This document shows, piece after piece, positions 1-53,667 of a stretch of 53,667 nucleotides of DNA. Numbering within the stretch: the first letter of the stretch is position 1; every line of letters starts with the position of its first letter. Both the position numbers and the translations under genes were made by a program. The notes below the pieces were generated by a model. The model did not search any database. It worked only from the letters and a program-made list of their open reading frames with translations, and was not told where the DNA came from. Origin of the DNA: Clostridia bacterium (lineage in GTDB: Bacteria > Bacillota > Clostridia > Oscillospirales > RGIG8002); the NCBI GenBank assembly GCA_017438525.1, contig JAFRVI010000022.1, positions 1 to 53,667 of the forward strand. Reading direction: 5' to 3'.

Positions 1-1
1 G

Positions 2-151
2 AGCGTGTGCAGCTTCTTTATCGGGAGCGTCGTCTCCTACGCGCTGGAGCTCCCCTACGGCGCGGCGATAGTGCTCACCGAGCTCGCCGTCTTCGGCTGC
101 TTCTGCGCCGCCGCGGGAATAAAGCGGGCGGTGAGAAGGAAGCGGAAGTAA
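2..151 (+). CDS. 3' end of a membrane-protein gene cut by the window edge (possibly a metal ABC-transporter permease tail)
   Basis: An open frame enters from the left edge (...AIVLTELAVFGCFCAAAGIKRAVRRKRK*) with stop TAA at 149-151. Codon usage is GC-rich like the host genes. The family guess rests only on a 49-aa hydrophobic tail. Confidence 0.35.
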   Translation, partial: SVCSFFIGSVVSYALELPYGAAIVLTELAVFGCFCAAAGIKRAVRRKRK

Positions 152-298
152 AAACGATCACGGCAAAAAAGAACGCCTTTTTCACTCGCGATAAGGCAGG
201 TGTCCCGAAGGATAGTTCAATAGTTTATTACTATGTACGTGATAAGTCTTAAAACTCTTTGAGAATTGTCTTTACAAATATGCAAGATTAAAATAATT

Positions 299-322
299 AA
301 AGCGGGGAACTTTCCCCGCTTT
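299..322. terminator. Hairpin terminator between the edge gene and the hydrolase gene (bidirectional position)
   Basis: aaagcgggga / tccccgcttt stem with a 4-nt loop and A/T runs on both sides. Confidence 0.6.
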
Positions 323-353
323 AATTCTACCCAATAATACAATTAATCCTGCT

Positions 354-1352
354 TTAACTTGTGCCATTGCATATAAAGTCAACTATTGCCGAAATGAGTT
401 CATTGGGTAATTCTGAATGTTGATATATTGCAGAAGGATCAGCAACATCGATTTTATATCCGAAATGACTTTGATCTTCAAACACACGAAAACTCATATT
501 GTTCTGATCACCAAGTGTGCTTTGCCATAATTGAATGTCTTTGGGAAAGCTCTGTGCGTCCGCTTTGCTGTTGATGACAAGACACGAAAACTCGGCGTTT
601 TTTAGCGTTTTCAGTATATCTAACTCATTATAACTTACCCAGTAATAGTCGCTCGCTCCATAGTAATATAAACCTTTTGCACTATCTTTTGTCGCTGACT
701 TGGCTTCGCTTTCGTACTGACGGTAAGCAGCTTCATTTGCCTTATCGGCTGATATATACTGATCTGCAGCTATTTCCGCAAGGTGCCGTAGCGACGAATT
801 CCAAAGAATAAGCCCTTTAACCCCACACGTTTTTGACAATTCAACCGATATCTGCCCGCCGAGACTATGGCCGAGCAAATAAACTTCCAGCGTTTTTTGT
901 TGAGATTTCAACCAATTATAAGCACAAGTGTAATCGTCATAATACTCTTCCTTCAATCCGCTTTGTTGAGTGAATCTGTCAGCATATCTGTGTGTGCGTT
1001 TCTCGATGCGTAAAGAATTAACGCCTTTAGCGGCTAAAGCTATCGCCATATCACGGAAGGGTTCAAGCGAACCGATTGTCTCATTTACATCCGACGGACC
1101 GGAGCCCGGAACGAGCAACACAGCGGGTGATCGATCGTTTTTTGAAAAAGTATAAACCGCACTCAAAGCATATTCGCCGCTTTGCAAAATGAAGCTTCTT
1201 TCCGTAACGCCGTTTTCATATCTCTTTTCATAAGTATCACTTTGTTCATCCGGTAAAGAAGCAGAGATTGAAATCTCATTTTGATTGCCGGCCATAGAAC
1301 ATGATGTCAAAAGCAAGATCAGAGCGAAACTAACCACAATGACTCTTTTCAT
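354..1352 (-). CDS. Alpha/beta-hydrolase lipoprotein (serine esterase/lipase-like)
   Basis: Nucleophile elbow GHSLGG. N-terminus MKRVIVVSFALILLLTSC has a lipobox-like LTSC. GAGGT RBS lies before the ATG at 1352, so I prefer that start to the longer ORF start at 1370. The gene is visibly AT-rich compared with its flanks. Confidence 0.8.
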   Translation of the reverse strand: MKRVIVVSFALILLLTSCSMAGNQNEISISASLPDEQSDTYEKRYENGVTERSFILQSGEYALSAVYTFSKNDRSPAVLLVPGSGPSDVNETIGSLEPFRDMAIALAAKGVNSLRIEKRTHRYADRFTQQSGLKEEYYDDYTCAYNWLKSQQKTLEVYLLGHSLGGQISVELSKTCGVKGLILWNSSLRHLAEIAADQYISADKANEAAYRQYESEAKSATKDSAKGLYYYGASDYYWVSYNELDILKTLKNAEFSCLVINSKADAQSFPKDIQLWQSTLGDQNNMSFRVFEDQSHFGYKIDVADPSAIYQHSELPNELISAIVDFICNGTS

Positions 1353-1359
1353 AACTACC

Positions 1360-2049
1360 TCACATTTCATAATAATTGAACCAAAGGCCCGATATCTTCC
1401 CGCCGTGGAAAACGTATTTTATAACTAAACCGAGTTTTTCGTATTTGACATATTGAAGTATCACATTCCGATCGTTTGGATCTAATTCGTTTTTTTCGAG
1501 ACCGACAAAATTTCCAAGAGGTTTTAACGTATCTTTTCTGATTATTTGATAAACCTCTTTCGGCATATATGACTTGATTTTTTCGTTGAGATAATCATAG
1601 AGAATGTCCGTGTCATTGTTTATAATTGCTTCGGTACAGACTATAACCGCTTTTTGACGCTTTTCATCAAGCAGAACAATTCGCCCTTCTGTTTTATCGA
1701 ATATATTTCCGCCGCTTTCAATAACAGACAGTGCTTCATTCAACAGCTTCAACGTTCTGATTTTTTCGGCTATAAGAGCGTGTATTTTTGCTTGATTTAT
1801 TTCAATAGCTGAACGTAGATCTCCGCTATCGTTTTGCAAGTCGCGTATATCTTTCAGTGTCAGACCAAGCGAACGAAGAACAAGTACGTTTCTGATATTA
1901 TCTATTTGCGCGGATGTGTAATGCCTTCTTTGAGTCCCAAAGACTTTTGTGCTTGATATTATGTGCTTTTCCTCGTAAAAACGCAATGTGCGCGAAGTGA
2001 TGCCCAGCATACGGCAGACCGTATTTATATCAAACAATTCTCCACTCAT
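1360..2049 (-). CDS. MerR-family transcriptional regulator with a C-terminal effector domain of unknown type
   Basis: N-terminal MerR HTH signature (VCRMLGITSRTLRFYEEKHIISS) followed by a coiled-coil-like linker. AT-rich, and placed immediately upstream of the hydrolase gene. Confidence 0.85.
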   Translation of the reverse strand: MSGELFDINTVCRMLGITSRTLRFYEEKHIISSTKVFGTQRRHYTSAQIDNIRNVLVLRSLGLTLKDIRDLQNDSGDLRSAIEINQAKIHALIAEKIRTLKLLNEALSVIESGGNIFDKTEGRIVLLDEKRQKAVIVCTEAIINNDTDILYDYLNEKIKSYMPKEVYQIIRKDTLKPLGNFVGLEKNELDPNDRNVILQYVKYEKLGLVIKYVFHGGKISGLWFNYYEM

Positions 2050-2074
2050 TTTCCCACCCTTTTCATTATATCAC

Positions 2075-2105
2075 TTGACGTTGCGTCAATGTCAAGTATT
2101 ATAGT
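2075..2105 (+). promoter_or_regulatory. MerR-type promoter candidate: -35 TTGACG, 19-nt spacer, -10 TATAGT, with a palindrome across the -35 and spacer
   Basis: TTGACG is at 2075-2080 and TATAGT at 2100-2105, with exactly 19 nt between them. TTGACG-ttg-CGTCAA and CTTGAC-n11-GTCAAG inverted repeats overlap the -35 and spacer. The site lies in the divergent region between merR (minus strand) and the cotF-like gene (plus strand). Confidence 0.45.
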
Positions 2106-2197
2106 ATTAAAAATGCCAACTCATTCTTTTTATTTTATCTTTCCGAATATTACCCTCTTTTTCGCGGCATAATAAGCGCGAAAGGACAGGTGAAATT

Positions 2198-2656
2198 ATG
2201 CAGTTATCCCAAAAAGAATCCTCCCTGCTCAACGAGATGAAGGAGCAGGAAAAGCTCTGCATCGAGAAATACGACAAGCACGCCCGATGCGCGCACGACG
2301 GGCAGCTCAAAAACCTTTTCACGCAGCTCTCCTCCGCCGAGGGACAGCATTTAAGCTACCTTGACCAGATAGGCGAGGGCAGGATCCCGCAGGTCAGCGC
2401 CGCGGGCGGCAGCATCCCCTCCGGCTTCACTCAATGCTACGCCTCCGAAACGCCGGAGAAGCACGACGACTGCTACCTCTGCACCGACCTGCTGACCGGA
2501 GAGAAGCACACGTCCTCGCTCTATGACACCTGCATATTCGAGTTCCGCGACGAGGGCGTCCGCAACGTGCTGAACGCCATCCAAAAACAGGAGCAGAACC
2601 ACGGCAAAACGCTCTACGACTATATGAGCGTCAACGGTATGTATCAGGTCAACTGA
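2198..2656 (+). CDS. Spore coat protein F (CotF)-like protein
   Basis: LSQKESSLLNEMKEQEKLCIEKYDKHARCAHDGQLKNLFTQLSSAEGQHLSYL resembles the Coat_F four-helix repeat pattern. A second similar half follows (LTGEKHTSSLYDTCIFEF...QKQEQNH). Confidence 0.7.
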   Translation: MQLSQKESSLLNEMKEQEKLCIEKYDKHARCAHDGQLKNLFTQLSSAEGQHLSYLDQIGEGRIPQVSAAGGSIPSGFTQCYASETPEKHDDCYLCTDLLTGEKHTSSLYDTCIFEFRDEGVRNVLNAIQKQEQNHGKTLYDYMSVNGMYQVN

Positions 2657-2663
2657 ATACGCG

Positions 2664-2691
2664 AAAGCGGCTTCCGCTCGGAAGCCGCTTT
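2664..2691 (+). terminator. Rho-independent terminator of the cotF-like gene
   Basis: gcggcttcc (2667-2675) / ggaagccgc (2680-2688) 9-bp stem with loop gctc, followed by TTT. Confidence 0.7.
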
Positions 2692-2702
2692 AAGTTACTG
2701 TC

Positions 2703-2954
2703 GTTTGCAAAGCAAACATATCGCATTTGCCGAAAGGCAAATATATCGTATCGGCATCGACGATATATCGCATTTGCGTCAGCAAATATATCGCGCCGAG
2801 CGGCGCGAGACATATCGCGGGCGAAACCCGAAAAAAGCAGATGGACGATATGCGCCCAAGGGCGCGCGATATATCGCCTTAGGCGACACGATATATCCGC
2901 TGGCGGATACGATATGCCGGCTGAACCGCCGCGATATGTTCGCCTTCGGCGAAC
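2703..2954. repeat. Mirror-organised array: 5 x ATATCG, then 5 x CGATAT, at a 21-25 bp period, separated by unrelated GC-rich mini-palindromes
   Basis: Read directly from the sequence. ATATCG starts at 2718, 2743, 2765, 2788 and 2812. CGATAT starts at 2846, 2867, 2889, 2910 and 2932. At least nine different short palindromes fill the gaps. Confidence 0.7.
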
Positions 2955-2982
2955 GGGTGCGCCGCTGCGCGGCGCTTTCCGT

Positions 2983-3615
2983 TTATTCTTCGTCGTCGTA
3001 AATGCCGGTGATGAGCTCCTTGGCGTAAGGCAGAGATTCGATCCAGGCGCAGAAGACGTGCCACTCGTCCAGCTTGTGACTGCGGCGCGCGTGATGGATG
3101 TTTATCAGCGTCTCGTAGTTCAGCGTGCAAGTACGCATCTGGTTATAGCTCGACGGGAGCAGCTGTATCATACTGTACCAGAGGGCTTTATCCTTCGTCT
3201 CGTTATACTCGAGCCGGAGCGCCTCCAGCCGGTCGACGACCTGCTGCATAACGACCTTGCTCGCGTCGTCCATACGGTCGACGCTCATATCGTCCATCGA
3301 GAAGGGCTTGCTGTGGATCTTATGCATCGTGCTGCAGGAGTTGGCGACGGTGGCGACCTTGTATGTATCGTATTCCTTCCACCAGTAAAGCGGCGCGTTG
3401 ATGTCTACGGAAACGAATATCTGGCGTACGAACTTGCGGTGGTCGCTGCCGCTCTTGCAGAGGCGGACGGCGAGGGAAAGGTCGTTTTCGCCCAGGACGT
3501 AGTTGCCGTTTTCGTCATAATAGCTGTCGCTTTTCGCCCAGCTGTTGAGCGGGTTTCGCGCCCCGCGTATCGCGTTCTCGAAGTTCATCACCGAGGTGCG
3601 CATAAGTTCTATCAT
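2983..3615 (-). CDS. ThyX-fold (Thy1-like) protein lacking the canonical RHRxxS motif
   Basis: Collinear similarity to ThyX. NAPLYWWKEYDTYKVATVANSCST lines up with [24 protein letters not shown], and LLPSSYNQMRTCTLNYETLINIHHAR with [26 protein letters not shown]. GGAGG RBS is present. Confidence 0.6.
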   Translation of the reverse strand: MIELMRTSVMNFENAIRGARNPLNSWAKSDSYYDENGNYVLGENDLSLAVRLCKSGSDHRKFVRQIFVSVDINAPLYWWKEYDTYKVATVANSCSTMHKIHSKPFSMDDMSVDRMDDASKVVMQQVVDRLEALRLEYNETKDKALWYSMIQLLPSSYNQMRTCTLNYETLINIHHARRSHKLDEWHVFCAWIESLPYAKELITGIYDDEE

Positions 3616-3647
3616 TTCATTCGCCTCCGTTCGTTATTTCGCAATTA

Positions 3648-4661
3648 TCAAAGAATTATATGTACTTCGCCGAAGCGGAACTCCCTGTATTCGCCGTTGG
3701 ACGCGACGATCAGACTGCCGGTGTCGGAAATGTCGATCGCGGTGCCGCGGAAGGACTCCTTGACGGTGACGACCTCGACCTCCTGGCCGATGACGGCTGA
3801 AAGGTCGCGCGCTTCGTCGACTATGTAGCCGCGCTGCCATTCGACAGCGTCGGACTGCCCGAACTTCACCTGCGCGCTGCCGAAGTAGGCGGCGTAGAAG
3901 TGCTCGATGAGCGACGCCGCGAGGACGTTCGGCTCCGGCGCCTTGCCGGTAAGCTCCTCTATCGAGCCGGCGATATTGCGGATGGACGCGTCGTAGCCGC
4001 CGGGAGGCGTTACGGTGTTTATCCCGACGCCGACTATGCAGTACGCGGGGCAGCCCGCCTCCATATTCATCGTCAGCTCGGTGAGTATGCCGCCGATCTT
4101 TTTGCCGCCGGAGACTATGTCGTTAGTCCACTTGATCGCGGGCTTCAGCGAAGTCGAAGCGGCGATCGCCTTGCAGAACGCGACTCCCGCAAGGGTGGTC
4201 ACGAAGGAGACGTCGCTCGCCTCGAGCGCGGGACGGATGAGCATGCTCATGTAGACGCCGCAGTCGCGTTCACTCTCGAAGCTCTTGCCCTGCCTGCCTC
4301 TGCCGGCGGTCTGCTCGCGCGCGATGACGACGGTGCCGGAGGGCGCTCCCTCGTCCGCGAGCGCGCGGAGCACGGCGTTGGTCGAGCCGGTCTTGTCGAC
4401 AAGCTTGATATCGACCCCCGCGAATTCGCGCGGCAGGTTCGCCTTTATGCCCTCCGCGTCGATAAGGTCGGGGGAGAAGTTGAGGCAATAGCCCTTGTTC
4501 GTGACGGAATAGATCATATTCCCTTCTTTTTTAAGCTGCAGGACGGCCTTCCAGACGCTGCAGCGGGTAACTCCCAGCTGCTGCGCTATCTTTTCGCCGG
4601 AGACGTATTCTCCGCCCGCCTCTTTGAGCAGTTTCAGCACTTTTTGCGACGTCGACGACAT
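3648..4661 (-). CDS. birA: Bifunctional biotin-[acetyl-CoA-carboxylase] ligase / biotin operon repressor
   Basis: N-terminal HTH (EKIAQQLGVTRCSVWKAV), the GRGRQGKSF biotin-binding loop, and a C-terminal SH3-like tail. I place the start at the ATG at 4661, which has GGGGG upstream. Confidence 0.9.
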   Translation of the reverse strand: MSSTSQKVLKLLKEAGGEYVSGEKIAQQLGVTRCSVWKAVLQLKKEGNMIYSVTNKGYCLNFSPDLIDAEGIKANLPREFAGVDIKLVDKTGSTNAVLRALADEGAPSGTVVIAREQTAGRGRQGKSFESERDCGVYMSMLIRPALEASDVSFVTTLAGVAFCKAIAASTSLKPAIKWTNDIVSGGKKIGGILTELTMNMEAGCPAYCIVGVGINTVTPPGGYDASIRNIAGSIEELTGKAPEPNVLAASLIEHFYAAYFGSAQVKFGQSDAVEWQRGYIVDEARDLSAVIGQEVEVVTVKESFRGTAIDISDTGSLIVASNGEYREFRFGEVHIIL

Positions 4662-4750
4662 TTGCGGCACCCCCGATTTTAACGATTTTCCGCCCCTTAA
4701 GAGCGGATTGTCAACTTGATACTTATATTATAACATACAATCGGGAAATA

Positions 4751-5425
4751 TCAAGCGTCTTCGACAATTTTTCCGTCGGAAAGCGCAATAATTCTTCCGG
4801 CGCCGGCGGCGACCTTCATATCGTGGGTTATGACCACCAGAGTGTGCCCGTTACCGTTAAGCTCGCGCAGCAGCGAAAGCACCTCCGCGCCGGTGCGGCT
4901 GTCGAGGTTTCCGGTCGGCTCGTCGGCGAGGATTATCGGCGGCGAAGGCGCGATCGCGCGGGCTATCGCCACGCGCTGCTGCTGCCCGCCGGAAAGCTCC
5001 GCGGGCTTGTGCTCACGCCGCGAGGAAAGCCCCGTCGCGTCCAGCGCGGCGAGCGCAAGCTCGCGCCTGCGGCTTCGCGGAACGCCGCGGTAAAGCAGCG
5101 GCAGCTCCACGTTCTCCAGCGCCGTCAAAGTCGGTATGAGGTTGAAGCCCTGGAATATGAATCCGACTCGCTCGCGGCGTATCGCGGAGAGCTTCTTTTC
5201 CGAAAGGCGCGCGACCTCCCTGCCGCAGAGCGCGAAGCTCCCGCGCGTCGGCACGTCGAGGCAGCCGATTATGTTCATCAGCGTGGATTTTCCGCTGCCG
5301 CTGCTGCCGATTATCGCGACCGATTCGCCCTCCCGCACGGAGAGCGAAACTCCGCGCAGCGCCTCGACGTCGCGCTCCCCGCCGCCGTATATTTTCCACG
5401 CGTTTTCAAGCCGTATCACTTCCAT
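4751..5425 (-). CDS. ABC transporter ATP-binding protein, MacB/LolD-like subfamily
   Basis: Walker [10 protein letters not shown], signature [14 protein letters not shown], Walker [12 protein letters not shown], and an H-loop THD. The ATG at 5425 has a GGGAG RBS. Confidence 0.9.
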
Positions 5426-5565
5426 ACACACCACTCCCGTTATTCTATTCTGCCCGCAAAAACGCGATTTTCGCGGGCACGGCGGCGATTTTTCTTGACA
5501 TAATCAGGTTTTGAGGTTATTCTTATTGTGTATAATTGTGGGAAAGGCGGCTATTTAAGGTTGCT

Positions 5566-7092
5566 ATGAGAAGGATAAGGATATTTGACACGACGCTGCG
5601 CGACGGGGAGCAGGCTCCCGGCTGCTCGATGCACGTTGAGGAAAAATGCGAAATGGCGCACCGGCTCGAACGCCTCGGAGTAGACGTTATCGAGGCGGGC
5701 TTCGCCGCGGCCTCGCCCGGCGACGCCGAAGCGATCGCCGCCGTCGCCGCGAGGGTGAAGGACGTTTCCGTCGCTTCGCTCGCGCGGGCGAACAGGCACG
5801 ACATCGACGCCTCCTACGCGGCGCTGAAAAACGCCGCCGCGCCGCTGCTTCACGTCGTTATCTCCACCTCAGACCTGCACATGGAGCGCAAGCTGCGTAT
5901 GACGCGCGAGCAGGTGCTTGAAGCGATCGCCGAGAGCGCCGCCTACGCGTGTTCGCTCTGCGGCGACGTGGAATACTCCTTCGAGGACGCCACCCGCAGC
6001 GACCGCGAATTCCTCGCGCTGTGCGTGCGCGCCGCGCTGAACGCGGGCGCCTCCACCGTCAACGTGCCCGACACCGTCGGCTACGCCGTGCCCGCCGAGA
6101 TGGCGGAGCTGATAAGCTATCTGCGCGGCGCCGTTCCGGAGCTGGAGGGCAAGGGGCTCTCCACCCACTGCCACAACGATATGGGGCTCGCGGTCGCGAA
6201 CTCCATCGCCGCGGTACGCGCCGGGGCGACGCAGGTCGAATGCACCGTCAACGGCATCGGCGAACGCGCCGGCAACGCCGCCCTCGAGGAGATAGTCATG
6301 GCGCTGCGCACCCGCGCCGACGTCTTCGGCGTCGAGACCGGCGTGAACACGAAGCAGATATGCCGCGCGAGCCGCACGCTTTCGCGCATCACCGGCATTC
6401 CGGTGCCGCCCAACAAAGCCATCGTCGGCGCGAACGCGTTCGCGCACGAATCCGGCATCCATCAGCACGGGATGCTCGCCGACCGCCGCACCTACGAGAT
6501 CATCTCCCCCGCCGACGTCGGCGCGGGCGAGGAACGCATAGTGCTCGGCAAGCACTCCGGCAGGCACGCCTTCGAGGAGTACCTGCAGTCGCTCGGCTAC
6601 GCCTTCGACCCCGCTCGCGTGGACGATTTCTTCGCGGACTTCAAGCTCCTCTGCGACCGCAAGAAGGAGATCTCCTCCGATGATATCGAGGCGATAATCA
6701 TGCACAAGGCCGCGGCGATACCGGAGACCTACACGCTCTCCGCGTTCGTCGTAAACAGCGGCAACGTCATCTCCTCCACCGCTACCGTCACGCTGGACAG
6801 GCAGGGCGAAAAGCGCGAGGGCGTCGCGATGGGCGACGGACCGGTCGACGCCGCCTTCAAGGCGGTCGAGAGCGTCACGGGGCTGAAGATGAAGCTTGAC
6901 GACTACTCCATACGCAGCGTTTCCGAAGGCGGAGACGCGCTCGGCGAAGTCAGCATCCGCGTCACCTGCGACGGCAGGCAGTTCATAGGCAAGGGGCTCT
7001 CCACCGACATTATCGAATCTTCGCTGCTCGCTTACGTCAACGCGGTCAACCGCATTATCGCGGCGGGCGAAAGGAGCGATGAAAATGCTTGA
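5566..7092 (+). CDS. leuA: 2-isopropylmalate synthase
   Basis: IFDTTLRDGEQ start motif, HCHNDMGLAVANS, and a C-terminal LeuA dimerisation/regulatory domain. I prefer the ATG at 5566 to the upstream alternative start. Confidence 0.9.
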   Translation: MRRIRIFDTTLRDGEQAPGCSMHVEEKCEMAHRLERLGVDVIEAGFAAASPGDAEAIAAVAARVKDVSVASLARANRHDIDASYAALKNAAAPLLHVVISTSDLHMERKLRMTREQVLEAIAESAAYACSLCGDVEYSFEDATRSDREFLALCVRAALNAGASTVNVPDTVGYAVPAEMAELISYLRGAVPELEGKGLSTHCHNDMGLAVANSIAAVRAGATQVECTVNGIGERAGNAALEEIVMALRTRADVFGVETGVNTKQICRASRTLSRITGIPVPPNKAIVGANAFAHESGIHQHGMLADRRTYEIISPADVGAGEERIVLGKHSGRHAFEEYLQSLGYAFDPARVDDFFADFKLLCDRKKEISSDDIEAIIMHKAAAIPETYTLSAFVVNSGNVISSTATVTLDRQGEKREGVAMGDGPVDAAFKAVESVTGLKMKLDDYSIRSVSEGGDALGEVSIRVTCDGRQFIGKGLSTDIIESSLLAYVNAVNRIIAAGERSDENA

Positions 7093-8632
7093 GATATACG
7101 ACTGCACTCTGCGCGAGGGCATGCAGGCGGAAGGGCTCTCCTTCTCCGTCTCTGATAAGCTCGCGGTCATAAAGGCGCTCGACTCGCTCGGGGTTTCGTA
7201 CATAGAAGCGGGCACGCCCGGCTCGAATCCGAAGGACGAGGAGCTTTTCCGCGCGCTCGCGGACGTCAGCACCGACGCCGAGCTCGTCGCCTTCGGCGCG
7301 ACGCGGCGCAAGGAGCTGAAGGCGGATGAGGACGAAAACCTCGCCGCACTCGCCGGCGCGGGCACGAAGGTCGTCACCCTCTACGGCAAGGCGTGGGACA
7401 GGCAGGTCACCGAAGTCCTCCGCACCGACCTCGACGAAAATCTCGCGATGGTGCGCGACAGCGTCGCGTTCCTCAAAAGCGCGGGCAAGCGCGTCTTCTT
7501 CGACGCCGAGCATTTCTTCGACGGCTTCGCCGGCGACGCGGATTACGCCCTCGCGGTCATCGAAGCCGCGCACGAAGCGGGCGCGGAGCGCGTGATCCTC
7601 TGCGACACCAACGGAGGCACTCTCCCCCATGTAGTCGGCGAAGGAGTCGCCGCCGCGAAGAAGCGCCTGCCGGACGCCGTTATCGGCATCCACTGCCACA
7701 ACGACGCCGGACTCTCCGCCGCTTCCACGATAACCGCCGCGCTCGCGGGCGCGGAGCAGATACAGGGCACCTTCTCCGGAGTCGGCGAACGCTGCGGCAA
7801 CGCCGACCTGACCTGCGTCATACCCGACCTCGAGCTGAAATGCGGCTTCAGATGCCTGCCGGAAGGCAAGCTCGAACGCATCACCCCGGTCGCCCGCAAG
7901 GTCGCCGAATATCTCAACATAAAGATCCCCAACCGCGCGCCCTTCATCGGCAAAAGCGCCTTCGCGCACAAGGGCGGCTCGCACATCGACGGAGTGCTGA
8001 AGAACTCCGCCGCCTTCGAGCATATCGCGCCGGAGGCGGTCGGCAACAAGCGCCGCCTGCTCGTAAGCGAGCTTTCCGGCAGAGCCGCCGTACGCAAGCT
8101 GCTCGAGCGCATCCTGCCCGACACGCCCGTATCCGACGCCGAGGTGAACGCCGTGCTCGCGGAGCTCAAGCGTCTGGAGGCGCAGGGCTATCAGTTCGAG
8201 GGCGCGGAGGAAAGCTTAGAGCTGCGCGTTCTCGCGCTGCTGGGACACCGCAAGAAGCCGTTTGAGGTGGACTACTTCAAGATCATCGGCGAGACCGACC
8301 GCGGCGAGGGCTGCACCGCCACCGCGATGATATCGCTGCGCGTCGGCGAGGAACGCAAGGTCACCGCCGCCGAGGGCATCGGCCCGGTCAACGCGCTCGA
8401 CAACGCGCTGCGCAGAGCGCTGACGGCGTTTTACCCCTGCATTTCGCAGGTGATGCTGCGCGACTTCAAAGTCCGCGTCATCGACAACAAGGACTCCACA
8501 GCCGCGAAGGTCCGCGTGCTCATCGAGAGCACCGACGGCGTCTCCGCGTGGAACACCGTGGGCGTTTCCGCCGACGTCATCGAGGCGAGCTTCATCGCGC
8601 TGTCGGATTCGCTGGAGTATAAGCTGAGATAA
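7079..8632 (+). CDS. cimA: Citramalate synthase (LeuA family, CimA type)
   Basis: IYDCTLREGMQAEGLSFS, HCHNDAGLSAAS and AHKGGSHIDGVLK motifs are typical of the CimA/LeuA-2 branch. The gene overlaps the leuA stop by 14 nt. Confidence 0.8.
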   Translation: MKMLEIYDCTLREGMQAEGLSFSVSDKLAVIKALDSLGVSYIEAGTPGSNPKDEELFRALADVSTDAELVAFGATRRKELKADEDENLAALAGAGTKVVTLYGKAWDRQVTEVLRTDLDENLAMVRDSVAFLKSAGKRVFFDAEHFFDGFAGDADYALAVIEAAHEAGAERVILCDTNGGTLPHVVGEGVAAAKKRLPDAVIGIHCHNDAGLSAASTITAALAGAEQIQGTFSGVGERCGNADLTCVIPDLELKCGFRCLPEGKLERITPVARKVAEYLNIKIPNRAPFIGKSAFAHKGGSHIDGVLKNSAAFEHIAPEAVGNKRRLLVSELSGRAAVRKLLERILPDTPVSDAEVNAVLAELKRLEAQGYQFEGAEESLELRVLALLGHRKKPFEVDYFKIIGETDRGEGCTATAMISLRVGEERKVTAAEGIGPVNALDNALRRALTAFYPCISQVMLRDFKVRVIDNKDSTAAKVRVLIESTDGVSAWNTVGVSADVIEASFIALSDSLEYKLR

Positions 8633-8680
8633 ACGTCCGTTATTACCTTTTATTTAATTGAATAAACCGCAAAATACCAC

Positions 8681-8708
8681 TTGATTTTCGCGCAAGTTGT
8701 GTTATAAT
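8681..8708 (+). promoter_or_regulatory. Sigma-70/SigA-type promoter of ssrA
   Basis: TTGATT at 8681-8686, a 16-nt spacer, and an extended -10 TGtTATAAT (TATAAT at 8703-8708). It lies 12 nt before the tmRNA 5' end. Confidence 0.6.
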
Positions 8709-8719
8709 GTTTATCCCAC

Positions 8720-9069
8720 GGGGGCGCACCGGTTTCGACAGGGATTCGGAACCCGTATAAGCGAGCAGTGCTGCGGACGCACTTTAATACCCGCAAAAAA
8801 CAATAAACGCGAATAACGAATTTGCGATCGCTGCCTAACTAAAGGCAGCCGTCCGCCGGGAGAGTACCGCGGCTTCCGAACGGGCGTCATCGAGCGGTGC
8901 ACGTGAACGCGCAAAGCTTTGAGCGCGTCATGAAAAATGAAGCTACCCGACTCCGCGGCCTGCCGGACCGGCGGCGGACGAAGGGAATCTTTTAAATAGC
9001 CGGCTACGCTCGTAGAAAGTGCGGCGGATGGGTTTTTGGACAGGAGTTCGACTCTCCTCGCCTCCACCA
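8720..9069 (+). ncRNA. ssrA: tmRNA (transfer-messenger RNA)
   Basis: 5' GGGGGCGCACCGGTTTCGACAGGG and 3' GGAGTTCGACTCTCCTCGCCTCCACCA form the tRNA-Ala-like domain. The probable tag reading frame is GCG AAT AAC GAA TTT GCG ATC GCT GCC TAA (8809-8838, ANNEFAIAA*), with the stop in a hairpin loop (gctgcc-taactaaa-ggcagc). Length is 350 nt. Confidence 0.9.
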
Positions 9070-9074
9070 ATAAT

Positions 9075-9100
9075 AAAAGCACCCGTAGGGGTGCTTTTAT
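9075..9100 (+). terminator. ssrA terminator hairpin, part of a longer palindrome at 9064-9108 that includes the CCACCA end
   Basis: gcaccc-gta-ggggtgc stem followed by TTTTATTATT. The palindrome ccaccaataataaaagcaccc / ggggtgcttttattattggtgg extends it. Confidence 0.75.
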
Positions 9101-9107
9101 TATTGGT

Positions 9108-9290
9108 GGAAATGAAGACGCCCTTGCGGGCTGATGAAGGAATGAAGACGCTTCGCTAATGAAGAAATGAAAAATGAAGAAACAAACGTTGCCGGCGTCT
9201 TCGCTTCATTAGACGCTATGCGCCGACTTCATTAGGCGCCGCGCGCCGTCTTCATTAGGCGGCCTTGCCGCCGATTTCATTTTCTTCTTA
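9108..9290. repeat. Mirror-organised array of ATGAAG / CTAATGAAG cores (forward, then reverse) interleaved with GC-rich mini-palindromes
   Basis: ATGAAG starts at 9112, 9134, 9142, 9159 and 9174, with the variant ATGAAA at 9167. CTTCAT starts at 9204, 9227 and 9250, each as CTTCATTAG. TTTCAT starts at 9275. The 10-mer AATGAAGACG is at 9111 and 9141, and its reverse complement is at 9247. Confidence 0.65.
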
Positions 9291-9295
9291 GAGGA

Positions 9296-9324
9296 TTGAA
9301 AAATTCACACTTTTCTTGTATAAT
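9296..9324 (+). promoter_or_regulatory. Promoter candidate for the islet genes
   Basis: TTGAAA at 9296-9301, a 17-nt spacer, and TATAAT at 9319-9324. Confidence 0.55.
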
Positions 9325-9364
9325 GAAAAAAGAAAGCCGATAAATCGGGATTTATGGGGGCAAT

Positions 9365-10012
9365 ATGATAACCGAAGAACATAATCATTTATTTTTTGCG
9401 TTCGATGAAATAGATAAGGACATTTCGGCGATGATAATACAAATTGCAGAGAATATGTACGATAGGTTGATTTCCCAATTTGAATTACCGGATTCAAAAG
9501 AAAAATATACGTTAACTATTTGTCCGGATATTAAGACTTTTATGGAGCAGTCCGGCAAGGCGGAGGAAACATATCAGCCTTGGATGGTGGGAAACGCAAA
9601 TCGTACAAAACGCTCTTTGTGCATACTTTCACCGAGGATCGTCAGTGACAGAAGCCTTGAAGATATGCTGTGCGTTGTGAAGCACGAGATAACGCACATC
9701 GCACTGAACGCGTTAAATCCAAAGGATCCCGATGATATGTCAATGTGCCTTTCTGAGGGAATAGCGGTATATATGGCTGAGCAGATATACCCAAACCGAT
9801 TGGATATAAATAACTTTCCCAAGGTGAAAGAACTTGATGATGAGAAGTTCTTTTATGAACACGACGGATATAATTATTCAGGCGTATACATAGGTTTCTT
9901 GATTAGAAAGTACGGCACGAAAGTATTTAGTAATATTTATGCCGAGACGGAATGCTTTGACAACTATCTTTATGACGGTTATGAAATTGATGCTATAAAG
10001 TCATTTATATAG
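9365..10012 (+). CDS. Putative zinc metallopeptidase-like protein (HExxH)
   Basis: VVKHEITHIALN carries an HExxH motif, with a downstream Glu (LSEGIAVY) as a possible third ligand. The gene is AT-rich and has a GGGGG RBS. I recognise no closer family. Confidence 0.55.
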   Translation: MITEEHNHLFFAFDEIDKDISAMIIQIAENMYDRLISQFELPDSKEKYTLTICPDIKTFMEQSGKAEETYQPWMVGNANRTKRSLCILSPRIVSDRSLEDMLCVVKHEITHIALNALNPKDPDDMSMCLSEGIAVYMAEQIYPNRLDINNFPKVKELDDEKFFYEHDGYNYSGVYIGFLIRKYGTKVFSNIYAETECFDNYLYDGYEIDAIKSFI

Positions 10013-10138
10013 GAACAGACCGGCAGACAACTTCCGGCTTGTTGAGGCAAATCGGAACGGAGTTAAAAGAAGACAAGAAAACGTCCCTTGTCCTATATTT
10101 ATCGATTTTAAGTTACCTGACGGAGGCAGTGCTGCAGT

Positions 10139-10642
10139 ATGGAATTGAGGTTGGAAATACCTAATCAGACACACGAGCAAGAATATGCTCACGTGATGGA
10201 TAAATGGGAGACAATGGAAGAGTGGATTCAGCCAGAGCTGATGCGGCGGGGAAAAACTCCTTATAATAAGTGGCTGGAATATTGCGAAGATGATCGTACA
10301 AAGGCATCCATGCTGTCTACCCACATACCCGCAACCTTGTATTTCCTGGTGAACGAAAAGCAGGAAATACTCGGCGGTATCGTCATCAACCACTCCGACA
10401 CGAACCGAGGACATCTTCATGCCGGTATCGTCCCGTGGCACAGGGGAAAGGGCTACGGAACGACCATGACGACCCTTGCTTTAAAAGAATGTCAGAAAAT
10501 GGGGATCAGTAAAGTTCACATATGCCCAAACAGTAAAAACAAGGCTGCTATACAGGTAATTCTGAATAACGGCGGTTATCTGTTGGATGAATTCACGGAA
10601 GAGGGACATATGATTGAACGCTACGAGATATTCCCTTTATAA
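10139..10642 (+). CDS. GNAT-family N-acetyltransferase
   Basis: WHRGKGYGTTMTTLALKECQKMGISKV matches the acetyl-CoA binding motif A (R/Q-x-x-G-x-G/A). The beta-strand pattern and size are typical. The gene is AT-rich. Confidence 0.8.
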   Translation: MELRLEIPNQTHEQEYAHVMDKWETMEEWIQPELMRRGKTPYNKWLEYCEDDRTKASMLSTHIPATLYFLVNEKQEILGGIVINHSDTNRGHLHAGIVPWHRGKGYGTTMTTLALKECQKMGISKVHICPNSKNKAAIQVILNNGGYLLDEFTEEGHMIERYEIFPL

Positions 10643-10760
10643 AGAAGTTTTGGCATTCTACGAGGCAGTCGGGTTTACCATATTCAGAAGATATATGGAG
10701 ATGACTTCATTTCAGGTTTGTCAAGCTGCATGGTGTGTACCTTTTGGGAGTACTTACACA

Positions 10761-10826
10761 ATAAAAAACACCCCTATGGGTGCTTTTTTATTGGTGGGAA
10801 AACGGCGAGGAGAGTCGAAACGAGCT
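10761..10826 (-). repeat. Inverted, partly degenerate copy of the ssrA 3' end plus terminator hairpin (att-like)
   Basis: The reverse complement of 10804-10819 equals tmRNA 9047-9062 (ttcgactctcctcgcc, 16/16). Next come CCCACCA and a diverged copy of the terminator hairpin (caccc 10769-10773 / gggtg 10778-10782) with its A/T flanks. Confidence 0.6.
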
Positions 10827-10962
10827 CCGAAGGCGCGGAGCGGCAGCGACATTGGCTTCGGCAGCAACGCTCCGGCGGAGCGTTGCGAAAGCGAGAAGAG
10901 ACCTAATCAACCACCTGACACGCGGTGAGCGGGCAAATACTGTTGATTTTACTCAATAATAG

Positions 10963-10993
10963 CACGGCAGGGCTTTTGGAAAGCCCTGCCGTG
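10963..10993. terminator. Hairpin terminator (11-bp stem) downstream of the C11 peptidase gene / end of the islet
   Basis: cacggcagggc (10963-10973) / gccctgccgtg (10983-10993), followed by attctttta. Confidence 0.65.
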
Positions 10994-11030
10994 ATTCTTT
11001 TATTACGATTCTTTAACTTAACGCCGCCGC

Positions 11031-13415
11031 TTACTTTATCGCTTCGGTCCAGTGCTCGTAGGCGAAGCGGTCGGTAAGCATATACGCCGCGATCGGGGTT
11101 CCGTCCGCGGGGTTCAGCGTGACGTCGGAGACCTTCAGGCTTCCCTCTCCCGCGTAGGTGAACGAGCCGCCGAGCATATAGGAATCCTCATAGGTCCCGT
11201 CGTAGGCGTAGCGGTCGCAGATCGGCTGGATCTTGTCGCCGTCGGTCAGCTCCGCCGCCTTCGCGACGGTGTCGGTCTGACCGTCCGCGTAGATATAGCG
11301 GACGCCGGAGACCTCCGCGCCGCCGTTACGGAAGGTGACGAGCAGCTCCGCGCGGTCGCCGTTGATCAGCACGGGAACGCGGCCGTGGATCACGGTCGCG
11401 CCGTTCTCCTCGACGCTGTCGGTGAAGTAATACGCGACGGGCTGGTTGTTTATCGCGATCCACATACCGTCGTATTCGCCGATAAGGTCGCCATCTTCGT
11501 CGAAGCTGAAGATCGAATCGAGCCCGAGGTCGATATAGCCCCTGCCGTCGTCAAGGAAGACGTTGAGCTGAATATCCGCGACCTTCGCCCACTCGGATTC
11601 GGGCAGCGAAAGGACGCTGCGTCCGTCTTTTTCCGTCCAGATCAGCGGCGAGGAAATGCGGGCGTCCTCCACCACTTCTATCAGCGTATCCTCGGGGATA
11701 TCGCGGTCGAAGACCCTGTCGCTTCCGAGCAGCGAGCTGAGCGAGAAGCCGCCGTTTCCGCCGCCGAGCAGCGAGCCGATAAGATCCGCCACGCCGCCGG
11801 AAGAACCGGCGCCTCCCAAGCCGCCGAGCAGCGAGCCGAAGGGAGACGTGCTGCCGCCGCCCGCCGCCTGACCGCTTACCTCAAGCGAGGCAAACTTCTT
11901 GACGCAGGCGGTGTAGTCGTCGTCAAAGCCGATCGCGTCGAGCTGATTCACAGCGGTGCTGACGCGGCTGGCGGAGCGGTACGGGAAGTACGCCGCCAGG
12001 CCGTAGGCGTCGGTAACTCCGCCGCCGACCTTGTTGTATTTGACCGCGCTGAGAAGCGCGTTCGCGAGCGAACGGCTCTCGGCCGTATCGAGAAGCAGAG
12101 AAAGATGCACGAGGTCTATCTGGTCGAGCTTGCTGGAAGCGCCGAATTCGCGCGTGTCGCCTCTCGCTTTCGAGACCTCTTCATAGCCGCTGCCGCTGAT
12201 GGTATCCGCGGTCTTCTTCGCGAACGCGGTCAGCTCGTCGGGGATCGTCGCGGAAAGCTCCGCGAGGTCAGTCACCGAAAGGGTGGTCTTCTGTCCCCTG
12301 CACTGCTGCGCGCAGGTCTGCACGAAGTCGTCGGCGATTATCTTGCCGAGCGAAGGGGTATCTATCGCGGGGTTTTTGCCGAGCTCCGTCAGCCAGCGGG
12401 TGTGGTACCAGCCGATGCCGGGTTCGGTCTCCTCGCTGCCGATGAGGTAATCGGCGTAGGGCGCTACCGTCAGCGCGGTTTCCACCGACGCCATAAGGCA
12501 GGCGTCGAAGCCGACGAAGTCGAAGCTCACGCCGCCGTCCTTCAGCGCCTTCGCGATCGAGGAGAGCGTCATCGAGCCGGAATCCTTCTTGGTTTCGTCG
12601 TAGCCGAAGCCGGAGACCGAGCCGCCGCCGTGATCCCACATGACGAGTATGTTGCGGTTCGCCGGATAGCGCCTCGCACACCAGCTGATGAAGCCGGAGA
12701 GCGCGGAGGGATCGGTCATCGATTTCCTGCCGCCCGCGTCCTTCTCGAGCAGGCGCAGGCCGCCGTTTTCAACGGAGTATATCTGATGCGCGGTGTTTGA
12801 AATGCCGCTCGTCTTCCACTGGCTGCAGCCGCCGGTGTATACTATCAGGTTCACGTTCGATCCGAGATCCGCCTGCGCCATTTCGCGCAGGTCCGCGGTC
12901 GCCATGCCCTTTTTGGATTCAAGGTCGGTGCCGCAGAGGTAGACCATGACGGTAACGGTGTCGCGGGCGTCGCCGTAGAGGACGGTGCGCTTCGCCGCCG
13001 CGGACGAGGAGTCGAGCTTGCCGGTGTTGTCGCTGCCCGTCCACGTGCCGTCGCTGTATGAGCTGTTGCCGAGGAAGCTGCCGAAGAGGGACGTTATGCC
13101 GCTGTTCTGAGTCTGGGAGGGAGTTTCCTCCCCTCCGCCGCCGAGGAGCGCGGTAAGTCCGCCGCCTCCGCCTGCGAGCAGTACGATGACGGCGATGATG
13201 ATACCGATAATGCCGCCCTTGCCGCCGCCGGCACGTTCTCCGCCGCCGCCGTAGCCGCCTCCGCCTCCTCCGCCGCCGCTTCTGCGGGCGGAGTACGCGT
13301 CACGTTTGCCTACCGGCCCCGTGCCGAGCCCGCCGCCGTGGGTACCGACGCTGTTGCCCATACCTCCGCCGACGCGCTGTCTTCCGACGGGTCTGTTGCC
13401 GTTTTCATTCGCCAT
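11031..13415 (-). CDS. Clostripain-family (C11) cysteine peptidase, membrane anchored, with a glycine-rich N-terminal tail
   Basis: VMVYLCGTDLES, the catalytic His context VMWDHGGGS and the catalytic Cys context GFDACLMAS. One TM helix (IIGIIIAVIVLLAG). An AAGGAGGG RBS precedes the ATG at 13415 (MANENGN...). Confidence 0.8.
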   Translation of the reverse strand: MANENGNRPVGRQRVGGGMGNSVGTHGGGLGTGPVGKRDAYSARRSGGGGGGGGYGGGGERAGGGKGGIIGIIIAVIVLLAGGGGGLTALLGGGGEETPSQTQNSGITSLFGSFLGNSSYSDGTWTGSDNTGKLDSSSAAAKRTVLYGDARDTVTVMVYLCGTDLESKKGMATADLREMAQADLGSNVNLIVYTGGCSQWKTSGISNTAHQIYSVENGGLRLLEKDAGGRKSMTDPSALSGFISWCARRYPANRNILVMWDHGGGSVSGFGYDETKKDSGSMTLSSIAKALKDGGVSFDFVGFDACLMASVETALTVAPYADYLIGSEETEPGIGWYHTRWLTELGKNPAIDTPSLGKIIADDFVQTCAQQCRGQKTTLSVTDLAELSATIPDELTAFAKKTADTISGSGYEEVSKARGDTREFGASSKLDQIDLVHLSLLLDTAESRSLANALLSAVKYNKVGGGVTDAYGLAAYFPYRSASRVSTAVNQLDAIGFDDDYTACVKKFASLEVSGQAAGGGSTSPFGSLLGGLGGAGSSGGVADLIGSLLGGGNGGFSLSSLLGSDRVFDRDIPEDTLIEVVEDARISSPLIWTEKDGRSVLSLPESEWAKVADIQLNVFLDDGRGYIDLGLDSIFSFDEDGDLIGEYDGMWIAINNQPVAYYFTDSVEENGATVIHGRVPVLINGDRAELLVTFRNGGAEVSGVRYIYADGQTDTVAKAAELTDGDKIQPICDRYAYDGTYEDSYMLGGSFTYAGEGSLKVSDVTLNPADGTPIAAYMLTDRFAYEHWTEAIK

Positions 13416-13592
13416 GAAGAAACCCTCCTTGTCGATGTCTGTATATCGAATGATTTTATGATAGCAGATTTTGCCGAAAAATGCAATCATAACCGCAAGG
13501 AAAACGCTTTTTATTGATTCTGCGAATAGTTTATGCTATAATTACACAAAACAGCGCTGAATTAACGCTTCGCGCGCGGAAGGAGCGGCATT

Positions 13593-14294
13593 ATGATAAT
13601 AGATTATCTCGGGCACAGCGGATTTCTGGTCGAAACGGAAAAGGCGCTGATGCTCTTCGACTACTTCCGCGGCGACCTCTCGATAATCGAAGGCAAGCCG
13701 CAGGACAAACCGCTTTTCGTCTTCGCGAGCCACGCGCACCCGGACCATTTCAACCCGCAGATCTTCTCCCTCGCGGGCGGCGGACGGACGGTCAGGTATC
13801 TGCTTTCGCACGACGTGCGGCGCAAGGCGTCGCCGCCGCCGGAAGCGGACGTTGCCTTTCTCGCCGCGAACGCCGAATACGAGATCGGCGGGCTCGGCAG
13901 AGTGAAGACCCTGCGCTCGACGGACCAGGGCGTCGCCTTCTTCGTCGACGCCGGAAGCGAAACGGTATACCACGCGGGCGACCTGCACTGGTGGGCGTGG
14001 GAGGGCGAGCCGGAGGTATGGCTCGCCGCGCAGGAGCGCGACTACCGCCGCGAGATTGAAAAGCTCGCGGGCGAGCGCATCGACGCCGCCTTCGTCGTCG
14101 TTGACGACCGGCTCGGCGAAAACTACGCGCTCGGCGCGTCGCTCTTCCTCTCGCTCTGCAAGCCGGCGAATATACTGCCCATGCACTTCTGGGAGGACGC
14201 CGGAGTCGCCGGCCGCTTCTCGCGGCTGCCCGAAACGCTCGCGTCCGGCGCGCGCGTGCTCGACACCGCGAATGAAACGCACTGGAAAATATAA
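13593..14294 (+). CDS. MBL-fold metallo-hydrolase
   Basis: LGHSGF...ASHAHPDHF (HxHxDH motif) and a later HAGD motif. AAGGAG RBS. Confidence 0.8.
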   Translation: MIIDYLGHSGFLVETEKALMLFDYFRGDLSIIEGKPQDKPLFVFASHAHPDHFNPQIFSLAGGGRTVRYLLSHDVRRKASPPPEADVAFLAANAEYEIGGLGRVKTLRSTDQGVAFFVDAGSETVYHAGDLHWWAWEGEPEVWLAAQERDYRREIEKLAGERIDAAFVVVDDRLGENYALGASLFLSLCKPANILPMHFWEDAGVAGRFSRLPETLASGARVLDTANETHWKI

Positions 14295-14307
14295 AGGAGG
14301 AACCGCA

Positions 14308-14676
14308 ATGCAGTTCAAAATGATCCACGAAAACTACAACGTCGCCGACCTCGGCGTTTCGCTGAAATTTTACGAAAAGGCGCTCGGGCTGACCGAAAAG
14401 CACCGCAAGGAAGCCGCCGACGGCTCCTTCATCATCGTCTATATCGGCAACGAAAGCAGCGAGTTCGAGCTGGAGCTGACCTGGCTGCGCGACCATCCGC
14501 AGAAGTACGACATCGGCGAGGAGGAGTTCCACCTCGCGTTCCGCACCGACGACTTCGACGCCGCGCACAAGCTCCACGAGGAGATGGGCTGCATCTGCTT
14601 TGAGAATCCGTCGATGGGGATATACTTCATCCAGGACCCCGACGGCTACTGGCTTGAGATAATCCCGACAAGATAA
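14308..14676 (+). CDS. VOC-family protein, glyoxalase I (lactoylglutathione lyase)-like
   Basis: MIHENYNVADLGVSLKFYEKALGL...ELELTW...HLAF...DPDGYWLEII is the classic paired beta-alpha-beta-beta-beta glyoxalase pattern. An AAGGAGG RBS precedes the ATG at 14308. The track ORF starting at 14056 overlaps the MBL gene and I did not use it. Confidence 0.85.
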   Translation: MQFKMIHENYNVADLGVSLKFYEKALGLTEKHRKEAADGSFIIVYIGNESSEFELELTWLRDHPQKYDIGEEEFHLAFRTDDFDAAHKLHEEMGCICFENPSMGIYFIQDPDGYWLEIIPTR

Positions 14677-14772
14677 CTCCCGTGGTGAACTCAAATCTCC
14701 TACTTGACTTATTCTATGGTTTGTAATACACTAATCATATACATTGCTCTTCAGTTAAGCGAGGTGTGACGA

Positions 14773-15936
14773 TTGGGGAAGATAAGGGTTTTATTCCCGT
14801 ATGTTGAAGCCGGATTCGGACATATCATGCCGATGCGAGCCCTCGAGCAGACCTTTCGCAAAAAGTACGGCGACAGAGTAGAAGTTATCTCCTCCGAGTT
14901 CTACACCGAGACCGGCGACAAGCACCTTGCGAAATACGAACAGGCGCTTGCCCGACAGGTGCGTATGTACAACCGAGCCCCGTTCGTCGGCTATGTTGCG
15001 ACCGGCTCCTGCGAGTTTTTCGGGAGCACGCTTTCGTCCTTCGCCTCCATGCGCTTTATCGGTCCCGTTGCCTGCAGCAGAGGCATAAAGCATATGCGCG
15101 AGCTTGCGCCGGACGTCGTGATAAACACACATTGGGCGCCTCACTACTACGCGAAACGCATCAAGCCGGAGCCGCTGACGATCATGTACTGCCCCGACGC
15201 GCAGCTCAACAAGCTTTTTGAGTATCAAAGCGATATGGTGCTTATAAGCATGCCCAAGGGCTACGAAAAAGCAATATCAAAACGCCGCTTCAATGAAGAC
15301 AACCTGAAACTCGTTCCTTTCCTCATTCGCAATGAGGCATTCGATATAACCGAGGACAAAAAGACGCTCCGCCGCCGACTCGGACTGCCGGAGGGCAACT
15401 TCACCGTCCTGCTCGTCGAGGGCGCTTACGGTATAGGAAAGATCGAGGAAATGACAAAGCTGCTCATCAAGGAACGTCTGCCGATAACGGTCATCTCCGT
15501 CTGCGGAAAGAATAAAAAGCTCTTTGAGCGCATGCAGGGTTTCAAGGCGGCGGACGAGGTCACCTTCAGGCCTTATTCCTTCGCCGAAAACATGCTCGAC
15601 CTGCACGCGGCGTCTGACGTATTCTGCGGAAAAAGCGGCAATATGCTCGCCGAGGCGACCTTCTACGGAAACCCGTCTGTCGTCACGCATTTCGCCAACC
15701 TCATAGAACGCAATATAGCCGATCATTATATCAACACCGTCGGCTGCGCGATAAAGCAGTTCTCCGTTAAAAAAGCGGCTGAACTGATAAGATCCTTCGC
15801 GCAGGACGAAACTCTGCTTGAACCGTACCGCCAAGCCGCGCGCGGATATCGCATACACTTCGGCTCCGAAGAGGCCGCCGACGTCATCTGGGAGCGTATC
15901 GTGCAGAATTTCCCGCAGCTCGCCGACGCGGAATAA
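14773..15936 (+). CDS. GT28-like glycosyltransferase (MGDG synthase / diacylglycerol glycosyltransferase family)
   Basis: The N-terminal VLFPYVEAGFGHIMPMRAL motif matches the MGDG_synth domain. A C-terminal GT-B half follows (CGKSGNMLAEATFYGNP). The TTG start is preceded by GAGGTG. Confidence 0.7.
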   Translation: MGKIRVLFPYVEAGFGHIMPMRALEQTFRKKYGDRVEVISSEFYTETGDKHLAKYEQALARQVRMYNRAPFVGYVATGSCEFFGSTLSSFASMRFIGPVACSRGIKHMRELAPDVVINTHWAPHYYAKRIKPEPLTIMYCPDAQLNKLFEYQSDMVLISMPKGYEKAISKRRFNEDNLKLVPFLIRNEAFDITEDKKTLRRRLGLPEGNFTVLLVEGAYGIGKIEEMTKLLIKERLPITVISVCGKNKKLFERMQGFKAADEVTFRPYSFAENMLDLHAASDVFCGKSGNMLAEATFYGNPSVVTHFANLIERNIADHYINTVGCAIKQFSVKKAAELIRSFAQDETLLEPYRQAARGYRIHFGSEEAADVIWERIVQNFPQLADAE

Positions 15937-15982
15937 TAACGCAAAAGGAATACTTTTTCGCCACGGCGGAAAAGAAAACGAG

Positions 15983-17323
15983 ATGAGTTATTCACAAATC
16001 GTCACGCTTATCATGAATATACTCTTTACCGCCCTGGGAGTGCTGATGGCGCATTTCGCCGTCTTCGCGCTCGCGGGTCTTTTGCGTAAAAAATCATACC
16101 CTAAAACCGAAAAAGTCAACAACTTCGGCATCATTATTCCCGCGAGAAACGAGGAATCGGTGGTCGCCGGACTTATTGAAAGCGTCAGGAAAAACCGCTA
16201 TCCGCAGGATCATCTGCACATCTTCGTCATCGCGCACAACTGTACCGACCGCACCGCAGAGATCGCGCGCGAGCTCGGAACGACAGTCTATGAATACAAC
16301 AATCCGAACGAGCGCACGATGGGTTACGCTTTCAAGCATCTGTTCTCCTGCATCGAGCGCGATTACGGGACACAGTCGTTCGACGGCTTCTTTCTCTTCA
16401 ACGCCGACAACATCCTCGATATCGATTACATAGCACGAATGAACGATGCATTCGAATACTACGATCGGGGCTCCGTCATCACATCCTTCAGAAACTCGAA
16501 AAACTTCGGCAAGAACCTGATATCCGGTCTCTACGGAATGTACTTTGCCGTCGGCTCCCGACTCGAAAGCCGCGGCAGGACGCGCCTCGGCTGCTCGACG
16601 CGCGTACAGGGCACCGGCTATCTTATCAGCTCAAAAGTCGTTGAGAACGGCTGGCCTTACGTTTCACTGACGGAAGACTGGGAATTCACCGCCGATCAGA
16701 TTCTTTTCAATAACAACATCAGATACTGCCACGACGCTGTGTTTTACGACGAGCAGCCGACCTCGATCCGCATCATGTGGCGCCAGCGCGTCCGCTGGTC
16801 GCGCGGACACCTGCTCGTGTTTTACGCGCGATTCAAAGAACTGTTCCGCGGGCTTTTCAAAAAGGATACGAAACACCGCGTCTCTCTTTATGATATCACT
16901 GTTTATATAATGCCGGTAACGCTGTTCATGATGCTGCTTCAGTTACTGCAGTTCGTTTTGCTCGCGATCACACCGCTGATTGAAAGCGGCGTCACGCTGC
17001 GGCAGGTGATGCTCGGCGATACGCTGAATTTCTGGACGTCGGGCGGACTGCTGTTTTCGTTTGCCAGGTCGTCGCTTTATTCGACAGCGGTGATGATGCT
17101 TATAGCGATCACGGTCTTCATCGTCGAGCGCAAGCGCATAAAAGGAGTGAGTTTCTTCAAAAAAGTGCTCATAACTCTCTTCTGGCCGGTATTCCTTTTT
17201 ATACAGCTCCCGATGGATATCCAGGCGTTTTTCTCCAGAAATCTCGGCTGGAAGCCGATACCGCACAGCGACCAGACAAAATTCGAGCACGTGAATCGAC
17301 CCGAACGCGATCTTTCCGTATAA
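15983..17323 (+). CDS. Membrane-embedded family-2 glycosyltransferase (processive type, QxxRW)
   Basis: IIIPARNEE, a DxD-like region, TEDWEF and QRVRWSRGH (QxxRW) motifs. TM helices lie at both ends. The start is placed at the ATG at 15983 (MSYSQIV...). Confidence 0.8.
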   Translation: MSYSQIVTLIMNILFTALGVLMAHFAVFALAGLLRKKSYPKTEKVNNFGIIIPARNEESVVAGLIESVRKNRYPQDHLHIFVIAHNCTDRTAEIARELGTTVYEYNNPNERTMGYAFKHLFSCIERDYGTQSFDGFFLFNADNILDIDYIARMNDAFEYYDRGSVITSFRNSKNFGKNLISGLYGMYFAVGSRLESRGRTRLGCSTRVQGTGYLISSKVVENGWPYVSLTEDWEFTADQILFNNNIRYCHDAVFYDEQPTSIRIMWRQRVRWSRGHLLVFYARFKELFRGLFKKDTKHRVSLYDITVYIMPVTLFMMLLQLLQFVLLAITPLIESGVTLRQVMLGDTLNFWTSGGLLFSFARSSLYSTAVMMLIAITVFIVERKRIKGVSFFKKVLITLFWPVFLFIQLPMDIQAFFSRNLGWKPIPHSDQTKFEHVNRPERDLSV

Positions 17324-17327
17324 CGAT

Positions 17328-17366
17328 CCGCAAACCTGCCCGTAACGGCGGGTTTGCGGCATTTTT
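17328..17366 (+). terminator. Rho-independent terminator after the GT2 gene
   Basis: ccgcaaacctgcc / ggcgggtttgcgg stem followed by cATTTTTT. Confidence 0.7.
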
Positions 17367-17379
17367 TAACAAATTTGTG

Positions 17380-17408
17380 TTGACAATTCCCGTTTTGTCA
17401 TATATAAT
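17380..17408 (+). promoter_or_regulatory. Consensus promoter for the zinc-ribbon membrane protein gene
   Basis: TTGACA at 17380-17385, a 17-nt spacer, and TATAAT at 17403-17408. Confidence 0.6.
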
Positions 17409-17446
17409 CAAAGCAGGTTCTAATTATTACAGAGGAGGAAATCACT

Positions 17447-18049
17447 ATGTTTTGTCCGAAATGCGGAATGGAGCTGCCTGACGGCTCCCAGTTCTGCCCC
17501 GCTTGCGGCGCTCAGTTGGGCGCTCAGACTCCCGCGGCCACCGAAGCTGCGAAACCCGCCGGTAATGCCGCCGGTGCGTTCAAACTTCCCGACGTTTACC
17601 ATCTGATCGTCATGGGTTGGACCCTTTTGGTCTTCATCTTCGGCTTCCTGCCGCTCTTCGGTTACTCCTATGACTACGGATTCGGCTACAGCGGAAGCGA
17701 ATCGTTCTCCATCCTGCACAGCCATATGTTCGATGCCAACGTGCTGCTGGGCTTCGCGAAGATCTTCATGATCATCTCCATCATTATCTTCGTGGTCTAT
17801 ATCGTTTCCCAGTTCATTGACTTCAACCAGCTGCTGAAGATCCCCTTCAACGTTGCCGAGAAGTCCACGCTTGCGTACTACTGCGTATATGCCGTTTCGA
17901 TGCTGTTCACCCTCATCGGCGCCATCATCGAGAGCGGATTCCACCCCGCTGCCTGCTGGTATATCGCGACCATCCTCTGCGCGGCCGGTTTCTTCCTTAT
18001 CCTCAAGCCCGATCTCGTCAAGAGCTGGTTCAGCAGCATCAAGAAGTAA
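17447..18049 (+). CDS. Zinc-ribbon domain membrane protein
   Basis: MFCPKCGMELPDGSQFCPACGAQL (CxxC...CxxC), followed by four predicted TM segments. AGGAGG RBS. Confidence 0.7.
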   Translation: MFCPKCGMELPDGSQFCPACGAQLGAQTPAATEAAKPAGNAAGAFKLPDVYHLIVMGWTLLVFIFGFLPLFGYSYDYGFGYSGSESFSILHSHMFDANVLLGFAKIFMIISIIIFVVYIVSQFIDFNQLLKIPFNVAEKSTLAYYCVYAVSMLFTLIGAIIESGFHPAACWYIATILCAAGFFLILKPDLVKSWFSSIKK

Positions 18050-18062
18050 TCACGGATTAACG

Positions 18063-18093
18063 AAAAAAGAACCGCCCGGGCGGTTCTTTTTTT
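18063..18093 (+). terminator. Rho-independent terminator
   Basis: gaaccgccc/gggcggttc perfect palindrome (18069-18086), followed by a T7 run. Confidence 0.8.
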
Positions 18094-18210
18094 GTGCGCA
18101 AAAACGCGGATATTGCGGTTTTTTCGCGCAAGCGAACGCATATTTTGTGTCCGCGTCGGAGTGTGTCGCCGCGCGTCGAACGGTTCTTTGGCGTATTAAG
18201 CGGAAAACTC

Positions 18211-18239
18211 TTGAAAATACATGAAAGCGGTATTATAAT
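18211..18239 (+). promoter_or_regulatory. Promoter candidate for the spo0A-like gene
   Basis: TTGAAA at 18211-18216, a 17-nt spacer, and TATAAT at 18234-18239. Confidence 0.55.
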
Positions 18240-18290
18240 ACAAGAAGACCGCGAAAAATACGCAAATAATATTTGAGAGGGGCCCGCAAT

Positions 18291-19043
18291 ATGGAGTACA
18301 AAGTACTTATTGCAGACGACTGCTTCGGCACCGAATCCGAAGCGGCGCGCATTCTCAAAGGGTATGGTATGCAGGCGGTTTTCTGCGGAAGGGACGGCAG
18401 AGAGGTAGTTAAAAAGACAGACGACCTGAAGCCGAACGCAGTTGTGATGAATTTGTCCATGCGGAGCATAGACGGACTCGGCGTGCTTTCGCTGATGAAG
18501 TCAAAGCCGGACGCTCCGCGCTTCGTCGCCGTTTATTCCGGAGACGACAGCGCTCCGGTCGAGGAGGCGATGGAGCTCGGAGCAGCGTACTGCGTCCCGC
18601 TGCCGATCGACCGTAATCTGCTCGCTTCAAAGCTTGACGAATTAAAGTTCAGAGCCGAGACCGCTTCGCTCAACGCCGCTCCGCCGAAGCCGAAGCGCGA
18701 CGTGGAGGCGGAGATAACGGAGCTGCTTCACACGCTGGCGGTGCCGGCGCACATAAAGGGCTATCAGTATCTGCGCGAGGCGATAATGCTCACCCTGCGC
18801 GATATGGATCTGATCAACTCGGTGACGAAAGAGCTTTATCCCATGGTCGCCAAACGCTTCGGGACCACGCCTTCGCGCGCCGAACGCGCGATAAGGCACG
18901 CGATAGAGGTCGCCTGGGACCGCGGCGACGTGGAGGTACTGAACGGCTTTTTCGGCTACACGATACGCTCCGACCGCGGCAAGCCGACGAACAGCGAATT
19001 CATCGCGCTCGTTGCTGACCGCCTGCGGCTGAAGGCGATGTAA
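18291..19043 (+). CDS. spo0A: Spo0A-family sporulation transcription factor with an atypical receiver domain
   Basis: The C-terminal domain is almost diagnostic: [15 protein letters not shown]...[30 protein letters not shown]....L...FGYT.....[18 protein letters not shown]. The N-terminal CheY-like fold begins KVLIADD. The start is placed at the ATG at 18291, after GAGAGGGG. Confidence 0.85.
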
Positions 19044-19056
19044 AACCGTAAATCAA

Positions 19057-19087
19057 AAGGACGCTCCCGAATTCTTCGGGAGCGTCC
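19057..19087. terminator. Bidirectional terminator between spo0A and the convergent lipoprotein gene
   Basis: aggacgctcccga / tcgggagcgtcct 13-bp stem with A-run and T-rich flanks. Confidence 0.75.
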
Positions 19088-19103
19088 TTCTTCATATTCG
19101 TTA

Positions 19104-19667
19104 TCAATACCACTTGAACTCGATGGTATTCATAAACTTCTCGACCTGCGAGGCGTCATAACCCTCTTTATAGACGGTGTAAAGGATGCGGTAATAACTC
19201 CATTCCATCTGGTTTCTGCTCTCGGTGAAGGCGATCTTTATAACGTAGATGCACCAGTCGGGCATACCGTAGTGGTTTATGATCTCCTGGTATTCGTAGG
19301 TGCGTCCGTTGACGGTCTTCGTCTGAACCGGGGCTTCGTTGTCATACTCGTGGTAGGCGACGACGTCCGCGTCGTAGCGGTCGACCTCGACCATGCAGCT
19401 GACGCCCATATCGGTGAAGAGATTGCCCTGATGATTCGCGGGCAACTTAAACGAAACGCCGTCGTCTTCATAGGTGAGCGGGTCGGTGAACTCCTCTTTT
19501 TCGCCCCACTCGAAGCTGCCGGCCGAGCCGGCGGACGAGCTTTCCTTCTCGCTGCTGCCGGCGCCGGAGCCGCTTCCGCCGGAGGCGGTCTCACTTCCGG
19601 AGCCGCAGCCGAAGGTCAGCAGCATTGAGGCGATAATGAGCATACACAGTATCAGACGTTTTTTCAT
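19104..19667 (-). CDS. Lipoprotein of unknown function
   Basis: Signal peptide with lipobox (MKKRLILCMLIIASMLLTFGCGS), then a Ser/Gly-rich linker and a roughly 130-aa globular domain. Confidence 0.7.
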   Translation of the reverse strand: MKKRLILCMLIIASMLLTFGCGSGSETASGGSGSGAGSSEKESSSAGSAGSFEWGEKEEFTDPLTYEDDGVSFKLPANHQGNLFTDMGVSCMVEVDRYDADVVAYHEYDNEAPVQTKTVNGRTYEYQEIINHYGMPDWCIYVIKIAFTESRNQMEWSYYRILYTVYKEGYDASQVEKFMNTIEFKWY

Positions 19668-19694
19668 ATTGTTCCCCCGTTATGTAAATCCGCG

Positions 19695-20666
19695 TCAGGT
19701 GCGCGGATCGTCGTCGCAGCAGTAGTCCGGCTTCGGCGGCTGCGGCGCCGCGGGCGCGGGCTTCGTCACGTCGCCGAGACCGGTGACCTCGGAGAAGAGC
19801 ACGCTGCGGTTGACGGCCTCCACCGCGTCGGTGGGAATGATTATCTTGGACGCCTTGCCGTCCGCCATGCGGACGAGCGCGTCGTACTTTTTAAGCTCTA
19901 TGACGGCGGCGTCGGCTCCGGCGTCCTTGAGCGCCTGGATGCCGTCGGCTTCCGCCTTTTTCGCGAGGTAGATGGCCTTCGCTTCGCCTTCCGCGCGGGC
20001 GATACGCGCGTCGCGTTCGCCCTCTGCGGCGAGGATCATCGCCTGCTTGTCGCCCTCCGCGCGGGTGATCGCGGCGGCCTTGTGGCCCTCCGCCTGAAGC
20101 AGCGTTTCGCGGCGGTCGCGTTCCGCCTTCATCTGCTTCTCCATCGCGACCTGTATCTCTCTGGGCGGGATGATGTTTTTCAGTTCAACGCGGCTGACCT
20201 TGATGCCCCACTGGTCGGTGGCTTCGTCGAGGATCTCGGTCATCTTGGCGTTGATCGTGTCGCGGCTGGTGAGCGTTCCGTCGAGCTCCAGCTCGCCTAC
20301 GATGTTACGCAGCGTCGTGGCGGTGAGGTTCTCGAGCGCGCTGATGGGGTTGACCGCGCCGTAGGTGAAAAGCTTGGAGTCGAACACCTTGAAGTAGACG
20401 ACGGTGTCGATCTGCATCGTGACGTTATCCTTCGTGATAACGGGCTGCGGCGGGGAGTCGAGCACCTGCTCCTTCAGCGTGATCCTGCGGGCGATGCGCT
20501 CGAAGAACGGGATCAGCACGTGAAAACCGGCCGCCCAGGTGGTCTTGTACTTCCCGAGGAATTCGATGACGTACTCGTGCGCCTGCGGCACTATCTTCAT
20601 ATTCGCGAGGATGAAGAGCAGCACGAATGCGGCGACGACTATGATTACGATTGTTACGGGCTCCAT
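19695..20666 (-). CDS. SPFH/band-7 (stomatin-like) membrane protein
   Basis: N-terminal TM helix, an SPFH core (VPQAHEYVIEFLGKY...ITKDNVTMQIDTVVYFKV) and a C-terminal Ala/Glu-rich coiled coil. AGGAGG RBS. Confidence 0.9.
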   Translation of the reverse strand: MEPVTIVIIVVAAFVLLFILANMKIVPQAHEYVIEFLGKYKTTWAAGFHVLIPFFERIARRITLKEQVLDSPPQPVITKDNVTMQIDTVVYFKVFDSKLFTYGAVNPISALENLTATTLRNIVGELELDGTLTSRDTINAKMTEILDEATDQWGIKVSRVELKNIIPPREIQVAMEKQMKAERDRRETLLQAEGHKAAAITRAEGDKQAMILAAEGERDARIARAEGEAKAIYLAKKAEADGIQALKDAGADAAVIELKKYDALVRMADGKASKIIIPTDAVEAVNRSVLFSEVTGLGDVTKPAPAAPQPPKPDYCCDDDPRT

Positions 20667-20770
20667 AATAATACCTCCTGAATATTATTATTAACATCGG
20701 CATTATACCATATCCGCGCGAAACAGTCAATATAATCGCGTCCGATTTCGGTATTTCGTGAAACAAAAAG

Positions 20771-20797
20771 AAAAGACGACCCTCGCGGATCGTCTTC
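20771..20797 (-). terminator. Terminator downstream of tRNA-Met
   Basis: On the minus strand, a gaagacga / tcgtcttt stem is followed by a T-rich run (tcgtcttttctttttgtttc). Confidence 0.6.
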
Positions 20798-20801
20798 CCT
20801 G

Positions 20802-20878
20802 TGGTAGCGGTAGTTGGACTCGAACCAACGACACTCCGGGTATGAACCGAATGCTCTAGCCAACTGAGCTATACCGCC
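20802..20878 (-). tRNA. tRNA with CAT anticodon (elongator tRNA-Met type; tRNA-Ile2/lysidine not excluded)
   Basis: I folded the cloverleaf by hand: GGCGGTA-TA-GCTC-AGTTGGCTA-GAGC-A-TTCGG-TTCATAC-CCGGA-GTGTC-GTTGG-TTCGAGT-CCAAC-TACCGCT-A-CCA. It is 77 nt with an encoded CCA. Confidence 0.85.
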
Positions 20879-20974
20879 GTATTCTCGGCAACAGCCGTAA
20901 TTGTGATTATATTACAACGCGGCCGCGTTGTCAAGCAAAAATTTTCAAGTTCGCAAAAAAATATAAAAAAACAC

Positions 20975-21003
20975 TTGACATTTTTCACCCGCGCCTATAT
21001 AAT
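20975..21003 (+). promoter_or_regulatory. Consensus promoter of tRNA-Thr
   Basis: TTGACA at 20975-20980, a 17-nt spacer, and TATAAT at 20998-21003. Confidence 0.6.
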
Positions 21004-21013
21004 AATCGTTGCT

Positions 21014-21089
21014 GCTGTTGTGGCACAGTTGGTAGCGCACCGCCTTGGTAAGGCGGAGGTCACGGGTCCGAATCCCGTCAACAGCTCCA
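21014..21089 (+). tRNA. tRNA-Thr (GGT) with a non-canonical T-loop
   Basis: Hand-folded: GCTGTTG-TG-GCAC-AGTTGGTA-GCGC-A-CCGCC-TTGGTAA-GGCGG-AGGTC-ACGGG-TCCGAAT-CCCGT-CAACAGC-T-CCA. It is 76 nt with an encoded CCA. Confidence 0.8.
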
Positions 21090-21094
21090 TTAGG

Positions 21095-21130
21095 GAAGCA
21101 TCCGCTTACGCGGGTGCTTCTTTGTTTTTA
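21095..21130 (+). terminator. Terminator after tRNA-Thr (convergent with the pepT end)
   Basis: gaagcatccgc / gcgggtgcttc stem followed by TTTGTTTTT. Confidence 0.7.
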
Positions 21131-21140
21131 TCGGCGCGCG

Positions 21141-22376
21141 TCAGCCGGCGTAGCGTTTTACTATACCGACCAGCGTGCCGACGGCGGCGTCCATGCCCTC
21201 GACCGTGGCGTGCTCGTAAGGGCCGTGGAAAGCGTTGCCGCCGGTGCCGAGGTTCGGGCACGGCAGGCCCATGAAGGAGAGGCGCGCGCCGTCCGTGCCG
21301 CCGCGGACGGGCTTGCGGACCGGAGTCATACCGCCCTCCGCTATCGCCGCTTCGGCGTTCTCGACCAGGTGCATGCACGGCTCGATGCGCTCGCGCATAT
21401 TGCGGTATTGCTCGCGGACGGTCAGCTTGACCGTTCCCTCGCCGTAGCGGGCGTTCATATCGGCGGCTATACTTTCAAGCGTTTTCACGCGGGCGGCGAA
21501 AGAAGCCGCGTCGTGATCGCGGATTATGTACTGCAGCACGGCGGACGAAACGTCGCCCTGCATATCGGTCAGGTGCCAGAAGCCCTCGTAGCCCTCGGTA
21601 TCCGCCGGCGTCTGCCCCTTCGGGAGCGCGGCGTTGAACTCCGTAGCGAGCAGCGCGGCGTTGATCATAACGTTCTTCGCCGTGCCGGGATGCACGCTCT
21701 TGCCGGTGAAAACGGCCTTCGCCGCGGCGGCGTTGAAATTCTCGAACTCGATGCAGTTCTCCATATCGCCGTCCGCGGTGTAGGCGAAATCCGCGCCGAA
21801 GCCCTCGACGTCGAAGTGGTCCGGCCCTCTGCCGACCTCTTCGTCCGGCGTGAAGCCGATGCAGATCTTCCCGTGCGGAATATTCTCTTTCAAAACGCGC
21901 TCGGCGAGCGTCATTATTTCGGCGACTCCCGCCTTGTCGTCAGCGCCGAGCAGAGTCGTGCCGTCGGTCGTGATCAGCGTGCGCCCCGCCAGCCCTTTCA
22001 GGTGCGGGAAGTCGCGGACGGAAAGCGTCAGTCCGTTCCCTATCGCGACGTCGCCGCCGTCGTAGTCCTCCCACACGCGCGGGCGGACGTTTTCGCCGGG
22101 GGCGTCCGGCGAGGTGTCCATATGCGCGATGAATCCGATCGCGGGCGCGTTTTCGCAGCCCGCGGAAGCGGGTATTTCGCCGTAAACGTAACAATACTCG
22201 CTCATGCGCACGTTTGAAACGCCGAGCGCGATAAGCTCGTCGCGCAGCGCCTCGGCAAGCGCGAACTGCCGCGCGGTCGAGGGCGACGTTTCGCTGTCCT
22301 CGTCGCTCGTCGTGTGGAACGCGGCGTATTTCAGCAGCCGCTTCGCCGCGGCGCTCTCTTCAACTTTTCTGCTCAT
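21141..22376 (-). CDS. pepT: Peptidase T (tripeptide aminopeptidase, M20B)
   Basis: Similar over its full length to PepT: LLKYAAFHTTSDE, GFIAHMDT, TTDGTTLLGADDKAG, GFTPDEEVG, GGTDGA. Confidence 0.9.
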   Translation of the reverse strand: MSRKVEESAAAKRLLKYAAFHTTSDEDSETSPSTARQFALAEALRDELIALGVSNVRMSEYCYVYGEIPASAGCENAPAIGFIAHMDTSPDAPGENVRPRVWEDYDGGDVAIGNGLTLSVRDFPHLKGLAGRTLITTDGTTLLGADDKAGVAEIMTLAERVLKENIPHGKICIGFTPDEEVGRGPDHFDVEGFGADFAYTADGDMENCIEFENFNAAAAKAVFTGKSVHPGTAKNVMINAALLATEFNAALPKGQTPADTEGYEGFWHLTDMQGDVSSAVLQYIIRDHDAASFAARVKTLESIAADMNARYGEGTVKLTVREQYRNMRERIEPCMHLVENAEAAIAEGGMTPVRKPVRGGTDGARLSFMGLPCPNLGTGGNAFHGPYEHATVEGMDAAVGTLVGIVKRYAG

Positions 22377-22437
22377 AGCAACCTCTTTATGCGTAGAATT
22401 GTCAGACGGTTTCTATCTTGGCGAAAACCGCATACGT

Positions 22438-22827
22438 TTATATGACGACCTTGCTTTCCGTTTCTTTCAACTTTTTGCTCTTTATATAACACGCCATACC
22501 GAAAAGCGTAAGCGTTATAATGATACCGACAGACAGAGCCATTAAAGCGAGCAAATCTCCTTCCGGATCTTCTCTTATACCATTTGTTATATTGTATAAC
22601 AAATAGGAGAGCTGAATCGCAATAGTGTTCGACAATAATAAATTCAAAAACAAAATTATAAGCCCCGACAGTTTTTCCGAAAAACGAAAATCGGCATAAG
22701 CAAGTGCAAACAGACCGACAAGCAGAAATATCCATGCGCCTGCACCGAGAAAATGGAATGCCGCACCTATCGCAACTAATAAATAGTTCATCAGAATAAG
22801 AGCTATTATTTTCAGATATCCTTTCAT
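22438..22827 (-). CDS. Small integral membrane protein of unknown function (4 predicted TM helices)
   Basis: A strongly hydrophobic 129-aa ORF. AGGTGAG RBS precedes the ATG at 22827. It is markedly AT-rich compared with both neighbours. Confidence 0.6.
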   Translation of the reverse strand: MKGYLKIIALILMNYLLVAIGAAFHFLGAGAWIFLLVGLFALAYADFRFSEKLSGLIILFLNLLLSNTIAIQLSYLLYNITNGIREDPEGDLLALMALSVGIIITLTLFGMACYIKSKKLKETESKVVI

Positions 22828-22865
22828 AAACTCACCTGCTTTCAAATAATCCTTTCGCGGAGCGT

Positions 22866-23690
22866 TCAGATCTTCTCCAGCTTGTCGGCGATATTGTCGA
22901 GCCAGTCGCCCTCGAAAAGCTCTATCGCGCCCTTGTCGCAGGCGGCGGCGAGCTTCGGGTTTATCGGAATGCGCGAAACGGTGTCGACGCCGAGCTTCTT
23001 CGCGGTTTCGTCAATGCGGCTCTCGCCGAAGATGCTGTGTTTTCCGTGGCAGTCGGGGCATTCGAAGTAGGACATATTCTCAACGACGCCGAGCACGGGG
23101 ACGTTGAGCAGGCCGGCCATCTTGACCGCCTTCTCGACGATCATTCCGACCAGCTCCTGCGGCGAGGTGACGACGATGATGCCGTCGACGGGCAGCGACT
23201 GGAACACCGTCAGCGGCACGTCGCCCGTTCCGGGAGGCATATCGACGAACATAAAGTCCACGTCGCCCCAGACGACGTCCGACCAGAACTGCTTGACTAT
23301 GCCCGCGATGACGGGACCGCGCCAGACGACGGGGTCGCTGTCGTTCTCAAGCAGCAGGTTGACGGACATGACTTTAACGCCCGTCGCGGACTGCGCGGGA
23401 TAGAGGCCGTTTTCGTCGCCCTGCGCCCTGCCCTTTATGCCGAAGGTCTTCGGTATAGAGGGGCCGGTAACGTCGGCGTCGAGGATGCCTACCTGATAAT
23501 CGCGGCGCTTCATCACCGTCGCGAGCAGGGACGTTACCAGCGATTTGCCGACGCCGCCCTTGCCGCTGACGATACCGACGACCTTTTTGACTTCGGAAAG
23601 GTCGTTGAGTTTTTCTTTCAGATCCTGCGGCTCCTGCCTTTCGGCGCAGTTGCTCGCGCAGGTGGAACAATCGTGTGTGCATTCGCTCAT
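22866..23690 (-). CDS. Mrp/NBP35-family iron-sulfur cluster carrier ATPase
   Basis: Deviant Walker A GKGGVGKS, a CPxC-type motif (FECPDCHGK), and an N-terminal Cys-rich segment CTHDCSTCASNC. Confidence 0.9.
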   Translation of the reverse strand: MSECTHDCSTCASNCAERQEPQDLKEKLNDLSEVKKVVGIVSGKGGVGKSLVTSLLATVMKRRDYQVGILDADVTGPSIPKTFGIKGRAQGDENGLYPAQSATGVKVMSVNLLLENDSDPVVWRGPVIAGIVKQFWSDVVWGDVDFMFVDMPPGTGDVPLTVFQSLPVDGIIVVTSPQELVGMIVEKAVKMAGLLNVPVLGVVENMSYFECPDCHGKHSIFGESRIDETAKKLGVDTVSRIPINPKLAAACDKGAIELFEGDWLDNIADKLEKI

Positions 23691-23834
23691 TGCGGTTTAC
23701 CTCCGGTATGTTTTATATTCTGTAACTTATACAGTTTACCACCTTTTTGCCGAAAACGCAACAGCGGAGCGCGGTTTTGTGTATTTTGTCCATTTGTGGA
23801 GCGGATATTAAATTAAATTATACGCCCCGACGGG

Positions 23835-23863
23835 TTGCGGTTTCGCTTTTCATCGGTTATAAT
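23835..23863 (+). promoter_or_regulatory. Possible adhE promoter
   Basis: TTGCGG at 23835-23840, a 17-nt spacer, and TATAAT at 23858-23863. It lies 57 nt before the start codon. Confidence 0.4.
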
Positions 23864-23919
23864 AAGCTCGTGAGAATAAAGCGCCGCGGACGCGGCGGAG
23901 TTCCTATGGAGGAAAGCTT

Positions 23920-26583
23920 ATGAGCAAGAACGAAAGAGTCCCAATAGACAGCGTTGCGGCGCTGGAGGCCGCGATAGCGCGTATCAGAGAAGCGCAGCGC
24001 GTCTTCTCGACCTACACGCAGGAGCAGGTCGACAGGATATTCGCCGCCGCCGCTTCCGCCGCGAACAAGGCGCGGCTGCCGCTCGCGAAGCAGGCGGTCG
24101 CGGAGACCGGAATGGGCGTCGTCGAAGACAAGGTCATCAAAAACAATTACGCCGCCGAATACATCTATAACGCATATAAGGACACCCGTACCTGCGGCGT
24201 TATCGAGCGCGACCCCGCCTTCGGGATCACGCGCATCGCCGAGCCGCTCGGCGTCGTCGCCGCGGTCATCCCCACCACGAACCCGACCTCGACGGCGATC
24301 TTCAAATGCCTGATCGCGCTGAAAACGCGCAACGCGATAATCATCAGCCCGCATCCGCGCGCGAAGAACTGCACCGCCGAGGCGGCGCGCATCATCCGCG
24401 AAGCCGCGGAAGCTGCCGGCGCTCCTAAGGGCGTCATCGACTGGATCGACGCGCCGAGTCTGGATATGACCAACCTGCTGATGAAGGAGGCGGACATCAT
24501 CCTCGCCACCGGCGGCCCCGGAATGGTCAAGGCGGCGTACTCCTCCGGCAAGCCCGCGATCGGCGTCGGCGCCGGAAACACCCCGGCGGTCATCGACGAG
24601 AGCGCGGACGTTATCCTCGCGGTCAATTCCATCATCCACTCAAAGACCTTCGACAACGGAATGATCTGCGCCTCCGAGCAGTCGGTAATCGTTCACAAAA
24701 AGGTCTACGCCGCGGTCAAGGATGAATTCGCGCGCCGCGGCTGCTACTTCCTCAAGGGCGGCGAGCTCGAAAAGGTCAGAAAGACGATCATCATCAACGG
24801 CGCGCTGAACGCCAAAATCGTCGGACAGAGCGCCTTCACGATCGCTTCCCTCGCCGGAGTCAAGGTGCCGGAGGGCACGAAGATACTCATCGGCGAGGTC
24901 GAAAGCGTCGAGCTTTCGGAAGAATTCGCGCACGAAAAGCTCTCGCCGGTGCTCGCGATGTATAAGGCCGAAAACCTCGAAGACGCCTTCGCAAAGGCGG
25001 AGCGCCTCATCGCCGACGGCGGCTACGGCCACACCTCCTCGATCTATCTCGACGAAACCGCCTGCCGAGACCGGCTCGACGCCTTCGCCGCGAGGATGAA
25101 GACCTGCCGCGTGCTCGTCAACACTCCCTCCTCGCACGGCGGGATCGGAGATCTTTATAACTTCAAGCTCGCGCCTTCGCTTACGCTCGGATGCGGCTCC
25201 TGGGGCGGCAACAGCGTCAGCGAAAACGTCGGCGTAAAGCACCTGCTGAATATCAAGACCGTCGCCGAAAGGAGAGAGAATATGCTTTGGTTCAGAGCTC
25301 CCGAAAAGGTTTATATCAAAAAGGGCTGCACGCCCGTCGCGCTTGACGAGCTCAAAAACACGCTCGGCAGAAAGCGCGCCTTCATCGTGACCGACGCTTT
25401 CCTCTACGAGCACGGCTTCACCAAACCCGTGACCGACAAGCTCGACGAGCTCGGCCTTGCGCACGCGACCTTCTTCAACGTCGCGCCCGATCCGACACTC
25501 GCGAGCGCAAAGGAGGGCGCCGCGCAGATGAGCGCCTTCAAGCCCGACTGCATAATCGCGATCGGCGGCGGCTCCGCGATGGACGCCGCTAAGATAATGT
25601 GGGTCCTCTACGAGCATCCGGAAGCCGACTTTATGGATATGGCGATGCGCTTTATCGACATACGCAAGCGCGTTTACACCTTCCCGAAGATGGGCGAAAA
25701 GGCGTATTTCATCGCGATCCCGACCTCCGCAGGCACCGGCTCCGAGGTCACTCCTTTCGCCGTCATCACCGACGAGACGACCGGAGTCAAATACCCGCTC
25801 GCGGACTATGAGCTGCTGCCGAATATGGCGATAATCGACACCGATTTCCATATGAGCGCTCCTAAGGGACTGACCGCCGCCTCCGGCATCGACGCGGTCA
25901 CGCACGCGCTCGAAGCGTACGCCTCCGTTATGGCGACCGACTACACGGACGGCCTTGCGAAGCAGGCGCTGCAGGTCATATTCAAGTACCTGCCCCGCGC
26001 TTACGACGACGGGCAGAACGACGTAGAGGCCCGCGAAAAGATGGCCAACGCCGCGACGATGGCGGGAATGGCGTTCGCCAACGCCTTCCTCGGCGTATGC
26101 CACTCGATGGCGCACAAGCTCGGCGCGTTCCACCATATCGCGCACGGCGTCGCAAACGCGCTGATGATAGAAGAGGTGCTCCGCTTCAACTCCGCCGAGG
26201 CGCCCGCGAAGATGGGCACCTTCCCGCAGTACAGGCATCCGCACGCGCTCGCGCGTTACGCCGAGATCGCCGACGCGCTCGGGCTCGGCGGCAATAACGA
26301 CGCCGAAAAGCTCGAGAACCTCATCGCCGCTGTCAACGCCCTCAAAGCGAGAGTCGGGATCAAGCCGACCATCAGGGATTACGGCGTTGACGAAAAGGAT
26401 TTCCTCGACCGGCTCGACGAAATGACCGAGCAGGCGTTCGACGACCAGTGCACCGGCGCGAATCCCCGCTATCCGCTCATGAGCGAGATAAAGCAGATGT
26501 ACCTCAACGCCTATTACGGCAGACACTTCACCGAAAAAGAGACCCCCGGCGCGAAGAAGCCCGCGCGCCGCGCCAAAGCGTAA
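23920..26583 (+). CDS. adhE: Bifunctional acetaldehyde-CoA / alcohol dehydrogenase
   Basis: 887 aa. The N-terminal ALDH domain has the catalytic Cys context FDNGMICASEQS. The C-terminal iron-ADH domain has GGGSAMDAAK and an HxxxH region. GGAGG RBS. Confidence 0.95.
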   Translation: MSKNERVPIDSVAALEAAIARIREAQRVFSTYTQEQVDRIFAAAASAANKARLPLAKQAVAETGMGVVEDKVIKNNYAAEYIYNAYKDTRTCGVIERDPAFGITRIAEPLGVVAAVIPTTNPTSTAIFKCLIALKTRNAIIISPHPRAKNCTAEAARIIREAAEAAGAPKGVIDWIDAPSLDMTNLLMKEADIILATGGPGMVKAAYSSGKPAIGVGAGNTPAVIDESADVILAVNSIIHSKTFDNGMICASEQSVIVHKKVYAAVKDEFARRGCYFLKGGELEKVRKTIIINGALNAKIVGQSAFTIASLAGVKVPEGTKILIGEVESVELSEEFAHEKLSPVLAMYKAENLEDAFAKAERLIADGGYGHTSSIYLDETACRDRLDAFAARMKTCRVLVNTPSSHGGIGDLYNFKLAPSLTLGCGSWGGNSVSENVGVKHLLNIKTVAERRENMLWFRAPEKVYIKKGCTPVALDELKNTLGRKRAFIVTDAFLYEHGFTKPVTDKLDELGLAHATFFNVAPDPTLASAKEGAAQMSAFKPDCIIAIGGGSAMDAAKIMWVLYEHPEADFMDMAMRFIDIRKRVYTFPKMGEKAYFIAIPTSAGTGSEVTPFAVITDETTGVKYPLADYELLPNMAIIDTDFHMSAPKGLTAASGIDAVTHALEAYASVMATDYTDGLAKQALQVIFKYLPRAYDDGQNDVEAREKMANAATMAGMAFANAFLGVCHSMAHKLGAFHHIAHGVANALMIEEVLRFNSAEAPAKMGTFPQYRHPHALARYAEIADALGLGGNNDAEKLENLIAAVNALKARVGIKPTIRDYGVDEKDFLDRLDEMTEQAFDDQCTGANPRYPLMSEIKQMYLNAYYGRHFTEKETPGAKKPARRAKA

Positions 26584-26594
26584 AGGAGGAGCGT

Positions 26595-27344
26595 ATGAAC
26601 CTTAACGAGATCATCGCAGTCAGAAAAAACAAGACCGTCTACCGCGACGGCGACCGCTGCTTAAAGGTCTTCGACAGCGATTTTTCCAAAGCCGACATCC
26701 TCAACGAGGCGCTCAACCAGGCGCGCGTCGAGGAGACCGGACTGAATATCCCGAAGGTGCTCGAGGTTACGGTCATCGACGGCAAGTGGGCGATCGTTTC
26801 ACAGTTCATCGAGGGCAAAACGCTCGCGCAGCTTATGGACGAACACCCGGAAAAGGTGGACGAATACCTCGCGCTTTTCGTCGACCTCCAGCTCAAAATG
26901 CACGCGCAGACCTGCCCGCTGCTCAACAAGCTGCAGGACAAGATGAACCGCAAGATAAGCGAGACCGACCTTTCCGCGACGGTGCGCTACGAGCTTCACA
27001 CGCGCCTTGAGGCGATGCCGAAGCACAAGAAGCTCTGCCACGGCGACTTCCGCCCCTCCAATATCATCATTACGCCGGACGGCGAGCCGTATATCCTCGA
27101 CTGGTCTCACGCCACGCAGGGCAACGCCTCCGCCGACGCGGCGCGGACGTACCTGCTCTTCTGCCTGAAGGGGCAGGACGCGCTCGCGGAGAAGTATATG
27201 CGCCTTTTCTGCGATAAGAGCGACACCGCGAGGCAGTACGTTCAGAAGTGGCTGCCCATCGTCGCCGCTTCGCAGAGCGTCAAGGGCAACGCCGATGAAC
27301 GCGAGTTCCTCCACCGCTGGGCCGACGTCGTCGACTACGAATAA
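26595..27344 (+). CDS. Aminoglycoside/choline-kinase-like phosphotransferase (APH fold)
   Basis: Brenner-type catalytic motif LCHGDFRPSNIII and a DWSHA metal-binding loop. AAGGAGGA RBS precedes the ATG at 26595, 12 nt after the adhE stop. Confidence 0.75.
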   Translation: MNLNEIIAVRKNKTVYRDGDRCLKVFDSDFSKADILNEALNQARVEETGLNIPKVLEVTVIDGKWAIVSQFIEGKTLAQLMDEHPEKVDEYLALFVDLQLKMHAQTCPLLNKLQDKMNRKISETDLSATVRYELHTRLEAMPKHKKLCHGDFRPSNIIITPDGEPYILDWSHATQGNASADAARTYLLFCLKGQDALAEKYMRLFCDKSDTARQYVQKWLPIVAASQSVKGNADEREFLHRWADVVDYE

Positions 27345-27357
27345 AACCGCATACGAA

Positions 27358-27391
27358 AAGCGCCGGAACGCAAGTTCCGGCGCTTTTTTGT
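27358..27391. terminator. Bidirectional terminator
   Basis: aaagcgccggaac / gttccggcgcttt 13-bp stem followed by a T run. Confidence 0.75.
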
Positions 27392-27405
27392 TATTATCCG
27401 TCAGG

Positions 27406-28488
27406 TCATTCGACGGTAACGTGAGTGGCGGGGTTGCCGTCCGCGCCGAGCACGGTGCAGTCGTAGGCGCCTCTCTCGTTCTTTACGCTCGTTATCTCGC
27501 CGCCGGTGAGCGTGAGATAATCGGAAATGTAGATAGCGGGATCCATCGTGCTGTCTCCGACTATTATCGCGCCGTCGGTGCCGTAGATATCGAGCTTGAC
27601 GCCCTTCTTGACCATGACGCAGGACTGGCTGTTCTCGCCGTTGATAAGCAGGCCGTAGTTTACGTCGCCCGCCTTGCCGAGCGTGAGCGAGCCGTCGCCG
27701 GTAAAGGTCACGCTGCCGCCGTACATCGCGCCCCATAGCACGAGCTGATCGAGGGAGTTATCCCCCTCCAGCTTCACGGTGAAGCCGTTGCCCATGAGGT
27801 TCATATCGAGCACGGAGGCGTTGAAGTTCGTCAGCGTGAGAGTGTTGGTCTCCTTATCGTAGACGGCGTTCGGGCTGCTGCCGAGGGTGTTCGGGCTGAA
27901 GGTGCCGTCGTCCTCGTAGACGCCCATCTGCGACCACGCGCCGCCCATAACGAGATAGGTGTAGCGAGTGTCGCCCTTCGAGTAGAAGCGCACGTATTCC
28001 TCGGAGTTCGCCGTTCCGGTGCCGCTCCATGCGTAGTCGCCGGCGAAATCGGGGTTTAGATTGCCGAGCGTCGGGAAGACGGTGTCGTCCTCCGTCACGA
28101 CAGGCGTCACCGGAGTGACGACCGAGGAACCGCCGGGCGACGGAGTCACGGACGAGCCGCCTCCGAAAAGCGAGTTGCTGCCGAGCGGGTCCGCGCCCGC
28201 GGCGGCGGTCACCACAGACACTATCGCCAGAACGGACGCCGCCTGCATAAGCATAAGCTTCTTCAGCCGCGCGCGCCTGCCGTCCTTCCGGTCGTCGGCG
28301 AGGGCTCCGCTGCCCTGCTTGTATTCGTCGTATATCACGCGCTTCGGCTCTTTGGAAATCAGGCAGTCGTCGTAAAACGGATCCGCCAGCTCCTCGACGT
28401 CGTTGACTGTGCGCGCAAGCTCGTTTTCTTCGGGCGAGAAGTGAAACTCGCTGTCATAAAACTTTTTCACGGTTCGATCAACTCGCAA
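27406..28488 (-). CDS. Type II membrane protein of unknown function (acidic cytoplasmic N-terminus, one TM, Ser/Thr/Pro linker, beta-rich ectodomain)
   Basis: Host-like codon usage. One TM helix LMLMQAASVLAIVSVVTAAAG. I recognise no catalytic motif. Confidence 0.6.
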   Translation of the reverse strand: MRVDRTVKKFYDSEFHFSPEENELARTVNDVEELADPFYDDCLISKEPKRVIYDEYKQGSGALADDRKDGRRARLKKLMLMQAASVLAIVSVVTAAAGADPLGSNSLFGGGSSVTPSPGGSSVVTPVTPVVTEDDTVFPTLGNLNPDFAGDYAWSGTGTANSEEYVRFYSKGDTRYTYLVMGGAWSQMGVYEDDGTFSPNTLGSSPNAVYDKETNTLTLTNFNASVLDMNLMGNGFTVKLEGDNSLDQLVLWGAMYGGSVTFTGDGSLTLGKAGDVNYGLLINGENSQSCVMVKKGVKLDIYGTDGAIIVGDSTMDPAIYISDYLTLTGGEITSVKNERGAYDCTVLGADGNPATHVTVE

Positions 28489-28491
28489 TCA

Positions 28492-29376
28492 TCAATAAGA
28501 GTGAACGTCGACCTGCGGGAACGGGCACTCGACGCCGAGCTTGCGGAAGCCGAGAAGCAGATCGTGGTTGAGCACGCGGGCGCCGGCGTAAAGGTCCTTT
28601 TCGTCGACGTTGACGACGAAGCGGAGCACAACGGAGCTGTCGGCGAGCTGCTGGACGCCGAGGTATTTCGGGGGCATCTTCATCATATCGGTGTGGTTGT
28701 TATAGATCTCTTCCATCAGAGCGGGGATGGCGGCCTCAAGCTTCTCGAGGTCGGTGCCGTAGGGGATCGCGATGTCGCTGACGCTGCGGGAGAGTCTGTC
28801 GGAACGGTTGAGGATCGTCTTTATCGCGGAGTTGTTGACTATCTTGACGTTGTCGCCGGGATCGGTAATGCAGGTCGTGCGGATGCCGATATTGGTAACG
28901 GTGCCGCGGAAGCCGTCGATCTCGACGATGTCGCCGACGTTATACTGATTCTCGAAGATCATGAACGCGCCGGTGACTACGTCCGCGATCAAGCTCTCGG
29001 CGCTGAAGCCGACGACCAGGGCCAAAATGCCGACGCTGGCGACTATCGTGGAGACGTTGACTCCGATAATGGAGAGGCCCCAGCAGATAATGACTATCGC
29101 CGCCACGTATTTCAGCAGGCTGGAGATAACGGAGAGCACGGAGCGGGCGCGGTGGCTCTTCGGATTCGGGATCGAGAGGATGAACGCGAGCAGCGATTCG
29201 ACGACGATGACGCCGAAGATCATAACGAGCAGCTTGACGATGACCTTGCCGCTGATCTCAACGCCGCTGAAGTCGAGGCTGAAGACCTTCGTCGCGTAGC
29301 CGATGCCGACGATCGCGCCGAGCACGACGAGAGCGATTATAAGTCTGATGAGCTTGGATTTGCTTTTCTTTTCCAT
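28492..29376 (-). CDS. Mechanosensitive ion channel (MscS family)
   Basis: Three N-terminal TM helices, then the MscS beta-domain signature (FENQYNVGDIVEIDGFRGTVTNIGIRTT). Confidence 0.85.
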   Translation of the reverse strand: MEKKSKSKLIRLIIALVVLGAIVGIGYATKVFSLDFSGVEISGKVIVKLLVMIFGVIVVESLLAFILSIPNPKSHRARSVLSVISSLLKYVAAIVIICWGLSIIGVNVSTIVASVGILALVVGFSAESLIADVVTGAFMIFENQYNVGDIVEIDGFRGTVTNIGIRTTCITDPGDNVKIVNNSAIKTILNRSDRLSRSVSDIAIPYGTDLEKLEAAIPALMEEIYNNHTDMMKMPPKYLGVQQLADSSVVLRFVVNVDEKDLYAGARVLNHDLLLGFRKLGVECPFPQVDVHSY

Positions 29377-29437
29377 TTGTTTCTACCCCTTTATTATTTA
29401 ATCCGCCTTTGCGGGATAATAACTGTTATATGCGGAG

Positions 29438-32062
29438 CTACGCGAGCTTCGCGGCGCAGCGCAGGATGCGCAGCGTATCGGAAACGGTCGCTTCGCCGTC
29501 GCCGTCCATGTCGGCGAGGCGCTTTTCGGAATCGTAGTATTCCTTCGGGTCGATAGCCATGCGGAGCGAGGCGAGCGCGTCGGTAACGGTGACTTCGCCG
29601 TCGCCGTCAACGTCGCCCTCCGGTCGCCGGACGGCGTCCTTCAGCTCCGGATACACCGTCGCCATCGCGTAGGCGATCCACGAGGAGTGCTCCTGGTTGC
29701 CGACGTCGGAGAACCTGTCCGGATACCACCAGCTCTCCGGGTACATATTGCTCGCCGGAGAGTTCATGAGCATGAACTCGGTCATTTCGTCGACGCGCGC
29801 GGTATCGCCGACCGCCGCGCTGAACATCAGCTCCCACGAATACCCCTTGCCGATGACGTGGTTGCCGTAGCGGCCGGTATCCATATAATAGCAGGCGTCG
29901 AGCATCGGGTATGCGCCGTAGCTGACAGAAGCGATCTCGCGGTACGCCGCGAAGGTATCCCTCATTATCCGCTCGTCCATGCCGTACCAGCCCGCCGCGA
30001 TCGGAGCGAGATTAACCCACGACATACCCTTGATGAATCTGTCGCCGTTCGCGATATCGATAAGCTCCGCGTAAACGCGTTTGCCGTTGACCTCGGTGAC
30101 GAGCGTTTCGTTGATCCCGCCGCGGATGCGCTCGGCGAGCGCGCTCCACTTCGCCGCTTCTTCGGCGTTGCCGAGCGCGGAGTCGAACTCCGCGAATTCG
30201 TGAAACACCTGCGAGGCGTAGGCGTTGGTTATCAGGTCGTAGCACTTCCACTTCCTTCCGTCGCGCGAGTGCTCGAGGAAGTCGTTGCGGATGAGATTCA
30301 GCCCGTCGTCTATGAAGCCGCCCTCGACGTAGGCGTTGACGTAACGCTTGATTATCGGATAGGACTGCGCGATGAACTCCACGTCCTCGGGCGTTTCCGG
30401 AGCCGCGTTCGCGTAGGCAATCCACGCGTGAGCAAGCGCGAGGACGGTATCCGTCTGCGCTTCGGTGCTCTCGAAGGTAACGCGCGTCTTGAACGCTTCG
30501 TAGGACGCTTCGCCGCTTATCGCGACGCCGTTGAGCTTCGTTATCAGGCCCTTATAGTTCTTGCGGCCGTACCACGTTATGCTGCCCTCCGGCGAATCCG
30601 GCGCGGAAAGCGTCAGCGTGTAGCTGCCGTTCCTGACCGGATCGAGCGGCAGGCCGAACTCGAAAACGACGTAGCCCTTAGCGGACGGCAGCTCCGACGC
30701 TTTCAGCTTTACCGTTCCGACGGTGAAACCGTCGCGCTTCAGCTCCGCGTTTATCATGCCGCGTGCGTTATCCTTGCGCGACATCCACACGCCGACGGAG
30801 GTTACGGTCGCGTCATCGCCGCTTATCTCCTGCGAGGCGTAAGCGCTCCCGCCGAGCTTTATAAGCGCCGAATACTGCCCCGGCGACGCGCCGGCGTTGT
30901 TGCCGTATTCGGTTTCTTTCAGGTCGGATATGACGTGGGTCGGGAAGCTGACGCCGAGGTGCCTGTAGACGCTCAGAACGTAGCGCAGCAGGCGGCGCGA
31001 AAGGTCGGTGTCGCCCTGATTCGTATGCATCAGCGACTGGATCGACGTGTCGCGGACGTACATGCAGTCGTAAAGCCCAGTCACCGACGTCGGAGAATAG
31101 CCGGACGACGTGATGCGGTTTTTCATCGAGGCGTATGAGTTGGCGTAAAGCTCACGGAGCAGCACGGGCTTCAGCAGCAGCGTCAGCGTTCTGATCTGCT
31201 CCTTCTTTTGCGCCTCGGTGCCGCTTTCGAGCGCGGCTTTCGCCGCGATAAGCTCCGCCGCGTATTCGCCGTCGGCGTCGGTCTCCTCGAGCTTGGATAT
31301 CAGCTTGTCGAGCCCTCTGCCGGACGGCGGCTCTTTGTAAAGCTTGAAGTCGGAAACGTAATAGGTCGCTCCGGCGTTTATCTTCTGATTATCGAAGATG
31401 ATGTCTATCGAATTGAGCTTTGCGAACTCTTCGCGGAGACCGCCCTGCTCCCACCAGACGTAGCCGCCGTGGAGCACGCTGAACTGCACCTTCACGTAGC
31501 CGTTCTCGTCCGGGAACAGCATCGCGGTGCGGAAGTACGGGCCGATGCCGTACTGATTGTAAATCGCCTGATGCTCCTCGTCGCCCTGATAGCCGTAAGG
31601 CCCTCCGCACGGCGAACGGCGCATTATAACAAATATCGCGTCTGTGTAGCCGTCGACGCGGAACATGAAGCCGTCGTATTCGCTCAGGTTCATGCCGCAG
31701 TTGAAGGTCTTTCCGCCGACGTCGGCGAGTCCGTCGTAGAACAGCTCGTCTTTGACGTGCATGTGGCGCGAGGTCGAGATCGCCTTGATACCGGTGGAGG
31801 TGACGTCGAGCCGCAGCGCGCGGGGGACTCCCTGCGAGGCGAGCTCGTCGGTGAAGTCCGCGGTGCGCGGATCGAAGCCGGTCATCAGCAGCTGCTGCAG
31901 CTCCGACTTATCGAACTGCTCGAACGCGGGCAGCGGCGTGAAATCGTAGCCCTCGTAGGCGTCGGGCATCTCCTCCGCCTTAACGTGAGTACGCGGCGCA
32001 GGCAGCGTCAGGCACCCGAGCGCGAAAAGGCATATGAGTATTATCGCGAGCGCAATTTTCAT
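29438..32062 (-). CDS. Secreted dockerin-bearing protein, probably an (alpha/alpha)6-barrel glycoside-hydrolase-like enzyme of unassigned family
   Basis: Signal peptide MKIALAIILICLFALGCLTLPA. The C-terminal type I dockerin has duplicated Ca-binding loops (GDVDGDGEVTVTDALASLR and DMDGDGEATVSDTLRILR). The central helical-repeat region has aromatic- and acid-rich motifs. Confidence 0.75.
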   Translation of the reverse strand: MKIALAIILICLFALGCLTLPAPRTHVKAEEMPDAYEGYDFTPLPAFEQFDKSELQQLLMTGFDPRTADFTDELASQGVPRALRLDVTSTGIKAISTSRHMHVKDELFYDGLADVGGKTFNCGMNLSEYDGFMFRVDGYTDAIFVIMRRSPCGGPYGYQGDEEHQAIYNQYGIGPYFRTAMLFPDENGYVKVQFSVLHGGYVWWEQGGLREEFAKLNSIDIIFDNQKINAGATYYVSDFKLYKEPPSGRGLDKLISKLEETDADGEYAAELIAAKAALESGTEAQKKEQIRTLTLLLKPVLLRELYANSYASMKNRITSSGYSPTSVTGLYDCMYVRDTSIQSLMHTNQGDTDLSRRLLRYVLSVYRHLGVSFPTHVISDLKETEYGNNAGASPGQYSALIKLGGSAYASQEISGDDATVTSVGVWMSRKDNARGMINAELKRDGFTVGTVKLKASELPSAKGYVVFEFGLPLDPVRNGSYTLTLSAPDSPEGSITWYGRKNYKGLITKLNGVAISGEASYEAFKTRVTFESTEAQTDTVLALAHAWIAYANAAPETPEDVEFIAQSYPIIKRYVNAYVEGGFIDDGLNLIRNDFLEHSRDGRKWKCYDLITNAYASQVFHEFAEFDSALGNAEEAAKWSALAERIRGGINETLVTEVNGKRVYAELIDIANGDRFIKGMSWVNLAPIAAGWYGMDERIMRDTFAAYREIASVSYGAYPMLDACYYMDTGRYGNHVIGKGYSWELMFSAAVGDTARVDEMTEFMLMNSPASNMYPESWWYPDRFSDVGNQEHSSWIAYAMATVYPELKDAVRRPEGDVDGDGEVTVTDALASLRMAIDPKEYYDSEKRLADMDGDGEATVSDTLRILRCAAKLA

Positions 32063-32099
32063 AGGCGTGTCCCTCCAGAGTGTTTTTTCGGTCGTTTTG

Positions 32100-35000
32100 T
32101 CACTTCTTCGTCAGGCGCATAACGTAAAGTCCGGTCGCGGGATGGTTCATGCCGAACATAACGCGCTTGCCGGAGCAGAAGGAGGCTCTCTCCACCCAGC
32201 TTCCCGATCCGTCTGCGACGGTGACCGCTTCGAGCAGCGTTCCGTCGCTGCGGTAGGTGCGCACGGAGCCGTCGTAGGAGCAGGCGGCGAGCATACTGCC
32301 GTCCTTCGATACGTCGAAGTCGCGGACGAGCGAACCGTAGCCGCCCATCAGCGAATAAAGTCTGCCGGTAGAGACGGTGAAGATGCGGAGATCTCCCGAT
32401 TCGGAGGCGCAGACCACGCGTCTGCCGCCGTCAAGGAAGCGCACCTTCGTCACCGGCGCGGTGCGGGTGTTTTTCATCTTGTTTACGCGGGCGCCGGACG
32501 CGGCGTCCCAAACGATGACATTTCCGTTCTCGTCGGAGGTGACGAGGCGGGAGCCGTCAGCGGTCAGGTCTATGCCTCTGACGGCGGACGTGTGTCCGGT
32601 CAGAGTGTGGCGGAGCGCGAAGCTCGATGCGTCGTAAATCTGCACTTTGGAGTTGCCGAGCGCGAGCGCGACTGTGCTGCCCGCCGCGGCGATGGCGCGG
32701 ATATCGCTCTCGAGGTCGACCTGTTTGACCTTGTTGCCGGAGGCGTCGAAGACGAACATGGCGCGGGAATAGCTCGACTGGTCGTCGTAGTTCCTGCCGC
32801 CGGCGACGACGTATTCGCCGTTGCCCGTGAAGGCGACGGCGTCGTGGTAGACGTGGTAGTTATCGACGTCCCACGCGATGAGGTCCTCGGTCTCGCAGAA
32901 GGTCAGCACGCCGTCGCGCGAGCCGGCGACAAGCATTTTGCCGTCCGGAGAGAAGGCGGCGCAGGTGTAAAGCTTGCCCTTGCCGTTCATCTCGCCGAGC
33001 AGCTCCGATTTTTTCGCGTTATAAAGCTTGATTGAGCCGCCTCTGCCGACGACGGCGGTGTATTTGCCGTCCGCGGAGGTGACTATCGCCTTGACGCGGT
33101 CGCTGCCGAGGTTGTGCACGGTCGCATTGCCGGCGTCGACGGAGATGTTCGCTGTCTGCGAAACCTCGCCGCTGCGCTTGTAGAAACGGACGTAGTCCAC
33201 GTAATAATACGACGTATCCGGCATACCGCTCGGCAGCTGATCGTTGCCGGGGCCGGAAACGGAGGTGTTCAGTATCAGGAAGTGCGGCTGCGCGCCGAAG
33301 CCCCAGCGCATGGAGTCGCTGTTGACGTTCAGCGTCATATAGAGCATACCGTCGACGAGTATCCTCACCTGTTCGGAATCCCATTCCGCGGAGTAAACGT
33401 GGTATTCGTCGCTGAGCAGCTTGTCGCGCGAGATCGGGAAGTTGTAGTTCTTCGACATATGGTAACCCTCGTCGCCGAACCAGTGGAGCGTTCCGTAAAG
33501 GTTATGCCCCTTGACTATGCCCTCCTCGGTGCTGTTCTCTGCGTCGACCCAGCCGTTTTCCATGATGTCTATCTCGCCGTCGTGCGGCCACATGCTCTCG
33601 GCGCCCATCATCCAGATCGCCGGCCAGATGTACGCGCCGCCCGGGACCTTCGCCCTGACGTCGACGCGGCCGAAGGACTGACCGTATTTGCCGGAGGTCT
33701 CGAGCGAGGCGCTGGTGGCGTGGTAGCCCTTGTATTCCTCGATCTTGCTCTTGATGACGAGGTTGCCGTTTTCGATATAGTGATTGTTCTCGCTGTCGCG
33801 GTAATATATGGGCTCGGTGTCGCCGCGCGTTTTGCCGTCGGCGGGAGTCCACATCGAACGGTCGAGCTTCTCGCCGTCGAATTCGTCCGCCTTGACGAGC
33901 TCCCACGCGCCGTAGTCGTACTCCGTCAGCTTCATGGAGCCGCCGGTGCCCTTCTTCAGCACCGCCTTAGCGCTCAGGGTCGCGAGCGAATAGGCGTCCG
34001 CGTAGGTTATCGCGAAGTTTCCGCCGCCGAGCGACCTGACGCCGAACTCCTGCTTGGCGTTCGTCATATCCGCCTCCTTCATGAAGAGGTCGAACTCGAC
34101 GTTGGTGGTCAGCGCGAGGCCGGTGCCCTTGTTGACGATGCGGTAGGCGCCGGAGGCGCATTTGTATATCTGCCACAGCTGCGTGTCGTCGCCGGCGTCC
34201 TGGGTGAAGGTCAGCGACTGGTTATCGTCGTGCATAACGAGCGTTTCCGCCCATTTGAGCTGGCGCTCGGTTATCGCGGGCCCGTATGTCAGCACGGTGC
34301 CGCGGGAATCGGTTATCTTATAGAACTTTTCGTTCGAAACTGATGAAGCCGTGTGGACGTAGACGCCGCCCTTCGCGGTCTCCAGCGTTTCGGCGTACGC
34401 CGCGAGGTTCGATACGTAGCATTCGCCGTCCGACGCGAAGGCGATCGAGTTTATCGAAGGCAGTACGTCGATGAGGTACGTCCCCTCCGCGCCCTTGAAG
34501 AAGTCGAACGAAACGCGCATATCCGACGCCTGCGCCGGAACGGGCAGGTCGGCGGCAAAGGCGGTCTCCCCCGCCTTAAGCGTTACGGTCAACCTTCCGG
34601 ACGGGGCGGCGGCTTCAAAGTGAAATGTCAGTCCGTCCGCGTTCGCGAGCGCGCCGCCGAAGGGGTCTCCGTCGGAGGTCACGCTGCCGGTGAACTTCAC
34701 CGCGTCGGCGGCGCCGTCCGGAGCGGCGGATCGCTCCGCGGAGGTGAACGCCGCGAGGCCGGGGATCGCAACGGACTCGAACGCGCCGTCCTTCAGCGCG
34801 GCGACGGCGCGGCCGATATCGGCGATGGAGTTCTCCATATCGGAGGACTTGCATTCGGGGTCGTCGTAGTGGCGCTTCGCGTTATCGACAGCGCCGGTCA
34901 GGTATTTTCTCGTCTGCTCGTCGGCGTTGCCGAAGATAAGCGGCTCCGCTTCCGAGATCTTCGCGGCGAGAGGCGCTTTGTCGTCGACCGGATTGACCTC

Positions 35001-35108
35001 TTCTTCAGAGTTCGGAGCGCTCGCGCTACCGCCGTTTTCCTTCGGCGAGCAGGCAGCGAACGCCAGGCACATTATCAGCGCGAGGAGCGCGGCTGTAAAT
35101 CTTCTCAT
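32100..35108 (-). CDS. Lipoprotein with a ricin-B/CBM13-like module, a GH16 catalytic domain and a C-terminal WD40 beta-propeller
   Basis: Lipobox LAFAACS. QLWQIYKCASGAYRIVNKGTGLAL (QxW-type lectin repeat). GH16 active site GEIDIMENGW. WD40 repeats include GHTSAVRGIDLTADGSRLVTSDENGNVIVWD. Confidence 0.85.
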   Translation of the reverse strand: MRRFTAALLALIMCLAFAACSPKENGGSASAPNSEEEVNPVDDKAPLAAKISEAEPLIFGNADEQTRKYLTGAVDNAKRHYDDPECKSSDMENSIADIGRAVAALKDGAFESVAIPGLAAFTSAERSAAPDGAADAVKFTGSVTSDGDPFGGALANADGLTFHFEAAAPSGRLTVTLKAGETAFAADLPVPAQASDMRVSFDFFKGAEGTYLIDVLPSINSIAFASDGECYVSNLAAYAETLETAKGGVYVHTASSVSNEKFYKITDSRGTVLTYGPAITERQLKWAETLVMHDDNQSLTFTQDAGDDTQLWQIYKCASGAYRIVNKGTGLALTTNVEFDLFMKEADMTNAKQEFGVRSLGGGNFAITYADAYSLATLSAKAVLKKGTGGSMKLTEYDYGAWELVKADEFDGEKLDRSMWTPADGKTRGDTEPIYYRDSENNHYIENGNLVIKSKIEEYKGYHATSASLETSGKYGQSFGRVDVRAKVPGGAYIWPAIWMMGAESMWPHDGEIDIMENGWVDAENSTEEGIVKGHNLYGTLHWFGDEGYHMSKNYNFPISRDKLLSDEYHVYSAEWDSEQVRILVDGMLYMTLNVNSDSMRWGFGAQPHFLILNTSVSGPGNDQLPSGMPDTSYYYVDYVRFYKRSGEVSQTANISVDAGNATVHNLGSDRVKAIVTSADGKYTAVVGRGGSIKLYNAKKSELLGEMNGKGKLYTCAAFSPDGKMLVAGSRDGVLTFCETEDLIAWDVDNYHVYHDAVAFTGNGEYVVAGGRNYDDQSSYSRAMFVFDASGNKVKQVDLESDIRAIAAAGSTVALALGNSKVQIYDASSFALRHTLTGHTSAVRGIDLTADGSRLVTSDENGNVIVWDAASGARVNKMKNTRTAPVTKVRFLDGGRRVVCASESGDLRIFTVSTGRLYSLMGGYGSLVRDFDVSKDGSMLAACSYDGSVRTYRSDGTLLEAVTVADGSGSWVERASFCSGKRVMFGMNHPATGLYVMRLTKK

Positions 35109-35121
35109 CTCGTTCTCCTTG

Positions 35122-37899
35122 TCAAATATTCCAGACGCAGTAGTCGGTATTCAGAATGCCCATCGCCGCGAACGGACGCGAGCCGTCCGCGGAGAAGGCG
35201 ATATCCATGACCCATCTGCCCTTGGGGTTGTCGGTGCGGAGCGCGGTCAGATAAGCTCCGTCGCCGTCGAACAGCTTCACGCTGCCGTCGTAGGACGAAA
35301 CGGCGATGCGCTTGCCGTCCGGCGAGAACTTCGCCTCGCTGACAAGCTCGGCGAAGCCGCCGAGCGTCGCGGACTGCGTTCCGGTCGCGGAGTCGAACAG
35401 GCGGGCGCAGTTATCCGCGCAGACAGCGAGCAGACTCGAGCCGTCCGGCGAGAAGCGCACGCGGCGCACGGAGGACGGGTTGACCTTGTTGGCGGCGCGC
35501 ACCTGCTTTTTCTTCAGATCGCAGAGGTATATCCTGCCCGCCTCGTCGGAGAAAGCGAGGGAACCGTCCGGCGCGAAGTCGACTCCGCGCATCGCGGCGC
35601 CGTCTTCGTTATCGAAGCGGAATACCTGCGTCAGCAGCGGCAGCTCGTAAACGCGCGCGCTGCCGTCCGAGCAGACGGCGGCGGCGAGTTTGCCGTCCGC
35701 GGAAACCGCGGCGTTTCTCACGTCGCTGCCGGTCGCGGCTTCGGAAATCAGCGCTCCGTCTACGCCCCAGAGGCGCAGGACGCGGCTTTCCTTCGCGTTC
35801 GGCCTGCCGCGCTCGATCGTGTCTCTGCCGCCGGCGAGGAAGGCCCTGCCGTCCGGCGTGAAGGCGGCGAACTCGTTGAAGGTGCCGGCGTCGTCGATGA
35901 CGAGCGGCGCCTTCGTGAAGTCGGCGCAGTCGTAGATGAATATTTCTCCGTCGCGGTTCGGCACGCACAGCTTGCTCCCGTCCGGAGTGAAGGTGATCGC
36001 CTCGACGGCGACCTCCGGCTCGCGCAGCGTGAAGAGCAGCCCGTCTTTATGCTGCCCGTAGACGAAGACTTCTCCGCCCTGCCCCGCGGCGGCGGCGTAT
36101 CTGCCGTCCGGAGAGGCGCAGACCTTGTTGAGCCATTCGCGCGCCGCGCCGTTGACGTAGTCGGGCGCTTTCGCGTCTTCGACCGGCTCGGCCGCGCAGG
36201 TCACTTCTCCGGCGCGCTTGCAGCAGCGCACCCAGTCGATATAATAGAGCGATTCGGCCGGCGTTTCGGGATACGCCTTCTCTTCGCCGGGTCCTCTGAC
36301 GGAGGTGTTGAGAATGAGGTAGTGCGGGTTGTCGCCGAAGCCCCATTTCTTGCCGTCGGAGTCGAGGTGCATCGCCATATAGAGCATATCGTCGGTGTAA
36401 AGGCGCAGGTGGTCGTATTCCCACTCCGCCGCGTAGGTGTGGTAGCGGTCGTTGAGATTCTCGTAATCCTTGAAGCAGAAGTCGACGCCCTTCTCCATGT
36501 GCCTGCTGACCTCGGTCGCCCAGTGGAGCGTACCGAAGAGCTTGGAGTCCAGCTCGCCGTGTTCGCCTCCGCCGACGAGCTCCATGACGTCGATCTCGCC
36601 CTGGTAGGGCCAGTTGCCGACGATGCCCATCGACCAGAACGCGGGCCATATCCACGCGCCGGTGGCGAGACGCGCGCGCATCTCCATCTTGCAGTAGGTA
36701 ACGCCGTAGAGTCCGCGCGTATCCATATACGCGCCGGTCTGCGGGATGCCGTCGTATCCGTCGTCGGAGGTGCGGATGACGAGGTTGCCGTCTTCCGTCC
36801 AAAAGTTCTCCTTGCGGTCGAGGAAACAGACCGGCTCGGTATCCGGCCTTATCTTTTTGTTATAGACGCCCCATACGCTCCTGTCGAGCTCCTCGCCGTC
36901 GAAGTCGTCGCGGAAGGTCTCCACCCATTCGTCCTCGGCGATCTCGAAGAGCGCCCAGACGCCGTCCTTGCAGTTCTCGCAGGTCAGGGGCCTGCCGCCC
37001 TCGCCTATTATCGAGAACTTGCCCGGCCCGGCGGGCAGCAGGTCGAAATCCTGCGACGGACAGTTCATATTGACGTCCGTCGGGAAGGGCTTGCCGCGCT
37101 CGTCGAGCTGGATATGATTGGCGTTGGATTTGTTGATAACGTGGTATTTGCCGTATTCGGTCTTATAGAGCTGCCACTCCTGCGTATAGTCGCGGGCGCG
37201 CTTCTCAAGCGCGAGGTGCTGTCCCTTGTCGGTGTGGATCAGCGACTGCTCCCAGCGCAGGTCGGTCTCCTTTATGCGCGGGACGAGCGCGAGGGCGCGT
37301 CCGGTCGCTATGTCGACAATCTTATAGAACCTGTCGTTGCGCGTTTCGGAAACGGGATCCTCGGAGTAAGGCGTGCGGAGATCCGGCTCCACTTGCTCGC
37401 TGAAGAAGCAGAGCGGCGTTACACGCACTTCGACGTCCTCGTCGGACTCGAGCGCGACGACGATGCGCTCCGCGCGCCTGACCGCGGGAACGAAAAGGTC
37501 GTAAGTCAGCCAAAACGTCGTCTTCTCCTGCGAAAGTCCGATGCCCTCGATATAGGAGAATCCGGCGTCGGAGCCGACGCCTACGGTCAGCGTCGCGTCG
37601 CCGCTTCTGCCGTCGTACTCGACCTCGAGCGCGATGCCGTCGCAGGGCGCGGCCTCACGCATCGGGAAGTCGGCGGACTTTCTGCCGCCGGCGGCGACGG
37701 TGATGATTTCAGGCAGCGCGCCTTCCGTCCGCTTCGTCTTCGCGGGGCGGACGCTGTTCACCGCGCGGTGAAGCTCGTTCAAAACGGCGCGGTCGCCGGA
37801 CGCTTTTTCGGCCTCCGCTATGCAGCGGCGCAGGTTCTTCCTGCCGCGTTCGGCTATGCCGGAGCAAAGCAGCGCCTTCTCTGTCGCAAATCGTTCCAT
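35122..37899 (-). CDS. Paralogue with the same ricin-like, GH16 and WD40 propeller architecture but no signal peptide
   Basis: QEWQLYKTEYGKYHVINK lectin-like repeat, GH16 motif GEIDVMELVGG, and C-terminal propeller repeats (FSPDGKRIAVSSYDGSVKLFD and others). A strong AAGGAG RBS lies 9 nt before the ATG at 37899, and no longer in-frame ORF exists in the track. Confidence 0.85.
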   Translation of the reverse strand: MERFATEKALLCSGIAERGRKNLRRCIAEAEKASGDRAVLNELHRAVNSVRPAKTKRTEGALPEIITVAAGGRKSADFPMREAAPCDGIALEVEYDGRSGDATLTVGVGSDAGFSYIEGIGLSQEKTTFWLTYDLFVPAVRRAERIVVALESDEDVEVRVTPLCFFSEQVEPDLRTPYSEDPVSETRNDRFYKIVDIATGRALALVPRIKETDLRWEQSLIHTDKGQHLALEKRARDYTQEWQLYKTEYGKYHVINKSNANHIQLDERGKPFPTDVNMNCPSQDFDLLPAGPGKFSIIGEGGRPLTCENCKDGVWALFEIAEDEWVETFRDDFDGEELDRSVWGVYNKKIRPDTEPVCFLDRKENFWTEDGNLVIRTSDDGYDGIPQTGAYMDTRGLYGVTYCKMEMRARLATGAWIWPAFWSMGIVGNWPYQGEIDVMELVGGGEHGELDSKLFGTLHWATEVSRHMEKGVDFCFKDYENLNDRYHTYAAEWEYDHLRLYTDDMLYMAMHLDSDGKKWGFGDNPHYLILNTSVRGPGEEKAYPETPAESLYYIDWVRCCKRAGEVTCAAEPVEDAKAPDYVNGAAREWLNKVCASPDGRYAAAAGQGGEVFVYGQHKDGLLFTLREPEVAVEAITFTPDGSKLCVPNRDGEIFIYDCADFTKAPLVIDDAGTFNEFAAFTPDGRAFLAGGRDTIERGRPNAKESRVLRLWGVDGALISEAATGSDVRNAAVSADGKLAAAVCSDGSARVYELPLLTQVFRFDNEDGAAMRGVDFAPDGSLAFSDEAGRIYLCDLKKKQVRAANKVNPSSVRRVRFSPDGSSLLAVCADNCARLFDSATGTQSATLGGFAELVSEAKFSPDGKRIAVSSYDGSVKLFDGDGAYLTALRTDNPKGRWVMDIAFSADGSRPFAAMGILNTDYCVWNI

Positions 37900-37938
37900 A
37901 AGAAGTGTCTCCTTGAAGTGTGTTTTACGTATCGGGGA

Positions 37939-39006
37939 TTACAGCTTGACTTCTTCGGTCCAGCCGAGGACGTCCTCGCTTCTTCCGTACTGCAGGTCGG
38001 TCAGCTCCTTGTAGAGCTTGTGGGACATATCGCCGATCTTGCCGCCGTTGATGGTGTAGGCGCGGTCGCCGATGTGAAGCTCGCCGATGGGCGAAATGAC
38101 CGCCGCGGTGCCGCTGCCGAACGCTTCCTCAAGCGCTCCGTTCTCGGCGGCTTCCGCCAGCTCGTCGACGGAAAGGCGGCGCTCGACGACGGGCTCGCCC
38201 CAGTGCTTAAGCAGTTCGATGCAGGACATTCTCGTAATGCCGGGCAGGATGCTTCCCTGCAGGGCGGGGGTGACGTATTCGCCGTTGATCTTGAAGAAGA
38301 CGTTCATCGCGCCGACTTCCTCGATGTACTTTCTCTCGACGCCGTCGAGCCAGAGCACCTGCGAGTAGCCGAACTCGTGCGCGTCCTCCTGCGCCTTCAG
38401 CGAAGCGGCGTAGTTGCCGCCCGTCTTCGCGAAGCCCATACCGCCTCTGACGGCGCGGACGTACTTATTCTCGACCCAGATCTTGACGGGGTTCAGACCC
38501 TCTTTGTAATAAGAGCCGACGGGCGAGAGAATAATAATGAACAGGTATTCGTGGCCGGCGCGTACTCCGAGGTGCGGGTCGACCGCGATGATGAACGGAC
38601 GGATGTAAAGCGAAGTGCCGGGCTCCTGCGGGATCCACTCGGCGTCGAGCTTGATGAGCTCCTTGAGCGCTTTAAGCGCGAAGTCGACGTCGATCGGCGG
38701 GATGCAGAGGCGCTCGTTGGAAACGTTCATGCGCTCAAAGTTCTTGCGCGGACGGAAGAGCAGCGTTCTGCCGTCGGCGGCGTGGTACGCCTTCATGCCC
38801 TCGAAGACCTCCTGGCCGTAGTGCAGGCACATCGCCGCGGGCGAAACGAGTATGTCGCCGTAGGGTACGATCCTGGCGTCGTGCCAGCCCTGTCCGGCGG
38901 TGTAGTTCATGATGAACATGTGGTCGGTGAAGTAATCGCCGAAGGTCAGATTGCTGTAATCCGGCTTCTGCTTTCTCTGCTCGACTTTTTCGACTCTGAT
39001 TTCCAT
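37939..39006 (-). CDS. ilvE: Branched-chain amino acid aminotransferase
   Basis: Similar over its full length to class IV aminotransferases (FTDHMF, EGMKAY, LYIRPF, the GGNYAASL region, GTAAVISP). The start is placed at the ATG at 39006, after GAAGGAGAG. Confidence 0.9.
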   Translation of the reverse strand: MEIRVEKVEQRKQKPDYSNLTFGDYFTDHMFIMNYTAGQGWHDARIVPYGDILVSPAAMCLHYGQEVFEGMKAYHAADGRTLLFRPRKNFERMNVSNERLCIPPIDVDFALKALKELIKLDAEWIPQEPGTSLYIRPFIIAVDPHLGVRAGHEYLFIIILSPVGSYYKEGLNPVKIWVENKYVRAVRGGMGFAKTGGNYAASLKAQEDAHEFGYSQVLWLDGVERKYIEEVGAMNVFFKINGEYVTPALQGSILPGITRMSCIELLKHWGEPVVERRLSVDELAEAAENGALEEAFGSGTAAVISPIGELHIGDRAYTINGGKIGDMSHKLYKELTDLQYGRSEDVLGWTEEVKL

Positions 39007-39117
39007 TTTTTCTCTCCTTCTGCCGTATCGGTGCGGCTTTTTGTTTTTTGGCAAACGCCGTCCGATAACAAGGCGTCGTTCGCGTCGGATGGTATTCCGA
39101 AATTATAAACCATTGTA

Positions 39118-39146
39118 ATTATACAACGGCGGCGGTCATATTTCAA
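39118..39146 (-). promoter_or_regulatory. Consensus promoter for ilvE and the downstream minus-strand genes
   Basis: On the minus strand: TTGAAA (complement of 39141-39146), a 17-nt spacer, and TATAAT (complement of 39118-39123). Confidence 0.55.
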
Positions 39147-39196
39147 TAATTAGTTGTATTTTCGGTGTAAAAATATCAATTTCGGAGCAAAAAAAC

Positions 39197-39225
39197 TTGC
39201 ATATCCGCGCGGGATATGTTAAAAT
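39197..39225 (+). promoter_or_regulatory. Promoter of the SRP RNA gene
   Basis: TTGCAT at 39197-39202, a 17-nt spacer, and an extended -10 TGtTAAAAT (39220-39225). Confidence 0.6.
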
Positions 39226-39231
39226 ATCCGC

Positions 39232-39380
39232 AGGAACAGACAGCGGGTGTTCCGAAGAAGGGCGGCATGAACGCTGCGGGGACCGGCCGCGAATCATGTC
39301 AGGCGGGGAACCGAGCAGCATTAAACGGTACCCGTCTCGTGCAGCCGTAGGGCTGTCCTTCTTCGGGACACCCGCGTTCG
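39232..39380 (+). ncRNA. ffs: Signal recognition particle RNA (small, 4.5S-like form)
   Basis: Domain IV-like core TGTCAGGCGGGGAACCGAGCAGC (compare GGUCAGGUCCGGAAGGAAGCAGC) with a GGAA tetraloop. A long closing helix pairs gcgggtgttccgaagaagg (39243-39261) with ccttcttcgggacacccgc (39357-39375). The gene lies directly upstream of dnaX, as in other Firmicutes. The ends are approximate. Confidence 0.7.
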
Positions 39381-39420
39381 TTTATTCATCGGAAACGACA
39401 ATCTCTCCAACGGAGGCAGT

Positions 39421-40998
39421 ATGAAACAGGCGCTTTACCGCAAATACCGTCCGGCCGACTTCTCGCAGGTCGCCGGTCAGCAACAGGTCACCGTCACCCT
39501 CAGAAACGAGGTCGCCGGCGGCAATATTTCGCACGCCTATCTTTTCACCGGCGTGCGCGGCACGGGCAAGACCTCCTGCGCCAGAATACTCGCCAAGGCG
39601 GTCAACTGCCTTTCGCCCAAGGACGGCAACCCCTGCAACGAATGCGATATCTGCCGCGCGATCGACAGCGGCACGCTGACCGACGTCATCGAGATCGACG
39701 CCGCCTCCAACACCGGAGTCGACAACATCCGCGCGCTGCGCGAAGAGATAAGCTATCTCCCCCAGCGCGCGAAATACAAGATATACATAATCGACGAAGT
39801 GCACATGCTCTCCGCGGGCGCCTTCAACGCGCTGCTGAAAACGCTCGAGGAGCCGCCGGCGCACGCCATATTCATACTCGCGACCACCGAAGTCCACAAG
39901 CTGCCGGCGACGATACTTTCGCGCTGCCAGCGCTTCAATTTCCGCCGCATCGACGCCGAAGCCATCGCCGCCTACCTCTCGCATATCGCGCAGGCGGAGG
40001 GCTTCACCGTCACCGACGACGCGCTGCGTATGCTCGCCGCCGCCGCTGACGGCGGAATGCGCGACGCGATAAGTCTGCTCGACGTCTGCCGCGCCGCGAG
40101 CGATACGGTGGACGCCTCCGCGGTCGCCCGCGCGGTCGGCCTTTCCGGCAGCGAACGCGTGCTCGAGCTCTGCGGGCTGATAGCGGACGGCGATATTTCC
40201 GGATGCCTCTCCGCGCTCGCCGCGCTCTACGCCGATTCCAAGGAGCCGGAGCGCCTCTGCGAAGAGCTGCTGGCGTGCCTGCGCAACGTCCTCATAGTCA
40301 AGACGGCGGATAACGCCGCTTCGCTGATAAACCTCGACCCCGCGGCTCTGGAAAGCACCAAACGCGTCGCAAAGCGCTTCACGCTCGGCAGGGTAATGTC
40401 CTCCGTCGCGGCGGTCAATGACGCGATCGCGCGTATGCGCTTCGCCTTCGACAAGAAGACGGAGGCGGAGATGCTGCTCGTTTCGCTCTGCGTCGCCTCC
40501 GGCGCCGTCTGCGCGGAACCGGCGGCGCAGCCCGCGGCGAAGCCGAAGCCCGAAGTCAAGCCCGAGCCGGCGGCGCAGCCGCGTTACGTTGAGAAACCGA
40601 AACCGGAGCCGAAACCGGAACCCGAGCCGAAACCGGAACCCGAGCCGGAGCCGGAGACGGAAGCGGAAGTTCCGGCGGCAGAACCGCCGCGGAACGACCT
40701 CCCCGAACCCGCTCCCGCGCCGTCCGGCGCGAACGCGATGCTCGATGCGGCGCTTCCCGAGATAAAGAAAGCGTCCCCGATGGTCGGCGCCGTACTCGGA
40801 GGCGCGAGGTGCGACGTCGACGGCGAGGTCTTCACGATACATTCGTCCGCGACCTGCGTCGTCTCCAACGTCAAGCTCATTTCCGACGCGCTCTTCAACG
40901 CGCACGGCAAGCGCTTCAACGTCGTCACGGACGCCGGAGAACCGCCCTTCAGCAAGCTCGACGAGCTCGACGAGCGGCTGAAACAACTTTTTGACTAA
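39421..40998 (+). CDS. dnaX: DNA polymerase III subunits gamma/tau
   Basis: AAA+ clamp-loader motifs (GVRGTGKTS, IIDEVHML, SRCQRF), a zinc module (CNECDICRAI) and a Pro/Glu/Lys-rich linker. Confidence 0.95.
   Translation: MKQALYRKYRPADFSQVAGQQQVTVTLRNEVAGGNISHAYLFTGVRGTGKTSCARILAKAVNCLSPKDGNPCNECDICRAIDSGTLTDVIEIDAASNTGVDNIRALREEISYLPQRAKYKIYIIDEVHMLSAGAFNALLKTLEEPPAHAIFILATTEVHKLPATILSRCQRFNFRRIDAEAIAAYLSHIAQAEGFTVTDDALRMLAAAADGGMRDAISLLDVCRAASDTVDASAVARAVGLSGSERVLELCGLIADGDISGCLSALAALYADSKEPERLCEELLACLRNVLIVKTADNAASLINLDPAALESTKRVAKRFTLGRVMSSVAAVNDAIARMRFAFDKKTEAEMLLVSLCVASGAVCAEPAAQPAAKPKPEVKPEPAAQPRYVEKPKPEPKPEPEPKPEPEPEPETEAEVPAAEPPRNDLPEPAPAPSGANAMLDAALPEIKKASPMVGAVLGGARCDVDGEVFTIHSSATCVVSNVKLISDALFNAHGKRFNVVTDAGEPPFSKLDELDERLKQLFD
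40594..40660 (+). repeat. In-frame tandem repeat inside dnaX encoding (K/E)PEP low-complexity linker
   Basis: ccgaaaccggagccgaaaccggaacccgagccgaaaccggaacccgagccggagccggag. The 18-bp unit gccgaaaccggaacccga occurs twice back to back. Confidence 0.6.
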
Positions 40999-41014
40999 TT
41001 TTGGAGGTTAAGAT

Positions 41015-41356
41015 ATGAAAGCGAGAATCCCCGGAGCCGGCGGCATGGGCAACATCATGCAGCAGGCGCAGAAAATGCAGGAACAGATGCAGCAGACTCA
41101 GGCCGAGCTCGAGGAAAGAGAGTATGAGACCTCGGCCGGAGGCGGCGTAATCAAGGTCAACATAAACGGCAAAAAGGAGATCACCAAGGTCACGATAGAT
41201 CCCTCCGTCGTCGATCCGGACGACGTGGAGATGCTCGAGGACCTCGTAGCCGCCGCCGTAAACGAAGCGATACGCACCGTCGAGGAGGACGCGGCCGAGG
41301 AAATGGGCAAGATCACCGGCGGCATCGGCGGTCTCGGCATACCCGGTCTTATGTAA
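41015..41356 (+). CDS. ybaB: YbaB/EbfC nucleoid-associated protein
   Basis: Typical size and motifs (MQQAQKMQEQMQ...GGGVIKV.ING...IDPSVVDPDDVEMLEDLV..A.N.A). Conserved dnaX-ybaB-recR order. Confidence 0.9.
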   Translation: MKARIPGAGGMGNIMQQAQKMQEQMQQTQAELEEREYETSAGGGVIKVNINGKKEITKVTIDPSVVDPDDVEMLEDLVAAAVNEAIRTVEEDAAEEMGKITGGIGGLGIPGLM

Positions 41357-41396
41357 TTTTCGCCGCCCTTCGCGGCTGAACGGAGTTTTTCACTCT

Positions 41397-41996
41397 ATGA
41401 AGTATTACGCACCGCTGCTCGAACAGCTCATCGAGCATTTCGAGCGTTTCCCCGGCATCGGGCGCAAGACCGCGCAGAGAATGGCGTTCTTCGTGCTCAA
41501 TCAGCCGGAAGAAAAAGTCAAAAGCTTCGCCGACTGCCTGGTCAGCGCGAAATCGGAGATCCACCGCTGCAGCGAATGCTGCAACCTGACCGACGGCGAA
41601 AAGTGCTCCGTCTGCGGCGATCCCTCGCGGGACCGCGCGACCATCTGCGTCGTCGAGGAGCCGAAGGACGTCGTCGCGCTCGAAGCTGTCGGCGAATACC
41701 GCGGGCTCTATCACGTTCTGCACGGCAGCATCTCCCCGCTCGAAGGCGTCGGCCCCGATGATCTGACGGTAAAGGAACTGCTCGCGCGCGTTTCGCAGAA
41801 TCCCGAGACCGAGGTCATCATGGCGACGAATCCTGACGTTGAGGGCGACGCGACCGCGCTTTACCTATCCCGTCTGCTCCGCCCGCTCGGAGCGAAGGTC
41901 ACCCGCATCGCCTACGGCATACCCGTCGGCGGCGAACTCGAGTTCGCGGACGGAGAGACGATCGCCCGCGCTATCGAGGGGAGGCGTGAGATATGA
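41397..41996 (+). CDS. recR: Recombination protein RecR
   Basis: PGIGRKTAQRMAF helix-hairpin-helix, a C4 zinc finger (CSECCNLTDGEKCSVC) and a Toprim domain. Confidence 0.95.
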   Translation: MKYYAPLLEQLIEHFERFPGIGRKTAQRMAFFVLNQPEEKVKSFADCLVSAKSEIHRCSECCNLTDGEKCSVCGDPSRDRATICVVEEPKDVVALEAVGEYRGLYHVLHGSISPLEGVGPDDLTVKELLARVSQNPETEVIMATNPDVEGDATALYLSRLLRPLGAKVTRIAYGIPVGGELEFADGETIARAIEGRREI

Positions 41997-42469
41997 GCGC
42001 CAAAAAGGACAAAAACGAACAGAAGTTCATAGCCCGCAACAAGAAGGCGTACCACGATTATTTCATCGAGGAGACCTACGAGGCGGGTATAGAGCTTGCC
42101 GGCACGGAGGTCAAGAGTCTTCGTCTCGGCAAGTGCAACCTCAAGGACAGCTACTGCGACTTCCGCGGCGGCGAAGTTTTCGTCGTCGGGATGCACGTCA
42201 GCCCCTATGAGCAGGGAAACATCTTCAATAAGAACCCCCTGCGCGACCGCCGTCTGCTTATGCACAAGCGGGAGATACTGAAGCTTTTCAACGCCGTGCG
42301 GCAGGACGGACTCACCGTCGTGCCGCTTTCAGCATATTTCTCCGGCAGGCGCGTGAAGCTCGAAGTCGGCCTCTGCCGAGGCAAAAAGCTGTACGACAAG
42401 CGCGCCGCCGCCGCGGAACGCGACGCCAAGCGCACTATCGACAGAAAGATGAAGGAGCGCAACGTATGA
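41993..42469 (+). CDS. smpB: SsrA-binding protein
   Basis: IARNKKAYHDYFIEETYEAGIELAGTEVKS...RKLLMHKREI. The ATGA start overlaps the recR stop. Confidence 0.95.
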   Translation: MSAKKDKNEQKFIARNKKAYHDYFIEETYEAGIELAGTEVKSLRLGKCNLKDSYCDFRGGEVFVVGMHVSPYEQGNIFNKNPLRDRRLLMHKREILKLFNAVRQDGLTVVPLSAYFSGRRVKLEVGLCRGKKLYDKRAAAAERDAKRTIDRKMKERNV

Positions 42470-44205
42470 TACGGCTCTATCCCGATCGCCCGTTCATATT
42501 CGACGGCGCCTTCGGAACCTGCTACGCCGGCCTTTACCACGACGACACACCCTGCGAGCTGGCGAACGTCAGGCATCCGGAGCGCGTTATTGCGCTGCAC
42601 AGACAGTACGTCGCCGCCGGCGCGGACGGTATAAAGACCGACTCCTTCACTCTCAACCGCGTCAATTTCCCGGACGAAGCGCTGCTTGAAGAGCTCGTCG
42701 CTGGCGCGATCCGCTGCGCGAACACCGCCGCGGCCGGAAAGGCCGCCGTCTTCGCGGATATCGGCCCGATCCCCGACGGGACTGCGGCGGACTACGCCGA
42801 CCTCGTCGATATCTTCATACGCTGCGGCGCGGAAAACTTCCTTTTCGAGACCTTCGCGGAGTTCGCTCCGCTCAGGGACGCGCTGACGCGCGTCAGAGAA
42901 AAACTGCCCGAGGCGGGCGTCATCGTCAGCTTCGGCGCCGCTCCCGACGGCTTCACACGGCACGGCAACGCGCTGACCGCGCTCGTCGCGGAGGCCGCGG
43001 CGCATCCGGCGGTGGACGCCGTCGGCTTCAACTGCGTCTGCGGTCCGGCGCACGCCGCGCGGCTCGCCGCCGAACTGCGCGTTTCAAAGCCGCTCTGCGT
43101 CATGCCCAACGCCGGCTATCCCGTCGACGTCGGCGGCAGGACGGTCTATAACGACAACGCCGACTACTTCGCCGAAAGGATAAAAGAGATCTGCGCCAAC
43201 GGCGCGAAGCTCGTCGGCGGCTGCTGCGGAACGACCCCCGCGCATATCGCCGCCTGCGTTTCCGCGCTGAAAAGCGCGCCGGCGCCGAACGCTCCCGCGC
43301 GTTCCTCTGCGGAAGCCGGAGCCGTGCGCGAGGAAGGCGCCTTCGCGCTGAAGCTTCGCGGCGGCGAACGCGTCGTCGCTGTCGAGCTCGATCCGCCCGC
43401 GGATTCGGGGCTTTCCGACGTTACGGACGCGGCCGCGCTGCTGAAAAACGCCGGCGCGGACGTGATCACCTTCGCGGACAACCCCCTTTCCCGCGCCCGC
43501 GCGGACAGCTTCATGACCGCCGCCTGCGTTCACGGGCGCACCGGCGCGGAGGTCATGCCGCACCTGACCTGCCGCGACAGGAACCACCTCGCGATAAAGT
43601 CCTCCCTGCTCGCCGCGAACGCGATGGGAGTACGCAATGTGCTCGCCGTTACAGGCGATCCGCTCTCCAACGACGAAATGAAAAGCAAGGGCGTTTTCGC
43701 CCTCAATTCATATAACCTTATCGGCTACCTCGCCGGACTGAACTCCGCCGAATTCGCTTCCGCGCCCTTCTGCATAGGCGGCGCGCTGAATATCGGCGCC
43801 GCCAACTTCGACGCCGAGCTCGCGAGGGCGAAGGAGAAGACCGCGCGCGGCGCGGAATACTTCCTCACCCAGCCGGTCGGCTCGGAGCGGGCGCTCGAAA
43901 ATCTCAAAAAAGCGCACGCGGAGCTTGACGCGCCGGTGCTTGCGGGCGTATACCCCGTCGCCGGATACAGAAACGCGCTCTTCCTGAAAAACGAGGTCTC
44001 CGGCATAGACATCCCCGATTCGCTCCTCGCCGAGCTCAAAGACAAGAGCCGCGAGGAAGCCGCCGGGATCTCCGTCCGCTACGCCGCTTCGGTCGCCGAA
44101 AAAGCCGCTCCCTACTGCCGCGGCTTCTATATCATGACGCCACTGAAGCGCGTCGATATCGTCGCAGCGCTGCTCGAAAAACTTAAGGAGAAGCAACTGA
44201 TATGA
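42466..44205 (+). CDS. Fusion of a homocysteine S-methyltransferase domain and 5,10-methylenetetrahydrofolate reductase (YitJ-like)
   Basis: The N-terminal Hcy-binding domain has zinc ligands (GFNCVCGP and GGCCGTTPAHI). The C-terminal MTHFR barrel has VAVELDPP...MPHLTCRD...NVLAVTGD. It overlaps smpB by 4 nt. Confidence 0.85.
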   Translation: MIRLYPDRPFIFDGAFGTCYAGLYHDDTPCELANVRHPERVIALHRQYVAAGADGIKTDSFTLNRVNFPDEALLEELVAGAIRCANTAAAGKAAVFADIGPIPDGTAADYADLVDIFIRCGAENFLFETFAEFAPLRDALTRVREKLPEAGVIVSFGAAPDGFTRHGNALTALVAEAAAHPAVDAVGFNCVCGPAHAARLAAELRVSKPLCVMPNAGYPVDVGGRTVYNDNADYFAERIKEICANGAKLVGGCCGTTPAHIAACVSALKSAPAPNAPARSSAEAGAVREEGAFALKLRGGERVVAVELDPPADSGLSDVTDAAALLKNAGADVITFADNPLSRARADSFMTAACVHGRTGAEVMPHLTCRDRNHLAIKSSLLAANAMGVRNVLAVTGDPLSNDEMKSKGVFALNSYNLIGYLAGLNSAEFASAPFCIGGALNIGAANFDAELARAKEKTARGAEYFLTQPVGSERALENLKKAHAELDAPVLAGVYPVAGYRNALFLKNEVSGIDIPDSLLAELKDKSREEAAGISVRYAASVAEKAAPYCRGFYIMTPLKRVDIVAALLEKLKEKQLI

Positions 44206-44996
44206 TCTACCTCGTAGGTGAAAAACTCAACAGCTCCGTCCCCACCACCGGCGAAGCGATGCTCGCGCGCGACTTCGACAAGCTCGCGGCACTCGCGCTC
44301 GCGCAGGCGGAGGCGGGAGCGTCCTGCCTTGACATAAACACCGCGCTCTGCGGCGCGGACGAGATCGATATGCTCCGCCGCGTCGCCGACCTCGCGGTCG
44401 AAAAAACGAACTGCGACGTTATGCTCGACTCCCCGAATCCCGCCGCGATAATCGCGGTATTGCCGCACATCCGCGGCAGAAAAACGATCGTCAACTCCGT
44501 CACCGCCGACGAGCGGCTGGAGGAGCTCGTACCCGCCGCCGCCGAATACGGCGCGGGAGTCGTCGCGCTGCCCATCCGCTCCGGCGCGATACCCTCCACC
44601 GCGGAGGGACGGCTTGAAAACGCGCTCGCGATACGCGCGCGCCTGAACGCCGCGGGAATACCCGACGAGCGCATCTATATCGACGCGCTCGCGGAGTCCG
44701 TCGCCATGGGCGGCGACGCCGGCAGGACGCTGCTCGAAACGACGCGCCTGCTGCGCCGCGAGCTGCCGGACGTACACGTCATCTGCGGACTTTCAAACGT
44801 CTCCTTCGGTCTGCCGAAGCGCGCGCGTCTGAACGCCGCCGCCGCGACGCTGCTCGCGGAAGCCGGCGCGGACAGCTTCATCTGCGACGCCGCTTCCCCC
44901 TCGCTGAAGACCGCCCTCGCCGCCTGCGAGGCCTTCACCGGCAAAGACGAATACTGCATGGAATACATTACTCAGATAAGGAGCGAGGAGCAATGA
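44202..44996 (+). CDS. Stand-alone pterin-binding (DHPS-like / MetH pterin module) methyltetrahydrofolate methyltransferase
   Basis: MIYLVGEKLNSS...CLDINTA...MLDSPNP...VNSVTA...IYIDAL...ICGLSNVSFGLP follows the TIM-barrel pterin-binding pattern. It overlaps the upstream gene by 4 nt. Confidence 0.75.
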   Translation: MIYLVGEKLNSSVPTTGEAMLARDFDKLAALALAQAEAGASCLDINTALCGADEIDMLRRVADLAVEKTNCDVMLDSPNPAAIIAVLPHIRGRKTIVNSVTADERLEELVPAAAEYGAGVVALPIRSGAIPSTAEGRLENALAIRARLNAAGIPDERIYIDALAESVAMGGDAGRTLLETTRLLRRELPDVHVICGLSNVSFGLPKRARLNAAAATLLAEAGADSFICDAASPSLKTALAACEAFTGKDEYCMEYITQIRSEEQ

Positions 44997-45826
44997 TCAC
45001 CGACCGCGTATATCCTCAGATAGACTATGAAAAATACGGCCTCGTAAAGGGCAGCCGCGACGTTTACGTCGACCTGTACGTCACCGAGCCCTGCACCAAA
45101 GACCCTCTGCCCCGCCCCGCGGTCGTCGTTCTGCCCGGCGGCGGTTACTGGTTCTGCAGTCCGCGCGAGGCGGAGCCGATCGCGATCGCGTTCGCGCGCA
45201 GGGGCTACGCCGCCTTCGTGCTGAACTACTCGATCGAGACGGGCGAGTTCCCCTCCCAGCTGCTCGAAGCCGCCTGGACGGTCGACTTCGTCCGCAGGAA
45301 CGCGGAAAAGTGGCATATCATGCCGGATAAGATCGCCGTCTGCGGCTTCTCCGCAGGCGGACACCTCGCCGCTTCGGTCGGCACGATGTGGAACGCGCCC
45401 GAGGTGCGCGATATCCTCGGCTTCAAAAACGGCGAAGCGCGTCCCGACGCGATGATCCTCGCCTACCCCGTCATCTCCACCGGCGAATTCATCGAGTGGG
45501 GCTCGATAATGAGCCTCACCCGGCGCAAGGCGGAGACCGATCCCGCGCTGATGGCGCGGCTTTCGCTCGAGAACGCCGTCGACGACACGACGCCGCCCGC
45601 CTTCATCTGGCACACCGCCGACGACACCTGTGTCAAGGTGGAGAACTCCCTGCTCTTCGCCTCCGCGCTCTCGGCGCACAAGATACCCTTCGAGCTGCAC
45701 GTTCTGCCGAAGGGCGATCACGGGCTTTCGCTCTGCGATCCCGCCGTCGATATCCCGCGCGAACGCGCGATCCCCTGGATCACCGGCTGGACGGAAAGCG
45801 CGTCGGTCTGGCTCGACAGACTTTGA
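44993..45826 (+). CDS. Alpha/beta-hydrolase (acetyl-esterase/lipase type)
   Basis: VVLPGGGY oxyanion region, GFSAGGHLA nucleophile elbow, and a distal DD...H triad context. It overlaps the upstream gene by 4 nt. Confidence 0.8.
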   Translation: MITDRVYPQIDYEKYGLVKGSRDVYVDLYVTEPCTKDPLPRPAVVVLPGGGYWFCSPREAEPIAIAFARRGYAAFVLNYSIETGEFPSQLLEAAWTVDFVRRNAEKWHIMPDKIAVCGFSAGGHLAASVGTMWNAPEVRDILGFKNGEARPDAMILAYPVISTGEFIEWGSIMSLTRRKAETDPALMARLSLENAVDDTTPPAFIWHTADDTCVKVENSLLFASALSAHKIPFELHVLPKGDHGLSLCDPAVDIPRERAIPWITGWTESASVWLDRL

Positions 45827-45882
45827 GTCAATACGCGGCACGCGCCGCATAAATATTCAAAAATCAACACGGAGGATGCGTT

Positions 45883-46680
45883 ATGTTTTGCACAAAATGC
45901 GGAAACCAATGTGAAGACGGCCAGCGCTTCTGCAACAACTGCGGAGCGCCGCTCGAAGCGGCTCCCGCCGCGGACGAGTCCGTCGCCGAAGCTCCCGTTA
46001 TCGAAGATCCCGCCGCGGAAGCGGTTGAAGAAACCGCGGAAGAGGTCTCCGGAGCCGTAGAAGAAGTTGCGGAAGAAGCGGCCGAAGCCGCCAAAGAAGC
46101 CGCTATGGACGAGCTCGTATCCGGTCAGCCGCCCTTTACCGCTCCCGAGCCGGAACAGCCGTATTCCGAGCATCCTGTCTATCAGCCGCCGATACAGCAG
46201 GAATACTACGCGCCGGCGGCCGAAACCGCACCCGGACCACTCAAAAAGAAGAGCGGCGTCGGCAAATGGATCGCGCGTATAGTTATCTCCTGCCTGCCGC
46301 TGCTGCTGACCTATCTGGCGCTCTTCGTCAGCGGGATAATCTGGCCCGGCTCGCTGCTGCCGACGAATCCGAATCTCGTGCTCTCGTCATGGGCTCCGGA
46401 AGCGAGGACCATCGCCATCGTAATCCTCACGGTGATCTGCGCCTCCGTTCTGCTGCAGATAATATGCCTCGCGGTATGGGCGCTCCGCAAGAAGGGCGAT
46501 CCCGCGCTCCGCGACTGGGCGGTCGGCTTCACGGTCGTCGCGCTCGCGGTAGTCGTTGCGGCGATACTCTTCTCGCTCGGGATGATGCTTTTCAACGACA
46601 ATTACCCGCGCCTGTTCAGCTTCCTCGAGAATTACGTCTCACCCGTCAGATACATAGGTCTGCTCATTTCATTTCTTTGA
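45883..46680 (+). CDS. Zinc-ribbon domain membrane protein with an acidic linker
   Basis: MFCTKCGNQCEDGQRFCNNCGAPL, then an Ala/Glu-rich linker and four predicted TM helices. Confidence 0.7.
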   Translation: MFCTKCGNQCEDGQRFCNNCGAPLEAAPAADESVAEAPVIEDPAAEAVEETAEEVSGAVEEVAEEAAEAAKEAAMDELVSGQPPFTAPEPEQPYSEHPVYQPPIQQEYYAPAAETAPGPLKKKSGVGKWIARIVISCLPLLLTYLALFVSGIIWPGSLLPTNPNLVLSSWAPEARTIAIVILTVICASVLLQIICLAVWALRKKGDPALRDWAVGFTVVALAVVVAAILFSLGMMLFNDNYPRLFSFLENYVSPVRYIGLLISFL

Positions 46681-46718
46681 TTAACCCTCCGGCAGCTGAA
46701 AAATCGTCTCTGTCTAAC

Positions 46719-46757
46719 CAAACGCAGCATTCGCACGCGAACGCTGCGTTTGTTTTT
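46719..46757 (+). terminator. Rho-independent terminator
   Basis: caaacgcagc (46719-46728) / gctgcgtttg (46743-46752), followed by TTTTT. Confidence 0.65.
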
Positions 46758-46771
46758 GCTCAAATTCACTC

Positions 46772-46799
46772 TTGACTGCATGAGTATGTGTGCTATAAT
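46772..46799 (+). promoter_or_regulatory. Promoter of the transglutaminase-like dockerin protein gene
   Basis: TTGACT at 46772-46777, a 16-nt spacer, and an extended -10 TGcTATAAT (46794-46799). Confidence 0.55.
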
Positions 46800-46834
46800 G
46801 ATTTTGTATAGATATCTTTGAGAGGTAAAGAAAA

Positions 46835-48523
46835 ATGAGAAAGCTCAAAGCGTTCATAGCCGTTCTGATTTGTGCCGCACTGCTGCCGGTTCTCCCCGTC
46901 GTTTCCTCCGCGGCGTATGACGGAAATATTTATATAAACAACATAGAAGAATGCGCCGCTTCGCTCGGTATCACGGAAGAACAGTTGGCGGAGCTCGTGG
47001 AATATTTTTACGATTCCACAGCCGTATGCCGCAGGACGATCGACATTTCGGAGTATAATATTTCAAACAACATCACAAACGCGAATATGCTGCGCGATTT
47101 CATCGCCGATAACCCGAAGGCGTTCCATGTAACCGGCATGCGCTATGCGGTCGCCGGCGGCAAAATCGTAAGTTTCGTCATTTCATACAAGACCGACATA
47201 AACGGATACCGCGAGCAGCTCGCGGAGTGCGACGCCGTCGCCGAACGGCTCACCGAGGGCATTACGCCCGATATGCCGGAGGCGCTGAAGGTACTGCTCG
47301 TTCACGACCGGCTGATAACCCACTGCCGCTATTCCGAAGACTACGACTACGAGAACGGCAGATACGCCGACGACGACTACAACGCCTACGGCGCGCTCGT
47401 GGGCGGCAAGGCGATATGCCAGGGTTACACGCTCGGGTTTTCGTACCTGCTGGACTACGTCGGTATAAGCAGCTACACCTGCGCTTCCGAAGCTCTCGTT
47501 CACGCCTGGAACATAGTTATCGTCGACGGCGAGAAATACCACGTCGACGTCACCTGGGACGATCCGCTTTTCGACATTCCCGGCAAGGTAGGACACTGGA
47601 ACCTGCTCTCGTCGAGCGACAAGCTCTACGCCTCCTACCCCACCGCCCACAGCGCGGACGACTACGACGTCTCCCCCGTTTCCGCGCTCTACGATAACCG
47701 CGCGTGGTTCGGCTCGCAGTCGCAGTTCTGCCTGCTTAACGGCGAGCTGTATTACATCGACAACAGCTCCGCGGCGCTCTGCGCCTACGACTTCGGCTCC
47801 GACGGCTCAATGTTCATACTCGACCTGTCCGACTACTCCTGGCCGGCGGGCCCGTATTCCGCGTGGAACGGCAACTACTCCCGCCTCGCCTGCGACGGCG
47901 AATACCTCTATTTCTCGTTGCCGGACGGCATATACCGCTACGACCCCGCCAGAGACCGCGTCGAAACGTTCTTCACGCCGGATATGTCCGGGCACGATTA
48001 CTTCTCCGTTTACGGCTTCACGATGGAGGACGGACTCCTGACCTGCCTCGCGGCCGCCACGCCGAACCTCCGCAACGAAACCGAAAAGGAATACTACACC
48101 TACCGTTACGCCGCTCCGGCCAACGCCGAACCGGTCGTCAGCGGAGTCGAACAGGGCGGCGTTTACGACGCGCCCGTCACGATAAGCTGGGACGTCGGCG
48201 AGGGAACGCTCGACGGCTCGCCCTTCGATAACGGCGGAACGGTCTCCGACCCCGGCGAGCACGTTCTCGCGGTCGTCAACGGCGGCAAGGCGGTCACGCT
48301 GACCTTCACGATAAACGCCGCGCAGCAGATCAAAGGCGACGTCGACGGCGACGGAGAGATCACCGTCGCGGACGCGCTTTCGGTGCTCCGCGTCGCCGCG
48401 AAGCTTGCGCCTTCGACGCCGGAAATGCTCGCTGTCGGCGATATCGACGGCGACGGTGAGATCACGGTAGCGGACGCGCTGTCCATCCTGCGCGTAGCCG
48501 CGAAGCTTGCGACGAGTTTGTAA
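46835..48523 (+). CDS. Secreted transglutaminase-like cysteine-protease-fold protein with a C-terminal dockerin
   Basis: Signal peptide. Transglutaminase core Cys/His/Asp context (GKAICQGYTLGFSYLL...HAWNIVIVDGEKYHVDVTWDD). The dockerin has two loops (GDVDGDGEITVADALSVLR and GDIDGDGEITVADALSILR). Confidence 0.8.
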   Translation: MRKLKAFIAVLICAALLPVLPVVSSAAYDGNIYINNIEECAASLGITEEQLAELVEYFYDSTAVCRRTIDISEYNISNNITNANMLRDFIADNPKAFHVTGMRYAVAGGKIVSFVISYKTDINGYREQLAECDAVAERLTEGITPDMPEALKVLLVHDRLITHCRYSEDYDYENGRYADDDYNAYGALVGGKAICQGYTLGFSYLLDYVGISSYTCASEALVHAWNIVIVDGEKYHVDVTWDDPLFDIPGKVGHWNLLSSSDKLYASYPTAHSADDYDVSPVSALYDNRAWFGSQSQFCLLNGELYYIDNSSAALCAYDFGSDGSMFILDLSDYSWPAGPYSAWNGNYSRLACDGEYLYFSLPDGIYRYDPARDRVETFFTPDMSGHDYFSVYGFTMEDGLLTCLAAATPNLRNETEKEYYTYRYAAPANAEPVVSGVEQGGVYDAPVTISWDVGEGTLDGSPFDNGGTVSDPGEHVLAVVNGGKAVTLTFTINAAQQIKGDVDGDGEITVADALSVLRVAAKLAPSTPEMLAVGDIDGDGEITVADALSILRVAAKLATSL

Positions 48524-48536
48524 TTCAAGATAACGA

Positions 48537-48566
48537 AAAGCCCTCCCGCTCGGGAGGGCTTTTTTA
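48537..48566. terminator. Bidirectional terminator between convergent genes
   Basis: aaagccctcccg / cgggagggcttt stem with A-run and T-run flanks. Confidence 0.8.
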
Positions 48567-48577
48567 TATGCTCTTTT

Positions 48578-49393
48578 TTACAGATCGAGGAAATCCCTTC
48601 GGTAATCGACGCCGAAGCGGTCGGCGACGGCCTTGAGCTGCGCGTCCGTGATGGTATTCACGGTCGGCAGGTGCGCGGTAAGCATATAGAGCTGCGCGGC
48701 CTTCTCCACCGTTTCGATCAGGCCGAATGCCTCGTCGAGGCTGCGGCCGGTGCCGTAGATGCCGTGGGACGCCCAGACGACGAGGCGGTATTCCTTCATC
48801 TTCGCGGCGGTCGCTTCGCCGATCCCGTTCGTGCCGCAGACCATCCACGGCAGGACGCCGACGCCGTCCGGGAAGACGATGACGCACTCGGTGCACTGCT
48901 CCCAGAGCGTGTGTGTGAAGGAGCGCTCGTCGAGCGGGTGGACGCGGGTCATCGCGACGGTATTCGTCGGGTGGCAATGCGTGACAACGCGGTGAAGCGG
49001 GTCGGCGGCGAGGCGCGAAACGTGCGTCATCAGGTGCGCCGGCAGTTCGCTCGTGAAGCTGCCGCCGTCGCCGAAGCCCCATAGAAGCTCCGCTTCGGAG
49101 CCGTCCGCAGAAATGCGGATCACGCCGAGGTCCTTCTCCGGCTGCTTTTCGATATTCTTGAAGTATTTGCCGGTGCCGGTCACGATGAAGATCCGGCCGG
49201 CGAGCGCCTTCGCGTCGAAGCCCGTCGGGATGCGGCGCAGGACGCGGCTCAGGTCGAGATATTCGGCACTCTCCGCTTCGTCAAGCAGCATACTGATATT
49301 GCCGCCGTTGCGCTCGTCCCATCCGAGGCGGTACATATTAGAGGTCGTTTCGCAGATTTCGCGCAGGAACGGCGCGGAAAGCATATCCTTCAT
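48578..49393 (-). CDS. rhaD: Rhamnulose-1-phosphate aldolase
   Basis: RLGWDERNGGNIS and the class II aldolase His cluster (THCHPT...). The start is placed at the ATG at 49393, overlapping the rhaA stop. The N-terminal extension in the track ORF is Arg/Ala-rich and unlikely to be coding. Confidence 0.85.
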   Translation of the reverse strand: MKDMLSAPFLREICETTSNMYRLGWDERNGGNISMLLDEAESAEYLDLSRVLRRIPTGFDAKALAGRIFIVTGTGKYFKNIEKQPEKDLGVIRISADGSEAELLWGFGDGGSFTSELPAHLMTHVSRLAADPLHRVVTHCHPTNTVAMTRVHPLDERSFTHTLWEQCTECVIVFPDGVGVLPWMVCGTNGIGEATAAKMKEYRLVVWASHGIYGTGRSLDEAFGLIETVEKAAQLYMLTAHLPTVNTITDAQLKAVADRFGVDYRRDFLDL

Positions 49394-50625
49394 ATCCTCT
49401 TCTCCAAAACGTCTTTTTCGTATTTTTTTATCTCCGTCAGATAGTCGGACGGAACGCCCGCGCGGCGCAGGAGCTCCTCCCAGACGTCGCCGAAGGGCAG
49501 CACGCTCTGCTCCTCGCGCTTCACCATCAGCGCGGTGAAGTCGGCGGCGTCCTGCAGCTTCTTCAGCTCCGCGGACGGCTCGAGCAGCGCCAGCAGCAGC
49601 GCCTTGCGGACGCTTCTGACGCCGGTCACCCACGCGGAAACGCGGTTTATCGAGGCGTCGAAGTAGTCGGTGGCGATGAAGGAGCGGTCAAGTCCGCCGC
49701 AGCGGACGAGCTCGCGGGCTATCTCCTTCGTTTCGTCGTCGAAAAGCACGACGTGGTCGCTGTCCCAGCGGACGCCGCGGGTCAGATGCAGCGCGATGCG
49801 CGGGTTGAAAAGCAGCAGCGACGAAAGCTTATCCGAAACGAGCTCGGTCGGGTGGTAGTGCCCGTTGTCGAGTAGCGGCACTATGCCCTTTTTCTCCGCG
49901 TAGGAAAGGCAGAACTCCGCGCTGCCGACGGTGTATGACTCCAGCCCGATGCCGAAGACCTTCGACTCGAGCGAAACGAAGACTTTGTCTTTGTCGTACG
50001 GGACGGAAAGGATCTCGTCGAGCGACTTTCTGAAGCGTTCGCGCGGGCCGATGCGGTCGGCGGGGATATCCTTGTATCCGTCCGGTATCCAGAAGTTGAC
50101 GAGGCAGGGCTCGCCCGTCTCGTGCGCGAAGTATTCCGCGATCTCGAGGCAGCGCTTGCCGTGCTCCACCCAGAACGCGCGGACTGTTTCGTCCGGCGAG
50201 GAAAGCGTCAGGTTATCCTTCACCATCGGGTGCGAGAAGAAGGTGGGGTTGAAGTCTATACCCATCCCGCGCTCCTTCGCGAAGTTCACCCAGAAGGCGA
50301 AGTGCTCCGGCTTCAGCGCGTCGCGGTCGGCGCGTTCGCCGCCGAAGACGGCGTAGCAAGCGTGCAGGTTCAGCTTCATCCTGCCGGGTACGAGGCGGAC
50401 GACCTCGTCGATATCCGCCGCAAGCTCGTCGGGGGTGCGCGCTCTGCCGGGGTAGTTCCCCGTCGTCTGTATGCCGCCGGTCAGTCCGCCGTCGTTATCG
50501 AAGCCGATGACGTCGTCGCCCTGCCAGCAGTGGAGCGAGATCGGGACGGAAAGCAGCTTTTCCATCGCCGTTTCGGTATCGACGCCGAGCGCGGCGTATT
50601 TCGCTTTCGCTTCTGTATAGCTCAT
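49390..50625 (-). CDS. rhaA: L-rhamnose isomerase
   Basis: ISLHCWQGDDVIGFD and full-length RhaA-like sequence. Confidence 0.9.
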   Translation of the reverse strand: MSYTEAKAKYAALGVDTETAMEKLLSVPISLHCWQGDDVIGFDNDGGLTGGIQTTGNYPGRARTPDELAADIDEVVRLVPGRMKLNLHACYAVFGGERADRDALKPEHFAFWVNFAKERGMGIDFNPTFFSHPMVKDNLTLSSPDETVRAFWVEHGKRCLEIAEYFAHETGEPCLVNFWIPDGYKDIPADRIGPRERFRKSLDEILSVPYDKDKVFVSLESKVFGIGLESYTVGSAEFCLSYAEKKGIVPLLDNGHYHPTELVSDKLSSLLLFNPRIALHLTRGVRWDSDHVVLFDDETKEIARELVRCGGLDRSFIATDYFDASINRVSAWVTGVRSVRKALLLALLEPSAELKKLQDAADFTALMVKREEQSVLPFGDVWEELLRRAGVPSDYLTEIKKYEKDVLEKRI

Positions 50626-51983
50626 TCGTCTTCTCCCTTTCCGTCGATAAGCTCACGCGCCTGCGCGAGCGTTATCCTTTTATCGCAGATGATCTGCGAG
50701 AGCAGATTGCCGGCGGCGGTCGCCTCGACGGGCCCCGCCTTCACCGGCAGTCCGGTGTATTTTTCGGTCAGTTCGTTAAGGTAAACGTCGCGGCTGCCGC
50801 CGCCGACGACGCGTATCGCGCGCGGCTTGACGCCGGTTATCGCGGCTATTTCCGAAACCGCCTCGGCGTATGACTCCGCAAGAGAATGATACACCGTATT
50901 CAGCGCGCGGTCAAGTCCCATTTGCGGCTCGCCGGTGAAAGCGCGCACCGCCTCGAGCATATTCGCGGGCGCGAGGAACGCGGCGTCCGTCACGTCGATG
51001 CGGGCGTGTCCGCCGCAGGCGCGGGCGGCCTCCATCATTTCGTCGTAGGTCATCGATTCGCCGATATCGCGGCGGATGCACTGGAAAAGCCACATACCCA
51101 TGTAGTTTTTCAAAAAGCGGAAACGGCGCCCGACCCCGCCCTCGTTGGTGAAGTTCGCGCTCCGCGCCGCTTCGGTCAGGATCGGCGAAGGCGTTTCCAC
51201 GCCGATGAGCGACCACGTTCCCGACGAGATATAGACGTCGCCCTCCCCGAGAGGACACGCCGCTACCGCGGAGGCGGTGTCGTGACTCGGCGCGGCGGCG
51301 ACTTCGCAGTCGAAGCCGACCGCGTCGGCGATTTCCGGCGAGAGCCGACCGATAAGCGCGCACGGCTCGGCAAGCGGGCCGAAAAGCCGCTTCGGGAGGC
51401 CGAGCTTTTCGATAAGCTCCGCGTCCCATTCGCCGCTTTGCGCGCTGACGAGCCCGGTCGTCGTCGCGTCGGTGTATTCGTTTTTCATCACGCCGGTCAG
51501 GCGGCAGGTTATATACGCAGGCAGCATCAGCATACGCTCCGCGCGATCGAGACGGCCGGCGAGCTTGTCGGCGTAAAGCCGGTATATCGTGTTGAACGGC
51601 TGCTTCTGTATGCCGGTATGCGCGTAGAGTTCCTCCGGCGGCGTTATCGCTTCGACCGCGGGAACGGCTGCCGCCGTTCCACCGTCGCGGTAGGCGTAAA
51701 CGGGCGCGATGAGCGCGTTATCCTTATCGAGCAGCGCGTAGTCCACTCCCCAGGTGTCGACGGCGACGCTCTTCGGCTTCACACCGAGCGCGGCGCAGCG
51801 CTTCATACCCTCGACGACCTCGGAAACGAGCTTTTCGACGTTCCACACGAGGCGATCTCCGGCCCGCTCCATTCCGTTGTTGAAGCGGTAGACCTCGCGC
51901 AGCTTCAGCCGCCCGCCCTCGACGGAGCCGAGGACGTGCCTGCCGGACGAAGCGCCGATATCGACTGCGAGATAATACTCCAT
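50622..51983 (-). CDS. rhaB: Rhamnulokinase (FGGY family)
   Basis: YLAVDIGASSGRHVLG N-terminal phosphate loop, an FGGY C-domain (GGGSRDVYLNELT), and operon context rhaB-rhaA-rhaD with 4-nt overlaps. Confidence 0.9.
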   Translation of the reverse strand: MEYYLAVDIGASSGRHVLGSVEGGRLKLREVYRFNNGMERAGDRLVWNVEKLVSEVVEGMKRCAALGVKPKSVAVDTWGVDYALLDKDNALIAPVYAYRDGGTAAAVPAVEAITPPEELYAHTGIQKQPFNTIYRLYADKLAGRLDRAERMLMLPAYITCRLTGVMKNEYTDATTTGLVSAQSGEWDAELIEKLGLPKRLFGPLAEPCALIGRLSPEIADAVGFDCEVAAAPSHDTASAVAACPLGEGDVYISSGTWSLIGVETPSPILTEAARSANFTNEGGVGRRFRFLKNYMGMWLFQCIRRDIGESMTYDEMMEAARACGGHARIDVTDAAFLAPANMLEAVRAFTGEPQMGLDRALNTVYHSLAESYAEAVSEIAAITGVKPRAIRVVGGGSRDVYLNELTEKYTGLPVKAGPVEATAAGNLLSQIICDKRITLAQARELIDGKGEDE

Positions 51984-52040
51984 AATACCTCCGGATATGA
52001 CGATCGGGACGGACCGAAACGGGCCGTCCCGCGTTTGCTT

Positions 52041-53177
52041 TTATTTGAAGATATCCTTGAACTTGCTCTTGAAGGCGCCGCGCTCGGGATGGTTCTCCTC
52101 CCCGATGCCTTCCGCCATCTGACGGACAAGCTCCTTCTGCTTTCTGCTCAGATTCTTCGGCACGACTACCTTGATATGCACGTATTCGTCGCCGTTCGCG
52201 CCGACTGAGCCGCGCTTGCGGACGCCTTTGTTGCGAAGGCGGAACACGTCGCCGTTCTGCGTCCCCTCGGGTATCGAATACTTGACCTTTCCGTCCGGGA
52301 CGGGGACGGTCAGCTCCGCGCCGAGCGCCGCCTGCGCGAAGGTCACGGGGACCTCGATATGCAGGTCGTAGCCGTCGCGTTTGAAGACCGGATGCGGCTT
52401 GACTCTGATAATGATGTTCAGGTCGCCGCTGCCGCCGCCGTTCGCGCCGGCGTCGCCTTCGCCCGAAAGGGTGATGACCTGGCCGTCGTCGATGCCGGCG
52501 GGCACCTTGAAGGTTATCTTGCGCTGACGGCGCACCTTGCCCTTGCCGCCGCAGGTCTTGCAGGGAGTCTTGATGATCTTGCCCGTGCCGCGGCACGCGT
52601 CGCAGGCGGTCTGCACCTGCGTCATGCCGAAGACGCTGCGCTGCTGGCGGATCACACGGCCGGTGCCGTGGCAGACGGAGCAGGTCTCCGCCTGCGTTCC
52701 CGCCGCCGCGCCGCTGCCCTTGCAGTCGCCGCAGGACTCGACTCTGCCGATCTCAACGGTCTTTTCGCAGCCGAAGATGGCTTCCTCGAAGGTAAGCGTA
52801 ATCGCGGCTTCAACGTCGCGTCCGCGCACGGGGCCGTTCCTTCTGCCGCCGCCGAAGCCGCCGCCGAAGAACGAGCCGAACAAGTCGGACAGGTCGAAGT
52901 CGGCGAAGCCGCCTCCGCCGAAGCCGCCACCGCCCGCACCGAAGTTGGGGTCGACGCCGGCGTGACCGAATTGATCGTATTTGGCTTTTTTGTCCGGGTC
53001 GGACAGGACCGAATATGCCTCGTTCACTTCCTTGAACTTGGCTTCGGCGTCCTTGTCGCCCGGATTGAGGTCGGGATGGTACTTCTTCGCCAGCTTGCGG
53101 TAGGCGTGCTTTATCTCCTCTTCGCCGGCGGTTTTGTCTACGCCCAGGACCTCATAGTAATCTCTTTTGTCAGCCAC
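52041..53177 (-). CDS. dnaJ: Molecular chaperone DnaJ
   Basis: J-domain with HPD (YHPDLNPGD), a G/F-rich region, and four CxxCxGxG zinc-finger repeats. Confidence 0.95.
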
Positions 53178-53210
53178 GGCAATCTTCCGTTCGTGTTAGT
53201 TTAGTCGCAA

Positions 53211-53667
53211 TTACTCGACGTCTTTGTAGTCGGCGTCGGTGAAGTTGTTGTCGCCGCCCTGCGGACCTTCGCCGCCTTCCGCGCCGCCGTTCTGCTGCTG
53301 CTCGGCCTGCGCCTTCGCGGCCTCTTCCTTGTAGATACGCTCGGCGACCTTGTAGAACTCCTTCTGGAGCGCCTCCTCCGCCGCCTTGATGGCGTCGTTG
53401 TCGGTGCCCTTCAGGGCTTCGCGGGTCTTCTCGAGCTCGGCGGTGACGGCCTTCTTCTCGTCCTCGGTGACCTTGTCGCCGAAGTCGTTAAGCGACTTCT
53501 CGATCTGGTAGACCGACTGGTCGGCGCTGTTGCGCGTTTCGGCGGCCTCCTTGTTCTTCTTATCCTCTTCGGCGAACTTCTCGGCCTCCTGAACCGCCTT
53601 CTCGATGTCGTCCTTGCTCATATTGCTGGAGGCGGTGATGGTGATCTTCTGTTCCTTGCCGGTGCCC
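53211..53667 (-). CDS. dnaK: Molecular chaperone DnaK, C-terminal part (5' end beyond the window)
   Basis: GTGKEQKITITASSNMSKDDIEKAVQEAEKFAEEDKK... is the C-terminal lid region. The frame stays open to the right edge. Confidence 0.9.
   Translation of the reverse strand, partial: GTGKEQKITITASSNMSKDDIEKAVQEAEKFAEEDKKNKEAAETRNSADQSVYQIEKSLNDFGDKVTEDEKKAVTAELEKTREALKGTDNDAIKAAEEALQKEFYKVAERIYKEEAAKAQAEQQQNGGAEGGEGPQGGDNNFTDADYKDVE

Follow-up and report, generated by a model that had tools for sequence, protein, structure and literature searches.

A mirror-symmetric hairpin array between convergent genes of a Clostridia bacterium resembles an outward-pointing pair of Gut-1-class modules

The gap between a CotF-like gene and a convergent gene for a 210-aa protein in a Clostridia bacterium (contig JAFRVI010000022.1, of which a stretch of 53,667 nucleotides was analyzed, hereafter the 53.7-kb window) holds a 250-bp array of short cores and hairpins, which raises the question to what class of element this array belongs and whether it acts as DNA or as RNA. 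A preliminary description had reported five ATATCG cores followed by five CGATAT cores, a different mini-palindrome in nearly every interval and an orientation switch at the center. This anatomy of constant core, variable hairpin and orientation switch was borne out: both direct reading and a script placed the ATATCG starts at 2718, 2743, 2765, 2788 and 2812 and the CGATAT starts at 2846, 2867, 2889, 2910 and 2932, and all nine palindromes proved perfect in stem and loop. The hairpins of the left unit lie at 2703-2717, 2725-2742, 2772-2787, 2792-2807 and 2818-2830, together with a core-containing palindrome at 2741-2768, and those of the right unit at 2852-2865, 2875-2885, 2897-2906, about 2917-2930, and 2938-2954. 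Each half also carries one extra core in the opposite orientation (CGATAT at 2761, ATATCG at 2871), and these extra cores create two 10-bp palindromes, CGATATATCG.

The 250-bp array is genuine, and chance falls far short of explaining it. Among dinucleotide-preserving shuffles of 2703-2954 (n = 5000), the best oriented run plus mirror run was 1+1 in 4949 and 2+2 in 51; none reached 3+3, and the 5+5 pattern was not reproduced. Perfect hairpins with stems of 5 bp or longer number 8 in the same interval, whereas the shuffles contained 2.0 on average and never more than 6, and on folding of the two strands the array is far more stable than its shuffles (z = -5.9 and -7.2). A CRISPR array, a plain terminator and a simple tandem repeat had correctly been excluded beforehand; CRISPR arrays alternate 23-50-bp direct repeats with unique spacers about as long, whereas the repeats here measure 6-7 bp, the "spacers" are palindromes of 13-19 bp and the orientation flips.

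The array is placed between convergent protein genes and beyond two terminators (Table 1). Its neighbors encode the CotF-like protein, the 210-aa protein, BirA, an ABC ATPase, MerR and a hydrolase. The label "thyX-like" given to the 210-aa protein could not be upheld, as it has no Pfam match and a profile search found no PDB sequence match. Judged by the A-run before it and the T-run after it, the terminator of the CotF-like gene is potentially bidirectional; it forms the left edge of the inserted block and is kept in all relatives compared. On the other side, the 5' arm of the terminator-like hairpin falls within the lineage-specific block. A promoter scan found no promoter-like site in the A-rich center or elsewhere in the array.

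Table 1. Coordinates of the array, its units and flanking elements, and of the second array in the 53.7-kb window.
Feature	Position	Strand	Description and basis
Intrinsic terminator of the CotF-like gene	2664..2691	+	13-bp perfect stem, A-run before, T-run after; inverted-repeat search
Lineage-specific block holding the whole array	2692..2968		277 bp; blastn against L218 and other relatives
Left Gut-1-like unit	2703..2832	-	putative sense outward, towards cotF; five GCGAUAU-type linkers
Unit ATATCG-CATTTGCC-gaaa-GGCAAAT-ATATCG	2718..2748	+	IMG/VR exact-pattern scan
A-rich center aaaaaagcagatgga	2831..2845		two units joined head to head; direct sequence reading
Right Gut-1-like unit	2843..2956	+	putative sense outward, towards the 210-aa gene; five CGAUAU linkers
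Terminator-like GC hairpin GCGCCGC-tgc-GCGGCGC, then TTTCCGTTT	2959..2975	+	terminator scan; L218 comparison
Second array	9108..9290		AATGAAG x5, then CTTCATT x4; immediately downstream of the tmRNA gene with its terminator

Comparison with relatives shows how unevenly the array is distributed. It is identical in six other contigs from separate samples, each of which encodes an identical 210-aa protein; with all seven carrying contigs invariant (100% identical), no covariation signal was obtained for the window array. A CotF search of metagenomes yielded one close relative, contig L218 (the remainder were at most 64% identical), in which the flanks are 96-98% identical and the 277-bp block is replaced by 101 bp with another hairpin repeat, GTCATTCTGAG...GAAGGATC, found in 1-4 copies in relatives. 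The array is also not present in relatives whose 210-aa protein is 92-97% identical, and in genome contigs the matches listed for this protein all came from distant relatives, none above 76% identity, which lacked arrays. A literature search with the GTCATCCTGAG repeat yielded nothing but primers. A doubt raised beforehand, that the array might be missing from close relatives and have no other copies, proved right in its first part; related copies, however, occur elsewhere. The absence from L218 despite its 96-98% identical flanks indicates a recent gain, and from these comparisons the window copy is a very recent acquisition, probably of phage-related origin. Its absence from close relatives further indicates that the array is dispensable at this site, and with a terminator on either side of this "safe" gap its effect there may be close to neutral.

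To which family the array belongs was addressed with covariance models. Gut-1 RNA (Rfam RF01706) consists of hairpins joined by GUGAAAU or GUGAUAU; the paper describing it places it in human-gut sequences without further context and rates it an RNA that is not cis-regulatory (Weinberg et al. 2010, Genome Biol 11:R31, PMC2864571). At the Rfam gathering threshold, a scan of the window reported no Gut-1, only tmRNA, two tRNAs and SRP RNA. Below this threshold (50 bits), Gut-1 was the top family for both the left half (22.3 bits, E = 0.048, 2715-2796, minus strand) and the right half (21.1 bits, E = 0.099, 2843-2920, plus strand). A second model, R1, left out the window and drew on units of the IMG/VR viral contigs L159, L176, L141 and L344 and one chromosomal unit of L088. 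In the 53.7-kb window it matched the two array halves only, with E-values that are rough owing to a short calibration (right half, 28.8 bits, E = 6.6e-5, 2844-2939, plus strand; left half, 28.2 bits, E = 9.4e-5, 2686-2750, minus strand). The same model gave bona fide Gut-1 elements 56-89 bits and, over 1.28 Mb of other Clostridia, a single match, in the Oscillospiraceae MAG contig L029, where GCGAUAU and GUGAUAU linkers are mixed within one unit. The Gut-1 seed alignment itself includes GUGAUAU members that follow a tRNA and have a mirrored half in the flank.

Each half of the window array comprises five hairpins and five identical linkers, (G)CGAUAU, with C where Gut-1 has U. The module would be described as four to five short GC-rich hairpins, free in sequence, joined by a constant 6-7-mer that is predicted to be single-stranded. 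We consider it highly probable that the array consists of two inverted, outward-pointing copies of a divergent Gut-1-class multi-hairpin module. That the array matches an already described family holds in so far as it resembles Rfam Gut-1, although its score lies below the threshold. The second-choice readings of the preliminary description, a REP/BIME-like intergenic family or a multi-hairpin RNA, came close to this evidence. Inverted pairing, a closing helix, phage copies and alternative linkers are absent from the description in the Gut-1 paper (PMC2864571).

The second locus of the same grammar with a different core, proposed earlier at 9108-9290, was confirmed and is the sole further array that a generic scan found in the window. 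In L088, a 97% relative, the same tmRNA-adjacent site is occupied by a bona fide Gut-1 pair, of which 4009-4085 scores 64.6 bits and thus lies above the threshold.

Relatives of the window units were found in phage contigs as well. An exact-pattern scan of IMG/VR with the 31-bp unit at 2718..2748 gave a single match, 4471-4501 of phage contig L159, identical except for the 4-nt loop. This unit belongs to an array between scaffold-like and major head genes, the position at which L159 and L176 both carry paired units. All five unpaired units are co-oriented with their flanking genes: three in L344 (TerL-unit-portal-unit-protease...MCP-unit), one in a 5' UTR of L029 and one in the rep leader of L141. 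The four with an identified downstream gene (all but the third L344 unit) stop just upstream of a gene's RBS. In one phage family, single units occupy the stop-codon-to-RBS gaps of the head operon. Three-core DNA patterns gave at least 120 matches in IMG/VR, which were mostly chance among those listed, and the true arrays were picked by script. Heptad-only mirror arrays with 100-140-bp centers (L221, L224, L232) have an inverton-like look and were kept apart from the Gut-1-like family.

Whether the module works as duplex or as single strand was assessed from its variation. Across related arrays, stems differ between units and linkers are invariant. Strain variants include compensatory pairs, such as ttgaTgc/gcAtcaa versus ttgaCgc/gcGtcaa and aattTGc/gCAaatt versus aattCAc/gTGaatt, and T.G and A.C single-change variants were found alongside them. 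In 10 of 19 first units tested, an exact complement of 10-13 nt to the unit start occurs at +82 to +91; its sequence differs between arrays, and RNAalifold chose for it a 13-bp closing helix. Ten pairs of the alifold structure are changed on both sides, a count that refers to the Gut-1-like family, the window array being invariant in its seven contigs. No closing helix was found in the window halves, where the longest complements match 0 and 6 nt. Spacer hairpin potential kept by compensatory changes, together with a closing helix conserved in position and not in sequence, argues for single-strand folding and against duplex recognition.

The two strands were also compared. Over 30 units, 85 G.U pairs were counted in sense versus 30 in antisense, and the summed MFE was -795 versus -730 kcal/mol, respectively. 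However, much of the family-wide G.U excess is one conserved U.G pair at the linker-stem junction, so that it does not represent many independent events, and in the window array itself neither G.U pairs nor folding energy favor the sense strand. The loops of the antisense strand read GNA/GNRA (GAA, GCA, GGA, GUA, GUAA, GUGA, GUCA), which are classically stable in both DNA and RNA and are unexplained under a sense-RNA model. Taken together, we think it probable that the module acts as a folded single strand, most likely RNA, and not as duplex protein-binding DNA.

Our overall reading, to which we give a probability of roughly one half, is that the array pairs two Gut-1-class RNA modules bidirectionally and would serve as a barrier in decay or processing. 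More tentatively, we propose a mechanism on analogy. In a transcript, the stacked stable hairpins could block exonucleases from both sides, while endonucleases may enter at the exposed G-A-W-A-U linkers, each of which precedes a stem. RNase Y cuts preferentially 3' of a G within A/U-rich sequence (PMC4608709); at the saePQRS site of S. aureus, a duplex lying 6 nt downstream directs the enzyme (PMC5449607). The module would in this way cut a transcript into segments of unequal stability, much like an intercistronic processing site. Single units in phages lie sense-oriented between head-morphogenesis genes, and inverted pairs in chromosomes lie behind bidirectional terminators or between convergent genes, where a transcript from either side would meet one sense unit and the pair could form a bidirectional insulator against read-through RNA. 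Most pairs have the opposite arrangement to the outward-facing window units, in which transcription from either gene would read the adjacent half as antisense. Lying beyond two terminators and with no promoter-like site, the window array may barely be transcribed.

A REP/BIME-like DNA repeat, selfish or domesticated, would account for several of the same observations but seems unlikely to us. REP and BIME elements of enterobacteria are extragenic palindromes located after stop codons or between convergent genes; they are known stabilizers of mRNA 3' ends and are linked to RAYT transposases. A repeat of this kind would spread as single-stranded hairpins plus a motif for a strand-specific enzyme (an HUH/Y1 transposase or Rep-like), with effects on RNA as by-products. 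The presence or absence at an orthologous site and the exchange for another hairpin repeat of variable copy number would fit such spread, as would near-identical unit copies within one 10-kb phage contig, tandem module duplications among strains, the sharing of one unit by phage and chromosome, and the HUH rolling-circle Rep gene of L141, which has arrays on both sides. The consistently extragenic position (following a stop codon or terminator, or separating convergent genes), the BIME-like inverted pairs and the presence, on one strand, of the GNA/GNRA loops that characterize stable DNA mini-hairpins point the same way. However, no target-site duplication or clean boundary was seen, the whole intergenic stretch being replaced; no transposase or RAYT gene occurs among the genes beside the chromosomal arrays examined; and tblastn with the L141 Rep found no homologue among the sequences compared. 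In place of many near-identical palindromic copies, the window has two arrays in 53.7 kb, with hairpins that are unrelated within and between arrays. A tRNA-Trp-linked array has kept its locus even between species that share only 55% identity in CotF, which is unusual for a purely selfish repeat, and single units show a biased orientation relative to genes that is easier to reconcile with RNA.

The Rfam view of Gut-1 would make the units independent small RNA genes, for example trans-acting sponges or scaffolds, with the closing helix bringing four to five identical single-stranded linkers into a ring to which an oligomeric protein would bind through its subunits. The rating by Weinberg et al., the conserved linkers and variable stems, the closed multi-way junction with quasi-repeated joiners and the long-distance conservation beside tRNA-Trp all agree with this. 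We nevertheless regard it as improbable, as the units have no preceding promoter and begin a few bases past a terminator T-run or stop codon, the phage units fill stop-codon-to-RBS gaps inside operons, and the 15-bp center of the window array is too small for divergent promoters. Moreover, linkers differ between loci of one genome (ATATCG and AATGAAG in the window, AAATCC and GTGATG in L090), so that several partner specificities would be needed.

The reading favored in the preliminary description, a duplex-DNA protein-binding array modeled on R1 parC with all cores on one face of the helix, was not supported. Whether taken as parC-like centromere iterons, a SaPI-like iteron origin or a terminase pac site, it now appears very improbable. 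The mirror-symmetric layout of 4+4 or 5+5 short repeats about a center, the spacing of about 22 bp in the window array, the replication initiator gene beside some arrays (L141), arrays adjoining the terminase-portal junction in one phage family and the existence of true iteron-type mirror arrays around AT-rich centers in another viral contig (L128) do speak for it. However, the "two-helical-turn period" is merely the length of core plus hairpin: spacing is 21-25 bp in the window array versus 16-31 bp across related arrays, which are therefore not helically phased. Duplex recognition likewise leaves unexplained the perfect co-varying palindromes that serve as spacers and the long-range complement, and it sits poorly with several different cores in one genome and with lone, gene-co-oriented half-arrays in 5' UTRs and between cistrons. 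No partition, replication or terminase genes lie near the window array, and blastn in "distant" mode found no match to it among PLSDB plasmids and INPHARED phages.

Other candidates were rejected: a SaPI-type origin, as the center is only 15-30 bp and not AT-rich; a MITE with terminal inverted repeats, given the lack of defined ends or target duplication and the conservation of the tRNA-Trp array at one locus across distant species; attP-like arm sites, suggested by the tRNA/tmRNA location, as islands integrate between tRNA and array while the array stays with the original tRNA end, and no integrase occurs among the examined genes beside arrays. A type III toxin-antitoxin antitoxin array (ToxI-like) was set aside on general grounds, since the units here are not direct repeats of one sequence and the neighbors examined gave no sign of a toxin gene.

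Gut-1 has been an orphan Rfam motif since 2010, without organism, context or function. The family can now be placed in uncultured Clostridia of ruminant and human gut and in phage-like contigs. It usually forms inverted pairs just behind the terminators of tRNA-Trp, tRNA-Met and tmRNA genes, has a co-varying long-range closing helix (10/19 first units tested) and occurs as single units in the gaps of phage head-morphogenesis operons. Its "constant" linker has several versions that the Rfam model misses, which suggests that current models under-count the family. The orphan motif thus becomes testable, and the window array emerges as a recently acquired extragenic element and not as a plasmid-like centromere or origin. 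On a broader and speculative view, which we hold to be rather unlikely as a whole, Gut-1-class elements would be a hitherto unrecognized portable RNA domain common to phage and host and moving between them. In such a domain, built as a closed multi-way junction, the ring of four to five identical single-stranded 7-mers would be the functional part and the hairpins would be spacers that must differ, while an exchangeable linker (GUGAAAU, GYGAUAU, AAUGAAG, GUGAUG and others) would set which oligomeric protein or nuclease is recruited. Single phage modules would then set the stoichiometry of head proteins, and inverted pairs in bacteria would insulate in both directions, downstream of highly transcribed RNA genes as well as where genes converge.

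Among known systems, R1 parC shares with the window array two clusters of about five short repeats around a center and a similar overall size. However, the parC repeats are direct and contiguous, measure 11 bp and lie beside parMR, with ParR as their binding protein, whereas the clusters here are inverted and their 6-7-nt repeats are set apart by unrelated co-varying palindromes. REP/BIME elements resemble it in inverted pairs and clusters, a short conserved linear motif beside a hairpin and lineage-specific presence, but REP hairpins of one family are nearly identical and very numerous, whereas here all hairpins of a unit differ and only the 6-7-nt linker is constant.

Gut-1 likewise has consecutive short hairpins, variable co-varying stems and a constant purine-rich 7-mer (GUGAAAU/GUGAUAU versus GCGAUAU here), comes from uncultured gut Firmicutes as well, and starts a few bases past a terminator or tRNA. 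The window units differ in having five hairpins versus three or four and no closing helix, in pointing outward versus inward as a pair, and in sitting between convergent protein genes versus after a tRNA. Intercistronic RNA processing sites, such as the RNase III sites of phage T7, are also structured, fill gaps between co-transcribed genes, conserve shape more than sequence and set different stabilities on their two sides. They differ in being one long duplex, as opposed to serial small hairpins, and the chromosomal Gut-1-like copies sit beyond terminators. For RNase Y, the likeness lies in a cut after G in A/U-rich sequence a few nucleotides upstream of a duplex, for which the G of GAWAU followed by a stem would be a candidate here.

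The preliminary description's coordinates were borne out when the sequence was checked by script: ATATCG starts at 2718, 2743, 2765, 2788 and 2812, and the mirrored CGATAT at 2846, 2867, 2889, 2910 and 2932. All of its mini-palindromes (9/9) are perfect. None of 5000 dinucleotide-preserving shuffles of the 252-bp array (window 2703-2954) contained a 3+3 oriented 6-mer run, the maximum being a 2+2 run in 51 of the 5000. The array holds 8 perfect hairpins with a stem of at least 5 bp (shuffle mean 2.0) and folds far more stably than the shuffles on both strands (z = -5.9 and -7.2). The predicted structure joins the left-hand cores to the right-hand ones by base pairing, with the small hairpins protruding as branches. 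The array is a genuine, non-random feature. The second locus of like grammar was also recovered: a generic scan for a k-mer run followed by its reverse-complement run returned it as the sole other array in the window, with AATGAAG followed by CTTCATT directly 3' of the tmRNA gene and its terminator.

Rfam returned Gut-1 (RF01706), a multi-hairpin RNA motif, as the top family for each half of the array, although both scores lie far under the gathering score of 50 bits. Half-arrays elsewhere score 80, 59 and 57 bits (L285, human-gut species), 75 bits (L218), 56 bits (L090) and 64.6 and 49.9 bits (L088; all relatives), and IMG/VR viral-contig arrays with a CGATAT core 31-34 bits. A covariance model, R1, was built from five units (half-arrays) in four viral contigs and the L088 unit, with the window left out. 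Over the whole window it matched the two array halves only, with E-values that are rough owing to a short calibration, while true Gut-1 elements scored 56-89 bits. The one R1 match in 1.28 Mb of other Clostridia, on the Oscillospiraceae contig L029, is a single unit with adjacent GCGAUAU and GUGAUAU linkers that stops 20 nt before an RBS. The window unit ATATCG-CATTTGCC-NNNN-GGCAAAT-ATATCG has exactly one IMG/VR match, on phage contig L159. These sequence comparisons suggest, with a probability of roughly 80%, that two divergent members of the Gut-1 class, whose linker has C for U, make up the array as a pair.

Coordinates of the array surroundings, model matches and related repeats
Feature	Contig	Position	Strand	Remark
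CotF-domain gene	window	2198-2656	+	array starts beyond its stop
cotF terminator	window	2664-2691		left side of array
Hairpin and T-run	window	2959-2975		right side of array
210-aa protein gene	window	2983-3615	-	array ends before its stop; birA next
Gut-1 match, left half	window	2715-2796	-	22.3 bits, sub-threshold
Gut-1 match, right half	window	2843-2920	+	21.1 bits, sub-threshold
R1 match	window	2844-2939	+	28.8 bits, E = 6.6e-5
R1 match	window	2686-2750	-	28.2 bits, E = 9.4e-5
tmRNA gene	window	8720-9069		array directly after its terminator
tmRNA-site array	window	9108-9290		AATGAAG; contiguous 8-mers mixed with hairpin-separated ones
tmRNA-site array	L088	3904-4085		TGATAT/ATATCA
tmRNA-site array	L090	3925-4085		(T/G)AAATCC/GATTTC
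tmRNA-site array	L094	~3900-4040		contiguous heptads, TCTTCAG
TGTCATCCTGAGCG/CGAAGGATC repeat	L088	10650-10690
TGTCATCCTGAGCG/CGAAGGATC repeat	L092	3470-3680		4 copies
TGTCATCCTGAGCG/CGAAGGATC repeat	L094	10680-10725
TGTCATCCTGAGCG/CGAAGGATC repeat	L096	1668-1706
TGTCATCCTGAGCG/CGAAGGATC repeat	L218	6553-6592
TGTCATCCTGAGCG/CGAAGGATC repeat	L141	6227-6262		viral contig
Heptad mirror arrays	L221	4965-5110; 15138-15280
Heptad mirror array	L224	1735-1935
Heptad mirror array	L226	2063-2250
Heptad mirror arrays	L232	1737-1900; 2543-2697

A typical locus of the class opens with a stable hairpin (plus a T-run in chromosomes) and CAAC or CAG, followed by a linker with hairpin 1 and three further linker-hairpin steps; it closes with the exact reverse complement of the unit's first 10-13 nt, and often the whole is repeated as reverse complement. 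Of 19 first units, 10 have the distal complement, at +82 to +91, and its sequence differs between arrays. RNAalifold predicts that it forms a 13-bp closing helix enclosing hairpins 2-4, which in this model competes with local hairpin 1. A complement search in each half of the window array found no closing helix, and the halves face outward, opposite to most pairs of the class, an arrangement seen also in phage contig L159 (1428-1540). The helical phasing proposed earlier did not hold: the cores lie 16-31 bp apart among the arrays of the class that were listed, and the 21-25 bp in the window array are due to hairpin length.

Stems that vary yet are always complementary, compensatory changes between strains and the closing helix all speak for a folded single strand. 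Across 30 units, the sense strand (that reading as Gut-1 RNA) has 85 G.U pairs against 30 on the antisense strand, an excess owed largely to a single U.G that is conserved where linker meets stem, and its summed folding energy is 65 kcal/mol better; the window array on its own shows no strand preference in either measure. All unpaired units (5/5) are co-oriented with the surrounding genes, and, like the G.U count and the folding energy, this favours RNA read in the Gut-1 sense. The sense hairpin loops are strongly patterned U...C (UUC, UGC, UCC, UAC, UGAC, UUAC, UCAC). Their antisense counterparts (GAA, GCA, GGA, GUA, GUAA, GUGA, GUCA) are C-G closed GNA triloops and GNRA/GNNA tetraloops, which are stable in DNA too and unexplained under a sense-RNA model. 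It seems reasonably probable that Gut-1-class modules act as RNA.

A promoter scan found no sigma-70-like promoter within or beside the array. The label 'thyX-like' for the 210-aa neighbour is unsupported, as neither a Pfam match nor a PDB sequence relative was found. Among the matches listed, this strongly conserved protein without a Pfam family keeps 70-76% identity over many Clostridia families, including Lachnospiraceae and Oscillospiraceae; its close homologues appear, by their source names, to come from uncultured Clostridia MAGs, and in close relatives its gene always adjoins birA. On the other side, beside cotF, a low-GC block (window 1-2160; 0.41 versus ~0.6) encodes a MerR-family regulator and an S33-like hydrolase. 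It is shared by contigs with an identical 210-aa protein, unaligned in L218 and missing in L088, L090 and L092, where ABC-3/ZnuA genes come after cotF, and is probably a lineage-specific insertion.

At the orthologous gap, the intergenic region is identical in 6 other contigs from separate samples, all with an identical 210-aa protein, but the array is missing from close relatives. In L218, whose flanking genes are 98% and 96% identical to the window at the DNA level, 101 bp with a different repeat, GTCATTCTGAGCG-hairpin-CGAAGGATC, stand in place of window 2692-2968 (277 bp). By 210-aa protein identity, relatives at 95-97% have one copy of this repeat, a 92% relative has four, and a 94% relative has a 56-bp bidirectional terminator alone. 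Because repeats and copy numbers differ in this way, this gap between convergent genes is a hot spot at which hairpin repeats turn over; neither a target duplication nor a junction sequence in common could be made out there. The ATATCG array is thus a very recent gain, confined to one lineage. The occupant of the gap in relatives, in 1-4 copies, is a second family of hairpin repeats with the form TGTCATCCTGAGCG-(variable GC hairpin, often GCGAAGC)-CGAAGGATC. It is like the array in logic, with fixed flanks and a changing stem; it has no Rfam match, and a literature search found no account of it.

In every close relative examined, a mirror array stands right after the tmRNA terminator, its core different each time, and only some of these arrays reach the Gut-1 threshold. 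In L090, tRNA-Met is also followed by a partial AAATCC array and, 300 bp beyond this, by one of GTGATG/CATCAC. GTGAAAT arrays lie directly after tRNA-Trp and its terminator in L218 and in the human-gut species (CotF 55% identical), with mostly unlike hairpins and one stem in common. Strains of the human-gut species differ by compensatory stem changes, ttgaTgc...gcAtcaa versus ttgaCgc...gcGtcaa, for which other strains have the single-change T.G and A.C intermediates, and aattTGc...gCAaatt versus aattCAc...gTGaatt. Islands enter the tRNA 3' end in this species and leave the array joined to the original end; therefore, the array belongs to the backbone and not to the islands. An extra ~170-bp segment 3' of tRNA-Trp (L248-L295, ~11726-11900; e.g., L285, 11727-11897) ends by repeating the 3' end of tRNA-Trp (GTCCTTCTGCCCCTGCCA), and neither the tRNA nor the Rfam search recognised it; strains differ in the island that sits there, and several kinds occur. 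With its att-like duplications, this tRNA-Trp site is a hot spot of integration. A strict scan for the array grammar in 80 other Clostridia species (1.3 Mb) gave no match.

Phage contig L344 carries, in this sequence, TerL, unit, portal, unit, protease, scaffold-like, major head, unit; its units begin directly after a stop codon, and that between portal and protease extends to the next RBS. On L159 and L176, unit pairs lie in the gap that separates the scaffold-like gene from the major head gene. A rolling-circle rep gene on L141 (5140-6162; HUH, PF23343) has a CGATAT/ATATCG mirror pair behind it, and its leader holds GATACGA heptads together with a hairpin array of five GTGAAG units. Contiguous-heptad mirror arrays (GATTAAN, AAAATTA, GCCGTTC, AGGAGTN) surround centres of 100-140 bp on four further contigs, the two on L221 having different heptads and a common centre with a -10-like TATAAT. 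In layout they resemble invertible-promoter cassettes or long-stem hairpins, and they probably belong to another class than Gut-1.

Since the contexts of the units fit such a role, we propose that the module may segment transcripts. A row of stable hairpins would halt 3'-5' and 5'-3' exonucleases, and the exposed G-A-W-A-U linkers, each preceding a stem, resemble the preference of RNase Y, which cuts 3' of G within A/U-rich sequence (PMC4608709) and takes guidance from a duplex lying 6 nt downstream (PMC5449607). Operons transcribed in one direction would be served by single sense units, and sites transcribed from both sides by inverted pairs, where any transcript would encounter one sense unit. 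We put forward this barrier or processing role only tentatively, and the window copy may do little because two terminators shield it and close relatives do without it.

Turnover at the site, near-identical copies inside one phage, the HUH Rep gene with arrays on both sides and the DNA-type loops would suit a REP/BIME-like mobile DNA repeat, but neither defined ends nor, among the genes beside the chromosomal arrays examined, a mobilising enzyme was found and the tRNA-Trp locus array is long conserved, which makes this explanation unlikely. That the units are sRNA genes in their own right, or a protein sponge, is more doubtful still, as the units are without promoters and sRNA genes match the operon-gap positions poorly. 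Duplex iterons or a centromere, as first suggested, and likewise an origin or pac site, are highly improbable, for they leave the co-varying palindromes, the closing helix, the unphased spacing and the several cores per genome unaccounted for. How a genuine duplex iteron array of similar size looks can be seen on viral contig L128 (2000-2180), where four ATTCCC and six GGGAAT repeats without intervening hairpins surround a 70-bp AT-rich centre, the classical look of an iteron-flanked, SaPI-like replication origin; the window array, in contrast, has hairpins between its cores.

Gut-1, the family to which we assign the array, was described from human-gut sequences only and rated as RNA, not cis-regulatory (PMC2864571); a literature search found no further paper on it. 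Its seed alignment includes GUGAUAU members after a tRNA, the mirrored half being unannotated in the flank. Gut-1 is a known but functionally blank family, to which the window array adds a variant, and the worth of the finding lies in what the comparison shows about Gut-1 as a class. The Gut-1 consensus, CAaUGAAAU-hairpin-GUGAAAU-hairpin-GUGAAAU-hairpin-UGUGAAAU, combines a fixed core with a changing hairpin, exactly as in the array.

Follow-up and report, generated by a model that had tools for sequence, protein, structure and literature searches.

What kind of element is the array of short AT-rich words and GC-rich palindromes that lies directly behind the tmRNA gene of this Clostridia bacterium? 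A preliminary description had proposed that it consists of arm-type sites at which the recombinase or excisionase of a decayed, tmRNA-targeting element would bind or, alternatively, that it belongs to a genome-wide family of structured intergenic elements. The array was analyzed within the whole contig stretch of 53,667 nucleotides (the window). The tmRNA gene (ssrA, tag ANNEFAIAA) occupies positions 8720..9069 of the + strand (ARAGORN; Rfam RF00023, 162 bits), and tmRNA contigs in the RNA data terminate at 9069 and then run into sequencing adapter. The terminator (9063..9110) is a perfect 22-bp inverted repeat (9063-9084 / 9089-9110) with the loop GTAG, and its left arm contains the tmRNA 3' end TCCACCA; the stem qualifies as that of an intrinsic terminator. 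As described before, the array starts at the foot of this terminator; the distance is one base from the perfect stem and 42 nt from the tmRNA CCA. On the right the intergenic space is limited by the promoter-like site TTGAAA-17-TATAAT of the next gene (9296..9324, + strand), which lies outside the repeat.

The array (9111-9281, read on the + strand) is made of two opposed blocks. The left or conserved block (9111..9179) carries forward AATGAAG cores at 9111, 9141, 9158 and 9173, the variant cores TGATGAAG at 9132 and AATGAAA at 9166, the palindromic hairpin GCCC-TTGC-GGGC at 9120-9131 and the linker ACGCTTCGCT at 9148-9157. Orientation flips in the centre (9180..9203), where GGCGTCTTCG (9194-9203) complements AATGAAGACGCC at the left end of the array, within an inverted repeat 9109-9122 / 9194-9207. 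The right or variable block (9204..9281) comprises 3.3 units of about 23 nt, each composed of CTTCATTAG, a GC-rich hairpin and GT or GA, with cores at 9204, 9227 and 9250 and another, decayed one (TTTCATT) at 9275. Its hairpins occupy 9235-9247 and 9258-9272, with a weak one at 9214-9222; Tandem Repeats Finder gave a period of 23 nt and 3.3 copies over 9204-9281. The tail reads GUCUUCAUU instead of a U-run. All the coordinates reported earlier for ATGAAG (9112, 9134, 9142, 9159 and 9174) and ATGAAA (9167) were verified, as were TTTCAT at 9275 and the palindromes at 9120-9131, 9235-9247 and 9258-9272. The three copies of CTTCATTAG, spaced by 23 and 23, are the only ones in 53.7 kb, the complement CTAATGAAG occurs in the window at 9156 alone, and AATGAAGACG is restricted to 9111 and 9141, with its complement at 9247. 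The ends of the element, AATGAAG(A/T)CG ... CG(T/A)CTTCATT, form terminal inverted repeats that are also repeated sub-terminally, and minimum free energy folds predict that the element folds back on either strand (z ~ -6).

In the window the word AATGAAG was counted 13 times, whereas shuffled sequences contain it 4.7 +/- 2.2 times and reach 13 in 0/100 cases; 7 of the 13 words are packed into 146 bp of the array. An array formed by chance is thus excluded. The preliminary description had considered that such cores might be equally dense throughout AT-rich DNA; the adjacent AT-rich islet (9300-11000) contains a single AATGAAG, which indicates that the core word is not a by-product of AT-rich sequence. 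A 13-mer shared with the tmRNA gene had also been pointed out. This word, ATGAAAAATGAAG, is indeed found at 8930 and 9167 and nowhere else, but the identity is most likely coincidental because the corresponding tmRNA segment, conserved in relatives, reads CATGAATAATGAAG and CATGAATCATGAAG there. A k-mer cluster scan of the window identified only two AT-core arrays, the present one and a second at 2703-2954.

Comparison of 17 units from six copies of the element (see below for the other copies) showed that units measure 21-28 nt, mostly 23-25, and contain one self-complementary variable part each. Only the tag, CTAATGAAGAC(G), 9-12 nt long, is constant, whereas the stems differ from unit to unit and comprise 2-6 perfect pairs. 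The spacers hold longer perfect stems than 2000/2000 shuffles. In addition, stems have changed on both sides: the third hairpin of the conserved block is GCTCC/GGAGC in copies L271 and L277 and GCACC/GGTGC in L275 and L323, the window has AAGACGCC/GGCGTCTT as its outer pair where other copies have AAGTCGCC/GGCGACTT, and the counterpart of the window pair GGCGTCTTCG/AATGAAGACGCC is AATGAAGTCGCCCC/GGGGCGACTT elsewhere. These two-sided changes, together with the excess of long stems, indicate that the hairpins are maintained. On the CTTCATT strand the motif CGTC is confined to the 3' side of the hairpin, and on the other strand GACG stands 5' of it. Mismatches of the G-T and A-C types within hairpins gave too few informative cases on the strand of action, and these were split across strands.

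To which extent is this architecture shared? A pattern scan demanding three perfect cores recovered this architecture on seven unlinked metagenome contigs of rumen type (L219, L246, L255, L271, L275, L277 and L284), a sample that is biased to well-kept copies by the pattern itself. Three-core scans mostly hit tandem repeats from AT-rich eukaryotes and giant viruses that bear no relation to the element; these were removed by spacer composition. Each copy follows one plan, namely a terminator, a block of about 95 nt, and 3-4 units of CTTCATTAG, variable hairpin and GT. At all eight loci the copy is intergenic and behind a terminator, the conserved block adjoins the upstream terminator, and orientation is block-wise (++++ ----) rather than alternating in pairs. 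When aligned, L275, L277 and L246 share 92-93% identity in the proximal block. The window copy is 71-79% identical to the proximal block of L271, L275, L277, L246 and L219, with invariant cores, and its stem at 9063-9110 stands where the other copies have a 'GAAAAAA-hairpin-TTTTTTC' terminator. The neighbouring genes are unrelated (GmrSD, AraC, SIR2, 23S-IVP protein, GNAT, hexapeptide acetyltransferase and housekeeping genes), and outward promoters similar to that of the window also follow L271 and L275. High identity between loci could also be explained by strong functional constraint instead of recent movement.

The family is abundant in rumen metagenomes. With the L275 copy as reference, 24-110 matching contigs were found per rumen DNA run. 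In four DNA runs the summed depth over 9058-9245 was 75-476, several-fold to about 25-fold that of unique flanks (about 5-22), and the conserved blocks of L275 reached a summed depth of up to about 1000 while its own unique flanks had depth 0; these figures are community-wide. The number of units is polymorphic, with a 23-nt unit missing in run X3, an extra unit in X5 and a swapped centre in X1. The notion of a family of structured intergenic elements is thereby borne out across the genomes of a community, not as a 'genome-wide' property of one of them: the 53.7-kb window holds one copy, and none lies behind its two tRNA genes or its SRP RNA gene. Among viral contigs a 24-mer scan returned one degenerate copy and the three-core scan no array of this kind, and plasmid and phage records gave no match to the element; no autonomous relative or cognate enzyme came to light. 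When 80 loci of other Clostridia and of other bacteria were passed through a generic detector of hairpin arrays, nothing similar emerged, a weak negative as the detector also missed the target array.

Assemblies across the locus are often interrupted, most Logan contigs ending inside or beside the element. In the same samples many tmRNA genes that are at least 80% alike in their 3' part diverge after the CCA, with loose ends at 9069/9070. The contigs of two relatives with 75-76% CimA identity (L082 and L083) end inside the tmRNA gene, and that of a 94% relative (L081) has a different ORF after cimA and ends about 470 nt beyond, short of the array position. Searching genomes with the neighbouring citramalate synthase returned only distant species (proteins of 54% identity or less), and an exact-protein look-up of the window's CimA gave no record.

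The left flank could be read in five copies, and 5/5 consist of '...CCA'(T) followed by an A-tract, a hairpin and a T-tract. The gene concerned is tmRNA in the window and tRNA-Gln in L277, and CCA ends also precede the copies in L271, L246 and L275; two more tRNA 3' ends abut an L275-type terminator in run contigs. The link to tRNA and tmRNA attachment that the preliminary description had sensed is real, as these flanks and the ssrA fragment at the far end of the islet (see below) show. The left flanks of L246 and L275 resemble bare 3' fragments starting near the T-loop. Relaxed ARAGORN searches of both gave many obvious false positives and one doubtful tRNA-like call ending at the L275 CCA. 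The L219 copy lies between protein-coding genes with no CCA end, and the L284 copy faces housekeeping genes. The left flank is a T-tract plus C in four copies, the right flanks differ, and no fixed-length target-site duplication was consistent in the flanks of six copies.

On the far side of the array, the AT-rich islet carries, on the + strand (9365..10642), a putative HExxH metalloprotease (9365-10012) and a GNAT acetyltransferase (10139-10642). These genes are variable cargo adjoining the element: the gene downstream of the array differs in other strains or species, as seen from the loose end at 9257 in run X5 and from L271, and both break points fall at a core. The islet is followed at 10764..10819, on the - strand, by a partial ssrA 3' end plus terminator (TTTCGACTCTCCTCGCC-gtttt-CCCACCA-AATAAAAAAGCACCC-ATAG-GGGTG...), which matches the ssrA 3' end at 16/16 and 32/35 positions (blastn-short) and carries a 5-nt insertion. 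Together with 9047-9110 it brackets array and islet, in inverted and not direct orientation. A lone core, AATGAAG(TC), lies 46 nt past this second terminator copy (10705..10711, - strand). It is possibly the remnant of a second array, although its significance is uncertain (chance probability estimated at about 0.01).

We searched for genes and RNA families that could account for the array. Pfam scans of about 45 main ORFs of the 53.7-kb window revealed no integrase, excisionase, transposase, RAYT, Nop/Tas, Cas or toxin gene, and none was found within 3-8 kb of three other copies (L219, L246 and L284) or within about 1 kb of two more (L271 and L277). Rfam 15 gave no family over the element, whether searched at gathering score or at E-value thresholds, the only matches in the window being the tmRNA, tRNA and SRP genes; sub-threshold hits comprised rsmX (27 vs 56 bits) and C/D snoRNA models (below 16 bits). 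Literature searches, including searches with sequence words of the element, returned no description of it, which is apparently undescribed so far.

Taken together, we propose, with a probability of about 0.55, that 9111-9281 and the preceding terminator represent a copy, somewhat diverged, of a modular non-coding repeat that is dispersed in rumen Clostridia, probably a non-autonomous mobile mosaic resembling REP/BIME, BOX or foldback-MITE elements. Its unit is the constant tag beside a short GC-rich hairpin that varies in sequence but retains its pairing. The terminator-proximal block, near-identical at unlinked loci, and the distal 3-4 units, gained or lost between strains, form its two opposed halves. 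Copies occupy the dead space that separates a terminator from the promoter after it, by preference where a tRNA or tmRNA gene ends with its CCA and terminator, or after displaced 3' fragments of such genes. We infer that the sequence is mobile without being autonomous, or is spread by recombination. A putative trans-acting protein might read the tag by sequence and the hairpin by shape, by analogy with REP-associated and IS200/IS605-type single-strand transposases or integron integrases. Unit number could shift by slippage or unequal exchange, and the mirrored blocks would allow the element to fold back on itself; any benefit to the host is likewise conjectural.

Close parallels are found among REP and BIME sequences. 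In REP-type palindromes the 5' foot of the stem bears an unpaired tetranucleotide, GTAG or CGTC (PMC3733652). Like REPs of the REPIN-RAYT type and BIMEs (PMC3733652, PMC3116915), the present element combines short extragenic palindromes with an unpaired tag in both orientations, lies mostly 3' of genes, is highly repeated, can fold into larger hairpins and forms motif mosaics, and REPs, too, are suspected to depend on a single-strand transposase that acts in trans. Here, however, the tag is long (9-12 nt) and conserved while the stems are short (2-6 bp) and varied, whereas REP stems are conserved within a family; none of the 17 units of six copies showed the palindrome of 20-40 bp with conserved stem that is typical of REPs, orientation is block-wise, and neither GTAG nor CGTC stands 5' of the stem. 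The element also differs in belonging to rumen Clostridia and not Proteobacteria, in its strong link to tRNA and tmRNA 3' ends, and in having no RAYT gene in the window.

Two other groups of repeats bear comparison. BOX elements of Streptococcus pneumoniae are built as boxA-boxB(n)-boxC from modules of 45-59 nt with conserved sequence. They share with the array a conserved end followed by variable tandem modules, pairable ends, and an intergenic, dispersed distribution with no transposase of their own; compared by description and not by sequence, they differ from the modules of about 23 nt, variable hairpins and two mirrored blocks seen here. Foldback-type and minisatellite-bearing MITEs, for example Drosophila FB elements and a Porphyromonas gingivalis MITE with an internal minisatellite (PMC4596501), resemble the array in their inverted ends composed of tandem short repeats, in a unit number that varies between copies, and in being small, non-coding and present in many copies. 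The present element has the terminal inverted repeats of a MITE, near-identical copies at unlinked loci (92-93% in the proximal block) and presence/absence variation, but it differs from foldback and minisatellite MITEs by the lack of target-site duplication in six copies and by insertion tied to terminators behind CCA ends. We also considered a Tn7-like arrangement of 'two ends without a middle', given the site spacing of about 22 bp and the homing to tRNA and tmRNA genes; it was rejected, only 7-12 nt per unit being conserved and no 5-bp duplication being found.

Other explanations assign the array either to an integrase or to RNA. Arm-type sites are part of attP and attL in tyrosine-integrase elements that target tRNA and tmRNA genes, such as lambda, L5 and P4-like islands. 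The array resembles them in having several copies of a 9-11-nt word in both orientations no more than about 200 bp from a tRNA or tmRNA 3' end, at the edge of variable genes. Terminator and array could then be the arm of integrative islets, with cores binding the N-terminal domain of the integrase or an excisionase, and the copies would be integrase-less relics or would be mobilised in trans like CIMEs. The CCA ends of all five readable left flanks fit this, as do the fragments of L246 and L275, which begin near the place where such integrases cross over, the second ssrA 3' end and terminator bounding the islet with a lone core close by, the changes of the post-array gene at a core, and the often accessory neighbours (GmrSD, GNATs, 23S-IVP protein). 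Yet neither the window nor the readable flanks of five other copies contain an integrase or excisionase gene, the bounding ssrA fragment is inverted, L219 has protein-coding genes on both sides and no CCA end, and L284 faces housekeeping genes. Moreover, for near-identical arms to stand behind different tRNAs, including tRNA-Gln, the att core would have to change repeatedly, known arm sites do not consist of seven or eight cores separated by palindromes, the copy number in the community is high, and viral contigs yielded at most the one degenerate copy. We consider this explanation unlikely; the arm sites proposed in the preliminary description are not supported as stated, and the idea survives solely through the association with tRNA ends and the inverted ssrA fragment.

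A role in host transcription, as a bidirectional back-up terminator or insulator behind strongly expressed stable-RNA genes or as a structured 3' trailer that protects or processes transcripts, with the hairpins acting in RNA, would agree with several features: copies always follow a terminator and precede the next promoter, their conserved block adjoins the upstream terminator, pairing is maintained and the predicted fold is strong. In a lax terminator scan the units at 9235-9247 and 9258-9272 pass, and one RNA contig extends from a tRNA 3' end into the element. On the other hand, the scan gave 3 matches vs 1.4 +/- 1.2 in shuffles, no more than shuffles yield, and the units have no U-tracts. 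As for the read-through from ssrA that the preliminary description had suggested looking for, tmRNA reads stop at 9069, contig depth was 0 over 9082-9450 except for traces of less than 9 that two runs showed at 9109-9189, and the family was absent from 3/4 metatranscriptomes and had a depth of 2-7 in the fourth, against up to about 1000 in DNA runs, contig depth being a poor measure of RNA abundance. Such a role also leaves unexplained the near-identical sequence at unlinked loci, some on contigs of quite different G+C content. It is weakened by the RNA data, and we hold it to be rather improbable. The consistent orientation of the copies would fit a host function too. As for a guide-RNA array (TIGR-Tas stem-loop, CRISPR-like or type III antitoxin), the regular alternation of constant and variable parts, one box C-like CUGAUGA at 9131-9137 and the weak hits to archaeal and eukaryotic C/D-box snoRNA models could evoke it. 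TIGR stem-loop arrays likewise evade CRISPR finders owing to their short constant parts, contain palindromic stems in their units and are poorly conserved (bioRxiv 10.64898/2026.09.09.750476). Here, by contrast, units measure about 23 nt instead of about 36, the variable part of each is a single self-complementary one, and CUGAUGA occurs once in all; no adjacent tas gene with a Nop domain, nor any Cas or toxin gene, was found by Pfam in the window or among the neighbours at other loci; copies are single and scattered behind tRNA genes; and there is almost no RNA. Unit size, motif content and the missing partner genes thus speak against these systems, which are effectively refuted as explanations.

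A bolder form of the proposed mobile repeat is tentative and rather unlikely: a new class of element that would home to tRNA and tmRNA genes, just past their CCA end and terminator, moved by a putative enzyme that would read a single-stranded tag plus any hairpin, with one tag per family (AATGAAG, ATATCG). In a variant of it, the arrays would be recombination landing pads for the exchange of small accessory genes (such as GNATs, HExxH protease and GmrSD) downstream of stable-RNA genes, crossover taking place at the cores. Dispersed structured repeats (REP, BIME, BOX, Correia) have been worked out nearly only in Proteobacteria and a few pathogens, whereas the present family is abundant in uncultured rumen Clostridia and follows an unusual logic, with a fixed single-stranded tag and a hairpin that may vary freely. 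In practice the element breaks short-read assemblies and marks the borders of variable gene content. A cognate enzyme, if one exists, would constitute a new structure-plus-tag system of DNA recognition, and targeting of tRNA ends could explain how small accessory islets gather with no integrase of their own.

The array at 2703..2954, for which the preliminary description had claimed the same grammar, agrees with this claim. Its core is ATATCG/CGATAT, with five units either side of the centre, and it comes after a protein-coding gene and its terminator. No contig covered it at its own locus in runs X3, X5 and X8. Depth piles up to 241 vs 14-28, and 'hairpin+ATATCG' continues differently in other metagenome contigs, so that it is a member of a second repeated family with a different core.

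The array behind the tmRNA gene spans 9111-9281 of the window, the overall G+C content of which is 59%. The tmRNA gene (8720-9069, plus strand; ARAGORN, 162 bits in Rfam) is followed by the ssrA terminator, a perfect 22-bp inverted repeat (9063-9084 and 9089-9110) whose left arm includes the last bases of the tmRNA. Forward AATGAAG cores lie at 9111, 9141, 9158 and 9173, and variant cores at 9132-9139 and 9166-9172. After a centre at 9180-9203, mirrored CTTCATTAG cores are found at 9204, 9227 and 9250, plus a decayed TTTCATT at 9275, and GC-rich palindromes occupy 9120-9131, 9235-9247 and 9258-9272. Each of the words and coordinates given from 9111 on by the preliminary description was found in the window. 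Within the 53.7 kb, CTTCATTAG/CTAATGAAG and AATGAAGACG are confined to the array, and AATGAAG occurs 13 times versus 4.7 ± 2.2 in shuffled sequences; seven of the 13 words are packed into a stretch of 146 bp, and one falls in the AT-rich islet alongside. Tandem Repeats Finder resolves 9204-9281 into 3.3 copies with a period of 23 nt. The array is real, and chance is excluded as its origin.

We scanned metagenome contigs from public sources for the word CTTCATTA occurring three times at distances of 11-21 nt. The scan returned mostly unrelated tandem repeats, and it recovered the same construction in seven contigs (L219, L246, L255, L271, L275, L277 and L284). Copies oriented alike (alignment A1) open with a terminator, GAAAAAA-hairpin-TTTTTTC, followed by AATGAAG-TCGCCCC.TTGC.GGGGCT, AATGAAG-ACGCTTCGCT, AATGAAG-(A-AATGAAG)-ACGCTCC.TGC.GGAGCT and AATTA...GGGGCGACTTCG, and end distally with the unit CTTCATTAG + hairpin + GT, three or four times over. 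Identity in the proximal, terminator-side block is 92-93% between L275, L277 and L246, and comparison with the window copy gives 71-79%; distally, the cores do not vary, unlike the hairpins. The genes beside the copies are unrelated from one locus to another. Acetyltransferase genes do lie near four of the eight copies (window 10139-10642, L271 746-1261, L246 1493-2050 and L277 111-680), but these are three GNATs and one hexapeptide type, non-orthologous, and their recurrence may be chance or may reflect a kind of small cargo gathering at such sites.

The element is also abundant. In Logan contigs of four rumen/gut DNA runs the summed depth over 9058-9245 is 75-476 versus about 5-22 in the adjoining unique sequence, and many contigs match 9124-9171 and then continue into other 'hairpin + ATGAA' sequence. 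With the L275 copy as query against four DNA runs, the unique flanks have a depth of 0, yet each run has 24-110 contigs that match the element, and in its two most conserved stretches the summed depth rises to about 1000. In the same run the conserved 3' end of the tmRNA has a lower summed depth, which suggests more than one element copy per genome. The presence of the construction in seven other contigs and its high depth in metagenomes thus bear out the proposal that the array belongs to a family of structured intergenic elements. At the window locus most short-read contigs stop inside or beside the element, and strains vary by entire units: run X3 lacks one of 23 nt, run X5 has an extra one, and in run X1 the array centre is replaced. 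Such gain and loss is compatible with slippage or unequal exchange, by which the number of units would change.

The hairpins are kept as structures. Perfect stems in 17 distal-block spacers average 3.8 versus 2.5, longer than in all 2000 shuffles, and the whole element can fold back on itself with a z of about -6 on either strand. A homologous hairpin reads GCTCC/GGAGC in L271 and L277 versus GCACC/GGTGC in L275 and in L323, a contig of a viral collection; similarly, the pair bracketing the proximal block is AATGAAGTCGCCCC / GGGGCGACTT in the L copies versus AATGAAGACGCC / GGCGTCTT in the window. Selection on structure could explain these two-sided changes, and so could intrastrand templated correction of quasi-palindromes. 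Another type of unit, (T/C)GAGCGAAGCGA(A/G)..., which is not a plain hairpin, is present at five loci (L255, L271, L275, L277 and L284). This unit and the linker ACGCTTCGCT (window 9148-9157) both contain GCGAAGC, an exceptionally stable DNA mini-hairpin, which hints at action on single-stranded DNA.

The most unusual feature of the element is its preference for tRNA and tmRNA ends. In five of six complete copies the conserved block is turned toward the upstream terminator, and behind the variable block the next gene has a promoter-like site, at least in the window, L271 and L275. All five copies with a readable left flank are preceded by '...CCA' and a terminator: the flank is the tmRNA in the window, tRNA-Gln in L277, '...CTCCACCA' in L271, '...CCGGCACCA' in L246 and '...GGCGCGCCA' in L275. 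The L246 and L275 flanks were not recognised as RNA genes (relaxed ARAGORN gave a doubtful call only) and look like bare 3' fragments starting near the T-loop. Two more tRNA 3' ends are joined directly to an L275-type terminator in contigs of a DNA run (X8) and an RNA run (X28); therefore, in some copies the terminator belongs to the repeated unit and the junction is at CCA. The exception is L219, which lies between convergent protein-coding genes and is devoid of the first hairpin unit. The tRNA-Met, tRNA-Thr and SRP RNA genes of the window carry no element, and among tmRNA genes in the same samples whose 3' part is at least 80% alike, many have a different continuation after CCA.

The islet beside the array (9300-11000, 34-49% G+C) carries genes for a putative metalloprotease with an HExxH motif and for a GNAT acetyltransferase. 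An inverted copy of the ssrA 3' end, on the minus strand at 10764-10819, pairs with 9047-9110; it matches the final 17 nt of the tmRNA body (16 nt exact) and continues with a 5-nt GTTTT insertion, CCCACCA and a slightly altered terminator of ssrA, so that inverted copies of 'ssrA 3' end + terminator' bracket array and islet. A lone AATGAAGTC lies 46 nt past the second of these copies. A different strain or species has an L271-type 23S-IVP gene, and not the HExxH gene, behind the array, with the break directly after a core (X5 loose end 9257; L271). The inverted bracket and this exchange of the next gene show that the site has undergone integration or exchange events, but the inverted orientation is unlike the remains of a simple integrase insertion. 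The inverted duplicate also closes the islet and on the plus strand is the terminator of its genes. The short spacer that separates ssrA from the citramalate synthase gene cimA (8633-8664) is another variable spot, with 463 extra letters in X3, and in a 94%-identical relative (L081, 3738-4210) a 146-aa ORF directly after cimA takes the place of the tmRNA gene.

The evidence best supports a dispersed repeat, modular and non-coding, that is probably mobile but non-autonomous and belongs broadly with REP/BIME, BOX and foldback MITEs. The tag does not vary between loci or, judging by the differing G+C of the contigs, probably between species, whereas the hairpin is free in sequence and kept in structure. 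Because of this division of labour, we infer a protein that would read the short word by sequence and the adjoining hairpin by shape, the same logic as in RAYT/IS200-IS605 single-strand transposases and integron integrases. No such cognate protein was found at the examined loci: Pfam and NCBIfam searches detected no integrase, excisionase, transposase, RAYT or Nop-domain protein among about 45 main ORFs of the window, nor beside L219, L246, L271, L277 and L284 (3-8 kb where the contigs allow). If tRNA-end targeting and a cognate enzyme were confirmed, the element would be of high interest. The preliminary description had proposed arm-type recombinase sites of a decayed tmRNA-targeting element. 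As stated, this proposal is not supported: its key component, the recombinase, is missing at every locus examined, and it explains neither the palindromic spacers nor the same arm behind different tRNAs; the preference for tRNA and tmRNA ends nevertheless keeps a link to integrative elements open. A role at the RNA level, as back-up terminator, insulator or trailer, would fit the position of the element and its kept hairpins, but is weakened by units without U-tracts and by RNA data near zero. In four rumen metatranscriptomes the tmRNA is abundant, its reads stop at 9069 and run into adapter, and depth across 9082-9450 is zero bar traces; the whole family is absent from three runs and reaches a depth of 2-7 in the fourth. 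Since contig depth reflects expression poorly, these data speak against an abundant stable RNA and not against all transcription. No Rfam family and no plasmid or phage record matches the element, and viral contigs gave one degenerate copy of the conserved block (L323 1490-1620: terminator, AATTAAG, hairpin GCACC/GGTGC, ATGAAAAAATGAAGACGCTTCGCTAATGAAG), about 650 nt from a tRNA-Met gene. Full-text literature searches with concept and sequence words found no description of the element; the nearest described things are tagged REPs (PMC3733652), whose defining features it lacks.

Several look-alikes were also considered. A single box C-like CUGAUGA word (9131-9137) and sub-threshold matches of several archaeal/eukaryotic C/D-box snoRNA models across the left block (9108-9211), which we judged to be chance, led us to check TIGR-Tas arrays; these, CRISPR-like arrays and antitoxin arrays were rejected since the element fails their defining features. 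The 13-mer common to array and tmRNA, pointed out earlier, is probably a coincidence because relatives conserve this tmRNA segment with other middle bases (CATGAATAATGAAG and CATGAATCATGAAG in place of CATGAAAAATGAAG). Very many abundant RNA contigs match the segment (8893-8946) with 3-4 differences at a depth in the thousands, and its tandem of ATGAA, the word also present in the array, is most likely coincidental. In the ssrA terminator (9063-9110) the tmRNA 3' end TCCACCA pairs with TGGTGGA, so that the stem would make the acceptor 3' strand inaccessible in a precursor transcript; a palindrome this long without a mismatch suggests snap-back copying over slow evolution.

The sister array (2703-2954), behind the terminator of a protein-coding gene, repeats the same grammar with a different core, ATATCG/CGATAT, in five units on either side of a centre; there are thus at least two tag families with one architecture. 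Its metagenome pile-up reaches a depth of 241 versus 14-28, with other 'hairpin + ATATCG' continuations, and no contig in three other runs covers it at the window locus. A cruder search of 80 loci in other Clostridia and other bacteria, a weak negative, gave no similar array. As for the host, an adjacent pair of large paralogues with a GH16 domain and WD40 beta-propeller repeats (minus strand, 32100-37899), two dockerin-bearing proteins (29438-32062 and 46835-48523) and Spo0A (18273-19043) point to a spore-forming, cellulosome-type rumen Clostridium.
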